From Myxococcota bacterium (GTDB lineage Bacteria; Myxococcota_A; UBA9160; JAFDDA01), in assembly GCA_965228475.1 (NCBI GenBank), contig OZ245817.1, positions 1,888,001 to 1,952,000 on the forward strand: a stretch of DNA of 64,000 bases. Direction: 5' to 3'. Within the stretch, counting starts at the first letter, position 1. Every line of letters begins with the position of its first letter. Under the pieces are notes generated by a model. That model searched no databases. It had not been told where the DNA came from and worked only from the letters and a program-made list of their open reading frames with translations. Of the stretch, positions 1-64,000 are shown piece by piece. A program made the position numbers and the translations under genes.

Positions 1-1
1 C

Positions 2-1024
2 CTCTGGGTCGTGGCGCATCACCATCGTGTCTTCGTCGAGGGGGAGCTGGCCGCGCCCTTCGCCGGCATGCTCGAGCGGGGCTACCTCGGTGTCGACGTC
101 TTCTTCACGTTGAGCGGGTTCGTCCTCGCCTACAACTACGGCGGGCGCCTGAAGAGCGGCGCCGATCACGTTCGTTTCCTGGTGCTGCGGATCGCGCGGC
201 TCTATCCGCTGCACCTCGCGACCTTCCTGGGACTGGCGGGGCTCGCGACGTTGGCGCCGCTGCTGGGCGTGGAGCCCGGGAGCCCCGAGCGCTACGTCTT
301 CGACCGTCACTTCGTCTTGCACCTCTTCATGGTGCACGCCTGGGGGTTCGAAGACTCCCTGCGTTTCAACCAGCCTTCCTGGTCGGTCTCGGCGGAGTTC
401 TTCGCCTACCTCTGCTTCCCGCTGGCCTGGGCGATCGTTTCGCGGGCTCGCGGGGCGGCTGTCTCGGCGGCCGGTGCGGGCGCGGCATGCGCCGCCGTGA
501 TCCTCGCCCTCCGCGCCCTCGGCTACGACGGGCTCCACGTCCCGACCGGTCATGCGTTGGTGCGCGTGGCCGGGGAGTTCCTGGCGGGCTGTTTCGTCTT
601 CCGTGCCGTCGAGCAGGGGGGGCCGCGTCTCGGCGCCGCGGCGACCGCCGTCGCGCTGGCCGCGCTCGTGGGTCTCGCGCTCTCGCCCTGGGGCGACCCA
701 TGGATGGCGCCGGGCGCCTCCCTGCTCGTCTACGTCCTGGCCCAGGGGAGCGGTGGCGCGCTGAAGGCGTTCACGGCGCCGGCCGTCCGCTACCTCGGCA
801 AGATCTCCTACTCGATCTACCTCACGCACATGCCCATGCTCGCGCTGCTCCACCGGATCCTTCCCAGCTGGGAACTCGGTGCGCTCCCCTGGCTGCCCAC
901 GCTGGCCATTCTCGCGGCCCACACGGTGGTGATCCTCGGGGTCGCGGCGGCGAGCTACCGCTGGATCGAGGCTCCCGCCCGGGAGGCGATCCGTAACCGT
1001 CTGGATCTCGGTAGAACGCCCTAG
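2..1024 (+). CDS. Acyltransferase family 3 (OafA/YrhL-like membrane O-acyltransferase), 5'-truncated by window edge
   Basis: Motifs GYLGVDVFFTLSGFVL, RIARLYPLH, NQPSWSVSAEFFAY, LGKISYSIYLTH, SYRWIEAP. Multiple hydrophobic segments. Frame is open from the window start (LWVVAHH). Confidence 0.88.
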   Translation, partial: LWVVAHHHRVFVEGELAAPFAGMLERGYLGVDVFFTLSGFVLAYNYGGRLKSGADHVRFLVLRIARLYPLHLATFLGLAGLATLAPLLGVEPGSPERYVFDRHFVLHLFMVHAWGFEDSLRFNQPSWSVSAEFFAYLCFPLAWAIVSRARGAAVSAAGAGAACAAVILALRALGYDGLHVPTGHALVRVAGEFLAGCFVFRAVEQGGPRLGAAATAVALAALVGLALSPWGDPWMAPGASLLVYVLAQGSGGALKAFTAPAVRYLGKISYSIYLTHMPMLALLHRILPSWELGALPWLPTLAILAAHTVVILGVAAASYRWIEAPAREAIRNRLDLGRTP

Positions 1025-1129
1025 CCGCCGCCGGCGGCTTCGCACCCCGTGTGACCGAAAGCCCCGAAGTCCGGCCCGGGGCGCGCCGATACGTCCGGGG
1101 TGCCCGTCCGTCCGGGCACCGGAGAGCGA

Positions 1130-2050
1130 ATGGCGACCCTGTTGATCATCGAAGACTCGCCGACGCACCGCGCGGAGATCCGCGCGGCGGTGGAGCCGAC
1201 GGGCCTCTTCCAGGAGGTGATCGAGGCCGAGGACGGCGTGGCCGGGCTGAAGACCCTGCTCTCGGAATCGATCGACGTCGTGCTGTGCGACCTCCACATG
1301 CCGGGACTCGACGGCGAGAAGCTCCTTCGCATGCGTTCGAGCCAGGGCGTGAGCGCCGAGGTTCCCTTCCTCTTCCTTTCGGCGAGCCAGGATCAAGAGC
1401 AGATCATCCGCCTGCTCGAGGGCGGCGCCGCCGACACGATCTCGAAACCCTTCCATCCGGCGGAGCTCGTGGCGCGGCTCGCGCTGCACCTGAAGCTGAA
1501 GCGGCTGCAGGACGAGCTGCGCGAGAAGAACGCGATGCTCGGGAAGCTCTCGACGACCGACCCCGTGACCGGTCTGCGCACGCGCCGCTATGCGAGCGAG
1601 GTGCTGAACATCGAGTGGATCCGCGCGCGCCGCTACCACCACGGGCTCTCGGTGATGATGGCGGACCTCGACCACTTCAAGCGGGTGAACGACGAGTACG
1701 GTCACCCGGCCGGGGATGCCGTCCTGCGCGGCGTCTCCGAGATCCTTCGCCAGACCCTGCGCGCCTCGGACGTGGCCGGCCGCTACGGCGGCGAGGAGAT
1801 CCTCGTGGTCCTCCCGCACACGGACGTCGACGGCGCGAAGCAGCTCGCCGAACGCTGGCGCGAGGCCGTGGCCCACGCGGCCTTCGACTCGCCCGATGGT
1901 CGCGAAGTGGAAGTGACCGTGAGCATCGGCGTCGCGTCCTTCGACGCGGAGCACGCCTCGCCCGAAGACCTGGTCACCGCTGCCGACGAAGCGCTCTACG
2001 CCGCGAAGCACGGCGGGCGCGACCGCGTGGTGGCGGCCGGCGAGGCCTAG
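1130..2050 (+). CDS. Response-regulator receiver + GGDEF diguanylate cyclase (PleD/WspR-like)
   Basis: REC domain (IIEDS...CDLHMPGLDG...KPF), then TDPVTG, DLDHFKRVNDEYGHPAGD, I-site RASD and RYGGEEI. GGAG precedes ATG 1130. Confidence 0.9.
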   Translation: MATLLIIEDSPTHRAEIRAAVEPTGLFQEVIEAEDGVAGLKTLLSESIDVVLCDLHMPGLDGEKLLRMRSSQGVSAEVPFLFLSASQDQEQIIRLLEGGAADTISKPFHPAELVARLALHLKLKRLQDELREKNAMLGKLSTTDPVTGLRTRRYASEVLNIEWIRARRYHHGLSVMMADLDHFKRVNDEYGHPAGDAVLRGVSEILRQTLRASDVAGRYGGEEILVVLPHTDVDGAKQLAERWREAVAHAAFDSPDGREVEVTVSIGVASFDAEHASPEDLVTAADEALYAAKHGGRDRVVAAGEA

Positions 2051-3396
2051 GGCTTCTCCGATTCCGCACGGCGCTTGCGCCAGGCCGCGAGCCGCTGCGC
2101 GATCGCTTCCTCCGCACCCACCTCCTTCGGCTCGTAGAAGGTCTCCTTCTGGAGCGCCTCGGGCAGGTTCGGATCCGCGACGAAGGCCTCGGGCTCGTCG
2201 TGGGCGTAGCGGTAGCCCGCGCCGTGGCCGAGTTCCTTCATCAGCCGCGTCGGCGCGTTGCGAAGATGCTTCGGTACGGGAAGGCTGCCGTGGGCCTCGA
2301 CCGCCGCCATCGCCCGGCCGAGCGCGACGTAGGCCGCGTTGCTCTTGGGCGCGCACGCCAGGTAGCTCGTGGCCTGGGCCAGCGGGATGCGCGCCTCCGG
2401 CATGCCGATGCGCTCGACGGCGAGCTGGGTCGAGGTGGCGAGAGGCAGGGCGGCCGGGTCGGCGTTGCCGACGTCCTCGCTCGCGAAGATGACGAGCCGC
2501 CGCGCCACGAAGCGGGGGTCTTCGCCCGCCTCGAGCATGCGGGCCAGCCAGTAGAGGGCGGCGTCCGGGTCGCTCGCGCGCATACTCTTGATGAGGGCGG
2601 AGACGACGTCGTAGTGGGCGTCGCGGTCCCGGTCGTGGGCGAGGATGCGCCTGCCCGCGGCGCGCCGGATCGTCTCGAAGGAGAGCGTCTTCGCTCCGTC
2701 GGCGGCTTCGAGGGCCACGGCGTCCTCGAGCAGGCCGAGGGCGCGCCGGGCATCGCCGTCGCAGGCGGCGGCCACGGCGCGCAGGGCCTCGTCGCTCGCG
2801 TCGACCCGGCTTCGCCCGAGCCCGCGGTCGTCGTCTTCGAGGGCGCGCCGCAGGAGCGTGGTCAGCGCGGTCGCGTCGAGGGGCTCCAGCGTGACGACGC
2901 GGCAGCGCGAGAGCAGCGGCGCGTTGACCTCGAAGGAGGGGTTCTCGGTCGTCGCGCCGACGAGGGTCACCGTGCCCTGCTCGGCGTGGGGGAGCAGCGC
3001 GTCCTGCTGGGCGCGGTTGAAGCGGTGGATCTCGTCGATGAACAGGACGGTGCGGCGCCCCTGGGAGCGGTCGAGGGCGGCGGCGGAGACCGCCTCGCGG
3101 ACGTCCTTCACCCCGGCCAGTACGGCCGAGAGCGGCTGGAAACGCGCGCGCGCGGCGACGGCGAGCAGGCGCGCGAGGGTGGTCTTGCCGCAGCCCGGCG
3201 GGCCCCAAAGGATGAGCGAGGGCAGCTCGTCCGCGTCGAGCAGGGTGCGCAACGGTGCGCCGGGGGCGAGCAGACGATCCTGGCCGACGACCTCCGCGAG
3301 TTCGCGCGGCCGCATGCGTTCCGCCAGCGGAACCAGGCGGCGCTTCGTCTCCGCGTCCGCGCGCGGGGCGAACAGGTCTCCGGGCTCTCCGTCCAT
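2047..3396 (-). CDS. rarA: Replication-associated recombination protein A (RarA/MgsA AAA+ ATPase)
   Basis: PLAERMRP, Walker A GPPGCGKTT, FIDEIHRFNRAQQDALLP, GATTENPSF, SEDVGNADP, VPKHLRNAPT. Start at MDGEPGDLF. Confidence 0.93.
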   Translation of the reverse strand: MDGEPGDLFAPRADAETKRRLVPLAERMRPRELAEVVGQDRLLAPGAPLRTLLDADELPSLILWGPPGCGKTTLARLLAVAARARFQPLSAVLAGVKDVREAVSAAALDRSQGRRTVLFIDEIHRFNRAQQDALLPHAEQGTVTLVGATTENPSFEVNAPLLSRCRVVTLEPLDATALTTLLRRALEDDDRGLGRSRVDASDEALRAVAAACDGDARRALGLLEDAVALEAADGAKTLSFETIRRAAGRRILAHDRDRDAHYDVVSALIKSMRASDPDAALYWLARMLEAGEDPRFVARRLVIFASEDVGNADPAALPLATSTQLAVERIGMPEARIPLAQATSYLACAPKSNAAYVALGRAMAAVEAHGSLPVPKHLRNAPTRLMKELGHGAGYRYAHDEPEAFVADPNLPEALQKETFYEPKEVGAEEAIAQRLAAWRKRRAESEKP

Positions 3397-3535
3397 CGCG
3401 TCGATGGTACCGCGAGGAACCGCCGGGCTCCTCTGCGGTCCGCTCGCGCCCGGCGGTTCCCGGCCGCACCGGGCCGCCGGCTTGCCGCCCCGGGTGGGGG
3501 ATGTGATATTGACCCGACGCCCAGGAGAAGGACCC

Positions 3536-4387
3536 ATGGCGATCCGATCCGTCGGTCTTTGCGTGCGCGCGAACCATCCCGAAGCCGGCGGCACCGTCCG
3601 CGGGCTCGCGAAGTGGCTCGATGCGCGTGGCCTTTCCGTCCGGCTCGATGAAGAGGCCGGCGAGCTGGTGGGCCGTCCGGGTGAGACCCGGGAAGAGATC
3701 GCGGCCGCCGCGGACCTGCTCGTGGTGCTCGGCGGCGACGGGACCCTGCTCTCGGCGGCGCGGGCGAGCGGCGAGCGGGCCGTGCCGATCCTCGGCGTGA
3801 ACCTCGGCCGCCTGGGCTTCCTCACGGAGACGAGCCACGACGAGCTCTATGCCGCCCTCGAACGCGTGCTCGCGGGCGAGGCGCGCGTGGAGGCCCGCAT
3901 GCGGCTGGCCGTGCGCGCCGAGCGCGAAGGGCGCGTCCTCGGCGAGTGGCTCGCCCTGAACGACGCGGTCATCACCTCGCAGCATCTGGCGCGCATGCTC
4001 GATCTCGACGCCTTCGTCGACGGCCGCAAGGTCACGACCTACCACGCCGACGGCCTGATCGCGTCCACGCCGACCGGCTCGACGGCCTACTCGCTCTCGG
4101 CGGGGGGCCCGATCCTCGACCCCGCCCTCGACGCGGTCGTGCTCTCGCCGATCTCGCCCCACACCCTGACCCAGCGGCCCATCGTCCTCCCTGCGGACCG
4201 CAAGATCGAGATCTCCCCCGCGACGACGGGGACCCAGATCACCGTCGACGGCCAGGCCGGCGTCCGGCTCGAAGAAGGAGACCGCGTCCACGTCACGCGC
4301 TCCCAGTTCCCAGCGCAGCTCGTGGTCTCGCCCTTCCGCACGCGCTTCGAGATCCTGCGCACCAAGCTCCACTGGGGTGAGCGCTAG
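3536..4387 (+). CDS. nadK: NAD+ kinase
   Basis: VLGGDGTLL, GVNLGRLGFL, ALND, ADGLIASTPTGSTAYSLSAGGP. Precedes recN as usual. Confidence 0.95.
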   Translation: MAIRSVGLCVRANHPEAGGTVRGLAKWLDARGLSVRLDEEAGELVGRPGETREEIAAAADLLVVLGGDGTLLSAARASGERAVPILGVNLGRLGFLTETSHDELYAALERVLAGEARVEARMRLAVRAEREGRVLGEWLALNDAVITSQHLARMLDLDAFVDGRKVTTYHADGLIASTPTGSTAYSLSAGGPILDPALDAVVLSPISPHTLTQRPIVLPADRKIEISPATTGTQITVDGQAGVRLEEGDRVHVTRSQFPAQLVVSPFRTRFEILRTKLHWGER

Positions 4388-4389
4388 GC

Positions 4390-6084
4390 GTGCTCGAATC
4401 GCTTCGCATCGAGCGGCTCGCCGTCGTGGACTCGGTCGAGATCGAACTCGGCCCGGGTCTGAACGTGCTGACGGGCGAGACCGGCGCGGGCAAGTCGATC
4501 ATCCTCTCGGCCCTGGGCCTGCTCGCCGGCGGACGGGCGAGCGGCGAGACGATCCGCGCCGGGGCCGAGGACGCCCTCGTCGAGGCCGTCTTCTCGACGG
4601 CGGACCTCGCCGACGTGAAGGAAGCCCTGGCCGAGCGGGGCTTCGAGGCGGACGAGGATTCGCTCGTGGTGCGGCGGCAGCTCGCCCGGAGCGGACGCCA
4701 CCGCGCCCGCGTCGCCGGGGAGACGGTGCCCGCGGGCCTGCTCGGCGAACTGTTCTCGGGACGTCTCGAGATCTCGAGCCAGCACGCTTCCCAGGCGCTG
4801 CTGCGGCCGGAAGCCCAGAGCCGCCTGCTCGACGAGTTCGGAGGCCTGCTCACGTCGCGCCAGCGCGTCGCGGAGGCCTACGCCCGGGTGAAGGACCTCG
4901 ACGAGCGCGCGCACGCCCTGCGCGCCGCGGCGGAGGAGCGCGCGCGGCGCGAGGACTTCCTCTCCTTCCAGGTCGAAGAGATCGATGCCGTGGCTCTCGA
5001 GGAGGGCGAGTGGGAGGGGCTCGTCTCCGAACGCGCGCGCCTCGGCCACGCGGATCAGCTCGGTCTCGGCGTTCGCGAGGCGGTGGTGGCACTCTCCGGC
5101 GACCCGGGCGCGGCCGACGCTCCGGGTGCAGCGGATTGGACGGCCCGGGCCGGGCGCGCCGTCGAGGGGCTCGCGGCCCTCGACGCTTCGCTCGAGCCGT
5201 TCGCCGAGCGGCTCCAGGCGGCGGCCGAGGAGATCGCCGACCTCGCCGCCGAGCTCGAGCGCTACGGAGACGGCGTCGAAGCGGATCCGGCGCGTCTGGC
5301 CGAGGTCGAGGAGCGCCTGGCGCGCATCGAGCGCCTGAAGCGGAAGTACGGCGAGGACGTCGCCCAGGTGCTCGCCTTTCGCGAACAGGCGGCGGAGGAG
5401 CTCGCGTCGCTGCGCGGCGCCGAGGCGGGGCTTTCGAAGCTCGATGCCGAACGCGCCGAGGCCCGGGCCGACCTCTCGCGCGCCGCAGAGGAACTCACGG
5501 CCGGCCGCACGAAGGCCGCGGCGAAGCTCTCGCGCGCCGCGCAGAAGGGGATCCGCTCGCTCGCCCTCGAGCAGGCGCGCTTCCAGGTCGAGCTCGAGCC
5601 CGCCGCCGGCCCGGACGATCTGCCGAGCGGACCGAACGGCGCCGAGACGGCGGCCTTCCGGTTCGCCGCGGATCCCGGCACCGAGCTGCGCGACCTGCGG
5701 CGCGTCGCCTCCGGCGGCGAGCTCTCGCGCGTGTTCCTCGCGCTGAAGAACGTCCTTCGCCCCTTCGGCGCCGGCATGGTTCTCGTCTTCGACGAAGTGG
5801 ACGCCGGGATCGGCGGCGCCGTGGCGGACCGCGTCGGCGCGTCGCTCGCGGAGCTCGCCGAGGAGCACCAGGTCCTCTGCATCACGCACCTTCCCCAGGT
5901 CGCGGCGCGCGCGGAGCACCACTTCCGCGTCCACAAGGCGACCGAGAAGGGGCGGGCGGTGACCCGGGTGGATCCGCTCGGCGATTCCGCCCGCGTCGAC
6001 GAGATCGCCCGCATGGCCGGGGGCGCCCAGATCACGGCGGCCACCCGCAAGCACGCCCAGGAACTCCTCGCCGCCGGCCGCTAG
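4390..6084 (+). CDS. recN: DNA repair protein RecN
   Basis: LTGETGAGKSII Walker A, coiled coil, ASGGELSR, FDEVDAGIGG, QVLCITHLPQVAA, EIARM. Confidence 0.95.
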   Translation: MLESLRIERLAVVDSVEIELGPGLNVLTGETGAGKSIILSALGLLAGGRASGETIRAGAEDALVEAVFSTADLADVKEALAERGFEADEDSLVVRRQLARSGRHRARVAGETVPAGLLGELFSGRLEISSQHASQALLRPEAQSRLLDEFGGLLTSRQRVAEAYARVKDLDERAHALRAAAEERARREDFLSFQVEEIDAVALEEGEWEGLVSERARLGHADQLGLGVREAVVALSGDPGAADAPGAADWTARAGRAVEGLAALDASLEPFAERLQAAAEEIADLAAELERYGDGVEADPARLAEVEERLARIERLKRKYGEDVAQVLAFREQAAEELASLRGAEAGLSKLDAERAEARADLSRAAEELTAGRTKAAAKLSRAAQKGIRSLALEQARFQVELEPAAGPDDLPSGPNGAETAAFRFAADPGTELRDLRRVASGGELSRVFLALKNVLRPFGAGMVLVFDEVDAGIGGAVADRVGASLAELAEEHQVLCITHLPQVAARAEHHFRVHKATEKGRAVTRVDPLGDSARVDEIARMAGGAQITAATRKHAQELLAAGR

Positions 6085-6229
6085 GGCACGCCCCGACCCG
6101 CCGACCGGCAACTCGGGTGCAAGCCCCAGGCAGGCCTCCGGCAAAAACCCGACCGCTGGGGGTCAAGCCCACCTCCCCTCGACCCGATGTAGGAGGGGAG
6201 AGAACCCCTGGAGGACCTTCGGAGACCCG

Positions 6230-6553
6230 ATGGCTGCCGAATCGCGGGCCAACCGACCCAAGCGTGCGTCGCTGCACGTGAAGGGTGGCTTCTACGCCGG
6301 GCTGGAAGTGCCCGTCGATCGGACGCGCATGGTGATCGGGCGGGGCCGCGGCGCGGACCTCGTGATCGCCGAATCGACGATGTCGCGCGAGCACGCGGCG
6401 ATCGCGTTCGAAGAGGACGGCTGCATCATCGAGGATCTCCAGAGCACCAACGGCACCAAGGTCAACGGCGAGCGCTGCGACCGCGGTTCCCTCCAGGACG
6501 GAGACGAGATCCAACTCGGACGGCTCCAGCTGCAGATCCATCTGCAGGACTGA
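6230..6553 (+). CDS. Stand-alone FHA domain protein
   Basis: IGRG...D...MSREHA...DLQSTNGTKVNG...LQDGDEIQLG FHA signature. Confidence 0.88.
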   Translation: MAAESRANRPKRASLHVKGGFYAGLEVPVDRTRMVIGRGRGADLVIAESTMSREHAAIAFEEDGCIIEDLQSTNGTKVNGERCDRGSLQDGDEIQLGRLQLQIHLQD

Positions 6554-6575
6554 GCCGGCCCGGCGGAGAGCGGAC

Positions 6576-7532
6576 ATGCAGGAATACACCGTCATGATCT
6601 TCCGCGACCATTCGTCGCCCGTGCGGCGCTACAAGGTCGCGAAGGAGCGGATGCAGCGGGGCGCAGCGATCGCTGCCGTCGTCGTCGTGGCCGTGCTCGC
6701 GGTGATGGGCGACTACGTGCGCGTCCGCGGCGACGTCCGGGAGCTCGCCGAGCTGCGCCAGGAGACCGCGGCCCAGCGGGAGCAGATCGCCGCCTTCACG
6801 AGCAAGGTCCAGGCCCTCGATGGCCAGTTCGCCCGCATCACCGAATTCGAGCGCAAGGTCCGCGTGATCGCCGACCTGCCGAGCGCCATGGTCGCCACCG
6901 AGTCCGAGTCGCCCGCCGGCGTCGGCGGGGGCGACGACGCCGAAGGCGGAGCGGTCGTCACCGACGAACTGCCAGCGCGCAAGCCCGTCGAAGCGGCGCA
7001 GACCGCTCGCTCGGGCGATGGCTCGGACTGGTTCGCCTCGCTCGACGGCGACGCGACGCGCCTGCTCTCGGCTGCGGCCGAGCGGGAACAATCCCTGGCC
7101 GACCTGGTCGAGAAGCTCCGCGGCAAGTCGGACCGGCTCGCCTCGACGCCCTCGGTCTGGCCCGCCAAGGGCTGGGTCACCTCGGGCTTCGGCCGGCGGG
7201 TCTCGCCGTTCACCGGGAAGTCCCAGATGCACAACGGCCTCGACATCGCCGCCGAGCACGGGACGGACATCTCGGCGCCCGCGCGCGGCCGCGTGAAGTT
7301 CGCGGGCCGGAAGGGGCCGCTCGGCAAGACCGTCATCATCGACCACGGCCACGGCATCGAGACCCTGTACGGGCACTGCGCCGAGATCCACGTGAAGAAG
7401 GGGCAGCGGGTCGAGCGGGGCCAGTGGATCGCGGAGATCGGAAACACGGGCCGCAGCACGGGGCCCCACCTGCACTACGCGATCCTGAAGAACGGGCGGC
7501 CCGTGAACCCGAGAAAATACATCCTGGAGTAA
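6576..7532 (+). CDS. M23 family peptidoglycan metallopeptidase with N-terminal TM and coiled coil
   Basis: HNGLDIAA, TLYGH, GNTGRSTGPHLHY (HxxxD/HxH) motifs. Confidence 0.92.
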   Translation: MQEYTVMIFRDHSSPVRRYKVAKERMQRGAAIAAVVVVAVLAVMGDYVRVRGDVRELAELRQETAAQREQIAAFTSKVQALDGQFARITEFERKVRVIADLPSAMVATESESPAGVGGGDDAEGGAVVTDELPARKPVEAAQTARSGDGSDWFASLDGDATRLLSAAAEREQSLADLVEKLRGKSDRLASTPSVWPAKGWVTSGFGRRVSPFTGKSQMHNGLDIAAEHGTDISAPARGRVKFAGRKGPLGKTVIIDHGHGIETLYGHCAEIHVKKGQRVERGQWIAEIGNTGRSTGPHLHYAILKNGRPVNPRKYILE

Positions 7533-7632
7533 CTCCAGGCCTGGCCAACCCCCCATCGGTGTTTAACCTTGCCGGTTCTCGCTTCCCCCGAGGGGCAGCC
7601 TGAACCGGTTTCTGTAGACTCCGCGGGCGGAC

Positions 7633-10422
<2,790 letters not shown>

Positions 10423-10443
10423 CGCCGATCGCTCCTCTCCCCC

Positions 10444-11664
10444 ATGCCCCGAAAACACGCTGAAGAAGAGATCGAGCCCGCAGCCCTCCCGGAGGGCTTT
10501 CGGGCGGCGGCCGTCGCCTGCGGGATCAAGAAGAAGGGGCTCGACCTCGCGCTGATCGCGAGCGAGGGCCCGGCGCGCATCGCCGGCGTCTTCACGCAGT
10601 CGACGGTCGTGGGCGCGCCCGTCGAGTGGTGCCGCGAGCGCGTGCCGCACAAGGCCGGGCGGGCGGTCATCGTGAACGCGGGCATCTCGAACGTCGGCAT
10701 GGGCGAGCGCGGGCGCCGCGCTGCCAAGGGAATGGCGGTGGCCGCCGCGAAGCAGCTCGGCTGCGACCCCGATGAGGTGCTCGTCGCTTCGACGGGCGTG
10801 ATCGGCGAGCCCCTGCCCATCGAGAAGATCCGCGACGCCGCGCCGCGGCTCGCCGACCGGCTCTCGGCCGACGCGCTGCCCGACGTCGCGCGCGCCATCA
10901 TGACCACCGATACGTTCCCGAAGGTCGCGAGCGCCCGCACGCGCATCGACGGCCGCTGGGTGACCGTTTCCGGCGTCGCCAAGGGTTCGGGGATGATCGA
11001 GCCGAACATGGCGACGATGCTTTCGTTCCTCTGCACCGACGCCGCCGTCTCGACGCGCACGCTGCAGGGCATCCTGCGCGACGTCGCCGACGACACCTAC
11101 AACCGCCTGAGCATCGACGGCGAGGGCTCGACGAGCGATACGGTGCTGCTGCTCGCCAACGGCCGCGCGGAGAACGCGACCCTGCGCGGGAGCCGGACCA
11201 CCGGGGTGCGCCGCTTCACCCGGGCGCTCCACGAGGTGTGCGAAGACCTGGTCCGGCAGCTCGGCCGGGACGGGGAGGGGGCCACCACCCTCGTGACCGT
11301 CCGCGTGACGGGCGCGAAGAACCCGGCCGAGGCCGACCGCGCGGCGCGACGCATCGCGAACTCGCTGCTGGTGAAGACGGCCGTCTTCGGCCGCGACCCG
11401 AACTGGGGCCGGATCCTCCAGACGCTCGGCGCCGGGCAGATCCAGATGAACCTCGCGAAGACGGAGGTGCGCCTCGGCGGCGTGCCCGTCTTCCGCAACG
11501 GCGCCTCGGCGGGCGCCGCCGCCCGCGAACGCGCGCGCAAGAAGCTCGACGCGCCGGAGCTCGAGATCGCCGTCGATCTGGCCGCGGGCCGGAGCGCCGC
11601 GCACATGATCACCTGCGACCTCTCCTACGACTACGTGAAGATCAACGCCGAGTACACGACGTGA
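10444..11664 (+). CDS. argJ: Bifunctional ornithine acetyltransferase / N-acetylglutamate synthase ArgJ
   Basis: ASTGVIG, AIMTTDT, AKGSGMIEPNMATML, DGEGAT, DPNWGRI, TCDLSYDYVKINAEYTT. Confidence 0.96.
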   Translation: MPRKHAEEEIEPAALPEGFRAAAVACGIKKKGLDLALIASEGPARIAGVFTQSTVVGAPVEWCRERVPHKAGRAVIVNAGISNVGMGERGRRAAKGMAVAAAKQLGCDPDEVLVASTGVIGEPLPIEKIRDAAPRLADRLSADALPDVARAIMTTDTFPKVASARTRIDGRWVTVSGVAKGSGMIEPNMATMLSFLCTDAAVSTRTLQGILRDVADDTYNRLSIDGEGSTSDTVLLLANGRAENATLRGSRTTGVRRFTRALHEVCEDLVRQLGRDGEGATTLVTVRVTGAKNPAEADRAARRIANSLLVKTAVFGRDPNWGRILQTLGAGQIQMNLAKTEVRLGGVPVFRNGASAGAAARERARKKLDAPELEIAVDLAAGRSAAHMITCDLSYDYVKINAEYTT

Positions 11665-11698
11665 GCGGGGCGATCCTTCCCGATCGGGAGCGGCCGGC

Positions 11699-12139
11699 CT
11701 GAGCGTCTTCGGCACGCGGGAGCCGGGCCTGCGCTATCGGCCGCGCCCGGCGGCGTACGTGATCGTGCTCGACGGGGCCGGGTGCGTGGCCTGCGTCGAA
11801 GAGGAGTCGGGCCTGTTCCTGCCCGGCGGCGGGATCGAAGCCGGGGAGGACGCCTTGGCGGCCGCGCACCGGGAGGTGGCCGAGGAGTGCGCGCGCGAGC
11901 TCCTCGCTCCGGAGCCGATCGCCTCCGCCGTCCAGTTCCATCTGAACCCGCGCGAGGGCGGGATCGAGCTCCAGGCGACCTTCTTCGCCGGGCAGTTCGG
12001 CCGTTCGCTCGACCGCGAGGCCGAACACGCGCTGCGCTGGCTGCCGGTGGATCCGGTGCCGGGGTTCTACCACGATGCCCACGCCTTCGGCCTGCGGCGG
12101 GCTCTCGAGCGGGCCGCGCGGCCGTCCGGCCGGGGCTGA
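11699..12139 (+). CDS. NUDIX hydrolase (start uncertain: CTG 11699 or GTG 11759)
   Basis: Nudix box LPGGGIEAGEDALAAAHREVAEE. The upstream in-frame segment VFGTREPGLRYRPRPAAY resembles a typical N-terminus of this subfamily. Confidence 0.8.
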   Translation: MSVFGTREPGLRYRPRPAAYVIVLDGAGCVACVEEESGLFLPGGGIEAGEDALAAAHREVAEECARELLAPEPIASAVQFHLNPREGGIELQATFFAGQFGRSLDREAEHALRWLPVDPVPGFYHDAHAFGLRRALERAARPSGRG

Positions 12140-12179
12140 ACCCCGGGCCCGGCGGGGTGGGGCGACGCGCGCGCGGTTC

Positions 12180-12326
12180 TGCTATCTACCCGCGAAACCA
12201 CACGTTCCGGACCGCCCCTGCGGTGGCTCGGGTCGCGCGGCGCCGAGACTCCGGTCGGGCGCCGTTCGTACACCGGGCTGGGGGAGAACACGGCCGGAGC
12301 GGCGGCGAAACCGCAGAGGAGAGTTC
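12180..12326 (+). promoter_or_regulatory. rpsB promoter (extended -10-like TGCTATCT) and structured 5' leader, likely S2 autoregulatory element
   Basis: About 140-nt non-coding leader. CTGCGGT (12218-12224) is complementary to ACCGCAG (12310-12316), next to the SD GAGGAG. rpsB leaders are known regulatory RNAs. Confidence 0.5.
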
Positions 12327-13349
12327 ATGTCCGAAGCAACCCCGGACGCCACGGCGTCGGACGGGGCGGCCCCCGAAGGCCCCAAGCCCAACGAACCCTT
12401 GACCGTTCGCGCCCTGCTCGAAGCCGGCGCGCACTTCGGCCACCAGACCGGCCGCTGGAACCCGCGGATGAAGCCCTTCATCTTCGGCGACCGCAACGGC
12501 ATCCACATCATCGACCTCGACCAGACGCTCGGGCGCTTCCAGTCCGCCCTCGACTACCTGCGCAGCGTGACCGCGGCCGGCGGCAAGGTGCTGTTCGTCG
12601 GAACGAAGCGTCAGGCCGAGGCGCCGATCGAGCTCGAGGCCAAGCGCGCCAACCAGTTCTACGTGAACAAGCGCTGGCTCGGCGGCATGCTCACGAACTT
12701 CCGCACCGTCAAGAAGTCGATCGACCGCTTCAAGCAGATGATCGCCCTCGTCGAGGACGAGGAGAAGGTTGCGGACCTGAGCAAGCGCGAGCTCTCGCGC
12801 ATCAACCGGCAGATCGAGAAGTACCGCAAGTCACTCGACGGCATTCGCGAGATGGGCCGCCTGCCCGACGCGCTGTTCGTGATCGACGTGAACCGCGAGC
12901 ACATCGCCGTCTCCGAGGCCCAGCGCCTGGGGATTCCGATCGTCGCGATCGTCGACTCGAACTGCAGCCCCGAGGGCGTCGACCTCGTGATTCCCGCCAA
13001 CGACGACGCGATCCGCGCGATCCAGCTCTACTGCGCCCAGGTGGGCGACGCCTGCGCCGAGGGCAACGCGATCCACCAGGACCGCATCATCAGCGAGGCG
13101 GAGTCCCGCCCGGCCGAGGCCAAGGGGCCGAAGCGCGGGCCCGCCTCGGGCCGCAAGGTCGTCGAGATCACGCAGCAGCCGCGCCGCGGCCACCAGGCCG
13201 AGGGCGAGACCCGCGGCAACCGGGGCACCCGGGGACGCGGAGCGAAGAAGGAAGAAGGAGCCGCGCCCGCCGAGGCCGCGGCCCCCACGAGCGAAGCCGC
13301 CGCGCCCGCTGCCGAGAGCACCGAAGCGACGCCGCCGAGCGAAAGCTAG
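12327..13349 (+). CDS. rpsB: 30S ribosomal protein S2 (with low-complexity N- and C-terminal extensions)
   Basis: LLEAGAHFGHQTGRWNPRMKPFIF, FVGTKRQA, RWLGGMLTNF, IPANDDAIRAI. Confidence 0.97.
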   Translation: MSEATPDATASDGAAPEGPKPNEPLTVRALLEAGAHFGHQTGRWNPRMKPFIFGDRNGIHIIDLDQTLGRFQSALDYLRSVTAAGGKVLFVGTKRQAEAPIELEAKRANQFYVNKRWLGGMLTNFRTVKKSIDRFKQMIALVEDEEKVADLSKRELSRINRQIEKYRKSLDGIREMGRLPDALFVIDVNREHIAVSEAQRLGIPIVAIVDSNCSPEGVDLVIPANDDAIRAIQLYCAQVGDACAEGNAIHQDRIISEAESRPAEAKGPKRGPASGRKVVEITQQPRRGHQAEGETRGNRGTRGRGAKKEEGAAPAEAAAPTSEAAAPAAESTEATPPSES

Positions 13350-13368
13350 AACAGAGAGGACGGATTCC

Positions 13369-14250
13369 ATGGCCATCTCCGCCAAGGACGTAAAGGCGCT
13401 GCGCGAGCGGACCGGCGCCGGCATGATGGATTGCAAGAAGGTGCTCACCGAAGCCGACGGTGACATCGACAAGGCGATCGAACTGTTGCGAGAGCGCGGC
13501 CTCGCCAAGGCCGCCAAGCGCGAAGGGCGCGCGACGACCGAGGGCACCGTGGCGATCGTCACCGACGGCGCCGCGGGCGCCATCGTCGAGCTCGGCTGCG
13601 AGACCGACTTCGTCGCCAAGACGGACGATTTCCAGGCCCTCGCGGCGGAAATCGCCCAGGCCGTCGTGAAGGACGCCTCGATCACCGACGCGGCGGCGGC
13701 GCTCGAAGCCTCCGTCGGCGGGCAGAAGCTCTCGGACCGCCTCGGCGAGGCCGTGGGCAAGCTCGGGGAGAACGTGCAGCTCAAGCGCGCGGGCCGGCTC
13801 GAGGCCGGAAACGGGATCGCCGGCGGCTACGTCCACGCGGGCGGCCGCCTCGGCGTCCTCGTCGGGCTCGCCACGGACGGCTCGGGAGACGCGGTCGTGG
13901 GCCTCGCGAAGGACCTCGCCATGCACGTCGCCGCCGCCGACCCGGCGCCCGTGGCCGTGGATCGCGACGGCGTGTCCTCGGAGCTGATCGAGCAGGAGCG
14001 CACGATCTACCGGCGCCAGGCCGAGCAGGAAGGCAAGCCCGAGAAGATCCTCGACCGGATCGTCGACGGGAAGATCGGCAAGTTCTACTCGGACGTCTGC
14101 CTGCTCGAGCAGGCCTTCGTGAAGGACCCCGACAAGACCATCGCGGAGCTCCTGAAGGACGCGGCCGGCAAGATCGGCAGCGACGTCACGGTGACGGGCT
14201 TCGTCCGCTACCGGCTCGGCGAGGGGGCCGCGGAAGAGGAGACCGAGTGA
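13369..14250 (+). CDS. tsf: Elongation factor Ts
   Basis: [42 protein letters not shown]. Confidence 0.97.
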
Positions 14251-14963
14251 AAGCCGCCTATCCGCGCGTGTTGCTGAAGCTCTCCGGCGAGGTGCTCGCC
14301 GGCGACGACGGCTTCGGGATCAACCCCGCGGAGATCGCGCGCATCGCCGGCGAGGTGCGGGACGCACACGCCCTCGGTGCGCAGATCGGCATCGTGATCG
14401 GTGGCGGGAACATCATCCGGGGCGCCACCGCGGCGGCCCAGGGGATGGACCGCGCCAACGCCGACTACATGGGGATGCTCGGCGGCGTGATCAACGGACT
14501 GGCGCTGCAGGGAGCGCTCGAGGAGGCCGGCCTCCAGACGCGGGTCCTCACCGCCATCGAGATCAAGCAGATCGCCGAGCCCTACATCCGCCGGCGCGCG
14601 GTGCGGCACCTCGAGAAGGGCCGCGTCGTGATCTTCGCGGCCGGCACCGGCAACCCCTACTTCACGACCGATACGGCGGCGGCGCTCCGGGCGGCCGAGA
14701 TCCACGCCGATACGATCCTGAAGGGAACGAAGGTCGACGGCGTCTACGACTCGGATCCGAAGAAGAACCCGGACGCCGTGCGCTTCGAGCAGCTCTCCTA
14801 CGACCAGGCCATCCGCGACAACCTGGCGTTCATGGACCAGACGGCCATCGCGCTGTGCCGGGAGAACTCGCTCCCGATCCTGGTGTTCGACATGACGGCG
14901 CCGGGAAACATCGCGAAGGTCGTCGCGGGCGAGAAGCTCGGGACGAGGGTCGGCGGGCCCTAG
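14247..14963 (+). CDS. pyrH: UMP kinase
   Basis: [43 protein letters not shown]. Confidence 0.97.
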
Positions 14964-14993
14964 GCGCGCGGCCAGGAAAAGGAGAGAGCAGCC

Positions 14994-15563
14994 GTGTCGG
15001 AGGAAGACGTTTCCCTCGTCCTGGAAGAGACGAGCCAGCAGATGGACAAGGCCGTGGAGCACCTGCGCCACGACCTCCAGAAGATCCGCACGGGGCGGGC
15101 CAGCACGGCCCTGCTCGACGGCATCTCCGCCGACTACTACGGCACGATGACCCCCCTGAACCAGCTCGCCACGCTCTCGGCCCCGGACCCGCGGCTGATC
15201 GTGATCTCGCCCTTCGACAAGGGCGCGATGCAGGCGATCGAGAAGGCCATCCAGACCTCGGACCTCGGTCTCACGCCCGCCAACGACGGCAAGGTGATCC
15301 GGATCCCCATCCCGCCGCTCACCGAAGAGCGCCGCAAGGAGCTGGTCAAGCACGTCCACAAGGTGGCCGAACAGCACAAGGTGGGAGTGCGCGAAGCGCG
15401 CCGGGACGGCCTGGCGCTGCTCAAGGATTCCCAGAAGGAAGGTTCCCTTTCCGAGGACGACAAGCGCCGCGCCGAGAAGAAGGTGCAGGACGTGACGGAC
15501 GCCGCCACCGCGACGATCGACAAGATGGCGCAGCAGAAGGAAGAGGAAGTCCTCGAGGTCTAG
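14994..15563 (+). CDS. frr: Ribosome recycling factor
   Basis: KIRTGRAS, YYGTMTPLNQLA, GLTPANDGKVIRIPIPPLTEERRKELVK. Confidence 0.97.
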   Translation: MSEEDVSLVLEETSQQMDKAVEHLRHDLQKIRTGRASTALLDGISADYYGTMTPLNQLATLSAPDPRLIVISPFDKGAMQAIEKAIQTSDLGLTPANDGKVIRIPIPPLTEERRKELVKHVHKVAEQHKVGVREARRDGLALLKDSQKEGSLSEDDKRRAEKKVQDVTDAATATIDKMAQQKEEEVLEV

Positions 15564-15570
15564 CCCGACC

Positions 15571-16329
15571 ATGAGCGAACGCCGGCTCCACAAAGAACAC
15601 ATCCCGCGCCACGTCGCCATCATCATGGACGGCAACGGGCGCTGGGCCGAGGCGCGCGGCCTCGAGCGCAACGCGGGCCACCGCGAAGGCGTCGAGGCGG
15701 TGAAGGCCACGGTGCGTGCGGCCAACGAGCTCGGCATTCCCCGGCTGACCCTCTACTCCTTCTCGAGCGAGAACTGGAACCGGCCGAAGACCGAGGTCCA
15801 GGAGCTGATGCGCCTGCTCGACCAGTACCTCGAGAGCGAAGTCGACGAGGTCATGCGCAACGGCATCCGCATCCAGGCCGTCGGGCGCCTCGACCGCCTG
15901 CCGCCGGTCGTGCGCAAGCGCCTCGAGGAAGTGATCGAGCGTTCGAAGGACAACCGGGAGATGACGCTCGTCTTCGCGCTCTCCTACGGTGGCCGACAGG
16001 AGATCGTGGACGCCGTGCGCGGCATCCTGAAAGACGCGGAGCAGGGGAAGCTCGACGCCGAGGCCATCGACGAGAAGTCCTTCGCGGCCTACCTCTACGC
16101 TCCCGACGCGCCGGATCCGGACCTGCTGATCCGCACGGGCTCCGAGCTGCGCATCTCGAACTTCCTGCTCTGGCAGATCGCCTACACGGAGATCCACGCT
16201 GCGCCGGTGATGTGGCCGGACTTCCGCAAGGAACACCTGGTCGAGGCGCTGCTCGACTACCAGGACCGCGAGCGCCGCTACGGGCTCACGAGCCAGCAGG
16301 TCCGAGGCCCCCGGCCGGAGGAGCAATGA
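15571..16329 (+). CDS. uppS: Undecaprenyl diphosphate synthase (isoprenyl transferase)
   Basis: PRHVAIIMDGNGRWA, FSSENWNRP, SYGGRQEI, PDLLIRTGSELRISNFLLWQIAYTE. Confidence 0.96.
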   Translation: MSERRLHKEHIPRHVAIIMDGNGRWAEARGLERNAGHREGVEAVKATVRAANELGIPRLTLYSFSSENWNRPKTEVQELMRLLDQYLESEVDEVMRNGIRIQAVGRLDRLPPVVRKRLEEVIERSKDNREMTLVFALSYGGRQEIVDAVRGILKDAEQGKLDAEAIDEKSFAAYLYAPDAPDPDLLIRTGSELRISNFLLWQIAYTEIHAAPVMWPDFRKEHLVEALLDYQDRERRYGLTSQQVRGPRPEEQ

Positions 16330-17525
16330 GCTCCGGCCCGCGCCGGCTGGTGGTGCTCGGGAGCACCGGCAGCGTCGGCGAGCAGACCCTTGACGTCGTT
16401 TCGGGCTTCCCGGATCGCTTCCAGGTGACCGCGCTGGCCGCCGGCCGCAACGTCGCGAAGCTCGCCGAGCAGGTGAAGCAATTCCGCCCGTCCCTGGTTT
16501 CGCTGGCCTCCGAGGCCGACGCCGGCGCCCTGCGCGAAGGGCTCGGGGCCGAGTTCCGCGATCTCGACGTCCGCTGCGGAGAGGACGGCCTGCTGGCCGT
16601 CGCGACCTCGCCGGGCGATCTCGTCATGGCGGCGCTGGTCGGGGCCGTCGGGCTGCAGCCGACGCTGGCGGCGATCCGCGCGGGCCGCGACATCGCCCTC
16701 GCGAACAAGGAAGTGCTCGTCATGGCCGGCGCCCTCGTGCGCCGCGAGGTGGCCGCGCGCGGCACCACGCTCCTGCCCGTCGACAGCGAGCACAACGCGA
16801 TCTTCCAGGCCCTGGCCGGCCAGCGGCGCCGCGACGTCGCGCGCCTGCTGCTGACGGCCTCGGGCGGCCCGTTCCGCACCTGGAGCGCCGAGCGCATCGC
16901 GAACGCCCGCGTGGCCGAGGCCCTCGACCACCCGAACTGGGACATGGGCCCGAAGATCACGATCGATTCCGCGAGCCTGATGAACAAGGGCCTCGAGGTG
17001 ATCGAAGCGCGCTGGCTGTTCGACGTGCCGCCCGAGCGGGTGGACGTCGTCGTGCACCCGCAGTCGATCGTCCACTCCCTGGTCGAGTTCGTGGACGGCT
17101 CGGTGCTCGCGCAGCTCGGCCTGCCGGACATGCGCGTGCCGATCGCCGTGTGTCTGGCCCACCCGGAGCGGCTGCCGCTCGACCTGCCGCGCCTCGATCT
17201 GGCCGAGCACGCCCGGCTCGACTTCGAGGCCCCGGACCGGCAGCGCTTCCCGAACCTCGACCTCGCGTATCGTGCGCTCGCGGGCTCGGAAGCGGCCCCG
17301 GCCGTGCTGAACGCCGCCAACGAGGTCGCCGTGGCCGCCTTCCTCGACGAAAAGATCTCCTTTGGCACTTTGTCGGAGGTGAACCGGACGGTGCTCGAGG
17401 CGCATCTGAACGAAAAGGCCGGTGAGAAGGTCGAAAGCCTGGACGCCGTGGTCGCGGCGGACGAATGGGCCCGGGCCTGTGCCCTGGCCTGTGTCGAGAA
17501 CGCCGGGGAACCCGGGAGAGACTGA
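16326..17525 (+). CDS. dxr: 1-deoxy-D-xylulose-5-phosphate reductoisomerase
   Basis: LGSTGSVG, LANKE, LPVDSEHNAIFQ, LTASGGPFR, HPNWDMGPKITIDSA, NKGLEVIEA. ATG overlaps the uppS stop. Confidence 0.96.
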   Translation: MSSGPRRLVVLGSTGSVGEQTLDVVSGFPDRFQVTALAAGRNVAKLAEQVKQFRPSLVSLASEADAGALREGLGAEFRDLDVRCGEDGLLAVATSPGDLVMAALVGAVGLQPTLAAIRAGRDIALANKEVLVMAGALVRREVAARGTTLLPVDSEHNAIFQALAGQRRRDVARLLLTASGGPFRTWSAERIANARVAEALDHPNWDMGPKITIDSASLMNKGLEVIEARWLFDVPPERVDVVVHPQSIVHSLVEFVDGSVLAQLGLPDMRVPIAVCLAHPERLPLDLPRLDLAEHARLDFEAPDRQRFPNLDLAYRALAGSEAAPAVLNAANEVAVAAFLDEKISFGTLSEVNRTVLEAHLNEKAGEKVESLDAVVAADEWARACALACVENAGEPGRD

Positions 17526-19225
17526 TGCTGAGCGGACTCTACGACGCCTCCTCCTTCATGTTCGCCTTCGTCGCGATGCTCGGCGTGCTGATCTTCGTCC
17601 ACGAGCTCGGGCACTTCCTCGTCGCCAAGGCCTGCGGCGTGCGCGTGCTGAAGTTCTCGCTCGGCTTCGGCCCGCCGATCGGCTTCGGCCGCTACCGCAT
17701 GCGCTGGGAGCGCGGCGGGACCGAGTACGTCGCCGCGTGGTTCCCGCTCGGCGGCTTCGTGAAGATGCTCGGCGAGAACCCGGACGAAGAGGACGAGCCC
17801 GAGGTCGTCGCGAGCCCCGAAGAGGCGCTCAACAACAAGAACCTCTTCCAGAAGCTCGCCATCGTGATGGCCGGGCCGGCCATGAACCTGCTGCTACCCG
17901 TCCTGATCTTCTGGGTGCAGCTCGCCGTGGGGCTCCCGCGTGGGGCACCGGTCGTCGGCACCGTCGAGCCCGGCTCGCCGGGGGCCGAAGCGGGGCTCCT
18001 GCCGGGCGACGAGATCCGCGCCATCGACGGCGAGCCCGTGGCCTGGTGGATCGAGGCCGAGTCGAAGCTCAACCAGGCGCCGAACGAGACCCTGGCGCTG
18101 ACCGTCGCCCGGGACGGCGCGGAGCGCGAGATCCGCCTGCCCGTCGCCGCCCGCGCGGGCATCGACGACTACGGCGCCGTGGCCGAGCTCGGCTGGAGCG
18201 GCCTCCTGCACTCGCGCCAGCAGGCCCTGCTCGGCGTGCGCGACGCGGCTTCGCCGGCGAGCCAGGCGGGCCTGCGCTCCGGGGATCGCGTCGAGGCCGT
18301 CGCCGGCGAAGAGATCGAAGACTGGTCCGCTTTCTCGGCCGCCTACGCCGCGGCGAGCGGGCCCGTGAGCCTGACCGTCTCCCGCGCGCCCGTCGGCGCC
18401 GCGGAGGACGCCGAGCGCGAGAGCGTCGAGGTCACCGTGCCCGCCGTCGGCAGCGTGGATGCGCTCGGCGTGCTTCCGGCCGCGGTGCTGATCGCCCAGG
18501 TGACGCCCGATTCCGCCGCCGACGAGGCCGGCCTCGAGCCGGGCGACCTGATCGTCTCGGTCGACGGCGCGCCGCTCGGAAGCTTCGGCGCCCTGGTCGA
18601 CGCCGTCCGCACGAGCGAGGGCCGGGCGCTCGAGATCGCCTACGCCCGCGACGGCGAGACCCGCGCCGTGCCGATCGCCCCCCGCAAGCAGGAAGCCAAG
18701 AACGCCCTCGGCGTGCCCGAGGTGCGCTGGCTGATCGGCATCCAGTCCGAGGTCGCGGCCCTCGTCGGCGCGGTGAAGCCGGACCGCGAGCGCAACCCGA
18801 TGGTCGCGATCCCGCGCGCCTTCGAGATGACCGCCGAGTCGACGGGCCGCGTGCTCACGGGCTTCAAGAAGCTCATCACCGGCGAGGTCGAGCGCAACAA
18901 CATCTCGGGCCCGATCGGCATCGCCGTGATCGCCCACAAGGCCCTCGAAGCCGGCTGGGAGATCTATCTCGGCATGCTGATCATGATCAGCATCAACCTC
19001 GGCATCCTGAACCTGCTGCCGATCCCCGTGCTCGACGGCGGCCAGGCCGTGCTCTTCCTGGTGGAAGGCATCAAGCGCAGCCCGCTCTCGATCCGCACCA
19101 AGGAAGCCTTCCAGACCGCCGGCGTGATGGCGCTGCTCTTCCTGATGGGCTTCGCCTTCTGGAACGACATCAGTCGTTTCTGGGGCACCTTCGTCGGGTA
19201 CCTGAAGGAGAGTACGGGCCTCTAG
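17525..19225 (+). CDS. rseP: RIP metalloprotease RseP (site-2 protease, three PDZ-like repeats)
   Basis: VHELGHF, PLGGFVKM, AGPAMN, NLLPIPVLDGG. Three SP-x-x-AGL-x-x-GD type PDZ segments. Confidence 0.95.
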   Translation: MLSGLYDASSFMFAFVAMLGVLIFVHELGHFLVAKACGVRVLKFSLGFGPPIGFGRYRMRWERGGTEYVAAWFPLGGFVKMLGENPDEEDEPEVVASPEEALNNKNLFQKLAIVMAGPAMNLLLPVLIFWVQLAVGLPRGAPVVGTVEPGSPGAEAGLLPGDEIRAIDGEPVAWWIEAESKLNQAPNETLALTVARDGAEREIRLPVAARAGIDDYGAVAELGWSGLLHSRQQALLGVRDAASPASQAGLRSGDRVEAVAGEEIEDWSAFSAAYAAASGPVSLTVSRAPVGAAEDAERESVEVTVPAVGSVDALGVLPAAVLIAQVTPDSAADEAGLEPGDLIVSVDGAPLGSFGALVDAVRTSEGRALEIAYARDGETRAVPIAPRKQEAKNALGVPEVRWLIGIQSEVAALVGAVKPDRERNPMVAIPRAFEMTAESTGRVLTGFKKLITGEVERNNISGPIGIAVIAHKALEAGWEIYLGMLIMISINLGILNLLPIPVLDGGQAVLFLVEGIKRSPLSIRTKEAFQTAGVMALLFLMGFAFWNDISRFWGTFVGYLKESTGL

Positions 19226-19239
19226 GCGCCCGCTCGGGT

Positions 19240-19935
19240 CTAGCGCCGGCCTCGCGTGCGAAACGCGAACGCCGCGGCGGCGCAGGCGAGCAGCGCCACC
19301 GGCCCGGGTTCGGGCACCGGCGAGAAGGTCGTCAGCACCCGGACGTAGTCCCCGGGCGTGTTCGCGGCCCAGTCGACCGTCACCTCGCGCAGGCCCGTGA
19401 TCGTGACCGAGTCGCCCCCTTCGAGCCCGCGCAGCCCCGGGGCCTGGTAGGTCACGCCCGTGTTGGCGAGGAAGTCGCTGGCGGTCAGCAGCGCAGAGCT
19501 GCTGATCACGGCGAGGATGTCCGAATCGAAGGTGACGGTACCGACCTGGGACCGCCGGATGGAGCCGGCCGGGTCGAAGGCGATGTAGTGACTGGCGACG
19601 GTGGTTCCTGCGGCGAGCGTCCCCTCGCCGGCGCTGCCCCCCATTCCATCGGCGATCTGGCTCACATCGAGCGGCGCCGGAAGCACGATGTTCTGGTCCT
19701 CATCGAAGGCGAAGAGGTTCAGGGATTGCAGGGAGTTCTGTCCGACCGTGTTGTCCGGGTCGGACTCCGTGAAGGGCACCGTGAGCTTCACGAACACGCC
19801 GCCGTTGTCGAAGGAGTAGCCGCCGGTGACGGCGCCGCCGATGACGGTGGCTGCCGCGGGGCTGGCGGCGAGCAGCAGGGCGCCGAGCAGGGCGAGGGTT
19901 CGGGCGGGGGCTTCGAGCGGCAGGATCGGTCGCAT
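19240..19935 (-). CDS. PEP-CTERM sorting domain-containing secreted protein
   Basis: N-terminal signal peptide. C-terminal VPEPGPVALLACAAAAFAFRTRGRR (PEP + TM + basic tail). SD GGAGGAG upstream. Confidence 0.88.
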   Translation of the reverse strand: MRPILPLEAPARTLALLGALLLAASPAAATVIGGAVTGGYSFDNGGVFVKLTVPFTESDPDNTVGQNSLQSLNLFAFDEDQNIVLPAPLDVSQIADGMGGSAGEGTLAAGTTVASHYIAFDPAGSIRRSQVGTVTFDSDILAVISSSALLTASDFLANTGVTYQAPGLRGLEGGDSVTITGLREVTVDWAANTPGDYVRVLTTFSPVPEPGPVALLACAAAAFAFRTRGRR

Positions 19936-20018
19936 GGTTTCTCCTCCCGATTCAGTGGTGGGCCGGGCCCCTTTGTGGCACCCGCGAGCGGGCCACGGGG
20001 CGGCTACCCTCCGCGCCC

Positions 20019-20708
20019 ATGCGGATCCTGGCCATCGAGAGCGCGACGGAAGAGCCGTCGGTCGCCGTCGTTTCCGGGGAGGGCGTGCTCGCCCTGCGGC
20101 CGGCCTCCCGGGACGCGCGGCGCTCGGAAACGCTGCTGCCGGCGATCGTCCACGTGCTCGACGAGGCCGGCCTCGCGCTCGCCGACCTCCACGGCTTCGC
20201 CATCGCCATCGGCCCGGGCTCCTTCACGGGCCTGCGCGTCGGCCTCGCGACCCTCAAGGGAATCGCCTTCGGCGACGACCGCCCGGCCGCTGGCGTTCCG
20301 ACCCTCGACGCCCTGATGCTCCAGGCCGGCGAGCCGCGGCCGGCGCCGGTGGTGGCGGCCCTCGACGCCCGCCGGGGCGAGGTCTACGCCCAGGTCTTCG
20401 CCGAAGGGGCGGGCGAGGAGCCCCTGGTGCCGGAAGGGCTCTACCGGCCCGAAGCGCTCGGCGCGCTTCTGCCCGAGGGACTCGGGAAGGGAATCCTGGT
20501 CGGAGACGGCGCGCGGGTCCTTGCCGGGACGCTGGGCCCGGCCTTCGAGGCGCTTCCAGTGGGCCCCTCCGCGGCGCAGGTCGGAGCCCTGGGGCTCCGG
20601 AGTCTCCGGGCAGGCCAGGGCATTCCCGCCCGCGAGCTCACCCCGTACTACGGGCGCCGCGCCCAGGCGGAAGTCGAGCGGACCGGGAGCGCCACCGAGG
20701 CGCGCTAG
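20019..20708 (+). CDS. tsaB: tRNA t6A biosynthesis protein TsaB
   Basis: [32 protein letters not shown]. Confidence 0.93.
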
Positions 20709-20736
20709 CGGCCTCTCCTGCGAGGTCGGGCCGCCT

Positions 20737-20765
20737 TTGACACCCCTGGGGCCTTCCCATAAGAT
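20737..20765 (+). promoter_or_regulatory. Sigma70-type promoter upstream of ilvC
   Basis: TTGACA (20737-20742), 17 nt spacer, TAAGAT (20760-20765). Confidence 0.75.
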
Positions 20766-20976
20766 CGCGTCCAAGCAACGGAAACGCGCGATCGGCGCGC
20801 CTTCGCGGGCTCCGTCGTCGACCATCGCCGGACGCGATGGCGCAGCGCGTCGCCGAACCTCGAACCTGCGGACTGGATCCCCCGAGACGCCGTATCGTCC
20901 CGGAACGCCGAATCCTCCGGGCAGGCAGGCCCCACCCAAACGGGCCGCCGGACCCGAGCACCCCAAGGAGAGACCG

Positions 20977-21999
20977 ATGGCACTGAACACCTACTACGAC
21001 AAGGACGCGGACCTCGGCCGGCTGGAAGGCAAGACCGTCGCCGTGATCGGCTACGGCAGCCAGGGCCACGCGCACACGCTGAACCTGCGCGACTCGGGCG
21101 TCGACGTCGTCGTCGGCCTCCGCAAGGACTCGAGCTCGCGCCCGAAGGCCGAGGCCGAGGGGATCCGCGTGCTCGAGCCCGCCGAGGCCGCGCGCACCGC
21201 GGACCTCGTGATGATGGCGGTGCCCGACGAGCTCATGGCCGACATCTACAAGGAAGAGATCGGGCCGAACCTCGAGCCCGGCAACTACCTCGCCGTGGCG
21301 CACGGCTTCAACATCCACTTCGGCCAGATCGCGCCGCCCGAGGGCGTGAACGTGATCATGATCGCGCCGAAGGGCCCGGGCCACACGGTGCGCGGCCAGT
21401 ACGAAGAGGGGCGCGGCGTGCCGTGCCTCGTGGCCGTCCACTCGGACCCGTCGGGCGACTCGCTGCAGATGGCGCTCGCCTACGCGAAGGGCCTCGGCGG
21501 CGGCCGCTCCGGCATCATCGAGACGAACTTCCGCGAGGAGACCGAGACGGACCTCTTCGGCGAGCAGGTCGTGCTCTGCGGCGGCCTGACGGCGCTCATG
21601 ACGGCCGGCTACGAGACGCTCGTCGAGGCGGGCTACGCCCCGGAGATGGCGTACTTCGAGACGATCCACGAGGTGAAGCTGATCGTGGACCTGATCTACG
21701 AAGGTGGCCTGGCCAACATGCGGTACTCGGTCTCGAACACGGCCGAGTACGGCGACCTCACGCGCGGGCCGCGGGTGGTGGACGCCGGCGTGAAGGAGCG
21801 CATGAAGGAGGTGCTCGGGGAGATCCAGCGCGGCGACTTCGCGCGCGAGTTCATCCTCGAGAAGAAGGCGGGCAACGCCGGCTTCCAGGCGCTCCGCCGC
21901 CAGGGCGAAGAGCACGATCTCGAGAAGGTCGGGGCGAAGCTGCGCGGCCTCATGCCGTGGCTCGAGCAGAAGCGCCTGGTCGACCGCAGCAAGAACTAG
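20977..21999 (+). CDS. ilvC: Ketol-acid reductoisomerase
   Basis: [54 protein letters not shown]. Confidence 0.97.
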
Positions 22000-22017
22000 G
22001 AGCCAGCGAGGTCTCGC

Positions 22018-22710
22018 ATGGGCGAGGAGCAACGCGCGCCGGAGCCCCCCCACTTCTCCGAACGGCCTACCGAGGCGGTCGTGCCGGACGCGTGGGTGCT
22101 CGCCTCGGTGCCGATCGTGGTGGCGGCCTTCGCGCGCTGGTTCGACGTGACGCCGCTCCTGTGGCTCGGGGTCGGTCTGGCCGTCTTCACGGTGGCCTTC
22201 TTCCGCAACCCGAACCGCACCATCCCGGGCGACGAACGCACCGTCGTGTCGCCGGCGGACGGCCGCGTCATCGAGGTGGGCGTGATCGAGGAGCCCGACG
22301 GCACGAAGGCGCTGCGCATCGGGATCTTCCTCTCGGTCTTCAACGTCCACGTGAACCGCATGCCGCTGGCGGGGCGGGTCGAGTCCGTCGACCGGGCCGG
22401 CACGAAATACCTCGCGGCCTTCGACCGGCGCGCCGAGGGCGAGAACGTGCGCTCGACACTCACGATGCGGACGGCGGCCGGCGAGCGCTTCCGCGTCACC
22501 CAGATCACGGGGCTCATCGCGCGGCGCATCGTCTCGCATCCGCAGGTCGGCGAGTGGGTCGGCCGCGGTGTGCGCTACGGCCTCATCCGCTTCGGCTCGC
22601 GCACGGACGTCGTGCTCCCCGAGGCCGCCGTGGCTCGCGTGGCCCCCGGCGAGCGGGTGCGCGGCGGAAGTACGATACTCGCAGTGATGCCCGGGGGGTC
22701 CGCCACATGA
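22018..22710 (+). CDS. psd: Phosphatidylserine decarboxylase proenzyme (short type)
   Basis: FFRNPNR, SPADGRV, IFLSVFNVHVNRMP, QITGLIARRI, IRFGSRTD (autocleavage GS). Confidence 0.92.
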   Translation: MGEEQRAPEPPHFSERPTEAVVPDAWVLASVPIVVAAFARWFDVTPLLWLGVGLAVFTVAFFRNPNRTIPGDERTVVSPADGRVIEVGVIEEPDGTKALRIGIFLSVFNVHVNRMPLAGRVESVDRAGTKYLAAFDRRAEGENVRSTLTMRTAAGERFRVTQITGLIARRIVSHPQVGEWVGRGVRYGLIRFGSRTDVVLPEAAVARVAPGERVRGGSTILAVMPGGSAT

Positions 22711-23507
22711 GAATCGTGGAAGACGAGGAAGGGAAGGGGGCCGCGCCGAAGCGCCGCCGCCGCACCCGCGAGGAGCGCCGCCGCCAGCTCCCCGCGCTGC
22801 TGCCGAACCTGCTCACGACGGGGAACCTGGCCGCGGGCTTCTTCGCGATCACCCAGTCCGCGAGCGGCAACATCGACAACGCCGTCGTGGCGATCATCTT
22901 CGCCATGACCTGCGACCTGTTCGACGGCCGGGTCGCGCGCCGCGTCGGCGCCGAGAGCCCCTTCGGCGCCGAGTACGATTCCATCGCCGACGCCGTTTCC
23001 TTCGGCGTCGCGCCGGCGGTCCTGACGTTCCACTTCGGGCAGCTCCAGGAGCTCGGCTGGACGGGCTGGGTCGTGGCCTTCGCCTACATGGTGTGCGCGG
23101 CGCTCCGCCTCGCGCGCTTCAACGTCTCCTCGGGCCGCTACAAGAACTACTTCCAGGGCCTGCCGAGCCCGGCCGCGGCCGGCATGGTCGTCAGCACCGC
23201 CTGGTTCTTCTCGACGCTCCACGAGATGGGCGTCCAGACGCAGGTGCCCGCACTCTTCATCGCCATCGGCCTCGTGGGGCTCGGTCTGCTCATGGTCAGC
23301 AACATCCCCTACCGCAGCAGCAAGGGAGCCTCGGCCGGCGGGAACTCGGGCCGCTCGAACGTGCTCATGGTGATCGGCTTCGTGCTGGTCCTCGCGAAGC
23401 CCTCGGTCACGCTCTTCCTGATCGGCATCACCTACGTCTCGCTCGGGCCGCTCGAGATGCTCTGGCGCCGGCGGAAGGGCATCGCTCTGGAGGAGGTCGA
23501 CGCGTGA
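22707..23507 (+). CDS. pssA: CDP-diacylglycerol--serine O-phosphatidyltransferase
   Basis: LPNLLTTGN, DLFDGRVAR...FGAEYDSIADAVSFGVAP, LRLARFNV, FQGLPSPAAA. Follows psd. Confidence 0.93.
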   Translation: MRIVEDEEGKGAAPKRRRRTREERRRQLPALLPNLLTTGNLAAGFFAITQSASGNIDNAVVAIIFAMTCDLFDGRVARRVGAESPFGAEYDSIADAVSFGVAPAVLTFHFGQLQELGWTGWVVAFAYMVCAALRLARFNVSSGRYKNYFQGLPSPAAAGMVVSTAWFFSTLHEMGVQTQVPALFIAIGLVGLGLLMVSNIPYRSSKGASAGGNSGRSNVLMVIGFVLVLAKPSVTLFLIGITYVSLGPLEMLWRRRKGIALEEVDA

Positions 23508-25048
23508 GCGAGAAGATCCGCATCTTCGACACCACCCTGCGCGACGGCGAGCAGTCCCCGGGCTGCAGCATGAATCTCCAGGAGAAGCTCACGCTGGCCC
23601 GCCAGCTTCGCGACCTCGGCGTCGACATCATCGAGGCCGGCTTCCCGATCGCGAGCGAGGGCGATCTCGAATCCGTGAAGGCGATCTCCCACGAGATTCG
23701 CGAGCCGGTGATCTGCGCGCTCTCGCGCACGAGCCGCGCCGACGTCGAGCACGCCCTCGAAGCGCTCGGTCCGGCGGCGAAGCCCCGGGTGCACGTCTTC
23801 ATCGCGACGAGCGACATCCACCTCGAGCACAAGCTCCGCATGACCCGCGAGCAGGTCCTCGAGGAGGTCGACCGCGCCGTTCGCCAGGCCCGCCAGCACG
23901 TGGACGACGTCGAGTTCTCCGCCGAGGACGCCACGCGCTCGGACTGGGACTACCTGGTCGAGGTCTTCGACGCCGCCATCGCCGCCGGGGCCTCCACGCT
24001 GAACGTGCCGGACACGGTCGGCTACACGACGCCGAGCGAGTACCACGACCTGATCACCTTCCTGCGCAAGAACGTCTCCGAGGCGGATCGCGCCATCTTC
24101 AGCCTGCACTGCCACAACGATCTCGGCCTCGCCGTCTCGAACAGCCTCGCCGCGATCCGCGCAGGCGCCCGCCAGGTCGAGTGCACCGTGAACGGGATCG
24201 GCGAGCGCGCGGGCAATACGGCCATGGAAGAGGTCGTGATGGCCCTGAAGACGCGCCCGGACACCTTCGGCGGTCTCGACACGAACATCGACACCAAGGA
24301 GATCTGGCCGACGAGCCGGCTGCTCTCCTCGATCACGGGTGTCTCGGTGCAGCCGAACAAGGCCATCGTCGGCGAGAACGCCTTCGCCCACGAAGCCGGG
24401 ATCCATCAGGACGGCGTCCTCAAGAACAAGCTCACCTACGAGATCATGACGCCCGAGTCGATCGGACGGCCCTCGAACGAGCTGGTGCTCGGCAAGCACT
24501 CCGGGCGCCACGCCTTCCGGGAGCGGCTCGCGGAGCTCGGCCTGGCCATCGAGGGCGACGAGTTCGAGGCCGCGTTCAAGCGCTTCAAGGCGCTCGCGGA
24601 CAAGAAGAAGACCATCTACAACGAGGACCTCGAGGCGATCGTCTCCGACGCCGTCGGCCAGGACGACGACCGCTTCCAGCTCGGCGACCTCTCGATCGTC
24701 TCGGGCACCTTCGCGGCGCCCCACGCCACCGTGGAGCTCACCGTCGACGGCGAGGCGCGCAAGGCCACGGCCCAGGGCACCGGCCCCGTCGATGCCGTCT
24801 TCAAGGCGATCGCCGACCTCACGGCGACGAAGAGCGAGCTGCTGCGCTATCAGGTGAACGCGATCACGGCGGGCATGGACGCCCAGGGCGAAGTCTCCGT
24901 GACGCTGTCCGAGGACGGCCGGCGCGTGATCGGCCACGGCGCCCACACGGACGTGATCGTCGCGAGCGGCAAGGCCTACGTGCACGCCCTGAACAAGCTC
25001 GAGTGGCACAAACAGCGCCGCGGCGCCGCCGAGCCCCGCGGCATCTAG
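23504..25048 (+). CDS. leuA: 2-isopropylmalate synthase
   Basis: IFDTTLRDGEQSPG, HCHNDLGLA, NGIGERAGN, AHEAGIHQDG, LGKHSGRHA, C-terminal regulatory domain. Confidence 0.96.
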   Translation: MSEKIRIFDTTLRDGEQSPGCSMNLQEKLTLARQLRDLGVDIIEAGFPIASEGDLESVKAISHEIREPVICALSRTSRADVEHALEALGPAAKPRVHVFIATSDIHLEHKLRMTREQVLEEVDRAVRQARQHVDDVEFSAEDATRSDWDYLVEVFDAAIAAGASTLNVPDTVGYTTPSEYHDLITFLRKNVSEADRAIFSLHCHNDLGLAVSNSLAAIRAGARQVECTVNGIGERAGNTAMEEVVMALKTRPDTFGGLDTNIDTKEIWPTSRLLSSITGVSVQPNKAIVGENAFAHEAGIHQDGVLKNKLTYEIMTPESIGRPSNELVLGKHSGRHAFRERLAELGLAIEGDEFEAAFKRFKALADKKKTIYNEDLEAIVSDAVGQDDDRFQLGDLSIVSGTFAAPHATVELTVDGEARKATAQGTGPVDAVFKAIADLTATKSELLRYQVNAITAGMDAQGEVSVTLSEDGRRVIGHGAHTDVIVASGKAYVHALNKLEWHKQRRGAAEPRGI

Positions 25049-25069
25049 CCATTCCAGGAGAGAAACGCA

Positions 25070-26146
25070 TTGAGTCGCATTCTGCTGCTGCCGGGAGACG
25101 GCATCGGGCCCGAGGTCGTGCGCGAAGCGCGCCGGGTGCTCGACGTCGTCTCGGAGAAGTTCGACCTGAAGCTCGAGTACGAAGAGGGGCTGATCGGCGG
25201 CTCCGCCATCGACGCCGAAGGCACGCCGCTCTCGGACGAGACCGTCGCGCGCGCGCGGGGCTGCCAGGCCGTCCTGCTCGGCGCGGTCGGCGGCCCGAAG
25301 TGGGACGCGCTCCCGGTGGACACGCGCCCGGAGAAGGGTCTCCTGCGCATCCGCAAGGAGCTCGGGCTGTTCGCGAACCTGCGCCCGGCCAAGGTCTTCC
25401 CGGCCCTGGCGGCGGCCTCCTCGCTGCGGCCCGAGGTGGTCGACGGCATCGACCTGCTCGTCGTGCGCGAGCTGACCGGCGGCATCTACTTCGGCGAGCC
25501 GCGCGGGCGTGCCCTCGTCGACGGCCACCGCGAAGCGCGCAACACCATGGTCTACGACGAGATCGAGATCGCCCGCATCACGCGCGTGGCCTTCGAGGCG
25601 GCCCAGGGGCGGCGCCAGCACCTGACCCACGTCCACAAGGCGAACGTGCTCGAGGTCTCCCAGCTCTGGATGGAGGTGGTCGACGAGGTGGCGAAGGACT
25701 TCCCGGACGTGACCCTCGCGCACCAGCTCGTCGACTCCTGCGCCATGCTGCTCGTGCGCGAGCCCGCGCGCTTCGACGTGATGGTCACCGGAAACCTCTT
25801 CGGCGACATCCTCTCGGACGAGGCGGCCATGATCACGGGCTCCCTCGGCATGCTGCCCTCGGCGAGCCTCGGGGAAGGGGGCGTCGGCCTGTTCGAGCCG
25901 GTCCACGGCTCGGCGCCGGACATCGCGGGCCAGGACGCCGCGAACCCGCTTGCCACGATCCTCTCGGCCGCGATGCTCTGCGAGCACTCGCTGAACGCCC
26001 CCGAAGCGGCGCGCGCGATCGAAGGCGCGGTCTCGGCCGTGCTCGGGGCGGGCCATCGCACCGGCGACCTCGTGCTCGAGGGCGACACGACGGAGACCAT
26101 CGGCTGCCGCCGCATGGGCGACCTCGTGCTCGAACAGCTCTCCTAG
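25070..26146 (+). CDS. leuB: 3-isopropylmalate dehydrogenase
   Basis: [53 protein letters not shown] start with AGGAG SD. Confidence 0.96.
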
Positions 26147-27159
26147 TGGGCGAGGTCGTCCAGCTCGTCCGGGTGGGCCTCGTCGGCGCGGCCGGCATGC
26201 TCGGCCGCGAGGTGCTCTCGGTGCTCGAGCGCCGCAAGGCGCCGGTGATGGAGCTCGTGCCCATCGGCAGCGAGGGCTCGGTCGGCGACGGCATCGACTA
26301 CCAGAGCGAGGATCTGCCCCTGCGCCCGCCGGAGACCGAGCTCAAGGGCCTCGACTGGGTCTTCCTGTGCGCGCCCGTCGAGGCCTCCCGCGAGCACGCC
26401 CGCCGCGCCCTGCACGCCGAGGTCCCGGCGCTCGATCTCTCGGGCGCCTTCGCGGCGGAGCCCGGCGTCGCGCTGCTCGACGTCGAGCGGCTGCCCGAGG
26501 AGCCGGCCCCCGAGGACGCCGCGCCGCTGGTCTCCGTGGCGGGCGGTGCGGCGCTCGCGATCTCCCGCGTCCTGGCGCCCCTCGACGCGGCGCTGCGCCT
26601 GACCGACGTCCAGATCACCCTGCTCGAGTCCGCCTCGACGGCCGGGCACCGCGCCTTCACCGCGCTCTCGACGGAGACCGTCGCGCTCCTGAGCCAGCAG
26701 GAAGCGCCGGAGCCCGAGGCCTTGCCGTGGCCCCTGGCCTTCGACGTCCACGCCGCCACGGACGAGGAGGACGTGGAAGGGCGGAGCGCCGCCGAGGCCG
26801 CGCTCGCGCCGCAGCTCGAGCGGCTCGTGCGGGAGGATCTCGACTTCGACTGCACGATCCTCCGCATCCCGACCTTCACCGGCGAGGGCGCCTTGCTCTC
26901 GCTCGGCTTCGAAGCCGCGACGAAGCCCGCGGACGTCGAGGCCTGTCTCGGCTCGGCCGCCGGCGTGGAGGCGCTCGGTGCGAACCCGGCCGCCCTGCGC
27001 ACGCGCGCGGCGACGGGTCGCGAGGACGTGCTCGTCGGCCGCGTGCGGCCGCAGCCCGCCGGCCGCATCCAGCTCTGGCTCGCTGCGGACACCCAGCGCC
27101 TGACCGCCGACAACGCGGTCCGCCTGGCGGAGCGCCGGAACCCCCGACCCACCGAGTAA
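26146..27159 (+). CDS. Aspartate-semialdehyde dehydrogenase-like protein (Usg-like; catalytic Cys/His apparently absent)
   Basis: Rossmann VGLVGAAGMLGRE, DLSGAF, ESASTAG, LAFDV, RIPTFTG, VLVGRVR, LWLAAD...NAV. Lies between leuB and truA. Confidence 0.8.
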   Translation: MGEVVQLVRVGLVGAAGMLGREVLSVLERRKAPVMELVPIGSEGSVGDGIDYQSEDLPLRPPETELKGLDWVFLCAPVEASREHARRALHAEVPALDLSGAFAAEPGVALLDVERLPEEPAPEDAAPLVSVAGGAALAISRVLAPLDAALRLTDVQITLLESASTAGHRAFTALSTETVALLSQQEAPEPEALPWPLAFDVHAATDEEDVEGRSAAEAALAPQLERLVREDLDFDCTILRIPTFTGEGALLSLGFEAATKPADVEACLGSAAGVEALGANPAALRTRAATGREDVLVGRVRPQPAGRIQLWLAADTQRLTADNAVRLAERRNPRPTE

Positions 27160-27161
27160 CC

Positions 27162-27908
27162 ATGCCGCGCTATCGCCTCGTCCTCGAGTACGACGGCTCG
27201 GACTTCCGGGGCTGGCAGAACCAGGCGCCGGGCGAACGGACCGTCCAGGGCACCCTCGAGGGCGTCCTCGCGAAGCTGACCGGGCAGGCGGTCTCCCTCA
27301 CCGGGGCCGGCCGCACGGACGCCGGCGTCCACGCGGAAGGGCAGGTGGCGAGCTTCGTCCTGCCGGAGGAGGGCTTTCCGGTCGAGCGCCTCGTTCCGGG
27401 CCTGAACTCGAACCTGCCCGACGACCTGGCCGTCCGGAGCGCGGAGATCGTCCCCAACGCCTTCGACCCGCGCCGGGACGCCCGCTCGAAGCACTACCGC
27501 TACGAGATCTGGAACGGCCCGGTCCGCTCCCCCCTGCGCCGCCGCCGCATGGCCTGCGTCCCGGAGCGCCTCGACCGCGGCGCCATGGCCCGGGCCGCGC
27601 GCGCCTTCGAGGGCAGCCACGACTTCGCCTCGCTCCAGAGCACCGGGAGCTCGGTCAAGACGACGAAGCGGACGATCCTGCGCTGCGAGCTGGCCGGGGA
27701 GGGCCATCACCTGCGGCTCGACATCGAGGGGACGGGCTTCCTGCGGCACATGGTCCGGACCCTCGCGGGGACCCTCGTCGAGGTCGGCCAGGGGCGCCGC
27801 AGCGCCGAGTCGATCCCCGAACTCCTGGCCGCGGCGGACCGCACCCGGGCCGGCCCGACGGCGCCCGCCTGCGGCCTCACCCTGGTCGCGGTGCGCTACG
27901 GGGCGTAG
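27162..27908 (+). CDS. truA: tRNA pseudouridine(38-40) synthase TruA
   Basis: LEYDGSDFRGWQ, GAGRTDAGVHAEGQV, FLRHMVRTLAG, GPTAPACGL. Confidence 0.96.
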   Translation: MPRYRLVLEYDGSDFRGWQNQAPGERTVQGTLEGVLAKLTGQAVSLTGAGRTDAGVHAEGQVASFVLPEEGFPVERLVPGLNSNLPDDLAVRSAEIVPNAFDPRRDARSKHYRYEIWNGPVRSPLRRRRMACVPERLDRGAMARAARAFEGSHDFASLQSTGSSVKTTKRTILRCELAGEGHHLRLDIEGTGFLRHMVRTLAGTLVEVGQGRRSAESIPELLAAADRTRAGPTAPACGLTLVAVRYGA

Positions 27909-27977
27909 GGTCCCGGCGAGCGGGGGCCGCCCCAGGGTTTCCCTCTTGAAATCGCGCGGTTAGGGCGGGAAGTGGCC

Positions 27978-28006
27978 TTGACGGCGCCCCGCCTCTGAGA
28001 TAAACA
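27978..28006 (+). promoter_or_regulatory. Putative sigma70 promoter of rplM-rpsI
   Basis: TTGACG (27978-27983), 17 nt spacer, TAAACA (28001-28006). Confidence 0.5.
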
Positions 28007-28073
28007 ACCGCCTTCCTCTCGAGATCGATCCGTTCCGACGCCGTCCCGGCGGCGAACGAAGGAGTGTTCCGCC

Positions 28074-28547
28074 GTGGGAGCCACTGCGCACCGCGCCACG
28101 AAGAGCCTGAAGCCGGCCGAGGCCGTTTCGCACTGGTACGTGATCGACGCCGAAGACGTCGTCCTCGGCCGCCTCGCCACGCGCGCCGCGACGATCCTGC
28201 GCGGCAAGCACCGCCCGGATTTCACGCCGCACGTCGATCACGGCGACGGCGTGATCGTCGTCAACTGCGAGAAGGTGAAGCTCACGGGCCGCAAGCTCGA
28301 ACAGAAGACGTACTACCGGCACAGCGGCTGGGTCGGTTCGATCAAGTCGACGACGGCGGGTGAAGTGCTCGCCGGGCCGTTCCCGGACCGCGTGATCCAC
28401 GCCGCCGTGAAGGGCATGCTCCCGAAGAACGCCCTCGGCCGGAAGATCATGGGCCGGCTGAAGATCTACAAGGGCCCGAACCATCCCCACGCGGCGCAGT
28501 CGCCCCAGGTGATCGAGATCGGCTCCAAGGAGAATTCGAATGGCTGA
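28074..28547 (+). CDS. rplM: 50S ribosomal protein L13
   Basis: WYVIDA...LGRLA...[38 protein letters not shown]. Confidence 0.97.
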
Positions 28548-28932
28548 AGCGCTCGCCACGGCCACCGGCAAGCGGAAGACCGCGATCGCCCGCGTGCGGC
28601 TGCTCGCGGGGACGGGCAACGTCGTCGTGAACGGCCGCCCGGTGGACGAGTACTTCCCGCGCGACACGCTGCGCGGCATCGTGGCCCAGCCCATGGTCGC
28701 CACCAACGTGGTCGGCCGCTACGACGTGCACGCCAATCTCGACGGCGGCGGCATCGCCGGCCAGGCCACGGCCCTGCGCCACGGCATCGCCCGCGCCCTC
28801 GAGAAGCTCGACCCGACCCAGCGCACCACGCTGAAGAAGGCCGGGTATCTCACTCGAGACTCGCGCAAGAAGGAACGGAAGAAGTACGGCCAGCGCGGTG
28901 CCCGTGCGCGCTTCCAGTTCTCCAAGCGCTAG
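28540..28932 (+). CDS. rpsI: 30S ribosomal protein S9
   Basis: [46 protein letters not shown]. Confidence 0.97.
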
Positions 28933-28985
28933 GCCGAAGCGTCCCAGCGGGCGGCACGCCGCAAGGCACCGCCCCGAAAGAACCG

Positions 28986-29021
28986 ACGGGAGGCCGCACC
29001 ACGGCCTCCCGTTTTTCGTTT
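28986..29021 (+). terminator. Rho-independent terminator after rpsI
   Basis: Stem ACGGGAGGCCG / CGGCCTCCCGT with a 5-nt loop, followed by TTTTCGTTT. Confidence 0.85.
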
Positions 29022-29041
29022 CCCCTTCATCCGGACCCACC

Positions 29042-31817
<2,776 letters not shown>

Positions 31818-31909
31818 GAGCTGCGGAGCGGATTCTTCCGCGATTCCAAGCGCCTCGGCCGCTTGCGCACGCGCAAGGGCTGGGCGAAGGTTGCGGTTTC
31901 CAAGGACGA

Positions 31910-31985
31910 GGGACGCTAGCTCAGTTGGGAGAGCGCCGCCTTCACACGGCGGAGGTCACTGGTTCGAGCCCAGTGCGTCCCACCA
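31910..31985 (+). tRNA. tRNA-Val (anticodon CAC)
   Basis: Acceptor GGGACGC/GCGTCCC, D-arm GCTC/GAGC, anticodon arm CCGCC-TTCACAC-GGCGG, T-arm ACTGG-TTCGAGC-CCAGT, encoded CCA. Confidence 0.97.
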
Positions 31986-32003
31986 CTCGCCCACCACGGG
32001 ATC

Positions 32004-32077
32004 GGCCCAGTAGCTCAGCTGGATAGAGCACCTGCCTCCGGAGCAGGGGGTCGCAGGTTCGAATCCTGCCTGGGTCA
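32004..32077 (+). tRNA. tRNA-Arg (anticodon CCG), CCA not encoded
   Basis: Acceptor GGCCCAG/CTGGGTC, D-arm GCTC/GAGC, anticodon arm CCTGC-CTCCGGA-GCAGG, T-arm GCAGG-TTCGAAT-CCTGC. Followed by ACCC. Confidence 0.96.
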
Positions 32078-32206
32078 CCCGGGGCGAACGCCCCGTCGCC
32101 GCGCCCGATCCTTCACGAGCCGCCGAAATCCTTCGGCGCGGAACCGGCAAAGGTCCGCGCGGTGTCTGGACGATGCTAGATTGGTCCGATCGAGCCGGGA
32201 GGTGTG

Positions 32207-32458
32207 ATGCCTGCAGCCATTCGTCGAAGAGTCGTGTCCCTGGCCGCCGTCGTGGCGGTGGCACTCTCGCTCACGGTCGTTGCGCCGTCGGCGTCCGCGG
32301 ACGACTACGAGGCGGATCGCGCCGGCCATCCGATCCGGATCATTGCCTACGTCCTCCACCCGGTGGGCGTCGTGCTCGACTACCTGATCTTCCGGCCGGC
32401 CCACTGGCTCGGTCATCAGGAACCGTTCCAGACCCTCTTCGGCCACGAAGAACACTAA
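32207..32458 (+). CDS. Small secreted/membrane hypothetical protein
   Basis: SD GGAGG, signal peptide ending ASA-DD, then HPIRIIAYVLHPVGVVLDYLIFRPAHW. Host-like codon usage. Confidence 0.7.
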   Translation: MPAAIRRRVVSLAAVVAVALSLTVVAPSASADDYEADRAGHPIRIIAYVLHPVGVVLDYLIFRPAHWLGHQEPFQTLFGHEEH

Positions 32459-32521
32459 AAACGGCCCGGGTCCTCCGCCTCTTTCCTTGTTGGTCACGCC
32501 GGGTGCCGGTATGATCTTTGC

Positions 32522-33052
32522 ATGGCACTTGGCTCCCGTCGTCTCGGACGCGTCCTCCGCGTCCTGACGCTCCTCACATCGACGGCTTTCCTCCTCCCGG
32601 GCGCTGCTCCGGCCGAGGACCTCGTCCTGACGACGATGACCTACGTCGGGAGCGAGGGGGCGACCCGCGATCTCGTGCTGACGGCCGAGCGGGCGCGCAT
32701 CGCCCCGGGCGGGGACATCGCGCATCTCGAGGAAGTCGAGCTCGACGCGGCGGGGGACGACGGCCAGTCGAGCCTCGTCCTCACCTGCGACCGCGCCCAG
32801 CTCGACCTCGCCACGAGCGATTTCCACGCCGAGGGCAACGTCCGCGGCCGCACGGCCGACGGGCACAAGTTCCGCACCGAGCAGGCGCGCTTCCAGCACG
32901 CGAAACGAATCATCGACGGAGACGAAGCCGTCGACGTGATCGACCCTTCCGGTACGCGGCTCCAGGGCCGCGGCTTCCACTACGACGTGGGCGAGCGCAG
33001 GATGCGCATGCGCAACGCCGTGGTGACGGACTTCAGTGAGGATTTCGAGTGA
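32522..33052 (+). CDS. lptC: LPS export protein LptC-like
   Basis: N-terminal hydrophobic anchor. Beta-jellyroll-like strands (LTAERA, AEGNVRG, FRTEQ, LQGRGFHYD). Upstream of lptA/lptB. Confidence 0.75.
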   Translation: MALGSRRLGRVLRVLTLLTSTAFLLPGAAPAEDLVLTTMTYVGSEGATRDLVLTAERARIAPGGDIAHLEEVELDAAGDDGQSSLVLTCDRAQLDLATSDFHAEGNVRGRTADGHKFRTEQARFQHAKRIIDGDEAVDVIDPSGTRLQGRGFHYDVGERRMRMRNAVVTDFSEDFE

Positions 33053-34047
33053 TGCAGCGAACTCCGTTTCTTGGCCGGGCGCGAGTGATGCCCCGAACGT
33101 TCTCTTTGCTGCCGGCCAGTCTGGGCCTCGCGCTTTCGTTGCTGCTTCCGGTTGCGGCGCACGCCGCCGCGTCGATCGGCGTCGCGCCCTTCGAGCAGGT
33201 GGGCTCCGGCTCCTCGAGCGGCCTCGCGACCCAGCTGGCGGATCGCCTCGTCACGGCGGGCGTGGCCTGCACCGGCCCGGACCAGCTCGGCGTTCCCGCC
33301 GTCGCGAAGCCCGAGCCCGCCCAGGTCCAGGCCTGGGCCGAGACGCTCGACGTCGACGCCATCGTGTTCGGCCGCGTGACGGCCCTCGGCAGCCGTCAGA
33401 GCGTCGACGTGGAGTTGCGCTCGACGGAGACCGGCGAGGTCGTCTCCGTCCACGTCGCCGAGATCGAGAGCCCCGGCGACGTGACCGCGGCCGTGAACGA
33501 CCTGGCGAGCAAGGTGCTCGAGGGCGTCGCGGCCCTCGACGGCGCCACGACGGTCGCCGCGGCGGCACCGCCCCGCGCGGCCTCGGCGACGCCGCCCGTC
33601 GGCGCTCGCCCCTCGGCGGCGGCGCGTAAGAAGGACTCCGGCCTGTTCGGCAGCGGCTCGCCGCTGCGGATCACCTCGAAGGATCTCGAGGCGCGCCAGT
33701 CCGGCGGCGCCCGGCACATGATCTTCACGGATCAGGTGAAGGCCGTGCGCAGCGACATCACCCTGACCTCGAAGCGGCTCGACGCGTTCTACCCGAAGGG
33801 TGCGAGCCGGCCCGAGAAGCTCGTCGCCACCGGCAACGTGATCCTCCGCCGCAAGGACGGCGAAGCCCACTGCGACAAGATGACGTACCTCCAGGGCACG
33901 CAGCGCGTCCACTGCGAGGGCAACTCCGTGCTCGTGCGCGAGGGCGACCGCGCCCGCGGCGACAAGATCGAGTGGGACCTCGAGACCGACACGATCTTCG
34001 TCAAGGGCAACGCCGACGTGCTGCTCGCCGACGAGGAGGGGAGCTAG
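33052..34047 (+). CDS. lptA: LptA/OstA-domain protein with extra N-terminal alpha/beta (TolB-N/CsgG/FlgO-like) domain
   Basis: C-terminal PLRITSKDLE...IFTDQVKAVRSDITLTS...LVATGNV...EGNSVL...GDKIEWDL is LptA-like. N-terminal IGVAPFE...DAIVFGRVTALG...VDVEL domain and an Ala/Pro linker. Alternative start at 33088. Confidence 0.8.
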   Translation: MQRTPFLGRARVMPRTFSLLPASLGLALSLLLPVAAHAAASIGVAPFEQVGSGSSSGLATQLADRLVTAGVACTGPDQLGVPAVAKPEPAQVQAWAETLDVDAIVFGRVTALGSRQSVDVELRSTETGEVVSVHVAEIESPGDVTAAVNDLASKVLEGVAALDGATTVAAAAPPRAASATPPVGARPSAAARKKDSGLFGSGSPLRITSKDLEARQSGGARHMIFTDQVKAVRSDITLTSKRLDAFYPKGASRPEKLVATGNVILRRKDGEAHCDKMTYLQGTQRVHCEGNSVLVREGDRARGDKIEWDLETDTIFVKGNADVLLADEEGS

Positions 34048-34054
34048 CTCACCC

Positions 34055-34783
34055 GTGGCGGCCACCCTCGACGCATCCGGCCTGCGCATGCGCTACGGCG
34101 ACCGCGAAGCGGTCTGCGGGGTGGACCTCGACTGCCATTCGGGCGAGGTGGTCGGCCTGCTCGGCCCGAACGGCGCCGGCAAGACCACGACCTTCAACCT
34201 GATCGTGGGGGCGCTTCGCCCCACCGCCGGCAAGGTCCGCCTCGACGACACCGACATCACCGGCCTCCCCATGTACCGCCGGGCGAGGCTCGGGATCACC
34301 TACCTGCCCCAGGAGCCCTCGATCTTCCGCCGGCTCTCGGTGGCGGAGAACGTCGAGGCGATCCTCGAGCTCGTCGAGCCGAACCGCGGCCGGCGCAAGG
34401 CCCGCCTCGCAGAGCTGTTGGAAGAGCTCGGTCTGGCCGATAAGGCCGAGACGCGGGGGGACGTGCTTTCGGGCGGCGAGCGCCGGCGGGTGGAAATCAC
34501 CCGGGCTCTCGTGCTCGAGCCGAAGTTCATCCTGCTCGACGAGCCGTTCTCGGGGATCGATCCGATCGCCGTGATCGACATCCAGAAGATCGTCGAGCAG
34601 CTCAAGATGCGGGGGATCGGGGTCGTGGTCACGGACCACAACGTGCGCGAGACGCTGTCGATCTGCGATCGCGCCTACATCATCAAGGACGGCGTGATCC
34701 TGCGTCACGGCGCACCGGACGAGATCGCCGCCGACGCGACCGTCCGACAGATCTACCTGGGGGACAACTTCCGGCTCTCCTAG
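34055..34783 (+). CDS. lptB: LPS export ABC transporter ATP-binding protein LptB
   Basis: GLLGPNGAGKTTTF, YLPQEPSIFR, LSGGERRRVEI, LLDEPFSGIDP, TDHNVRETL, YLGDNFRL. Confidence 0.96.
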   Translation: MAATLDASGLRMRYGDREAVCGVDLDCHSGEVVGLLGPNGAGKTTTFNLIVGALRPTAGKVRLDDTDITGLPMYRRARLGITYLPQEPSIFRRLSVAENVEAILELVEPNRGRRKARLAELLEELGLADKAETRGDVLSGGERRRVEITRALVLEPKFILLDEPFSGIDPIAVIDIQKIVEQLKMRGIGVVVTDHNVRETLSICDRAYIIKDGVILRHGAPDEIAADATVRQIYLGDNFRLS

Positions 34784-34795
34784 CCGGTTCCAGCC

Positions 34796-36280
34796 ATGGC
34801 ACTCGAGATCAAACAGGAACTCCGCTTGAGCCAGCAGCTGGTGATGACGCCCCAGCTGCAGCAGGCGATCAAGCTGCTCCAGCTCTCGCGCCTCGAGCTC
34901 GCGGGCGTGGTGGAGCAGGAGCTCCAGGAGAATCCGGTCCTCGAGGAGACCCAGGACGTCGAGGAGGAGCGCTCCTCGGCCCAGGCCGCCGAGGCCCAGC
35001 TCGGTTCGGCCGGGGAGGCCGAGCGCTCGGAGACCGCCGCCGCGGAGCAGTCCGGCGATGCGACCGTCACCGACCGCGAGCCCACCGACGCCGAGAAGAT
35101 CGCGGACGTCGACTGGCAGAACTACATGGACGCCTATCCGCAGACGGGCATGGCGCCCATGCGCGACGACGAAGACCGTCCCTCGATCGAGAACACGCTC
35201 TCGCGCCGTACGACGCTCGCCGAGCACCTGAACTGGCAGCTCGGGCTCTCGAGCTTCGACCCCGAAGAGTCCGAAGCCGCCGAATGGATCATCGGGAACG
35301 TCGACGACGACGGGTACCTCCAGTCGAGCGTGGAGGAGATCTCGCACCAGGCCGGTTTCGCGCCGGACCTCGTGGCCGAGACGCTCAGCAAGATCCAGGG
35401 TTTCGACCCGGTCGGCGTGGCCGCGCGCGACCTGCGCGAGTGCCTGTTGATCCAGGCCAAGGCGCTCGGGCTCCAGGACCCGCTGGTCCTGCGCATCCTC
35501 GACGAACACGTTCCGGCGCTCACCCGCCGCGACTTCCGCGGCATCGCCCGCACCCTCGGCATCACGATCGAGGAGGTCTCGGCGGCGGCCGACGTGATCG
35601 GCCAGCTCGAGCCGAAGCCGGGCCGGGCCTTCGGCGGCGAAGAGGCCGTCTACATCATTCCCGACATCTACGTCTACAAGGTCGCGGACGAGTTCCACAT
35701 CCAGCTGAACGAGGACGGTCTGCCGAAGCTCCGCATCAGCAACCTCTACCGCGACGTGCTCGGCAAGGACAAGTCGACGCCCAAGGAGACCAAGGAATAC
35801 GTCCAGGACAAGGTCCGCTCCGCCCTCTGGCTGATCAAGTCCATCCACCAGCGCCAGCGCACGATCTACAAGGTCATGCAGAGCATCATCCGGCACCAGC
35901 GCGAGTTCTTCGAGCGTGGCATCGCCCACCTGAAGCCGCTGAACCTGCGCGACGTCGCCGAAGACATCGAGATGCACGAGTCCACGGTCAGCCGCGTCAC
36001 GACCAACAAGTACGTGCACACGAACCAGGGCATCTTCGAGCTGAAGTTCTTCTTCAACTCGAGCATCAACCGGACCGACGGCGACGCGATCGCGAGCGAG
36101 AGCGTCAAGGAGAAGATCCGCAAGATCATCGGTGCCGAGGATCCGCGGCGCCCGCTCTCGGACCAGCGGATCGCCGAGATGCTGAAGGCCGGCCAGATCG
36201 ACATCGCGCGCCGGACCGTCACCAAATACCGCGAAGCCATGAACATCCTGTCGTCGACGAAACGGCGACAGGTCGGCTAG
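34796..36280 (+). CDS. rpoN: RNA polymerase sigma-54 factor
   Basis: LVMTPQLQQAIKLLQL, MHESTVSRVT, RpoN box ARRTVTKYRE. Confidence 0.97.
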   Translation: MALEIKQELRLSQQLVMTPQLQQAIKLLQLSRLELAGVVEQELQENPVLEETQDVEEERSSAQAAEAQLGSAGEAERSETAAAEQSGDATVTDREPTDAEKIADVDWQNYMDAYPQTGMAPMRDDEDRPSIENTLSRRTTLAEHLNWQLGLSSFDPEESEAAEWIIGNVDDDGYLQSSVEEISHQAGFAPDLVAETLSKIQGFDPVGVAARDLRECLLIQAKALGLQDPLVLRILDEHVPALTRRDFRGIARTLGITIEEVSAAADVIGQLEPKPGRAFGGEEAVYIIPDIYVYKVADEFHIQLNEDGLPKLRISNLYRDVLGKDKSTPKETKEYVQDKVRSALWLIKSIHQRQRTIYKVMQSIIRHQREFFERGIAHLKPLNLRDVAEDIEMHESTVSRVTTNKYVHTNQGIFELKFFFNSSINRTDGDAIASESVKEKIRKIIGAEDPRRPLSDQRIAEMLKAGQIDIARRTVTKYREAMNILSSTKRRQVG

Positions 36281-36310
36281 GCTCCCGCCGTCGCCCCAGG
36301 GGTGCCTCCC

Positions 36311-36772
36311 ATGAAGATCATGGACATCGTCGTACAGGACGCCGTGCTGCTCGAACTCGAGCCGGGCGACAAGAACGCCGTCCTCGGCCAGATGGCCAGG
36401 TCCCTCGCGGAGGCCGTCCCGGAGCTCGAGGCGGACCGCCTGCTCCAGGTGCTGCTCGACCGCGAGAGTCTCCAGAGCACGGGCATCGGCGAAGGCGTGG
36501 CGATCCCCCACGGCAAGTTCCCGGGCCTCGACCGCCTGCTGGCCTCCTTCGCCCGCAGCACGCCGGGCACGGACTTCGAGGCCGTCGACGGCCAGCCGAC
36601 CCATCTGTTCTTCCTCCTGGTCGTGCCCGAGCACTCCGGGGGGCAGCACCTGAAGGCCCTGGCGCGGATCTCGCGCTTCTTCCGCGACGCGAGCTTCCGC
36701 AAGCGGCTGCTCGAGGCCGGCTCCGTCGAGCAGGTCTTCGAGGCGATCACCGAAGAAGACGCCAAGTTCTGA
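36311..36772 (+). CDS. ptsN: PTS EIIA-Ntr (nitrogen regulatory IIA)
   Basis: RESLQSTGIGEGVAIPHGK, FEAVDGQP, HLKALARISR. Confidence 0.92.
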   Translation: MKIMDIVVQDAVLLELEPGDKNAVLGQMARSLAEAVPELEADRLLQVLLDRESLQSTGIGEGVAIPHGKFPGLDRLLASFARSTPGTDFEAVDGQPTHLFFLLVVPEHSGGQHLKALARISRFFRDASFRKRLLEAGSVEQVFEAITEEDAKF

Positions 36773-36801
36773 CGTCGCGCGGCCTTCCAGGGGGCGGGAG
36801 C

Positions 36802-37404
36802 GTGGGAACGCAATCGGATCCGGCCGAGAGAAGAACCGAGGTTGACGGGGATCCGGCTGCGAAGGAAACCCAGGTCCACGGGGCGGCCGTCGAGGTGCTC
36901 GGGACCGGCGTGCTCCTGCTCGGGGAAAGCGGCATCGGCAAGAGCGAGACGGCGCTCGAGCTGGTGGTCCGGGGGCACCGGCTGGTGGCGGACGACGTCG
37001 TCCGCATCGCCGAGGGCGCGGACGGGGCCCTCGTGGCGCGTGCGCCGGAGCTGATCTCCCACCACCTCGAGATCCGCGGCATCGGGATCGTGGACGTGGC
37101 GCGGCTCTACGGGGACCGCGCCGTGCTCGGGAGCTGGCCCATCGAGCTCGTCTGCCAGATCGTCTTCTGGAAGCCTGGCCGGCAGTTCGAGCGGGTGGGC
37201 CTCGAGCGGCCGAAGGAGCGCGTGGCGGGCCGGGATCTGCCCATGGTCGTGCTCCCGGCCCGGCCATCGGGCAACATGGCGACGTTGGTGGAGCTCGCGG
37301 TGCGGGACCACCAGGATCGTCGCAGCGGCGGGAGCTCGGCCCAGCGCCTGGACGAGCGCGTGCGGGAGGCGGCGGGCGCAACGCGAAAGGGCGAGGCCGG
37401 ATGA
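36802..37404 (+). CDS. hprK: HPr kinase/phosphorylase, short form lacking the N-terminal domain
   Basis: VHGAAVEVLGTGVLLLGESGIGKSETALELVVRGHRLVADD, HLEIRGIGIVDV. GTG start with GGGAG SD. Confidence 0.88.
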   Translation: MGTQSDPAERRTEVDGDPAAKETQVHGAAVEVLGTGVLLLGESGIGKSETALELVVRGHRLVADDVVRIAEGADGALVARAPELISHHLEIRGIGIVDVARLYGDRAVLGSWPIELVCQIVFWKPGRQFERVGLERPKERVAGRDLPMVVLPARPSGNMATLVELAVRDHQDRRSGGSSAQRLDERVREAAGATRKGEAG

Positions 37405-37430
37405 ACCGGAGGGGTGAGGCCGGATGAACC
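37389..37430 (+). repeat. Tandem duplication (period 23) of the hprK/rapZ junction
   Basis: GGGCGAGGCCGGATGAACC (37389-37407) and GGGTGAGGCCGGATGAACC (37412-37430). Confidence 0.85.
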
Positions 37431-38293
37431 AGGAAGAGAGTGAGATCGTCTTCGTCGCGGGCCTTTCGGGCAGCGGCAAGACGACGGCGATGGCGGCGCT
37501 CGAGGACCTCGGCTTCTACTGCGTCGACAATCTGCCTCCGATGCTGATCAAGCAGTTCATCGAGCTGTGCGCGCAGTCGACCCCGGCCGTGCGGCGCGTG
37601 GCGCTGGCCATCGACACGCGCGAGCCGACCTTCCTCTCGGGCGTGCCGGACGTCATCCGCGAGCTCCGGGAGGAGGGCGGACGGATCGAGCTCGTCTTCC
37701 TCGACAGCAACAACGAGACGCTGGTGAACCGCTACCGCGAGACGCGCCGCGTGCACCCGCTCTCGCCGAGCGGGAACGTGCAGGACGGCATCGAGCGCGA
37801 GCGCGATCTGCTCGTCGACCTCGCGCGCCTGGCCGACGTCGTCGTGGACACCTCGAGCCTGAACGTCCACCAGCTGCGCGAGACCATCGTCCGGCACGTC
37901 GTCGGGGCGACCCGCTCGACGGTGGTGAACGTCCTGTCCTTCGGATACCGCTTCGGCACACCGCGCTCGGCCGAGCTCCTGTTCGACGTGCGCTTCCTGC
38001 CGAACCCGCACTTCGAGCCCGCCCTGCGGCCGAAGACCGGCCGAGAGCCGGAAGTCGCCGAGTTCGTCCTGAAGGCCGAGCGGACCGGGAGCTTCCTCGA
38101 GCACCTGAAGCGGCTCCTCGGCTTCCTGCTGCCCCTCTACGACGAGGAGGGCAAGGCGTACCTCACGATCGGGATCGGCTGCACCGGGGGGCGTCACCGA
38201 TCTGTGGCGATCGTCGAGAAGCTCGCGCAAGATCTGCGCGCCGCGGATCGTGAGGTGAACGTCAGCCACCGCGACGCCGACAAGCCCACGTGA
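37424..38293 (+). CDS. rapZ: RNase adapter RapZ (YvcJ family P-loop protein)
   Basis: GLSGSGKT, LEDLGFYCVDNLP, ETRRVHPL, SFGYRFG, FDVRFLPNPHF, GCTGGRHRSV. Confidence 0.95.
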   Translation: MNQEESEIVFVAGLSGSGKTTAMAALEDLGFYCVDNLPPMLIKQFIELCAQSTPAVRRVALAIDTREPTFLSGVPDVIRELREEGGRIELVFLDSNNETLVNRYRETRRVHPLSPSGNVQDGIERERDLLVDLARLADVVVDTSSLNVHQLRETIVRHVVGATRSTVVNVLSFGYRFGTPRSAELLFDVRFLPNPHFEPALRPKTGREPEVAEFVLKAERTGSFLEHLKRLLGFLLPLYDEEGKAYLTIGIGCTGGRHRSVAIVEKLAQDLRAADREVNVSHRDADKPT

Positions 38294-38327
38294 GAGCATC
38301 TGGACCGAGCGCCCGGGAGAAGGCCCC

Positions 38328-38738
38328 ATGAACATCGGAATCGTACTCGTGACGCACTATCGCCTCGGCGAAGAGCTGATCCAGGCGCTGCGTCTGATCG
38401 TCCCCGATGCGCCGGCCTTCGGAGCCGTCTCCATCGAGCCGTCCCAGAGCGTCGACGAGATGCGCGCGGGCATCGAGGCCGCGCTGAAGGAAGCGGACCG
38501 CGGCGAGGGCGTGCTGGTGCTGACGGACATGTTCGGCGGCACGCCCTCGAACATCAGCCTCTCGTTCCTCGACGAACACCCCGTCGAGGTGGTCACCGGC
38601 GTGAACCTGCCGATGTTGATCAAGCTCGCGACGGGAGTGGAGCCCTCGAGCCTCGAGGAGCTCGCGACCTTCATCAAGGATTACGGCCGGCGGAACATCT
38701 CGGTGGCCAGCGAGATCCTTCCGGGAGGTTCCGGTTGA
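38328..38738 (+). CDS. PTS EIIA mannose/fructose-type component
   Basis: IGIVLVTH, GVLVLTDMFGGTPSN, VVTGVNLPMLIK. Confidence 0.92.
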   Translation: MNIGIVLVTHYRLGEELIQALRLIVPDAPAFGAVSIEPSQSVDEMRAGIEAALKEADRGEGVLVLTDMFGGTPSNISLSFLDEHPVEVVTGVNLPMLIKLATGVEPSSLEELATFIKDYGRRNISVASEILPGGSG

Positions 38739-39046
38739 CCCGCGAGGAGGCGGCCGGCGCCGCGGCCTTCGAAGCCTGCTTCGAGATCCGCAACCCGCTC
38801 GGGCTGCACGCCCGGCCCGCGGGCCGCTTCGTCGCCCTGGCCGGCGACTTCGCCAGCGAGATCGAGGTCGCGCGCGGCGACGAGTGGGTCAACGGGAAGA
38901 GCGTCCTGTCCCTGCTCTCCCTGGCCGCGGCCCAGGGGACGACCCTCCGGGTGCGGGCCACCGGGGCCGACGCCCGGGCGGCCGTCGAGGCCCTGGGCCG
39001 GGTCCTCGAGGAGCCCACGGAGCCCACGCCGCCGCCCCGCTCCTAG
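38735..39046 (+). CDS. ptsH: Phosphocarrier protein HPr/NPr
   Basis: NPLGLHARPA (His15 motif), VNGKSVLSLL (Ser46 motif), ATGADA. Confidence 0.92.
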   Translation: MTREEAAGAAAFEACFEIRNPLGLHARPAGRFVALAGDFASEIEVARGDEWVNGKSVLSLLSLAAAQGTTLRVRATGADARAAVEALGRVLEEPTEPTPPPRS

Positions 39047-39116
39047 GCCGGCCCCCGGAGCCGGGGAGCCGGCCAAAACCCCTGGAACCACTGAGGAACC
39101 GCCGCGGCGGTCGGGT

Positions 39117-39147
39117 TTGATTCGGGCAGGGGCATCCCTTATAACTT
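39117..39147 (+). promoter_or_regulatory. Putative sigma70 promoter of metK
   Basis: TTGATT (39117-39122), 17 nt spacer, TATAAC(TT) from 39140. Confidence 0.6.
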
Positions 39148-39155
39148 CCGCTCCC

Positions 39156-39236
39156 CGGAACCGAAGGGACTTCCGCCGTTGGCGGAACCGAAGGAGCTTC
39201 CGCCGTTGGCGGAACCGAAGGAGCTTCCGCCGATGG
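39156..39236 (+). repeat. Three tandem 27-bp repeats spanning the metK RBS and start codon
   Basis: CGGAACCGAAGGGACTTCCGCCGTTGG / CGGAACCGAAGGAGCTTCCGCCGTTGG / CGGAACCGAAGGAGCTTCCGCCGATGG. Confidence 0.95.
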
Positions 39237-40393
39237 CCCGCCGCTCGCTGTTTACGTCCGAATCCGTGTCCATGGGGCACCCCGACAAGATGTGTGACCA
39301 GGTCTCGGACGCCATCCTCGACGCGATGCTCGCGCAGGACCGCAACTCGCGCGTCGCCTGTGAAACCCTCACGACGACCGGCCTCGTCATGGTCGCGGGG
39401 GAGGTCACCACGACCGCGCAGATCCAGATCCCGCAGCTGATCCGTCAGGTCGTGCACGACATCGGCTACACGAGCTCGGACATGGGCTTCGACGCCTCGA
39501 CCTGCGCCGTGAACGTGGCGCTCGGCCGTCAGTCCCCGGACATCTCCCAGGGCGTGACGGAGGGCGAGGGCCTGCACAAAGAGCAGGGCGCCGGCGACCA
39601 GGGCCTCATGTTCGGCTTCGCCTGCGACGAGACGCCGGAGCTGATGCCCGCCCCGATCCTGTGGTCGCACCGCTTGATGGAGGGCCACCGCGAGGCCATG
39701 GAGTCGGGGGACCTCGACTACCTGCGCCCCGATGCCAAGAGCCAGGTCACGATCGAATACGAAGGCGATCAGCCGGTGCGCATCCAGACGGTCGTCCTCT
39801 CGAGCCAGCACTCGCCGGACGTCTCGCACGACCAGCTGCGCAAGGACGTGATCGAGCGGGTCATCCGGCCGAAGCTGCCGGCGAACCTGCTCGACGACGA
39901 CACGATCTTCCACGTGAACCCGACGGGGCGCTTCGTCGTCGGTGGACCGATGGGAGACGCGGGCCTCACGGGCCGGAAGATCATCGTCGACACCTACGGC
40001 GGCATGGGCCGCCACGGCGGCGGCGCCTTCTCCGGGAAGGACCCCTCGAAGGTCGACCGCAGCGCGGCCTACGCGGCCCGCTACGTCGCCAAGAACCTGG
40101 TCGCCGCGGGCATCGCCCGCCGGGCCGAGGTCCAGCTCGCCTACGCCATCGGCGTCGCGGAGCCGGTCTCGGTGCGGGTGGAGACCTTCGGCACCTCGGA
40201 TCTCGAGGCCGGCGAGCTCTCGAAGCTCGTCTACAAGCACTTCGATCTCACGCCCCGCGGCATCATCGACTCGCTGGACCTGCTCCGGCCGATCTACCGC
40301 GCCACGTCCTACCACGGCCACTTCGGCCGGGAAGGGTTCCCGTGGGAGGCCACGGACCGCGCCGAGGCCCTGCGCCGGGACGCCCAGGGCTAG
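39233..40393 (+). CDS. metK: S-adenosylmethionine synthetase
   Basis: [64 protein letters not shown]. In-frame TTG starts also at 39179 and 39206. Confidence 0.97.
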
Positions 40394-40415
40394 GCGATAG
40401 GAGCCGGATCGACCC

Positions 40416-40748
40416 ATGGAATCCCTGCCCCTGCTGATCGGGCTCCAAGCGCAAGCGCCGGGCCTGTTCCAGAGTTTCCTCGTTCCGATGGTGATGGTGT
40501 TCGCCATCTTCTATCTGCTGTTGATCCGCCCCCAGAACAAGCAGCGTGCGGAGCACGACGCGATGCTCGCCTCGATCGAAAAAGGGGACGAAGTCGTCAC
40601 CGTCGGCGGCCTGCACGGCAAGGTCGTGGGCGCGACCGACGACGTGCTGACCCTCGAGATCGCCAACTTGAAGGGGGAGCGGGTTCGCGTGAAGCAGGAT
40701 CGCAAGGGTGTCGAGCGGCGCGTGTCGCGCGCCGAGGGGGGAGAGTAG
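40416..40748 (+). CDS. yajC: Preprotein translocase subunit YajC
   Basis: IFYLLLIRPQNKQ, KGDEVVTVGGLHGKV. Upstream of secD. Confidence 0.93.
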   Translation: MESLPLLIGLQAQAPGLFQSFLVPMVMVFAIFYLLLIRPQNKQRAEHDAMLASIEKGDEVVTVGGLHGKVVGATDDVLTLEIANLKGERVRVKQDRKGVERRVSRAEGGE

Positions 40749-42329
40749 GTGAACCTTCGCTTGCGCATCGCTTGGGTGCTCTTCGTGGTGCTCGGGCTCG
40801 CGTACTTCGCGGGCTCGAACGCGGCCGAAGACGAGACCCGCACCGACGCGTGGTATCTGCCGGACACCGTCATGCGCCTCGGTCTCGACCTGCGCGGCGG
40901 CATCCACTGGGTGCTCGGCGTGAAGCTCGAGACCGCCATCGACCACGAGCTCGACTACCTGGTCGGGCAGGTCGAGCGCGACCTCGAGTCCAAGGACCTG
41001 GGTTCCGTCTCCGCCGTTCGCGACGGGCACGAGATGATCGTCGATACCGCGGGCGCCTCGGTCGAGGCCGTGCGAATGGCGCTCTCGGAGGCGACCCAGC
41101 TCGAAGTCGTGGGGACCGAAGAGGGCCGCATCCGCTACGCGCTCACCGAAGACTGGCAGCGCGAGGTGCGCGAGAACGGCATGCGGCAGGTGCTCGAGGT
41201 CATGCGCCGCCGCATCGAAGACCCCCAGACGGGCGTGCCGGAATCCGTCGTGACCCGCCAGGGCAGCGACCGGATCCTCGTCCAGATCCCGGGCGGCGAG
41301 CTCGAGCGCGAGCAGGCCCGCAAGCTGCTCGACCAGACCGGCTTCCTCGAGTTCAAGATCGTGCAGGACTCGGACCGCAGCGAAGAGCTGCTCCTGGCGC
41401 GCTACCCGGACGGGCTGCCCGAGGGCACCGAGATCGCCTTCCAGCGCGACCGCCTGACCGACCGCGTCACCTTCGCGTACGTCGTGCCCGAGAAGGCCGA
41501 CATCACGGGCGACTACCTGAAGCACGCGGCGGTCGGCTTCGACCAGCGCAGCCGCCCGGTCGTGAACTTCACCTGGAAGCCCGAGGGCGCCGAGATCTTC
41601 GGCGACCTGACCGCCTCGAACATCGACAAGCCCCTGGGCATCCTCGTCGACGACGAGGTCTACAGCGCCCCGACCATCCGCAGCAAGATCGTCACGCGCG
41701 GCCAGATCGAGGGCCAGTTCACCAGTGACGAGGCGGGCGAGCTCGCGGTTATCCTGCGCGCCGGCGCGCTCTCGGTGCCGGTGGTGATCGAGGAGGAGCG
41801 GACCGTCGGCCCCGCGCTCGGCGCGGACTCGATCCGCCGCGGCGTGAACGCCTCGGCCGTCGGGCTGCTGCTGGTGATCATCTTCGCGGGCCTGTACTAC
41901 CGGAGGTCCGGCGGCTACGCGGCCGTCGCGCTGTTGGTCAACCTGGTGATGATCATCGGCCTGATGTCGATGTTCGGCGCGACGCTGACGCTGCCCGGCA
42001 TCGCCGGTCTCGTGCTGACCGTCGGCATGGCCATCGACGCCAACGTGATCATCTTCGAGCGGATCCGCGAAGAGCTCCGCAGTGGGAAGCTCCCGCGCGG
42101 CGCGATCCGGACCGGCTTCGACAAGGCGACCTGGACCATCCTCGACGCCAACATCACGACGCTGATCACCGCGCTCGTGCTCTACGAGTTCGGGACCGGG
42201 CCGATCAAGGGCTTCGCGGTGACGCTCGCCATCGGCATCCTGACCAGCGTGTTCGCGGCACTCGTGGTGACGCGCCTGCTCTTCCAGCTCCACCCGGGCG
42301 ACCGGCCGGTGGAAGCCGTCTCCATCTAG
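40749..42329 (+). CDS. secD: Protein translocase subunit SecD
   Basis: RLGLDLRGG, RILVQIPG, VGPALG, TLTLPGIAGLVLTVGMAIDANVIIFERIREE, ILDANITT, GTGPIKGFA. Confidence 0.96.
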   Translation: MNLRLRIAWVLFVVLGLAYFAGSNAAEDETRTDAWYLPDTVMRLGLDLRGGIHWVLGVKLETAIDHELDYLVGQVERDLESKDLGSVSAVRDGHEMIVDTAGASVEAVRMALSEATQLEVVGTEEGRIRYALTEDWQREVRENGMRQVLEVMRRRIEDPQTGVPESVVTRQGSDRILVQIPGGELEREQARKLLDQTGFLEFKIVQDSDRSEELLLARYPDGLPEGTEIAFQRDRLTDRVTFAYVVPEKADITGDYLKHAAVGFDQRSRPVVNFTWKPEGAEIFGDLTASNIDKPLGILVDDEVYSAPTIRSKIVTRGQIEGQFTSDEAGELAVILRAGALSVPVVIEEERTVGPALGADSIRRGVNASAVGLLLVIIFAGLYYRRSGGYAAVALLVNLVMIIGLMSMFGATLTLPGIAGLVLTVGMAIDANVIIFERIREELRSGKLPRGAIRTGFDKATWTILDANITTLITALVLYEFGTGPIKGFAVTLAIGILTSVFAALVVTRLLFQLHPGDRPVEAVSI

Positions 42330-42345
42330 CGGAACGGAGAGTCCC

Positions 42346-43296
42346 TTGCCCTTCGAGATCATCCAACCCGGCACCCGGATCGACTTCATCCGCTTCGCGC
42401 GGCCGGCGGCCATCCTTTCGATCCTGCTGATCGTCGTCTCGCTCGCCGCGATCGGGCCGCGCGGCTTCCGCCTCGGCATCGACTTCGCGGGCGGCACCGA
42501 GGTCCAGCTCCACTTCACCGGCGGCGAGGACGTCGACGAGGGCGCGATCCGCGCGGCGACGAACGAACTCGTCCCCGACGCGAGCGTGGTGCGCTTCGGC
42601 GCCTCGGACACGCGCGAGTACCTGCTCCGCTTCAAGTCCGATCAGGGCGAGAAGGGCGAGAAGGTCGACGCGATCGCGGCCAAGCTCCGGGAGGACATCG
42701 GACCGCTCGAGGTGGACCGGGTCGAGTACGTCGGCCCGAAGGTCGGCGCCGAGCTGCGCGCCGCGGGCTTCAAGGCCCTGGGCCTCGCCGGGCTGATGGT
42801 GCTCGTCTACATCGCCTTCCGCTTCAGCGCGCGCTTCGCCCCGGGCGCCATCGTGGCGGTGCTCCACGACGTCATGGTGACCGCGGGCATCTTCATCCTG
42901 CTCGGGATGGAGTTCGACCTGCGCGTCCTGGCCGCGCTGCTCGCGATCGTCGGCTACAGCCTGAACGACACGATCATCATCTACGACCGCATCCGCGAGA
43001 ACATGGAACTCCACACCAACGCGGACCTGCCGGACGTGATCAACCGGAGCATCAACCAGATGCTCGGCCGCACGGTGCTCACCTCGGGAACGACCCTCGT
43101 GGCCGTGATCGCGCTGCTCGTGCTCGGCGGCCCGGTGATCCGGCCCTTCGCCTTCGCGATGACGATCGGGATCCTGGTCGGAACCTACTCGAGCATCTAC
43201 ATCGCATCGCCGATCCTGATCCTGCTCGAGCGCTGGCAGGGCCCGGAAAAGGCCGCGAAGCCCAAGGCGAAGGCCAAGGCCGCTCCCCAGGTCTAG
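42346..43296 (+). CDS. secF: Protein translocase subunit SecF
   Basis: LGIDFAGGT, VGPKVGAEL, HDV, GYSLNDTIIIYDRIREN, GTYSSIYIA. Confidence 0.96.
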   Translation: MPFEIIQPGTRIDFIRFARPAAILSILLIVVSLAAIGPRGFRLGIDFAGGTEVQLHFTGGEDVDEGAIRAATNELVPDASVVRFGASDTREYLLRFKSDQGEKGEKVDAIAAKLREDIGPLEVDRVEYVGPKVGAELRAAGFKALGLAGLMVLVYIAFRFSARFAPGAIVAVLHDVMVTAGIFILLGMEFDLRVLAALLAIVGYSLNDTIIIYDRIRENMELHTNADLPDVINRSINQMLGRTVLTSGTTLVAVIALLVLGGPVIRPFAFAMTIGILVGTYSSIYIASPILILLERWQGPEKAAKPKAKAKAAPQV

Positions 43297-43308
43297 CGCG
43301 CTCGGCCC

Positions 43309-43902
43309 CTAGGGCGTCGCGCCGACCGCGGGAGCCGGCGACGGGGCCGAGCTCTGGGGCTTGGGCCGCGTGCTCGTGCTTGCGCTGGCGCCATCGCCCT
43401 TGGACATCGAGATGCTGCCGTTGAGCACGGCGCCTTCCTCGACGACCAGGCGCGGCGCCTTCACGTCACCCTCGACGATGCCGCTCGCCTGGACCTCGAC
43501 CCGCTCGATGGCGGAGACGTCCCCGGCGACGCGTCCGATCACGACGACGTTCTTCGCGTGGACGGTGGCCTCGCAGATGCCGTTCGCGCCCACGGTGAGC
43601 TGGTTCTCCGGAAGGGAGACCTTGCCCTCCACCTTGCCCTCGATGACGACGTCCTCGTCGCCCGAGAGGTCGCCCTTGATCGTGATCGACTTGCCAACGT
43701 TGGCCATGCTTGCTTCCTGAATCGGGGGTACGGATCGGGAATCGCGTTCCGGACGGGAGCCGGGGGAGTTCGAGCCGCGGGCAGGGGAGGGCGCGGAGCC
43801 CTCGGAACCCGAAGGGGAGCCCGGGCGGGCCCCGGAATCACGCCCCTCGTGCGGATCCCGGCCGTCCTGGCTCTCCTTGTTGTCCCTGCCGAACAGTGCC
43901 AT
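43309..43902 (-). CDS. Bactofilin (polymer-forming cytoskeletal protein); alternative start at 43707
   Basis: VGKSITIKGDL...VIEGKVEG...VVIGRVAGDV...VEGDVKAPRLVVEEGAVLNG beta-helix pattern with disordered tails. Confidence 0.9.
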   Translation of the reverse strand: MALFGRDNKESQDGRDPHEGRDSGARPGSPSGSEGSAPSPARGSNSPGSRPERDSRSVPPIQEASMANVGKSITIKGDLSGDEDVVIEGKVEGKVSLPENQLTVGANGICEATVHAKNVVVIGRVAGDVSAIERVEVQASGIVEGDVKAPRLVVEEGAVLNGSISMSKGDGASASTSTRPKPQSSAPSPAPAVGATP

Positions 43903-43943
43903 CGGTGCGCCCCCCAGCGTCGTCGCAGCGCGTGGCGGCCAGC

Positions 43944-45524
43944 CTATCGCAGGCGGCGCGCCTCATCGACCACGATGTTGTGGCGCTCGAGGATGGTTCC
44001 CTGGGCCCGTTCGAGCTCGACCACCGAGTCCCGGTAGGCCCGGAACGCGTTGATCTTCTGGCTCTCGGCCTCGACGAGGTCCCGCTCGCGCTGGAGCACG
44101 TCGAAGGGGGTGGATTCGCCCTGCTCGAGGCGGATGCTCTCGGCCCGGAACTGCTCCTCGGCGGCGAGCCGCCGCCGCTCGGCGGCCTGGATGCCCTCCC
44201 GCGAGCTCTGCAGCCCGCGCGCCGCCTCCCGGACCTCGAGGATGATGTCCTGGACCTGACGGGAGCGGGTCGTGCGCGCCCGGCGCAGCTCGATCTCGGC
44301 GCTGCGGCGCTTCGCCCGCGGGACGTGGTTCCCGAGCGGGATCGAGAAGACGCCGCCGACGCTCCAGTTCACCGCGCCGTCGTGGTCGAAGAAGTCCTCG
44401 GTGCTGTGCGAGAAGCTCGAGTGGATGTCCGGCGGCACGCCGCTGCAGAAGCTGAAGGTCCCGCCGCCGGCGGCGGCCGGGTCGCAGGGCTTTCCCGAGA
44501 GGCCCTGGTAGCCGTAGCTCGCCTTGAGGTCGACCTGGGGGGCGAGCTGGTTGCGCGAGGAGGCCAGCTGGATCTCCTGCTGCCGGATCTGCCGATCGAT
44601 GGACGAGAGCTCCGGGCGGCGCTCCATCGCCTTCTCCGTGGCCGCCTCGACGTCGACCTTCTGGCTCGTGTCGGAATCGGGGCGGTCGGTCGGGTTCACG
44701 CGCAGGGTCGAGCCCGCGGTGAGCTGCTCCCCGAAGACCTGGTCGACCAGACGGTCGCCCGTGTTCTCGAGGTTGTTGCGCGCGACGATCAGATCGACGT
44801 CGCGCTCGGCGACGCCGGCTTCGGCCTCGAAGACCTCGACCTTCGACACCACGCCGACGTCGTACTGCACCTTGGTCTGCTCGAGGAGCTCCTTGGCGGC
44901 CTCGAGGCTCTTCTTCGCGACGCGCTGCTGCTCGTCGGCGGCCACCAGCGCCCAGTAGGACTCCTCGACCCCGCGGACGATGTCCATCAGGGCCTGCTTG
45001 AACTGGTCGAGGGACTGCCGATAGAACTGCTTCGAGACCTTCACCTCGGTCCACGGTTCGTTCCAGTAGAGGTTCCGCAGCAGGGGCTGGCTGATCGAGA
45101 ACATCAGCGTGCTGTCCCACTGTTCGCGCAGGGTCGCGATCGAGCGGTTGGTCTTGGTGCGGTCTCCGCCGGCGCGGATCTCGTACTGGGTGCTCAGGAT
45201 CGGGACGACGCCGGACAGGGTGAACTGGTTGCTCCACACCTCGTCCTCCGTGCGGCTGGTCGCCTGGAGGGCGCTGGCGATGGGCGTCTCGGTGCTCGCG
45301 CGGGTGATCTCGAGCGTGGCGAGGGGGTCGTAGGCGCCCCACGCCGCCCGGTTGCGCTCCCAGGCGATCAGCGGGTCGTGCCGGGCGATCTCGACGTTCA
45401 GGTTGTTCTCGATCGCCATCGCGATGGCGTCGTCGAGGGACAGCGCCATCGGCGACTCGGCGGCAGCCGAACCGACCTGCATCGCGAGCAGCAGTGAGAG
45501 TACGAGCCAGACCTTCCGTGCCAT
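43944..45524 (-). CDS. TolC-family outer membrane protein
   Basis: Signal peptide, LSLDDAIAMAIENN, ISQPLLRN, VEESYWAL, AMERRPEL, FSIPLGN, STPFDVLQ. SD GGAGG. Confidence 0.9.
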   Translation of the reverse strand: MARKVWLVLSLLLAMQVGSAAAESPMALSLDDAIAMAIENNLNVEIARHDPLIAWERNRAAWGAYDPLATLEITRASTETPIASALQATSRTEDEVWSNQFTLSGVVPILSTQYEIRAGGDRTKTNRSIATLREQWDSTLMFSISQPLLRNLYWNEPWTEVKVSKQFYRQSLDQFKQALMDIVRGVEESYWALVAADEQQRVAKKSLEAAKELLEQTKVQYDVGVVSKVEVFEAEAGVAERDVDLIVARNNLENTGDRLVDQVFGEQLTAGSTLRVNPTDRPDSDTSQKVDVEAATEKAMERRPELSSIDRQIRQQEIQLASSRNQLAPQVDLKASYGYQGLSGKPCDPAAAGGGTFSFCSGVPPDIHSSFSHSTEDFFDHDGAVNWSVGGVFSIPLGNHVPRAKRRSAEIELRRARTTRSRQVQDIILEVREAARGLQSSREGIQAAERRRLAAEEQFRAESIRLEQGESTPFDVLQRERDLVEAESQKINAFRAYRDSVVELERAQGTILERHNIVVDEARRLR

Positions 45525-45608
45525 CGGGTCACCTCCGCGGCCGACGTTAGCAGCCCGGGGTCCCGCAGGGACCGGCTCCACCGGACGGATCGGCTACCCT
45601 CGGGCGCC

Positions 45609-46310
45609 ATGTCCGTCGCTGCACTCGTTCTCGCCGCAGGACGCGGCGAGCGCTTCGGGGGCGACGTTCCCAAGGGTCTCGTCACGCTCGCGGGGCGCAC
45701 GCTGCTCTCGCACTCGGTCCGGGCCCTGGCGGCGTCTCCGGAGATCGACTGCGTCATCCCCGTGGTGCCGAGCCTGGCTGCACCCTGGGAGGCGTGTCTC
45801 GCCGAGATCGCCGACATCGGGAAGGTCGAGCCGCCCGTCCTCGGCGGCGAGGAGCGTCAGGACTCGATGCGGGCGGGACTTGCTGCCACGCCCGGGGGGA
45901 CCGAGTTCGTCGCCGTCCACGACGCCGCCCGCCCGTTGATCCGGCAGGAACGGATCGATGCGGTCGTACGCACCGCGCGCGAGCACGGCGCGGCCGTCCT
46001 GACCGTTCCCGTCCGCGACACCCTGAAGCGGATGGCCGGCGACCGCATCGGGGAAACGCCGGACCGCACCGCCTACCACCAGGCCCAGACGCCCCAGGTC
46101 TTCCGCATCGACTGGCTGCGCGAGGGCCTCGCCAAGGCCCAGGCCGAGGGGCGGCATGCCACGGACGATTCGGCGCTGGTGGAGGCCCTGGGCCTCGAGG
46201 TGCGGGCCGTGCCCGGAGACGTCGAAAACGTGAAGATCACGGTGCCCTCGGACCTCGCCGCCGCGGAAGCGTGGCTGGCCCGGCGGCGTCCAGAATGGGA
46301 GGTCGAGTGA
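45609..46310 (+). CDS. ispD: 2-C-methyl-D-erythritol 4-phosphate cytidylyltransferase
   Basis: LAAGRGERFG, GGEERQDS, VHDAARP, QTPQVF, TDDSALVE, NVKITVPSD. Confidence 0.95.
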   Translation: MSVAALVLAAGRGERFGGDVPKGLVTLAGRTLLSHSVRALAASPEIDCVIPVVPSLAAPWEACLAEIADIGKVEPPVLGGEERQDSMRAGLAATPGGTEFVAVHDAARPLIRQERIDAVVRTAREHGAAVLTVPVRDTLKRMAGDRIGETPDRTAYHQAQTPQVFRIDWLREGLAKAQAEGRHATDDSALVEALGLEVRAVPGDVENVKITVPSDLAAAEAWLARRRPEWEVE

Positions 46311-46789
46311 GCGTTCGCGTGGGACAGGGCTTCGACGCCCACGAGCTCGTCGCGGGTCGTCCGCTCCGCCTCGGAGGGGTCACGGTGCCCTACGAGCGCG
46401 GGCTCGAGGGCCACTCGGATGGCGACGTGCTGCTCCACGCGGTGGCGAACGCGCTGCTCGGGGCGCTCGGCGAGGGCGATCTCGGGCGCCACTTTCCTTC
46501 GTCGGACCCGGAGCTCGCCGGCATCGACAGCCGCGACATCCTCGCTCGCGTGATGGCGATGGCCCGGAAGGCGGAACTCCGCATCGCCAACCTCGACACG
46601 ACGGTGATCGCCCAGCAGCCGCGGCTCGAAGGCTACGTCGGGGCCATGCAGGAGAGCGTGGCCAAGGTGCTCGATGCACCGGTGGAGCGCGTCAACGTGA
46701 AGGTGACGAGCACGGATCGCCTGGGTGCGATCGGGCGGGCCGAGGGCATCGCGGCCCTCGCCGTGGTGCTGCTCGAGGGCGGCTCGTGA
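46307..46789 (+). CDS. ispF: 2-C-methyl-D-erythritol 2,4-cyclodiphosphate synthase
   Basis: RVGQGFDAH, GHSDGDVLLHA, GDLGRHFP, GRAEGIAA. Confidence 0.95.
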   Translation: MSVRVGQGFDAHELVAGRPLRLGGVTVPYERGLEGHSDGDVLLHAVANALLGALGEGDLGRHFPSSDPELAGIDSRDILARVMAMARKAELRIANLDTTVIAQQPRLEGYVGAMQESVAKVLDAPVERVNVKVTSTDRLGAIGRAEGIAALAVVLLEGGS

Positions 46790-48192
46790 CGCTTGAGCTC
46801 TACAACACACGCACGCGGCGCAAGGAAACCTTCGTGCCGCTCGAGCCCGGCCACGCTCGGGTCTACACCTGTGGCCCGACCGTCTACGCGCCCCAGCACG
46901 TCGGGAACATGCGGTCGCAGCTCTTTGCCGACACGTTGAAGCGGGCCCTTCTCGGGGAGGGCCTGCGCGTCACCCACGTGATCAATCTGACCGACGTCGG
47001 GCACCTGACCCAGGACGACGTCGATCAGGGCGAAGACAAGATGGAGGCCGCGGCCGCGAAGAGCGGCCGGACGGCCGCAGAGGTCGCCGCCGAGTACACC
47101 GAGCAGTGGCGGGTGGATCGCGAGCGGCTCGGCTGTCTCCCCCCGGAGGTGCTCTGCAAGGCCACCGATCACATTCCCGAGCAGCTCGAGCTCATCCGCA
47201 CCCTCGAGGAACGTGGCTACAGCTACGTGATCGCGGACGGCGTGTACTTCGATACCTCGAAGTTTCCTCGCTACGCCGAGTTCGCACGCCTCGATCTGGC
47301 AGGAGAAGCCGAAGGCGGGCGCATCGCGGCCGTGGAAGGGAAGCGGAACCCGAGCGATTTCGCGCTCTGGAAGTTCGCGGCGCCCGACGTGCAGCGGCAG
47401 CAGGAGTGGGACTCGCCCTGGGGGCGCGGTTTCCCGGGCTGGCACATCGAGTGCTCCGCGATGAGCCGCCGCTACCTGGGGGACCACTTCGACATCCACA
47501 CGGGCGGGATCGACCACGTGAAGGTCCACCACACGAACGAGATCGCCCAGAGCGAATGCGCCTTCGCCGACCCGCCCTGGGTCAACGTGTGGATGCACAA
47601 CGAGTTCCTGACGCTCGGCGACGACAAGATCTCGAAGTCCAAGGGCCACGTGCTGGTCGTGCAGGACCTGGTCGACGAGGGCATCGAGCCGTTGGCGTTC
47701 CGCTACTTCACGCTTCAGGCGCACTTCCGGCAGCAGCAGGCCTTCACGATCGAGGCCGTCCAGGCGGCGGCGACCGGCTACCGGCGGCTGCTGGCCCAGG
47801 CGGCGGAGCTGCGGGACGCGCCGGGGTCGCCCGACGACGCGCGTCTGGCTCCCTTCCAGGAACGCTTCCGCGCGGCCATCGGCGACGACCTGAACACGCC
47901 GCGAGCCCTGGCCGTGGTGTTCGACGTCCTGCGCTCGGAAGCGCTCGAGCCCGCCGACCGCCGGACCCTGCTCGCCGAGTTCGATGCCTGGCTCGGGCTC
48001 GGGTTGGCGGAGGCCGAGGTCGCCCCGGCCGCCCAGGAGTCGGACCCGCGCATCGACGGCCTCGTCGCCGAGCGCGAAGCGGCCCGCAAGGCGCGCGACT
48101 TCGCCCGGGCCGATGCCGTGCGCGACGAACTCGCCGCCGAGGGCATCACGATCGAGGATACGCCGGAGGGGCCGCGCTGGAGGCGCGGATGA
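46786..48192 (+). CDS. cysS: Cysteine--tRNA ligase
   Basis: [65 protein letters not shown]. Confidence 0.96.
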
Positions 48193-50195
48193 GCGAAACC
48201 GAGGAGCGCTTCCGCCTGGTCTCGGAGTTCACCCCGCAGGGCGACCAGCCCGCGGCGATCGACGCCCTGTGCGAGGGGCTCGAGCGCGGCGACCCGCACC
48301 AGACCCTGCTCGGCGTGACCGGCAGCGGCAAGACCTTCACCGTGGCCTGCGTGGTCGAACGGTTGAACCGGCCCGCCCTGGTGATGTCGCCGAACAAGAC
48401 CCTCGCCGCCCAGCTCTACGAGGAGTTCCGCCAGCTCTTCCCCGACAACGCCGTCGAGTACTTCGTCTCGTACTACGACTACTACCAGCCCGAGGCCTAC
48501 ATCCCGTCCTCGGACACCTACATCGAGAAGGACTCGTCGGTGAACGACGAGATCGACAAGCTCCGGCACTCGGCCACGCACTCGCTCCTGACGCGCAAGG
48601 ACGTGCTGGTCGTGGCGAGCGTGTCCTCGATCTACGGCCTCGGCGCCCCGGCCACCTACGGCGAGATGCATGCCTACGTCGAGACCGGGATGACCCTCGA
48701 CCGCGACAAGCTCCTGCGCCGGCTCGTCGACATGCTCTACGAGCGCAACGACCACGACTTCCACCGCGGTACGTTCCGCGTGCGCGGCGACGTGGTCGAG
48801 ATCTTTCCGCAGTACGAGGCGGAGCAGGCGGTCCGGGTCGAGTTCTTCGGCGACGAGGTGGAGTCGATCGCGGAGATCGACCCGCTCCGCGGCAAGGTCC
48901 TGCGCAAGGCAAAGCGGGCGATGATCTACCCCGCGAGCCACTACGTCGCGACCCAGGCGATCCTCGACCGCGCGGTTTCGGGGATCCGCCAGGAGCTCGA
49001 CGAGCGGCTGGTCGAGCTGCGCGCCGAGCAAAAGCTGCTCGAGGCCCAGCGGCTCGAGCAGCGCACGATGTTCGACGTCGAGATGCTGAAGGAGATGGGC
49101 TTCTGTCACGGCGTCGAGAACTACTCGCGCTGGCTCGACGGCCGCGAACCCGGCCAGAAGCCGTACACGCTGTACGACTACCTCCCTGAAGGCACCATGG
49201 TGTTCCTCGACGAGAGCCACATCTCCGTGCCCCAGATCGGGGGCATGTACCGTGGGGATCGCGCCCGCAAGGAGACGCTCGTCGACTACGGCTTCCGGCT
49301 CCCCTCGGCGCTCGACAACCGGCCGCTGCGCTTCGACGAGTGGGAGGGCATCCCGAAGCAGTGCGTGCACGTCTCGGCGACGCCCGCGGACTACGAGCTC
49401 GAGAAGTCCCAGGGCGTGGTGGTCGAGCAGATCATCCGCCCCACCGGCCTGATGGACCCGGAGATCGAGATCCGCCCCGCGGCCGGCCAGGTCGACGACC
49501 TGCTCGGCGAGATCCGCGCCCGCACCGAGGCGGGGGAGCGCGTTCTCGTGACGACCCTGACCAAGCGCATGGCCGAGGAGCTGACGGACTACTACGGCGA
49601 ACTCGGTGTTCGGATCCGCTACCTGCACAGCGAGGTGCAGACCATCGAGCGCACCGAGATCATCCGGGAGCTGCGCGAGGGCAAGTTCGACGTCCTGGTC
49701 GGCATCAACCTGCTGCGCGAAGGGCTCGACATCCCCGAGGTCTCCCTCGTGGCGATCCTCGATGCCGACAAGGAGGGCTTCCTGCGCTCGACGCGCTCGC
49801 TCATCCAGACGATCGGCCGGGCCGCCCGGAACGTGAACGGCCGCGTGGTGCTCTACGCCGACAAGCGGACGGATTCGATTCGCGAGACCCTTGCGGAGAC
49901 GGAGCGCCGGCGGGCCGCCCAGCAGGCCTACAACACCGAGCACGGCATCACGCCGAAGTCCGTGGTGAAACGCATCTCGAGCCTGCGCGATTCGATCTGG
50001 GAGCGGGACTACTCGACGGTGAAGGCGGGCCCCGAGCGGCCCGAGCCCGAGATCCCGACCCACGAGCTTCCGGAGCTGATCGACGCCCTCCGCAAGGAGA
50101 TGAAGGTGGCGGCCGAGGCGCTCGACTTCGAGCGGGCCGCTTCGCTGCGGGACCGCATCCAGGCGCTCGAGGCGGAGCGCCTGCGGGAATCCTGA
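48189..50195 (+). CDS. uvrB: Excinuclease ABC subunit B
   Basis: [72 protein letters not shown]-terminal UVR domain. Confidence 0.98.
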
Positions 50196-50211
50196 TGCGC
50201 GAGGCGCGGCG

Positions 50212-52149
50212 ATGAAGCTCGCGGAGCGCGTCGCGACCCTGCCCACGGACCCGGGCGTCTACCTCTTCAAGAGCGGTCGGGGCCGCGTGCTCTACGTCGG
50301 CAAGGCGCAGAGCCTCCGCCAGCGTGTGCGCTCGTATCTCTCGCCCGGCGCCGACGGCCGCCTGCGCATGCCGGCGATGGTCGAGCGCGCCGCGGACGTG
50401 GACGTGCTCGTCACGGGGAACGTCAAGGATGCGCTGCTCCTCGAAAACGAGCTGATCAAGCAGCACAAGCCACCCTTCAACGTCCGCCTGCGCGACGACA
50501 AGCAGTACCTCGCTCTGCGTCTCGATCCGAGCGAGACCTGGCCGCGCTTGACCCAGGTGCGGCGCTTCGGCCGCGACGGCGCCTGGTACTTCGGCCCCTA
50601 CACCTCGAGCCAGGCCATGCGCGAAGCGGTCTCGAACCTGCGACGGATCTTTCCCCTGCGTTCGTGCAGCGACGCGGTCTTCCGCGACTACCAGCGCCGC
50701 GGCCGGCCCTGCCTCGAGTTCGAGATGAACCGCTGCCTCGGGCCGTGCTGCGACCGCGTCGACGAGGCGACCTACGCCGACCTGGTGCAGGGGACCGCGC
50801 TCTTCCTCCGGGGCCGCTCGGACGACCTGCGCAAGGACCTCGAGGCGCGCATGCAGAAGGCGGCCGAGGAGGAGCGCTTCGAGGAGGCGGCGCGCATCCG
50901 GGACCGGCTGACCGCCGTCGAGCGGACCGTCGAGCGCCAGCGCATCGTGACCGAGCGCCCGGTGGACCGCGACGTGTTCGGGCTCGCCCGGGATGGCGGC
51001 GAGGTCGAGATCCAGGCGCTCTTCGTGCGCGAGGGCCGCGTCGTCGGAAGCTCGGGCTACGCCTTCTCGGAGGTGCGGCTCGAAGAGGGCGAGGTGCTCG
51101 AATCCTTCCTCGCCCAGTTCTACGGCAGCGGCGACCGCCATCCCGTTCCGGACGAGGTGTTGACCGACCGCCCGGTGCCCGAGGCCGAAGCCCTCGATGC
51201 GCTGCTCGCCGAGCGGGCCGACCACCGCGTGCCCGTCCGCACGCCCCAGCGCGGGGACCTCCGGAAGCTGGTCGAGATGGCCTCGCACAACGCCGAGCTC
51301 GGCCTGACCCGGCGGCTCCAGGAACGCGAGAGCCTCGATACCGCCCTCGACGAGCTCTGCGCGCGGCTCGGCCTCGAGACGCGCCCCCACCGGATCGAGT
51401 GCTACGACGTCTCGAACCTCCAGGGAAGCTTCGCCGTGGCGAGCCGGGTGTGCTTCGAGGACGGCCAGCCCGTGAAGGCGGACTACCGCCGCTACCGGAT
51501 CCACGACGCCCGCGGCGGGGACGACTACGACTGCCTGCGGGAGGTCGTCACGCGCCGTCTGGCGCGAGTCGAGCGCGAGCCGTTGCCGGACCTGCTCATG
51601 GTGGACGGCGGGAAGGGGCAGCTCGGCGTCGTGACCGCGGCCCTCGCCGACGCCGAACTCTCGGTCGAGACGGTCGGCATCGCCAAGGAGCGGGACGACG
51701 AGAGCGCGGGCCCGCGCGTGCGCCGCTCGGGCGGGCTCAAGGCCGAGCGGCTCTTCCGGCCGGGCCGGAAGGACGCCGTGCTGCTGCCCCCGTCCTCGCG
51801 CGGTCTGCTCCTGCTGCAGCGCGTGCGCGACGAGTCCCACCGCTTCGCGATCGAGTACCAGCGCTCCCTGCGCCGGCGCATGACCCTGACCTCGATCCTC
51901 GAAGCGCTCCCCGGCATCGGCCCGGGCAAGCGGCGGACCCTGCTGCGCGAACTCGGCAGCCTTTCGGCGGTCCGCTCCGCGGAGGTCGAGACCCTGGCGG
52001 CCCTGCCGGGCATCTCCGAAGCCGACGCCGTCATGCTCCACCGTTTCTTCCGGGAGGCGGATCCCGCCGCGGCAGCGGAGGAGGGCGCGCTCGGGTCTCC
52101 GGAGACTCCGGCAGGCGAGGCGCAGGGGGAGGGCAGCTCCTCCGCCTGA
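50212..52149 (+). CDS. uvrC: Excinuclease ABC subunit C
   Basis: PGVYLF..LYVGKA..LRQRVRSY (GIY-YIG), RIECYDVSN, PDLLMVDGGKGQL, QRVRDESHRFAI, HhH LPGIGPGK. Confidence 0.97.
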   Translation: MKLAERVATLPTDPGVYLFKSGRGRVLYVGKAQSLRQRVRSYLSPGADGRLRMPAMVERAADVDVLVTGNVKDALLLENELIKQHKPPFNVRLRDDKQYLALRLDPSETWPRLTQVRRFGRDGAWYFGPYTSSQAMREAVSNLRRIFPLRSCSDAVFRDYQRRGRPCLEFEMNRCLGPCCDRVDEATYADLVQGTALFLRGRSDDLRKDLEARMQKAAEEERFEEAARIRDRLTAVERTVERQRIVTERPVDRDVFGLARDGGEVEIQALFVREGRVVGSSGYAFSEVRLEEGEVLESFLAQFYGSGDRHPVPDEVLTDRPVPEAEALDALLAERADHRVPVRTPQRGDLRKLVEMASHNAELGLTRRLQERESLDTALDELCARLGLETRPHRIECYDVSNLQGSFAVASRVCFEDGQPVKADYRRYRIHDARGGDDYDCLREVVTRRLARVEREPLPDLLMVDGGKGQLGVVTAALADAELSVETVGIAKERDDESAGPRVRRSGGLKAERLFRPGRKDAVLLPPSSRGLLLLQRVRDESHRFAIEYQRSLRRRMTLTSILEALPGIGPGKRRTLLRELGSLSAVRSAEVETLAALPGISEADAVMLHRFFREADPAAAAEEGALGSPETPAGEAQGEGSSSA

Positions 52150-52210
52150 ATCCCGCCCGGTGCAGCCGGCGAGCGTCAAGCCTGCCGCTGGGGTTTCCGA
52201 TGAGTCCGGG

Positions 52211-53125
52211 ATGCGTCCTTCGACCGATTCGCCGCGCAGGGCCCTCGGCTGGCTCGCTCGGCTCCTGCTCGCGGCTCCGCTGCTCGTGCTGGCGCTGCCC
52301 GCGGCCGCGCCCGCCGAGATCTACAAGTGGGTCGATGCGGAGGGGAGGCTCCACTACACGACGGACCTCTCGAAGGTGCCGGCCCGCCAGCGCCTGCGCT
52401 CCGAGCAGGGGGCCCGGGAGCGCGAGGCTTCGGACGCGGTCCAGCGCACGACGAGCCGCCCGCGGCCGGCGCCGGCGCGGCGCGCCTCCTCCTACGGACG
52501 CACGAGCCAGGCCGAGAAGAAGACCTACACGATCCGCATTCCCCCCGGCGGGCGGAACCTCCCGGTGATGGTGGAGCTCAACGATTCGGTCGTGGCGCCC
52601 TTCATCATCGACACCGGGGCGACCCACGTGGCGGTGCCGCGCAAGTTCGTCGAGGAGCTCGGGATCGAGACCGACGAGAACACACCCACCCAGACCTACC
52701 ACACCGCGAACGGCGTGATCGAATCCCAGCTCGTCACCCTCGACTCCGTCTCCATCGGTGGCGCTCGCGTCGAGGACGTCCAGGCGAGCGTCAGCGACTC
52801 CCTGCCGATTGGTCTGCTCGGGCTCTCCTACTTCAACCACTTCGAGTACCGCGTCGACAGCGCGCGCGGGCTCGTCCATCTGACGCCCATCGATCAGGGC
52901 GGCGACGCCGTTCGCGGCGGACGCACCGAGGCCCAGTGGCGCGGCCTGTTCGCGAACCTCCGCAAGCAGCTGCAGTCGATCCAGGAAGAGATCGAGCGCA
53001 CGCCGGCGAGCCGCTCGCGAAAGCTCGCGCGCCTCGGCTCTCAGCGCGCGAGCACCCTCGAGCGCCTGGCGGAGGCCGAGGCCGAGGCGGACCACACGAA
53101 GGTCCCCTTCGCCTGGCGGCGGTGA
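52211..53125 (+). CDS. Secreted DUF4124 + retropepsin-like (clan AA) aspartic protease + coiled-coil protein
   Basis: Signal peptide, EIYKWVDAEGRLHYT (DUF4124), FIIDTGAT catalytic motif, HTANG, GLLGLSY, C-terminal coiled coil ending VPFAWRR. Confidence 0.82.
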   Translation: MRPSTDSPRRALGWLARLLLAAPLLVLALPAAAPAEIYKWVDAEGRLHYTTDLSKVPARQRLRSEQGAREREASDAVQRTTSRPRPAPARRASSYGRTSQAEKKTYTIRIPPGGRNLPVMVELNDSVVAPFIIDTGATHVAVPRKFVEELGIETDENTPTQTYHTANGVIESQLVTLDSVSIGGARVEDVQASVSDSLPIGLLGLSYFNHFEYRVDSARGLVHLTPIDQGGDAVRGGRTEAQWRGLFANLRKQLQSIQEEIERTPASRSRKLARLGSQRASTLERLAEAEAEADHTKVPFAWRR

Positions 53126-53189
53126 ACGCCGCGGCGCCCGCTTCGCCGGCCTCTGCTAGCTTCGCCGGCCCCGGTCCCGGGGTCGTTCC

Positions 53190-55616
53190 TTGCATCGCAT
53201 TCGCGGGCTGCTTCCCGCCCTGGCCGTGGGCCACGCGGCCGGAATCCTGTGGGCCGACCGCCTGTGGTCGGAGGCGCCGGTCGGCTCCGGGGCCGTCCGG
53301 CTGCGTCTCGCGAGCTGGCTTCTGCTCGGTCTCGCGGCATGGCTTCGCCCGCCGGCCGCGCGGGCTCTCGTCGCGGGGTTCGCCGCGGTCTTCGTCGGCG
53401 CATCGGCCCACGCCGTCCGGTTCGCCGCCGCGGACGCCGCGCCCTCTCGCGCGACGGCCACGAGCTACGAGGGCGTCGTCGCGCGGGTGGAGGGGCGCAC
53501 GCGCATCCTGCGCGCGCTGCGGGACGCCGAAGGCCATCGCGCACTCCCGCAGCGCGTCGCGCTCGTGCTCGGCGAAGAGGACGGCCCGCTCGCAGACGCC
53601 CATGCGGGCGAGCGCTGGCGGCTCCACGGCGTGCTGCGGCCGCTCGCCGGGCTGCGCAACCCGGGAGGCTTCGATGGGGATCGCCGCTGGCGTCGGCGAG
53701 GCGTCGGCGCGCGCCTGCGGGTTTCGCACCGCGAGCTGGCCGTCCGTGTGGGCGGCGAAGGGGAGGGGCCGATTCGGCGCCTCTCCCGCTGGAGGCGCGA
53801 GCGCATCGAACGCGTTCATGGTCTGGGCGCCGGCGGCGCACTCCTCGCCGCTCTGTCGCTCGGCGACCGGGCCGGCCTCGCGCGCGAAGATCGCGAACGT
53901 TTCGCGGCCCTCGGCCTGGCCCACCTGCTCGCCGTGTCCGGGCTGCATCTCACGCTCGCGTTCGGCCTGGTCTTCACGGGCTCGCGCTGGCTCTTCTCCC
54001 GGTCTGCGGCGCTCTGCGCGCGCGGCGATGCCCGGCGTCCGGCGCTCGCGACGGCTCTCGTCGCGACTTCGGTCTATGCACTCCTCACCGGGCCGGCGAT
54101 CCCGGTCCAGCGAGCGTGGATCCTGCTCGCGGCGCTGGGGCTGGCGTGGGGGTCGGGGCGGCCCCGCCAGCGGTTTCACCCGCTGGCGCTCGCGAGTCTC
54201 TGGATCCTCGGCCGCGACCCGGCCGCGCTCTTCGATGCCGGTTTCCAGCTCTCCTTCGCGGCCACCGCCGGCCTGGTCGCCGCGGGGCTTCCGGAGCCTG
54301 GCCCCGAAGAGGGCCGGACGCGTCGCTGGCTCCGGAGCCTCGCTCACGCTTCCACCCTCGCGATCCTGGCGACGGCTCCGCTCGCGGCCTGGCACTTCGG
54401 GCAGGTGGCTCCCGTCGGGGTTCTCGCGAACCTCGTCGCGGTTCCGTGGACCGCCTTCGTTCTGCTTCCCGTCTCCGGGCTCGCCTGTCTCGCGACGGGC
54501 TTCGAAGGGCCGGTGGGGACGGCGCTCGCGAGCGCGGCGGAGCGTCTCGCGGCAGCCTCCCTGGCCGCGGTCTCGCTCGGGTCCGCGCGTCTTCCCGTCC
54601 TCGACGCGGTGGCGCGCCCGGCCGCTGCGGTCCTTCCGGCGGCACTGGCCTTCGCCGGTCTCGCGGTCCGTGTGACGCGGCTCCGCATGCGGATCGCGCT
54701 CCTGGCGGCGCAGTCCCTGCTGCTCGCACTCGGGCCGTCGTCTGCCGTCGCGCCGCCGCCACCCCGCGTCGTGTTCTTCGACGTCGGCCAGGGCGACGCT
54801 GCCCTCGTTCAAGGCCGGCGAGCCGCGCTGCTCGTGGACGCGGGCACGGCGATCGAGACGGAGCGGGGCGGCTTCGACGCGGGCCGCTCCGTCGTCGTCC
54901 CGGCGCTCCGCGCCCTCGGTGTGGCGCGGCTCGAACGCATCGTCGTCAGCCACGGTGACCTCGACCACGCCGGCGGCGTCGCGAGCGTGCTCGCGCGCGT
55001 GCCCGCCGGAGCGGTCTGGGTTCCGCGGGGTGCGCGGACCGACCCGGGCTTCGATGCGCTGCGCGAGGCCGCGGCGCGCCGGGGAGTCGCGGTCGAGGAG
55101 CGGGGGCGGGGCGATCCGCCCGAGACCCTGGGAGACCTGCACGTCGAGTTCCTCTGGCCGCCCGCCGGTGGCCTCGGCCGGAACGACGGATCGCTGGTCC
55201 TGCGCGTGACGCTCGCGGGGACGCGTCTGCTCCTGCCGGGCGACATCGAGGCCCATGCCGAGCAGCGGCTGCTCGCGAGCGGCGCACCGCTCGCCGCGGA
55301 GTGGTTGAAACTTCCGCATCACGGGAGCCGGACCTCGAGTACGGCCGCGTGGCTGGCCGCCGTCGGACCCGTCCTCGCCGTCGCCTCGGCGCCCTGCAAT
55401 GGCCGCTTCGAGATGCCGCACCCGGACGTTCGCCAGCGTCTCGCCGCGGCCGGGGTCCGCCTGCTCTGGACCGGGCGGGACGGAGCCGTGCTCGCAGGGG
55501 CCGGCCCGGGGCGTTCCGAGGTCCGGACCTGGGGGGCTCCCCGGCCGGACTGCGGGGCTCCGCGAGTCCGCAGGTACGGGCCTCGGGTGCCTGTTTTCCC
55601 AGGGGAAAGTCGTTAA
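53190..55616 (+). CDS. comEC: DNA internalization competence protein ComEC/Rec2
   Basis: RNPGGFD, GLAHLLAVSGLHL, GFQLSF, FFDVGQGDA, SHGDLDHAGG, LPGDIE, KLPHHGSRTSS. Confidence 0.92.
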   Translation: MHRIRGLLPALAVGHAAGILWADRLWSEAPVGSGAVRLRLASWLLLGLAAWLRPPAARALVAGFAAVFVGASAHAVRFAAADAAPSRATATSYEGVVARVEGRTRILRALRDAEGHRALPQRVALVLGEEDGPLADAHAGERWRLHGVLRPLAGLRNPGGFDGDRRWRRRGVGARLRVSHRELAVRVGGEGEGPIRRLSRWRRERIERVHGLGAGGALLAALSLGDRAGLAREDRERFAALGLAHLLAVSGLHLTLAFGLVFTGSRWLFSRSAALCARGDARRPALATALVATSVYALLTGPAIPVQRAWILLAALGLAWGSGRPRQRFHPLALASLWILGRDPAALFDAGFQLSFAATAGLVAAGLPEPGPEEGRTRRWLRSLAHASTLAILATAPLAAWHFGQVAPVGVLANLVAVPWTAFVLLPVSGLACLATGFEGPVGTALASAAERLAAASLAAVSLGSARLPVLDAVARPAAAVLPAALAFAGLAVRVTRLRMRIALLAAQSLLLALGPSSAVAPPPPRVVFFDVGQGDAALVQGRRAALLVDAGTAIETERGGFDAGRSVVVPALRALGVARLERIVVSHGDLDHAGGVASVLARVPAGAVWVPRGARTDPGFDALREAAARRGVAVEERGRGDPPETLGDLHVEFLWPPAGGLGRNDGSLVLRVTLAGTRLLLPGDIEAHAEQRLLASGAPLAAEWLKLPHHGSRTSSTAAWLAAVGPVLAVASAPCNGRFEMPHPDVRQRLAAAGVRLLWTGRDGAVLAGAGPGRSEVRTWGAPRPDCGAPRVRRYGPRVPVFPGESR

Positions 55617-55701
55617 CTTGCGCCTCTGGCCGGGCCCATCCCGGCCGGACGGGTTCGGCGCCGGGGGTCCGGCGCCGGCCAGTGAAACTTGGGGGGTTAC
55701 C

Positions 55702-56043
55702 GTGAAGAATCGATCGAAGTTCGTCTCGGCTCTGGCGGTCGTGGCATTCGCCGCGACGTTGGGCGTTTCCGGCCAGGCCGAAGCCCAGGACGCCATGACC
55801 AAGTTCAAGCGCGGCCTCGGAAGCACCGTGTTCGGCGTGCTCGAGGTCCCGGGGACCATCGTCGAAGAGGCGAAGGCCTCGAACCCCGTCCAGGGTCTGA
55901 TCGTGGGCCTGGTGAAGGGGACGTATCGCTTCGCGCGCCGCGAGGTCGTGGGCGTCTACGAGATCCTGACCGCGCCGATCGCCATTCCGGACGGCTACGA
56001 GAAGATCGTCGAGCCGGAGCATCCCTGGCAGTACTTCGAGTAG
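55702..56043 (+). CDS. Exosortase system-associated protein (TIGR04073-like)
   Basis: Signal peptide, then KFKRGLGSTVFGVLEVP...GLVKG...REVVGVYEILTAP...IVEPE pattern. Confidence 0.75.
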   Translation: MKNRSKFVSALAVVAFAATLGVSGQAEAQDAMTKFKRGLGSTVFGVLEVPGTIVEEAKASNPVQGLIVGLVKGTYRFARREVVGVYEILTAPIAIPDGYEKIVEPEHPWQYFE

Positions 56044-56062
56044 GTCCGGGATTCCTGCCGCC

Positions 56063-56100
56063 GGGGCGTCCCCGGGCCTGCACGGGCTCGGGGACGCCCC
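56063..56100 (+). terminator. Long GC-rich hairpin downstream of the TIGR04073-like gene (possible terminator or mRNA stabiliser; no U-tract)
   Basis: GGGGCGTCCCCGGGCC / GGCTCGGGGACGCCCC 16-bp stem with one G:U pair and a 6-nt loop. Confidence 0.5.
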
Positions 56101-56197
56101 CGGCATCGCGCTCGCGTTTCCGGCGCACGCACCGCCGTCGATTCCGCCTGAGCGCGCCAGGCCGCTCCGCTCCGCGAGCCGCCGCTAGACTCGCCGC

Positions 56198-58105
56198 ATG
56201 AAACCTCTTCCCTTCGGAAGTTGGCCCTCCCGCCTCTCCGCCTCCGCCGCCGCGGCCTCGGGCGTTCGGATTTCTCAGGCCCGCGTACACGGCGGGCGGA
56301 TCCATTGGGTGGAAGGAAGGCCGGCCGAGGGCGGAAGGCAGGTGATCTGCCGCGCCGCCGCCGGCGAGCCGGTGGAAGACCTCCTCCCGCCGGACGTGTC
56401 GGCGCGAGCCCGCGTCCACGAGTACGGCGGCGGCGACTACACGGTGGGGGGCGCCGGCGTCTTCTTCGTCTCGAGCGAGGGGGGCATCTGGCGCGCGCCC
56501 GAGGACGGGTCGCCCGCGCCGGTCGCCGGGACGGCCGCGGATGCGGCGTATGCGGACCTGGCCGTCTCCCCGGGAGGGCGATGGCTCGTCGCCGTCGAGG
56601 AGCGGACCACGGACGGGGAGACGAAGAACCGCCTGATGGCGTTCCCGCTCGCCGGTGGAACGCCCGTCGCCTTCGCCTCGCGTCACGACTTCGTGAGCTC
56701 GCCGTGCTTCTCGCCCGACGGCAGCCGGCTCGCCTACCTGTGCTGGGACCATCCGGACATGCCCTGGGATGCGACGGAGCTCCGCGAGCTGCCCTTCGGC
56801 CCGGAGGGCCCGGCCGGGCCGGCGCGCCGGGTCGCCGGCGGAGGCGAGGAGTCGATCTTCCAGCCCGGCTACTCGCCCGCGGGGCGGCTGACCTTCGTCT
56901 CGGACCGCGACGGCTTCTGGAATCTCCATCAGGAGCGTGAGGGAGCGGTCCGCAACCTCTGCCCGCGGGAATCGGAGTTCGGCGTCCCGCAGTGGGTCTT
57001 CGGCATGACGACCTGGGCCTTCCTGGGCGAAGACGCGATCGTCTGCGCGGTGCGGGACGACGGGAAGGCCTCGGTCGCGCACCTCGATCTCGTCTCGGGA
57101 GCCCTGCGCGATCTCGGCCTGCCTCTGTGCGAGGTGACGAGCGTGTCCGCGGACGGGGGCCGCGTCGCGTTGATCGGCTCGGCGCCCGAAGTCGCCGAGA
57201 ACGTGCTCGAGCTGCGCCTCTCGGACGGGCTTCTGACGCCGGTCCGCTCCGCCTCGGAGCTGCCTTTCCCGACGGAGGGGGTCTCGCGCGGTGAAGCCGC
57301 GTGGTTCGAGACCGCGGGTGGCGAGCGCGCCCACGCCTTCTTCTACGCGCCGTGCAACGAGGCCGTCGAGGGGCCGGCGGGGGAGGCGCCCCCGGCGCTG
57401 GTCCGGATCCACGGCGGGCCGACGGGTGCGGCGTCGGCGGGTCTCGACCTCGGCATCCAGTACTGGACCCAGCGCGGCTTCGCCGTGGTCGACGTGAACC
57501 ACCGCGGAAGCACCGGCTTCGGGCGGGCCTATCGCAACCGCCTCCGCGGGGAATGGGGCGTGGTCGACGTCGAAGATTGCCTCGCTGCGGCGCGCGCACT
57601 GGCCGGCCGCGGCGGCGCGGATCCGGCGCGCCTCGTCATCCGCGGCGGGTCCGCGGGCGGATTCACCGTGCTCTCGGCCCTGGCCTTCCACGAGGGATTC
57701 GCAGCGGGCTGCAGCCGCTACGGCGTCGCGGACTTGGCCGCCCTCGCCGCGGACACGCACAAGTTCGAGTCGCGCTATCTCGACCGGCTGGTCGCTCCCT
57801 GGCCGGAAGGGCGCGACGTCTATCGACGCCGCTCGCCGCTCTTCCACCTCGAGGGTCTCTCCGCGCCCGTGATCTTCTTCCAGGGCACGGAAGACCGCGT
57901 CGTCCCGCCCTCCCAGACCGAGCGCATGGTGGAAGCGCTCGCCGAACGCGGAACGCCCCACGCGTACGTCTCCTTCGAGGGCGAAGGTCACGGGTTCCGG
58001 AGGGCCGAGACGGTGGTGACCTGCCTCGAAGCCGAACACTGGTTCTACGGCGAAGTGCTCGGGTTCGATGCGGGCCCCGCGCCGGAGGGCGTCCGGCTCC
58101 GCTGA
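56198..58105 (+). CDS. S9 family (prolyl oligopeptidase / dipeptidyl aminopeptidase-like) peptidase
   Basis: RVHEYGGG, WDHPDMPW, HGGPT, GGSAGG (nucleophile Ser), QGTEDRVVP (Asp), GEGHGFR (His). Confidence 0.92.
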   Translation: MKPLPFGSWPSRLSASAAAASGVRISQARVHGGRIHWVEGRPAEGGRQVICRAAAGEPVEDLLPPDVSARARVHEYGGGDYTVGGAGVFFVSSEGGIWRAPEDGSPAPVAGTAADAAYADLAVSPGGRWLVAVEERTTDGETKNRLMAFPLAGGTPVAFASRHDFVSSPCFSPDGSRLAYLCWDHPDMPWDATELRELPFGPEGPAGPARRVAGGGEESIFQPGYSPAGRLTFVSDRDGFWNLHQEREGAVRNLCPRESEFGVPQWVFGMTTWAFLGEDAIVCAVRDDGKASVAHLDLVSGALRDLGLPLCEVTSVSADGGRVALIGSAPEVAENVLELRLSDGLLTPVRSASELPFPTEGVSRGEAAWFETAGGERAHAFFYAPCNEAVEGPAGEAPPALVRIHGGPTGAASAGLDLGIQYWTQRGFAVVDVNHRGSTGFGRAYRNRLRGEWGVVDVEDCLAAARALAGRGGADPARLVIRGGSAGGFTVLSALAFHEGFAAGCSRYGVADLAALAADTHKFESRYLDRLVAPWPEGRDVYRRRSPLFHLEGLSAPVIFFQGTEDRVVPPSQTERMVEALAERGTPHAYVSFEGEGHGFRRAETVVTCLEAEHWFYGEVLGFDAGPAPEGVRLR

Positions 58106-58185
58106 GGTCTGCCGGAAGGGCCGGGCCGCCGGTCCCCATCCGCGCGGCGGGCCGCGGGAGCCGTTGTGATAGCATCCGCCGCGCC

Positions 58186-59268
58186 ATGGCCGACGAGGAC
58201 GCCCCCCAGCCCGCTCCCGAGACCATCGACGTCCGCAGCGACGAACGCTTCGACGAAGCGCGCGTCGCCGAATACCTCCGCGACAAGCTCCCCGACGGTG
58301 ACAAGCCCCTCGAGGTGCGCCAGTTCGGCGGGGGGCACGCGAACCTCACCTACCTCCTGCGCTACGGCGAAGGCGACGCCGTCCGCGAGTACGTCCTGCG
58401 CCGCCCGCCGCTCGGCCCCGTCGCACCGGGCTCCCACGACATGGTCCGGGAATACAACGCGCTCTCGAAGCTCTGGAAGGGCTTCCCGAAGGCCCCGCGA
58501 GCCTTCTGCCTGTGCGAGGACGACGCGCTGATCGGCGCGCCGTTCTTCGTGATGGAGCGCCGCGAAGGCGTCGTCGTGCGCGGCGTCGTGCCGCCGGAGT
58601 TCGGTTCCGGCAAGGACCCGGCCGCGAACCGCGCGCTCTCCGAGGTGGTCGTCGACGTGCTCGCCGAGTACCACGCCGTCGATCCCGAACCGATCGGGCT
58701 CGGCGACATCGGACGCCCGGAGGGCTTCCTCGAACGCCAGGTGAAGGGCTGGGCCGGACGCTTCGAGCGCGCGCGGACGGAGGAGATCGCGATCGCGGAA
58801 GAGGTTCGCACCTGGCTGCTCGAGAACCGGCCCGAATCTCCGGCGCCGACCCTGCTCCACAACGACTGGCGGCTCGACAACATGGCCGTCGCGCCGGACG
58901 ACCCGAGCCGCTGCGTCGCCGTCTACGACTGGGACATGTGCACGCTCGGCGACCCGCTCTGCGATCTCGGCACGGTGCTCGGGATCTGGAGCGATGCCGA
59001 CGACGAGATCGACGTGGTGTCCGCCATGCCGACCCACCTCCCGGGTTTCATCGGCCGCAACGAAGCGGCCGAGCGCTACGGCGAGAAGAGCGGGCGCGAC
59101 CTTTCCACCCTCGACTACTACATCGTCTTCGGCGCCTTCAAGATGGCCGTCGTGCTCCAGCAGATCTACTTCCGCTTCGCCAAGGGGCAGACCCAGGATC
59201 AGCGCTTCGCCGGCATGGCCGAGGGCGCCAAGCGCCTGTTCGAGTTCGCGGCCGACCGGCGCCCCTAG
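58186..59268 (+). CDS. Phosphotransferase family protein (APH-like, ACAD10-N type)
   Basis: GGHANLTY, VLRRPP, HDMVRE, LLHNDWRLDN, DWDMCTLGDPLCDLG. Confidence 0.9.
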   Translation: MADEDAPQPAPETIDVRSDERFDEARVAEYLRDKLPDGDKPLEVRQFGGGHANLTYLLRYGEGDAVREYVLRRPPLGPVAPGSHDMVREYNALSKLWKGFPKAPRAFCLCEDDALIGAPFFVMERREGVVVRGVVPPEFGSGKDPAANRALSEVVVDVLAEYHAVDPEPIGLGDIGRPEGFLERQVKGWAGRFERARTEEIAIAEEVRTWLLENRPESPAPTLLHNDWRLDNMAVAPDDPSRCVAVYDWDMCTLGDPLCDLGTVLGIWSDADDEIDVVSAMPTHLPGFIGRNEAAERYGEKSGRDLSTLDYYIVFGAFKMAVVLQQIYFRFAKGQTQDQRFAGMAEGAKRLFEFAADRRP

Positions 59269-59269
59269 C

Positions 59270-60415
59270 TTGCAGCGCGAGCGGCTCGTCACCCCCACGC
59301 TGGCTCTCGCCTTCGCGGCGAACTTCCTCCAGGGCACGGCCTTCAACCTCTTCCTGAATCTCCCGGGCTTCCTGACGGATCTCGGCGCGACCAAGACGGA
59401 GGTCGGCCTGATCTGGGGTGTCACGGCGGCGGCGGCCATCCTTTCGCGACCGACCGTCGGCCGGATCATGGACCGCCGCGGGCGGCGCGTGATCTTCATC
59501 GCCGGGGGCGTGCTCAACGTCGGCGTCTGCGCCGCCTACCTGACCGTGGACGCGATCGGCGCCTGGGTCTCGGTGATCCGCGTGATGCACGGGGTGTCGG
59601 AAGCGATGCTCTTCTCCGGGCTCTTCACCTACGCCGCGGATCTGATCCCGCCCTCCCGGCGCACCGAGGGCATCGCCATTTTCGGCATCTCGGGGCTCCT
59701 GCCGATCTCGGTCGGCGCGGCCATCGGCGAGTGGATCGAAGTGGGCGCGGGCTACGACATGCTCTTCCTCGCGGGCTCCGTCCTCGCGGCCGTGTCTCTG
59801 CTGCTCTCGCTTCCGCTCCGGGACGTCCCGGGCGATCCCGACGCCGAGCCGCCGCGAAGCTTCAGCGCGGCGCTTCGCCAGCCGGACCTGCGGCCACTGT
59901 GGATCGCGACGGGGGTCTTCGCGACGGCCCTCGCGGCCCCCTTCACCTTCATGAAGCCCTTCGTGATGGAGAGCGGCATCGGATCGATGGCGGCGTTCTT
60001 CAACGCCTACTCGATCTCCGGGGTGGTCCTGCGGCTGCTCTTGAGCGGCCTGCCGGACCGCATCGGCGCGAAGCGGGCGCTCTTTCCGGCCATGGCCTGC
60101 CTCCTGCTCGGCTTCGTCCTGCTCGTGCGGGCCGACGGCAGCGGCGACCTGATCGGCGCCGGCATCGCCTGCGGCCTCGGGCACGGCATGACCTTCCCGA
60201 TCCTGATGGGCCTGGTCGTCTCCCGTGCGCGGGACGCGGAGCGTGGCGCGGCGATGGCGACCTTCACCGCGCTCTTCGACGTCGGCATGCTGGTCGGCGG
60301 GCCGCTCTTCGGTGGACTGATCGACGCCCGGGGCTACGCCGCGGCCTTCGCCGCCGGTGGCGCGCTGCTCGCGACTGGCGCGTGCGTCTTCGCGTGGCAG
60401 GATCGGGGCCGATGA
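59270..60415 (+). CDS. MFS transporter
   Basis: GRIMDRRGRR motif A, second repeat LPDRIGAKR, about 12 hydrophobic segments. TTG start. Confidence 0.88.
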   Translation: MQRERLVTPTLALAFAANFLQGTAFNLFLNLPGFLTDLGATKTEVGLIWGVTAAAAILSRPTVGRIMDRRGRRVIFIAGGVLNVGVCAAYLTVDAIGAWVSVIRVMHGVSEAMLFSGLFTYAADLIPPSRRTEGIAIFGISGLLPISVGAAIGEWIEVGAGYDMLFLAGSVLAAVSLLLSLPLRDVPGDPDAEPPRSFSAALRQPDLRPLWIATGVFATALAAPFTFMKPFVMESGIGSMAAFFNAYSISGVVLRLLLSGLPDRIGAKRALFPAMACLLLGFVLLVRADGSGDLIGAGIACGLGHGMTFPILMGLVVSRARDAERGAAMATFTALFDVGMLVGGPLFGGLIDARGYAAAFAAGGALLATGACVFAWQDRGR

Positions 60416-61356
60416 AACGGATCCTGCTCGGCATGGCGTGTGCGGCCTTCCTCGGATGTGCGGAGCCCTGGCAGCCGCCGGGCCTCGAGCCCCATCGTGA
60501 GGCCCTCGCCGCGCTGCCGGACCACCGGCTGCGCGACGCGACGCCGTACCTGCTGCCCGTTCGGGGGGAACTGATCGAGTTCTTCTGCCGCTGGCCGTCG
60601 AACGAGCCGGTGCGCATCGCCTTGCCCGGGGATGCGACACCGGACGAACGACGCGCTCTCGAAGCCGCCGTCGCGGCGTGGCAGGGTCTCGATCTCGGCA
60701 TCGCGCTGGCCGTGGCCGAGCCGGCGGGGCCGGCGGAGATCACGGTCGAGTTCCTCGCACCCGAGAGCACGTCCCGCGCCGAGGGGACGGGCTACACGCT
60801 GGCGGACTGCCGCCTCGAGGAGACCGGCGCCGAGGCGCTTCGCGGCGCGGTGCTCCCCGCCCACCTCGAGCGCGCCCGGATCCGGATCGTCCGCCGGGAG
60901 ACCGACGAATGGGACGCCGCCGACCACGCGTGGTTTGCCGGCGAGGTGGCCGGCGTGGCGCTCCACGAACTCGCCCACGCCCTGGGGTTCCAGGGGCACG
61001 CCCGCTTCGGGGGCGGCATCCTGGCCCAGAGCACCAAGGAGAGTACGAAGGTCGGCCGCGCGCTCCTTGCGGGGGCCGCCTTCGACGAGCCGACGCTCCG
61101 GGCGCTCTACGGGCTCCCGAGCGGCGTGGTCCTCGCGCGCACGCCGATCCCCCACCCGCGGACCGCGGCACTCGACGCGTGGTGGGTGAGAGCGGCGCGC
61201 CAGGAGGGCCCCTTCATCCGCGTCGGCGACCGGACCGGCCGGATCTTCTGGCGCTTCGAAGGAGACAAGGAAGCCGGCGTGACGCTGGCTTCGATCACGA
61301 CGGCACGAAGCAAACCCGAGCGACTCGTCCTGCTGAGCGATCCCCGGCCGCGCTAG
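60412..61356 (+). CDS. Lipoprotein with metzincin-like zinc metallopeptidase motif
   Basis: Lipoprotein signal MKRILLGMACAAFLG-C; zinc motif HELAHALGFQGH. Confidence 0.7.
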   Translation: MKRILLGMACAAFLGCAEPWQPPGLEPHREALAALPDHRLRDATPYLLPVRGELIEFFCRWPSNEPVRIALPGDATPDERRALEAAVAAWQGLDLGIALAVAEPAGPAEITVEFLAPESTSRAEGTGYTLADCRLEETGAEALRGAVLPAHLERARIRIVRRETDEWDAADHAWFAGEVAGVALHELAHALGFQGHARFGGGILAQSTKESTKVGRALLAGAAFDEPTLRALYGLPSGVVLARTPIPHPRTAALDAWWVRAARQEGPFIRVGDRTGRIFWRFEGDKEAGVTLASITTARSKPERLVLLSDPRPR

Positions 61357-61401
61357 GTGCGCCCAGCTGGTCTGATCCAGTGTAGGATGCCGCTCCTGGA
61401 G

Positions 61402-62607
61402 ATGAGCGAATCCAAGCAGACAAAGATCTTGCTTAGCTACCGCCGAGACGACGCCGAAGGCTATGCCGGACGTATCTACGATCGCCTAGTGGCTGAGTTT
61501 GGAGAGAGTCGAGTCTTTATGGACGTCGACGAGATGGCCCCTGGTGCGAACTTCCTTGAGGTCATCGAACGCTCACTTGAGGAGAGCGCCGTCTTCGTGG
61601 CGGTCATCGGTACCAACTGGCGCGGTCCCCTTAGCACGGGAGGTCAGCGGATCGACCAGCCCGGAGACTTCGTCAGGCACGAGGTATCTCGCGCACTGGA
61701 ACGTGAGGATGTACTGGTCGTGCCGGTACTCGTGCGGGGGGCAAGAATGGCCGCGGCCTCCGAGCTTCCGGGCGAGCTTCGGGCTCTTGCCTCCCTGCAC
61801 GCGCACGAGCTGACCCATCCACGCTGGAACTACGATCTCGACCGACTGGTTTCTCGGGTTCGCGAGTCACTGCCGAGCCACGACACCGCGTCTCGGGATC
61901 TGAACTCGGTCCTGAGATCGATGAGGTCAGATTTTCAGTTCCTCACCCGCGTCTTCATGCAGCGGCCCACGCTGACGATCTCTGCTTTCGTGTTGGCGCT
62001 CTGTTGGATATGGCTCTCAGCGACTGGGCCAGTTCTCGCTGAGGCAGGCATCGACGTTCCTGTGGTCCCTCACTCGCTACCAGAGCGGTTCGTTCTGACC
62101 GATCTGACGACGGATGCGGTGAGTCTCCGCGTACAAGGGGTTCGGTCCCATGTCACGGAGCTGCTTCAGAGAAATGATCTCGAATACCCACTGAATCTGA
62201 GTGCGGCGAACCTTGGAGAGAGCTGGTACGAGGTGAACGAGCTACTGGTCAGTCTTCCCGACGGCATCAGGGTCGTCTCTCGGGCTCCGAGCCAGATTCG
62301 AGCGAAGTTTGATCTAAGGTCTCAGCGCTTCGTCCGAGTCAGGCCCGACATAGTCGGCGAACCGGCGCCAGGTTTCATTCTTCAGGAGGTCTCAGTCGTT
62401 CCACCCCGTGTGCGTATTTCTGGAGCTCGGAGTTCGGTCTTGAGAGTGTCCGAAGTATCGACTGAGACGGTCGATCTCGATGGCGTCGCTGCGTCATTCG
62501 AGAAGGAGGTTCGATTCTCCCTCCAAGGCGAGAACATGTGGATCGACGACGCTCAGTCGGCGACGTTGACGGTGACGATACGAAGCGCGCAGCCGGAATC
62601 TAGCTAG
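61402..62607 (+). CDS. TIR domain - transmembrane helix - YbbR/CdaR-like fusion protein (alternative starts 61357, 61387)
   Basis: TIR: ILLSYRRDD, VFMDVDEMAPGANF, FVAVIG..W, DFVRHEV..AL, VVPVLV. TM: TISAFVLALCWIWLS. YbbR-like repeats: DVPVV..LP...VSLRVQG...LNLS...LPDGIRVVSRAPSQI and VRVRPDIVGEPAPGF...VVPPRVRISGA...VSTETVDL. Lower GC than the flanks. Confidence 0.85.
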   Translation: MSESKQTKILLSYRRDDAEGYAGRIYDRLVAEFGESRVFMDVDEMAPGANFLEVIERSLEESAVFVAVIGTNWRGPLSTGGQRIDQPGDFVRHEVSRALEREDVLVVPVLVRGARMAAASELPGELRALASLHAHELTHPRWNYDLDRLVSRVRESLPSHDTASRDLNSVLRSMRSDFQFLTRVFMQRPTLTISAFVLALCWIWLSATGPVLAEAGIDVPVVPHSLPERFVLTDLTTDAVSLRVQGVRSHVTELLQRNDLEYPLNLSAANLGESWYEVNELLVSLPDGIRVVSRAPSQIRAKFDLRSQRFVRVRPDIVGEPAPGFILQEVSVVPPRVRISGARSSVLRVSEVSTETVDLDGVAASFEKEVRFSLQGENMWIDDAQSATLTVTIRSAQPESS

Positions 62608-63998
62608 CCCTTCTTTTCGAGGGACTTCGCGCGGTCGAGGAGCTCCTGCGCGCGCTCCGCCTCGCCGAGCTTGCGCAGTACCATGCCCAGGCGGAAGCAC
62701 AGGAGCGGGTCGTTCGGCTTGGCGGCCTGGGCGAGCTCGAGGTGCTCGCGGGCGCCATCCCGGTCGGCCGGGCGGTTCTTGTAGAGGGCCCAGCCGAGGG
62801 CGCCCTGGTAGTCCGGCTCGTCGGGCCATAGCTCCACGCACGGCTTCAAGAAGTCGAGGGCGCCGCCGAAGTTTCCGATCTTGATCATGATCTCGGCCTT
62901 GCGGAAGAGCGTCTCGGCCTGGGCCAGCCGGTTCGCATCGCTCGAGGGCGTTCCGCCGGCGTCGCCCGCCTGCTTGGCGTCGTACTCCTTGCGCCGCCCC
63001 TTGTCGGAAAGGGTCTGGTACGCCTGGGCGATGCGCGCGAAGAGCTCGTTGGCCTCGCGGTGCAGGGAGGCGAGTCCGACGCGCGCCAGCGCATCCGGGT
63101 GGGCCCGCTTCGCGAGCTGGAAGTAGGCCTTCTTGATCGGTCCTTCGCCCGCGTCGGACGGCACGCCGAGGAGCTCGTAGTGGCTGAGTTCGTCGATCCG
63201 TTCGTGCTTCTCGAGAATCTCCTTGCGGAGCTGCTCGGCCTCGGGCGAGAGGGCGGCGTCGGTCCCACCCGGACCGTGACTGCCCGCGGTGTCGGAGGTC
63301 GCGTCGTCGTCGGGCGCATCCTCGAAGAGGAACTCGAGGGTGGGCTCCGTGTCCTCGCCTTCGGCGGCGTCAGCAGCTTCGCCCGGCTCACCCGCGGCGG
63401 GGTCCGCGGGCGGGCCGTCCTGGAAGGCGAGGGCACCGCTCTCGGCGAGGAGCCAGGCGCAGGCGAGGCGGTCCGGCGAGGGCGAGCGGTAGACCGCTTC
63501 TCCGAACGTTCGCATCGGGTCGAGGTCGTCGAGCAGGCCGCCGCCGTCCGCCGGCGCTTCGAGTCGCGCAGAGAGCGCCTCGAAGGTCTCGCTCGGAACC
63601 GCGTGCTGCGAGAGGCGCGCCTCGAGATCTGCGAGCAGGCGCTCGACGCTCCAGTGCGTGGCGAGACCCTGCTGCACGATGACGATCGGGTCGACGCGGA
63701 AGGCCTGGGCTTCGTCGCGCCCGGCGTCCGCCGCTTCGAAGCGGAACCGTCCATCGGGCCAGGAGAAGGCGTCGACGATGCGGCGGCGCACCTGGTCGCG
63801 CAGGGCGACGAAGAGCTCCTTCGGTTCGATCAGCTTGAGCGCAAGGAGGGCCGCTCCTTCCCGTGCGCCTCGATCCTTCACGTACGCGGACACGCGCTCC
63901 TGGTCCTCGGCGCTGATGCGCTCGGCGGAGACGAGCTGCGCACCGAGGCTCTCGCGCGCGAGGTTCGACTCGACGAAGACCGGGACGCCGGCGTCGAG
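62604..63998 (-). CDS. DUF4388-like / DnaJ J-domain / TPR protein, 5'-truncated by window edge
   Basis: N-terminal GVPVFVESNL..ESLG..LV and FSWPDGRFRF pattern. J-domain SHYELLGV...IKKAYFQLAKRAHPD...AYQTLSD..RRKEYD with HPD. C-terminal TPR-like helices. Frame is open to the window end. Confidence 0.82.
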   Translation of the reverse strand, partial: LDAGVPVFVESNLARESLGAQLVSAERISAEDQERVSAYVKDRGAREGAALLALKLIEPKELFVALRDQVRRRIVDAFSWPDGRFRFEAADAGRDEAQAFRVDPIVIVQQGLATHWSVERLLADLEARLSQHAVPSETFEALSARLEAPADGGGLLDDLDPMRTFGEAVYRSPSPDRLACAWLLAESGALAFQDGPPADPAAGEPGEAADAAEGEDTEPTLEFLFEDAPDDDATSDTAGSHGPGGTDAALSPEAEQLRKEILEKHERIDELSHYELLGVPSDAGEGPIKKAYFQLAKRAHPDALARVGLASLHREANELFARIAQAYQTLSDKGRRKEYDAKQAGDAGGTPSSDANRLAQAETLFRKAEIMIKIGNFGGALDFLKPCVELWPDEPDYQGALGWALYKNRPADRDGAREHLELAQAAKPNDPLLCFRLGMVLRKLGEAERAQELLDRAKSLEKKG

Positions 63999-64000
63999 GG

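Follow-up and report, generated by a model that had tools for sequence, protein, structure and literature searches.

TIR enzymes of bacteria are familiar as components of anti-phage systems in the cytoplasm, and their triggering from outside the cell has hardly been explored. In ToxR and CadC, an N-terminal output domain lies inside the cell and a C-terminal sensor lies outside. Among TIR proteins, excerpts of one study describe amoeba TirC as an NADase TIR restrained by a transmembrane (TM) tether, and report that the SARM1 TIR branches within a bacterial clade (PMC13142454). CdaR, according to excerpts of another article, is attached to the membrane, exposed at the surface and a possible sensor of damage to the wall or tension in the envelope, and it binds CdaA directly (PMC10117814, Table 1).

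The gene described here joins a TIR domain to a CdaR-type module. It lies in a window of 64,000 nucleotides, the whole stretch of DNA that was analysed, from the genome of a Myxococcota bacterium. Its features, in window coordinates, are as follows.

61402..62607, + strand: fusion gene, 401 codons plus stop in a single open frame
61426..61848, + strand: TIR_2 domain, SARM1-type (residues 9–149, Pfam PF13676)
61681..61683, + strand: codon of Glu94, the candidate catalytic glutamate (DFVRHE), from the clade alignment
61849..61965, + strand: basic linker (residues 150–188, ~40 residues)
61966..62040, + strand: single transmembrane helix, CdaR-type (residues 189–213, from hydropathy)
62056..62307, + strand: YbbR repeat 1, the more diverged (residues 219–302, Pfam YbbR positions 1–80 of 81)
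62332..62577, + strand: YbbR repeat 2, the best Pfam stretch (residues 311–392, profile positions 1–80 of 81)
61335..62616, no strand: inserted stretch of 1.28 kb, absent from a same-genus genome in which the flanking genes are 10 nt apart

Anatomy of the fusion protein

The gene is intact, with no internal stop seen in the frame 61402..62607 on the + strand, and encodes a TIR domain, a linker, a TM helix and a CdaR module. We regard this anatomy as practically certain, and the domain assignment is well outside chance. A first-pass annotation of the window had placed the gene and its parts correctly to within a few codons. In-frame alternatives to the ATG at 61402 are found at 61357 (GTG) and 61387 (ATG). 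In relatives of the TIR domain, 3–12 residues precede a conserved [S/N/A/C]YRR motif; a start at 61402 gives 11. No good ribosome-binding site was found upstream of 61402. The public gene call (P0003, 362 aa) starts at Met40 (61519). The TIR domain thereby loses its first strand and helix. The precomputed Pfam annotation of P0003 contains YbbR only and leaves the TIR part unrecognised.

Pfam model PF13676 scored 44.7 bits on the whole protein, and 47.5 bits on residues 1–170 alone, against a cut-off of 28. Glu94 is invariant in 24/24 aligned clade members. The clade consensus DfVrlE aligns with DWVHKE of SARM1, and E94 is the glutamate of that motif; in SARM1, we take this residue to be E642. 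Positions were called conserved if shared by at least 90% of 23 relatives. The fusion TIR keeps 38 of 41 such positions, E94 included, and the relatives themselves keep 35–41 of 41–43. A profile of 24 clade members matched SARM1 TIR chains over the whole domain (E = 2.5e-14).

The TIR half was folded with AF2, using a 24-sequence alignment, to a pLDDT of 89.2 and a pTM of 0.84. Foldseek returned 107 PDB matches to this model at E ≤ 0.001. The top ranks were all SARM1/TIR-1 TIR domains (e.g. SARM1 TIR 9mw2_B, TM 0.71/0.87, rmsd 2.6), followed by AbTir, plant TIRs and SPARTA. AbTir first appeared at rank 33, and the scaffold TIRs of TLR and TRIF at ranks 39–50. One PDB title among the matches reads ‘Sarm1 E642A’. 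With the sequence of the fusion protein as query, phmmer found no match among PDB sequences at E ≤ 0.01, and the ESM Atlas gave no usable match. A single-sequence AF2 model of the full-length fusion was unusable (pLDDT 36.1). Two mixed alignments, made of TIR-only and CdaR-only rows, wrongly placed 47–106 CdaR residues under the TIR domain; AF2 folding was therefore restricted to the TIR half. Conserved residues and model show a SARM1-type TIR fold that looks competent, and for which catalysis is predicted. The N-terminal bacterial TIR with its alphaC glutamate (DFVRHEV), as proposed in the first-pass annotation, is supported by the PF13676 score and by the invariance of E94.

The TIR domain ends at about residue 157, ~32 residues ahead of the TM helix at residue 189. 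The median spacing in 128 TIR-TM relatives is 28.5. Met173 lies inside this linker, six residues ahead of the first CdaR-aligned residue. An internal start at this codon would yield a free CdaR-like protein; there is no clear ribosome-binding site ahead of Met173. Residues 189–213 are the only hydrophobic segment, with a Kyte-Doolittle mean of 1.86 over 19 aa (a 19-aa window with a mean above 1.6 was taken as TM). The flanking charges are +3/−1 on the N-terminal side and 0/−2 on the C-terminal side, which points to a cytoplasmic N terminus. Both calls follow a crude hydropathy and charge rule and not a dedicated predictor. By this simple rule, the arrangement that had been put forward (one TM helix, TIR inside and YbbR outside) stands.

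From residue 178 (FQFLTR) to residue 394, the protein aligns with residues 3–209 of the resident 219-aa CdaR (39% identity, E = 2e-43), and this half is up to 47% identical to other CdaRs. The C-terminal ~220 residues are a complete CdaR, consisting of the cytoplasmic stub FLTR, one TM helix and two YbbR repeats. PF07949 scored 54.6 bits over two stretches, against a cut-off of 22.3. Scanned alone, repeat 1 gave 19.2 bits, under the cut-off. In an alignment of 20 short CdaR-type sequences, 23 columns are invariant; the helix of the fusion retains A195 and W204, which are invariant in 20/20. Thus, the end-to-end alignment and the two Pfam stretches agree with the earlier reading of this half as an entire CdaR-type protein.

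A tree of the YbbR part and the genome's own CdaR, also suggested in the first-pass annotation, nests the CdaR half in the short-CdaR clade of this bacterial order (support 99/97); the resident CdaR is not its sister. Short CdaRs of that clade directly follow cdaA in 9/9 relatives' loci examined. The branch of the CdaR half is long, at 1.65 changes per site where the median is 0.38. It keeps 33 of 40 CdaR-conserved positions, and true CdaRs keep 38–40 of 40–44. Six of the seven lost positions are at residues 241–304 and none is in repeat 2. The long branch and the losses could reflect relaxed constraint.

Relatives of the TIR half and the search for a second fusion

An N-terminal TIR domain followed by a hydrophobic segment is present in 128 of the 241 TIR relatives retrieved, and the segment is single in 88 of the 128. 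The order TIR, linker, TM helix and variable ectodomain is the commonest layout among relatives of this TIR. Hence, what sets the fusion apart is its CdaR ectodomain and not the receptor-like layout. Of the 128 relatives, 115 have at least 60 residues after the hydrophobic segment, and 107 of these were scanned with Pfam. The ectodomains include PASTA, PG_binding_1, SH3_3, PD40, CHASE2, DctP, CzcE and FGE-sulfatase. Two of the relatives (L026 and L027) have housekeeping surroundings. The fusion shares the layout of this class, which is not a curated family: an N-terminal TIR, a ~30-residue linker, a TM helix and a C-terminal extracytoplasmic domain. We place the fusion in a large and unstudied class of receptor-like TIR proteins, as a variant with a new ectodomain: a CdaR module takes the place of the variable part.

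A second protein with both TIR and YbbR domains was absent from the best 150 matches listed from 1.84 billion representative proteins, and none was found in metagenome and genome contigs, plasmids or phages. The YbbR part alone gave 10 matches, none with a TIR domain. A search for longer proteins with a CdaR profile gave four matches, none with a TIR domain, this being weak evidence by virtue of the method. We found no literature joining YbbR with a TIR domain. Titles and the first lines of abstracts on CdaR with TIR held nothing relevant, and for TIR-TM only irrelevant plant work came up. These searches are in line with the view, taken from the outset, that a TIR-YbbR fusion is undescribed. 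As a single copy in one genome, the fusion has no orthologue that would show long-term selection on the fusion as such.

Origin and surroundings of the gene

In the same-genus and same-family genomes, the genes that flank the inserted stretch are present without it, and neither the fusion nor any close TIR relative was found in 40 relatives' genomes. Its GC content is 0.594, compared to 0.7045 for the genome; only 0.47% of 16,684 gene-sized windows are equally low. The GC3 of the fusion is 0.67 (TIR half 0.69, YbbR half 0.65), against 0.89–0.95 for host genes. Since both halves are alike in their foreign GC3, the fusion is older than the transfer and had persisted in the donor lineage. Thus, horizontal transfer brought in the gene with its two halves already joined. 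The insertion borders show only short repeats at chance level, and neither a target-site duplication nor terminal inverted repeats.

The surroundings are housekeeping, and the neighbouring genes encode a hypothetical lipoprotein and a DnaJ-DUF4388-TPR protein. A co-oriented gene lies 45 nt ahead of the fusion; at the other end, the stop codons of the fusion and of a convergent gene overlap. A promoter/terminator scan of the fusion gene gave no promoter-like sites and two terminator-like sites, against 1.0 expected by chance; hence, no recognisable promoter or terminator was found for the gene. Transcription by read-through from the co-oriented gene would be possible given its proximity. None of the sequencing runs listed as holding the stretch is an RNA run.

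Within ~10 kb upstream and 14 kb downstream, a region of 17 flanking ORFs, there is no defence or mobile gene, and no ThsA, cyclase, Argonaute or other partner. The first-pass annotation had noted the lack of an adjacent cdaA or Thoeris partner, and this held across the 17 ORFs scanned. The immune role that it entertained gained no support, given the absence of a defence island or mobile genes nearby and the weak and partial matches to curated defence models. Of the Thoeris models, NCBIfam ThcB4 scored 36.2 bits against a cut-off of 220, and PADLOC ThsB1 gave a partial match of 60 residues (E = 2.5e-5). The PADLOC SAVED_TIR model matched the TIR N-terminus of the fusion only (E = 2.8e-4). The resident cdaA-cdaR-glmM operon is ~530 kb away, and contains the only DAC-domain gene (C1:2482657–2483010).

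Possible roles and comparison with known systems

We infer, with moderate confidence, that the fusion brings about envelope-controlled NAD+ cleavage by a membrane-tethered TIR. By the simple topology rule, the fusion is a single-pass inner-membrane protein, with its TIR domain in the cytoplasm and its YbbR repeats outside the membrane. At rest, the tether and ectodomain would keep TIR domains from meeting. The CdaR-type module would sense a change, possibly in the state of the cell wall or envelope, and the TIR domains would come together as a result. A composite active site could then form around Glu94 and cleave NAD+. Because no receiver gene came along with the fusion, NAD+ loss with growth arrest would be the likeliest output. 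A diffusible signal derived from ADP-ribose may be the alternative.

The CdaR-derived helix and ectodomain might instead bind CdaA, or the CdaA-CdaR-GlmM complex, so that the fusion acts as a guard, a decoy or a point of cross-talk. The TIR domain would be parked at the c-di-AMP synthase and fire on disturbance, or envelope status would govern NAD+ and c-di-AMP jointly. The C-terminal half is suited to this in being a complete CdaR, with the FLTR stub, A195 and W204, and in belonging to the 99/97-supported clade whose members follow cdaA at all nine loci. The host has one cdaA-cdaR-glmM operon as a potential dock, direct CdaR-CdaA binding is described in excerpts of PMC10117814, and fast evolution of the CdaR half is also expected of a decoy under conflict. 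However, seven of 40 CdaR-conserved positions are lost, the fusion is neither in nor near the cdaA operon, and the ectodomain of TIR relatives is a swappable sensor and not a docking piece. Furthermore, the donor differed in composition, and the resident CdaR, which is not the sister of the CdaR half, shares only 39% identity with it, so a fit to the host CdaA is not assured. We consider docking possible, though on the unlikely side. A bolder version is that a mobile TIR death or signalling enzyme captured a whole CdaR and plugs into CdaA-CdaR-GlmM. As a guard or integrated decoy, it might turn tampering with this checkpoint by phage, toxin or antibiotic into NAD+ destruction. This is quite unlikely; if true, TIR immunity would for the first time be linked with c-di-AMP machinery, and bacteria would have an equivalent of the integrated decoys of plant NLRs. 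A TIR domain that is controlled by the ectodomain and does not deplete NAD+ is harder still to credit. Such a domain could be a protein-contact scaffold or act on another substrate, such as NAD-capped RNA. According to excerpts of two reports (PMC10937652, PMC8635717), TIRs can be scaffolds and some bacterial TIRs strip the NAD cap from RNA; two other TIR proteins in the genome are possible partners. Conversely, the NADase TIRs of SARM1 come nearest among solved structures in both sequence profile and fold, the glutamate is kept, and TLR and TRIF, whose TIRs are scaffolds, stand much further down the ranking.

The gene could also be an evolutionary accident, recently acquired or fused, with little or no expression, drifting and functionless in its host. 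It occurs once (among the best 150 matches listed from 1.84 billion representatives, and among 40 relatives), its CdaR half is on a long branch, no promoter-like site was seen, its stop codon and the one of the convergent gene overlap, and the public gene call misses the TIR part. Yet 401 codons are open, the TIR half is as conserved as in its relatives (38/41), repeat 2 keeps every CdaR-conserved position, the shared foreign GC3 dates the fusion before the transfer and read-through from 45 nt ahead could supply transcript. We thus think an accident unlikely. A chimeric assembly, with halves that are not joined in real DNA, was a concern of the first-pass annotation. We found no support for it, and it is exceedingly improbable. 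The genome is one 5.0-Mb contig, and contigs of three runs from two studies contain the stretch with no joints or differences listed. Two of these contigs (17,467 nt each) run across it without a single difference, though they may be source data of the genome. A separate 608-nt contig covers 61510–62117 and bridges the TIR-TM junction, and composition is uniform across the gene.

The fusion belongs to a large class of proteins that link a SARM1-type TIR, by a single membrane helix, to an outside domain that can be exchanged. Among the cases found, it alone has an outside domain for which a cellular partner is known (CdaA) and a cue is suspected (the state of the cell wall or envelope). Hence, it may offer a convenient entry to the periplasmic triggering of membrane-tethered TIRs and to what YbbR domains sense. 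Its weight is limited by its single occurrence and by roles predicted from sequence and model.

The anti-phage TIRs (ThsB, the CBASS/Pycsar effectors, the TIR-APAZ protein of SPARTA and AbTir) have the same enzymatic TIR fold and glutamate as the fusion. Oligomerisation-driven NAD+ chemistry would be expected of the fusion TIR. In Thoeris, the TIR gene is beside a gene for a signal-activated effector, whereas no such neighbour is among the 17 ORFs flanking the fusion. CBASS/Pycsar TIR effectors have a nucleotide-sensor domain (SAVED, STING or other) and an adjacent cyclase; the fusion has neither. In Toll-like receptors, the ectodomain is at the N terminus. Hence, polarity is reversed and the analogy is topological only. 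ToxR and CadC have the same order and the same plan of one polypeptide with one TM helix, but the output of the fusion is a TIR and not a DNA-binding domain. The sensor parts of ToxR, CadC and Toll-like receptors have no homology to that of the fusion. CdaR has the stub, single TM helix and YbbR repeats of the fusion's C-terminal half. However, its cytoplasmic N-terminus is short and it has no other domain, whereas the fusion has ~175 extra N-terminal residues (TIR and linker). Similarly, CdaR is co-encoded with cdaA (and glmM), whereas the fusion is outside any such operon. The SARM1 TIR is the best match of the fusion TIR, both by sequence profile and by fold (TM 0.70–0.87). It likewise has a YRR strand motif, a BB-loop region and a D-x-V-x-x-E helix that carries the glutamate. 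ARM and SAM domains control SARM1, which is found in the cytosol or in association with mitochondria; the control module of the fusion would be a membrane helix and a periplasmic ectodomain of the CdaR type.

Architecture of the fusion gene

The gene at window 61402-62607 encodes a protein in which a TIR domain is joined, by a tether, to the helix and ectodomain of a CdaR-type protein. This anatomy is almost certainly correct. The features are as follows; residue numbers count from the ATG at 61402.

61357/61402-62607, + strand: fusion gene, a single unbroken reading frame; 401 residues from ATG 61402
Residues 9-149: TIR_2 domain (PF13676); Pfam, 44.7 bits, cut-off 28
Residues 189-213: the sole hydrophobic segment; Kyte-Doolittle scan
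Residues 219-302: YbbR repeat 1; 19.2 bits when scanned alone
Residues 311-392: YbbR repeat 2; Pfam
Both YbbR stretches (PF07949): Pfam, 54.6 bits, cut-off 22.3

The coordinates and description offered by the first-pass annotation were right. The frame is open, both Pfam profiles score above their cut-offs, and the hydropathy scan, a simple rule, finds one segment where one transmembrane helix had been claimed. Flanking charges are +3/−1 on the N-terminal side of this segment and 0/−2 on the C-terminal side. Hence, a simple hydropathy and charge rule, rather than a dedicated predictor, predicts a cytoplasmic TIR domain with the YbbR repeats lying outside. A scan of flanking genes found a LolA-like gene nearby, which suggests a two-membrane envelope; 'outside' would therefore be the periplasm.

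The public call of this locus (P0003, 362 aa) begins at Met40, window 61519. With this start the TIR domain loses its first strand and helix, and the precomputed Pfam list contains YbbR only. Domain-architecture searches on such calls would therefore miss TIR-YbbR fusions. At the other end of the gene, the stop codon TAG (62605-62607) overlaps CTA (62604-62606), the stop of a convergent DnaJ-DUF4388-TPR gene. The resulting palindrome, CTAG, at 62604-62607, leaves no intergenic room for a terminator.

An assembly chimera is very unlikely. The source genome is a single 5.0-Mb contig, and three public runs, from two studies, have contigs that contain the fusion stretch. Two 17,467-nt contigs span 60800-63200 and are identical to the window there; the genome may have been assembled from these very data. 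In the third run, a short contig of 608 nt covers 61510-62117, comprising the TIR end, linker, helix and ectodomain start, with no joints or differences listed. The idea that the fusion is an assembly artefact is thus barely credible.

Origin and distribution

The GC content of the fusion gene is 0.594, compared with 0.7045 for the genome; only 0.47% of 16,684 gene-sized windows are equally low. GC3 is 0.67 for the fusion (0.69 in the TIR half and 0.65 in the YbbR half), whereas the resident cdaR and the downstream gene have values of 0.945 and 0.89, respectively. In a genome of the same genus (G001) both flanks lie on a single contig, with 68-71% nucleotide identity. Here, the stops of the upstream and convergent genes are 10 nt apart and 1,282 nt (window 61335-62616) are absent. 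In a genome of the same family the flanks are separated by 451 nt, versus 1,634 nt in the window, and so there is no space for the fusion gene. Across 40 relatives, from genus to order, none matched residues 1-128 and all matched the CdaR part only (29-44% identity). Both halves are equally foreign in composition, which is most simply explained by a fusion that would have pre-existed in a donor and been transferred as a single gene. No repeats, transposase, integrase or tRNA were found at its borders.

Upstream of the fusion are genes for UvrC, an aspartyl protease, ComEC, an S9 peptidase, an APH-type kinase, an MFS transporter and a hypothetical lipoprotein. Downstream are the DnaJ-DUF4388-TPR gene, a response regulator with an HD-GYP-type domain, and others. 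These neighbours are housekeeping genes; a defence island, for which the first-pass annotation had proposed a check, was not found among the flanking genes scanned, and its claim that no Thoeris partner adjoins the gene stands. The gene immediately upstream (window 59731-61356, + strand, likely start near 60415) codes for a predicted lipoprotein (MKRILLGMACAAFLGC...) that Pfam does not recognise. In G001, where the TIR gene is lacking, this lipoprotein gene is still conserved beside the MFS gene; it therefore did not come in with the TIR gene as a partner. Approximately 9 kb past the window end (L028:9303-12086, − strand) is a 927-aa MMPL/RND-type membrane protein with a C-terminal cyclic-nucleotide-binding domain (PF00027). 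Its gene adjoins the LolA-like lipoprotein-sorting gene.

The fusion is the only TIR-CdaR combination that we found, a singleton of one genome. A word-indexed search of 5.8 billion proteins gave 105 matches, and only the window's own product, P0003, was covered in both halves. Exhaustive phmmer against 1.84 billion representatives returned 35,107 matches; among the best 150, which were those seen, both parts occurred only in P0003, and a fusion below ~135 bits would be hidden. The top two-stretch matches (P0108-P0143) were tandem TIR-TIR proteins of 320-720 aa, the best-scoring relatives among the matches listed; some add EAD1, biotin-lipoyl, TPR or FGE-sulfatase domains. Pfam found YbbR in none of 40 of these 150 (28 two-stretch and 12 single-stretch matches, 10 of the latter with alignment extending beyond the TIR). 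Local profiles of the two halves, run on 266 stored proteins, matched 243 (TIR) and 25 (CdaR); both matched only P0001 and P0003, the stored records of the fusion itself. No fusion was recovered with the YbbR part alone as query (10 matches) or with the CdaR profile against longer proteins (4 matches). Genome contigs (2 loci), metagenome contigs (2 loci) and plasmids (5 records) matched in the TIR part only, phages gave no match and the ESM Atlas no usable match. Annotation-based searches would have the architecture concealed by gene calls that truncate the TIR. A literature search combining YbbR or CdaR with TIR found nothing relevant. Thus, the first-pass annotation, which knew of no TIR-YbbR fusion, has been borne out.

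The two halves and their relatives

Alignment of the TIR half with 23 relatives gave 20 invariant columns, including Y13, R14, R15, D89 and E94; the last is the glutamate of DFVRHEV (codon 61681-61683) picked out in the first pass. The fusion retains 38 of the 41 positions whose conservation among the relatives, scored without the fusion, reaches 90%; the relatives themselves retain 35-41 of 41-43. The fusion protein by itself had no match among PDB sequences. With the clade profile, the SARM1 TIR domain was matched along its full length (E 2.5e-14), and DfVrlE aligned with DWVHKE. The SARM1 glutamate aligned with E94 is one that we take to be catalytic E642, and 'Sarm1 E642A' occurs as a PDB title among the structural matches. 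These were obtained with a confident AlphaFold model of residues 1-170, built from the TIR alignment (pLDDT 89.2, pTM 0.84). SARM1 and TIR-1 TIR domains came top (e.g. 9mw2_B, TM 0.71/0.87, rmsd 2.6 Å). AbTir, at rank 33, was the first listed match outside this group; plant TIRs and SPARTA came after it, and TRIF and TLR6, whose TIRs are scaffolds, were at ranks 39-50. The fusion is therefore predicted, from alignment and model, to work like a SARM1-type or bacterial TIR NADase.

The source genome encodes two more TIR_2 proteins (L005, C1:451051-451395; L007, C1:1378212-1378556). In one, the N-terminal TIR leads into a long tail where Pfam matched nothing over the 653 aa seen. In the other, TPR repeats come after the N-terminal TIR, and the gene next door carries an adenylate/guanylate cyclase domain.

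In 128 of 241 retrieved TIR relatives a hydrophobic segment comes after an N-terminal TIR, at a median gap of 28.5 residues; the fusion tether is of class-typical length. The segment was single in 88 of the 128. Other relatives had an N-terminal TIR without a segment (83), a segment before the TIR (22) or some other layout (8). At least 60 residues lay beyond the segment in 115 of the 128. Pfam, run on 99 of these, found TIR_2 only in 78 and an additional domain in 21: PD40 propellers, PASTA, PG_binding_1 with RTX repeats, SH3_3, CHASE2, CzcE, FGE-sulfatase, Sel1/TPR, protein kinase, VHL-beta and several DUFs. Eight more, scanned separately, had PG_binding_1, SH3_3 and DctP among their domains, and the CdaR profile did not match the remaining eight, which are long or multi-segment proteins. 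By these counts, the receptor-like layout is the rule in this TIR clade, and the ectodomains include many of kinds that bind cell-wall or periplasmic ligands. A limited literature search found no paper describing the class. The fusion brings a new ectodomain to an uncharacterised yet widespread receptor-like TIR class.

The CdaR half was compared with the genome's own protein, encoded ~530 kb away:

G000:C1:2480396-2483602, − strand: cdaA-cdaR-glmM operon (L001) of the source genome; cdaA 297 aa, cdaR 219 aa with two YbbR repeats, glmM 453 aa

The 219-residue homologue is the resident CdaR because it is located between the DAC-domain gene (cdaA) and glmM. Fusion residues about 180-394 align to its residues 3-209 (39% identity, E 2e-43). 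The homology takes in the cytoplasmic stub (FLTR) and the helix, where all 20 aligned sequences share A195 and W204; the claim that this half reads as an entire CdaR-type protein therefore holds. An in-frame ATG, Met173 (window 61918-61920), lies six residues upstream of the first CdaR-aligned residue. It may be a start codon left over from a captured cdaR gene; no clear ribosome-binding site was found before it. In a maximum likelihood tree of 25 sequences, which the first-pass annotation had proposed, the fusion half fell within the short two-repeat CdaR clade of this bacterial order (support 99/97), and the resident CdaR was not its sister. At 1.65 changes per site, versus a median of 0.38, it sits on a long branch, and the program warns that the exact placement of such a row is unsure. 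For the short cdaR genes used in the tree, cdaA was directly upstream in 9 of 9 order-level loci examined. The fusion retains 33 of 40 CdaR-conserved positions and true CdaRs 38-40 of 40-44. Of the seven positions lost by the fusion, six are at residues 241-304 and none is in repeat 2.

Proposed activity and comparison with known systems

Enzymatic TIRs need self-association to build the active site. PMC8635717 is consistent with this requirement. According to PMC10117814, CdaR is membrane-attached, surface-exposed and binds CdaA, and it may sense wall damage or envelope tension; PMC13142454 describes an amoeba protein in which a membrane tether holds back a NADase TIR. We propose that the helix and ectodomain would set the spacing or clustering of the fusion in the membrane. 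Altered contacts of the YbbR repeats would bring TIR domains together, and the gathered domains would cleave NAD+. Curated defence models, including Thoeris and CBASS, gave only weak, partial TIR likeness. Because of this, and because no receiver gene arrived with the fusion, NAD+ depletion with growth arrest would be the likeliest output. We give this mechanism as a whole, ectodomain-controlled NAD+ cleavage, an even chance.

The CdaR module of the fusion is complete and might still dock on CdaA, in which case the protein would serve as a guard or decoy, or would link c-di-AMP with NAD+. We regard this as unlikely; the gene is of foreign origin, its identity to the resident CdaR is just 39%, and CdaR-conserved positions have been lost. 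A fusion that occurs once, with a long branch for its CdaR half, could be an accident without function. This is decidedly unlikely, given an intact frame and the good preservation of both the TIR and YbbR repeat 2. That the TIR acts without NAD+ depletion is something we strongly doubt.

The pairing of TIR with CdaR is surprising, and gives a testable handle on TIR activation from outside the cell and likewise on YbbR function. Its weight is tempered because it is a singleton from one genome. In comparison with known systems, the fusion has the sequence features and fold of the SARM1-type and bacterial TIR NADases. It is a component of neither Thoeris, CBASS nor Pycsar. It derives from CdaR yet is no CdaR: the gene is in no operon with cdaA, and the protein lacks the short N-terminus that is a feature of CdaR. 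In layout it is similar to the ToxR/CadC-type bitopic receptors, but its output domain is a TIR.
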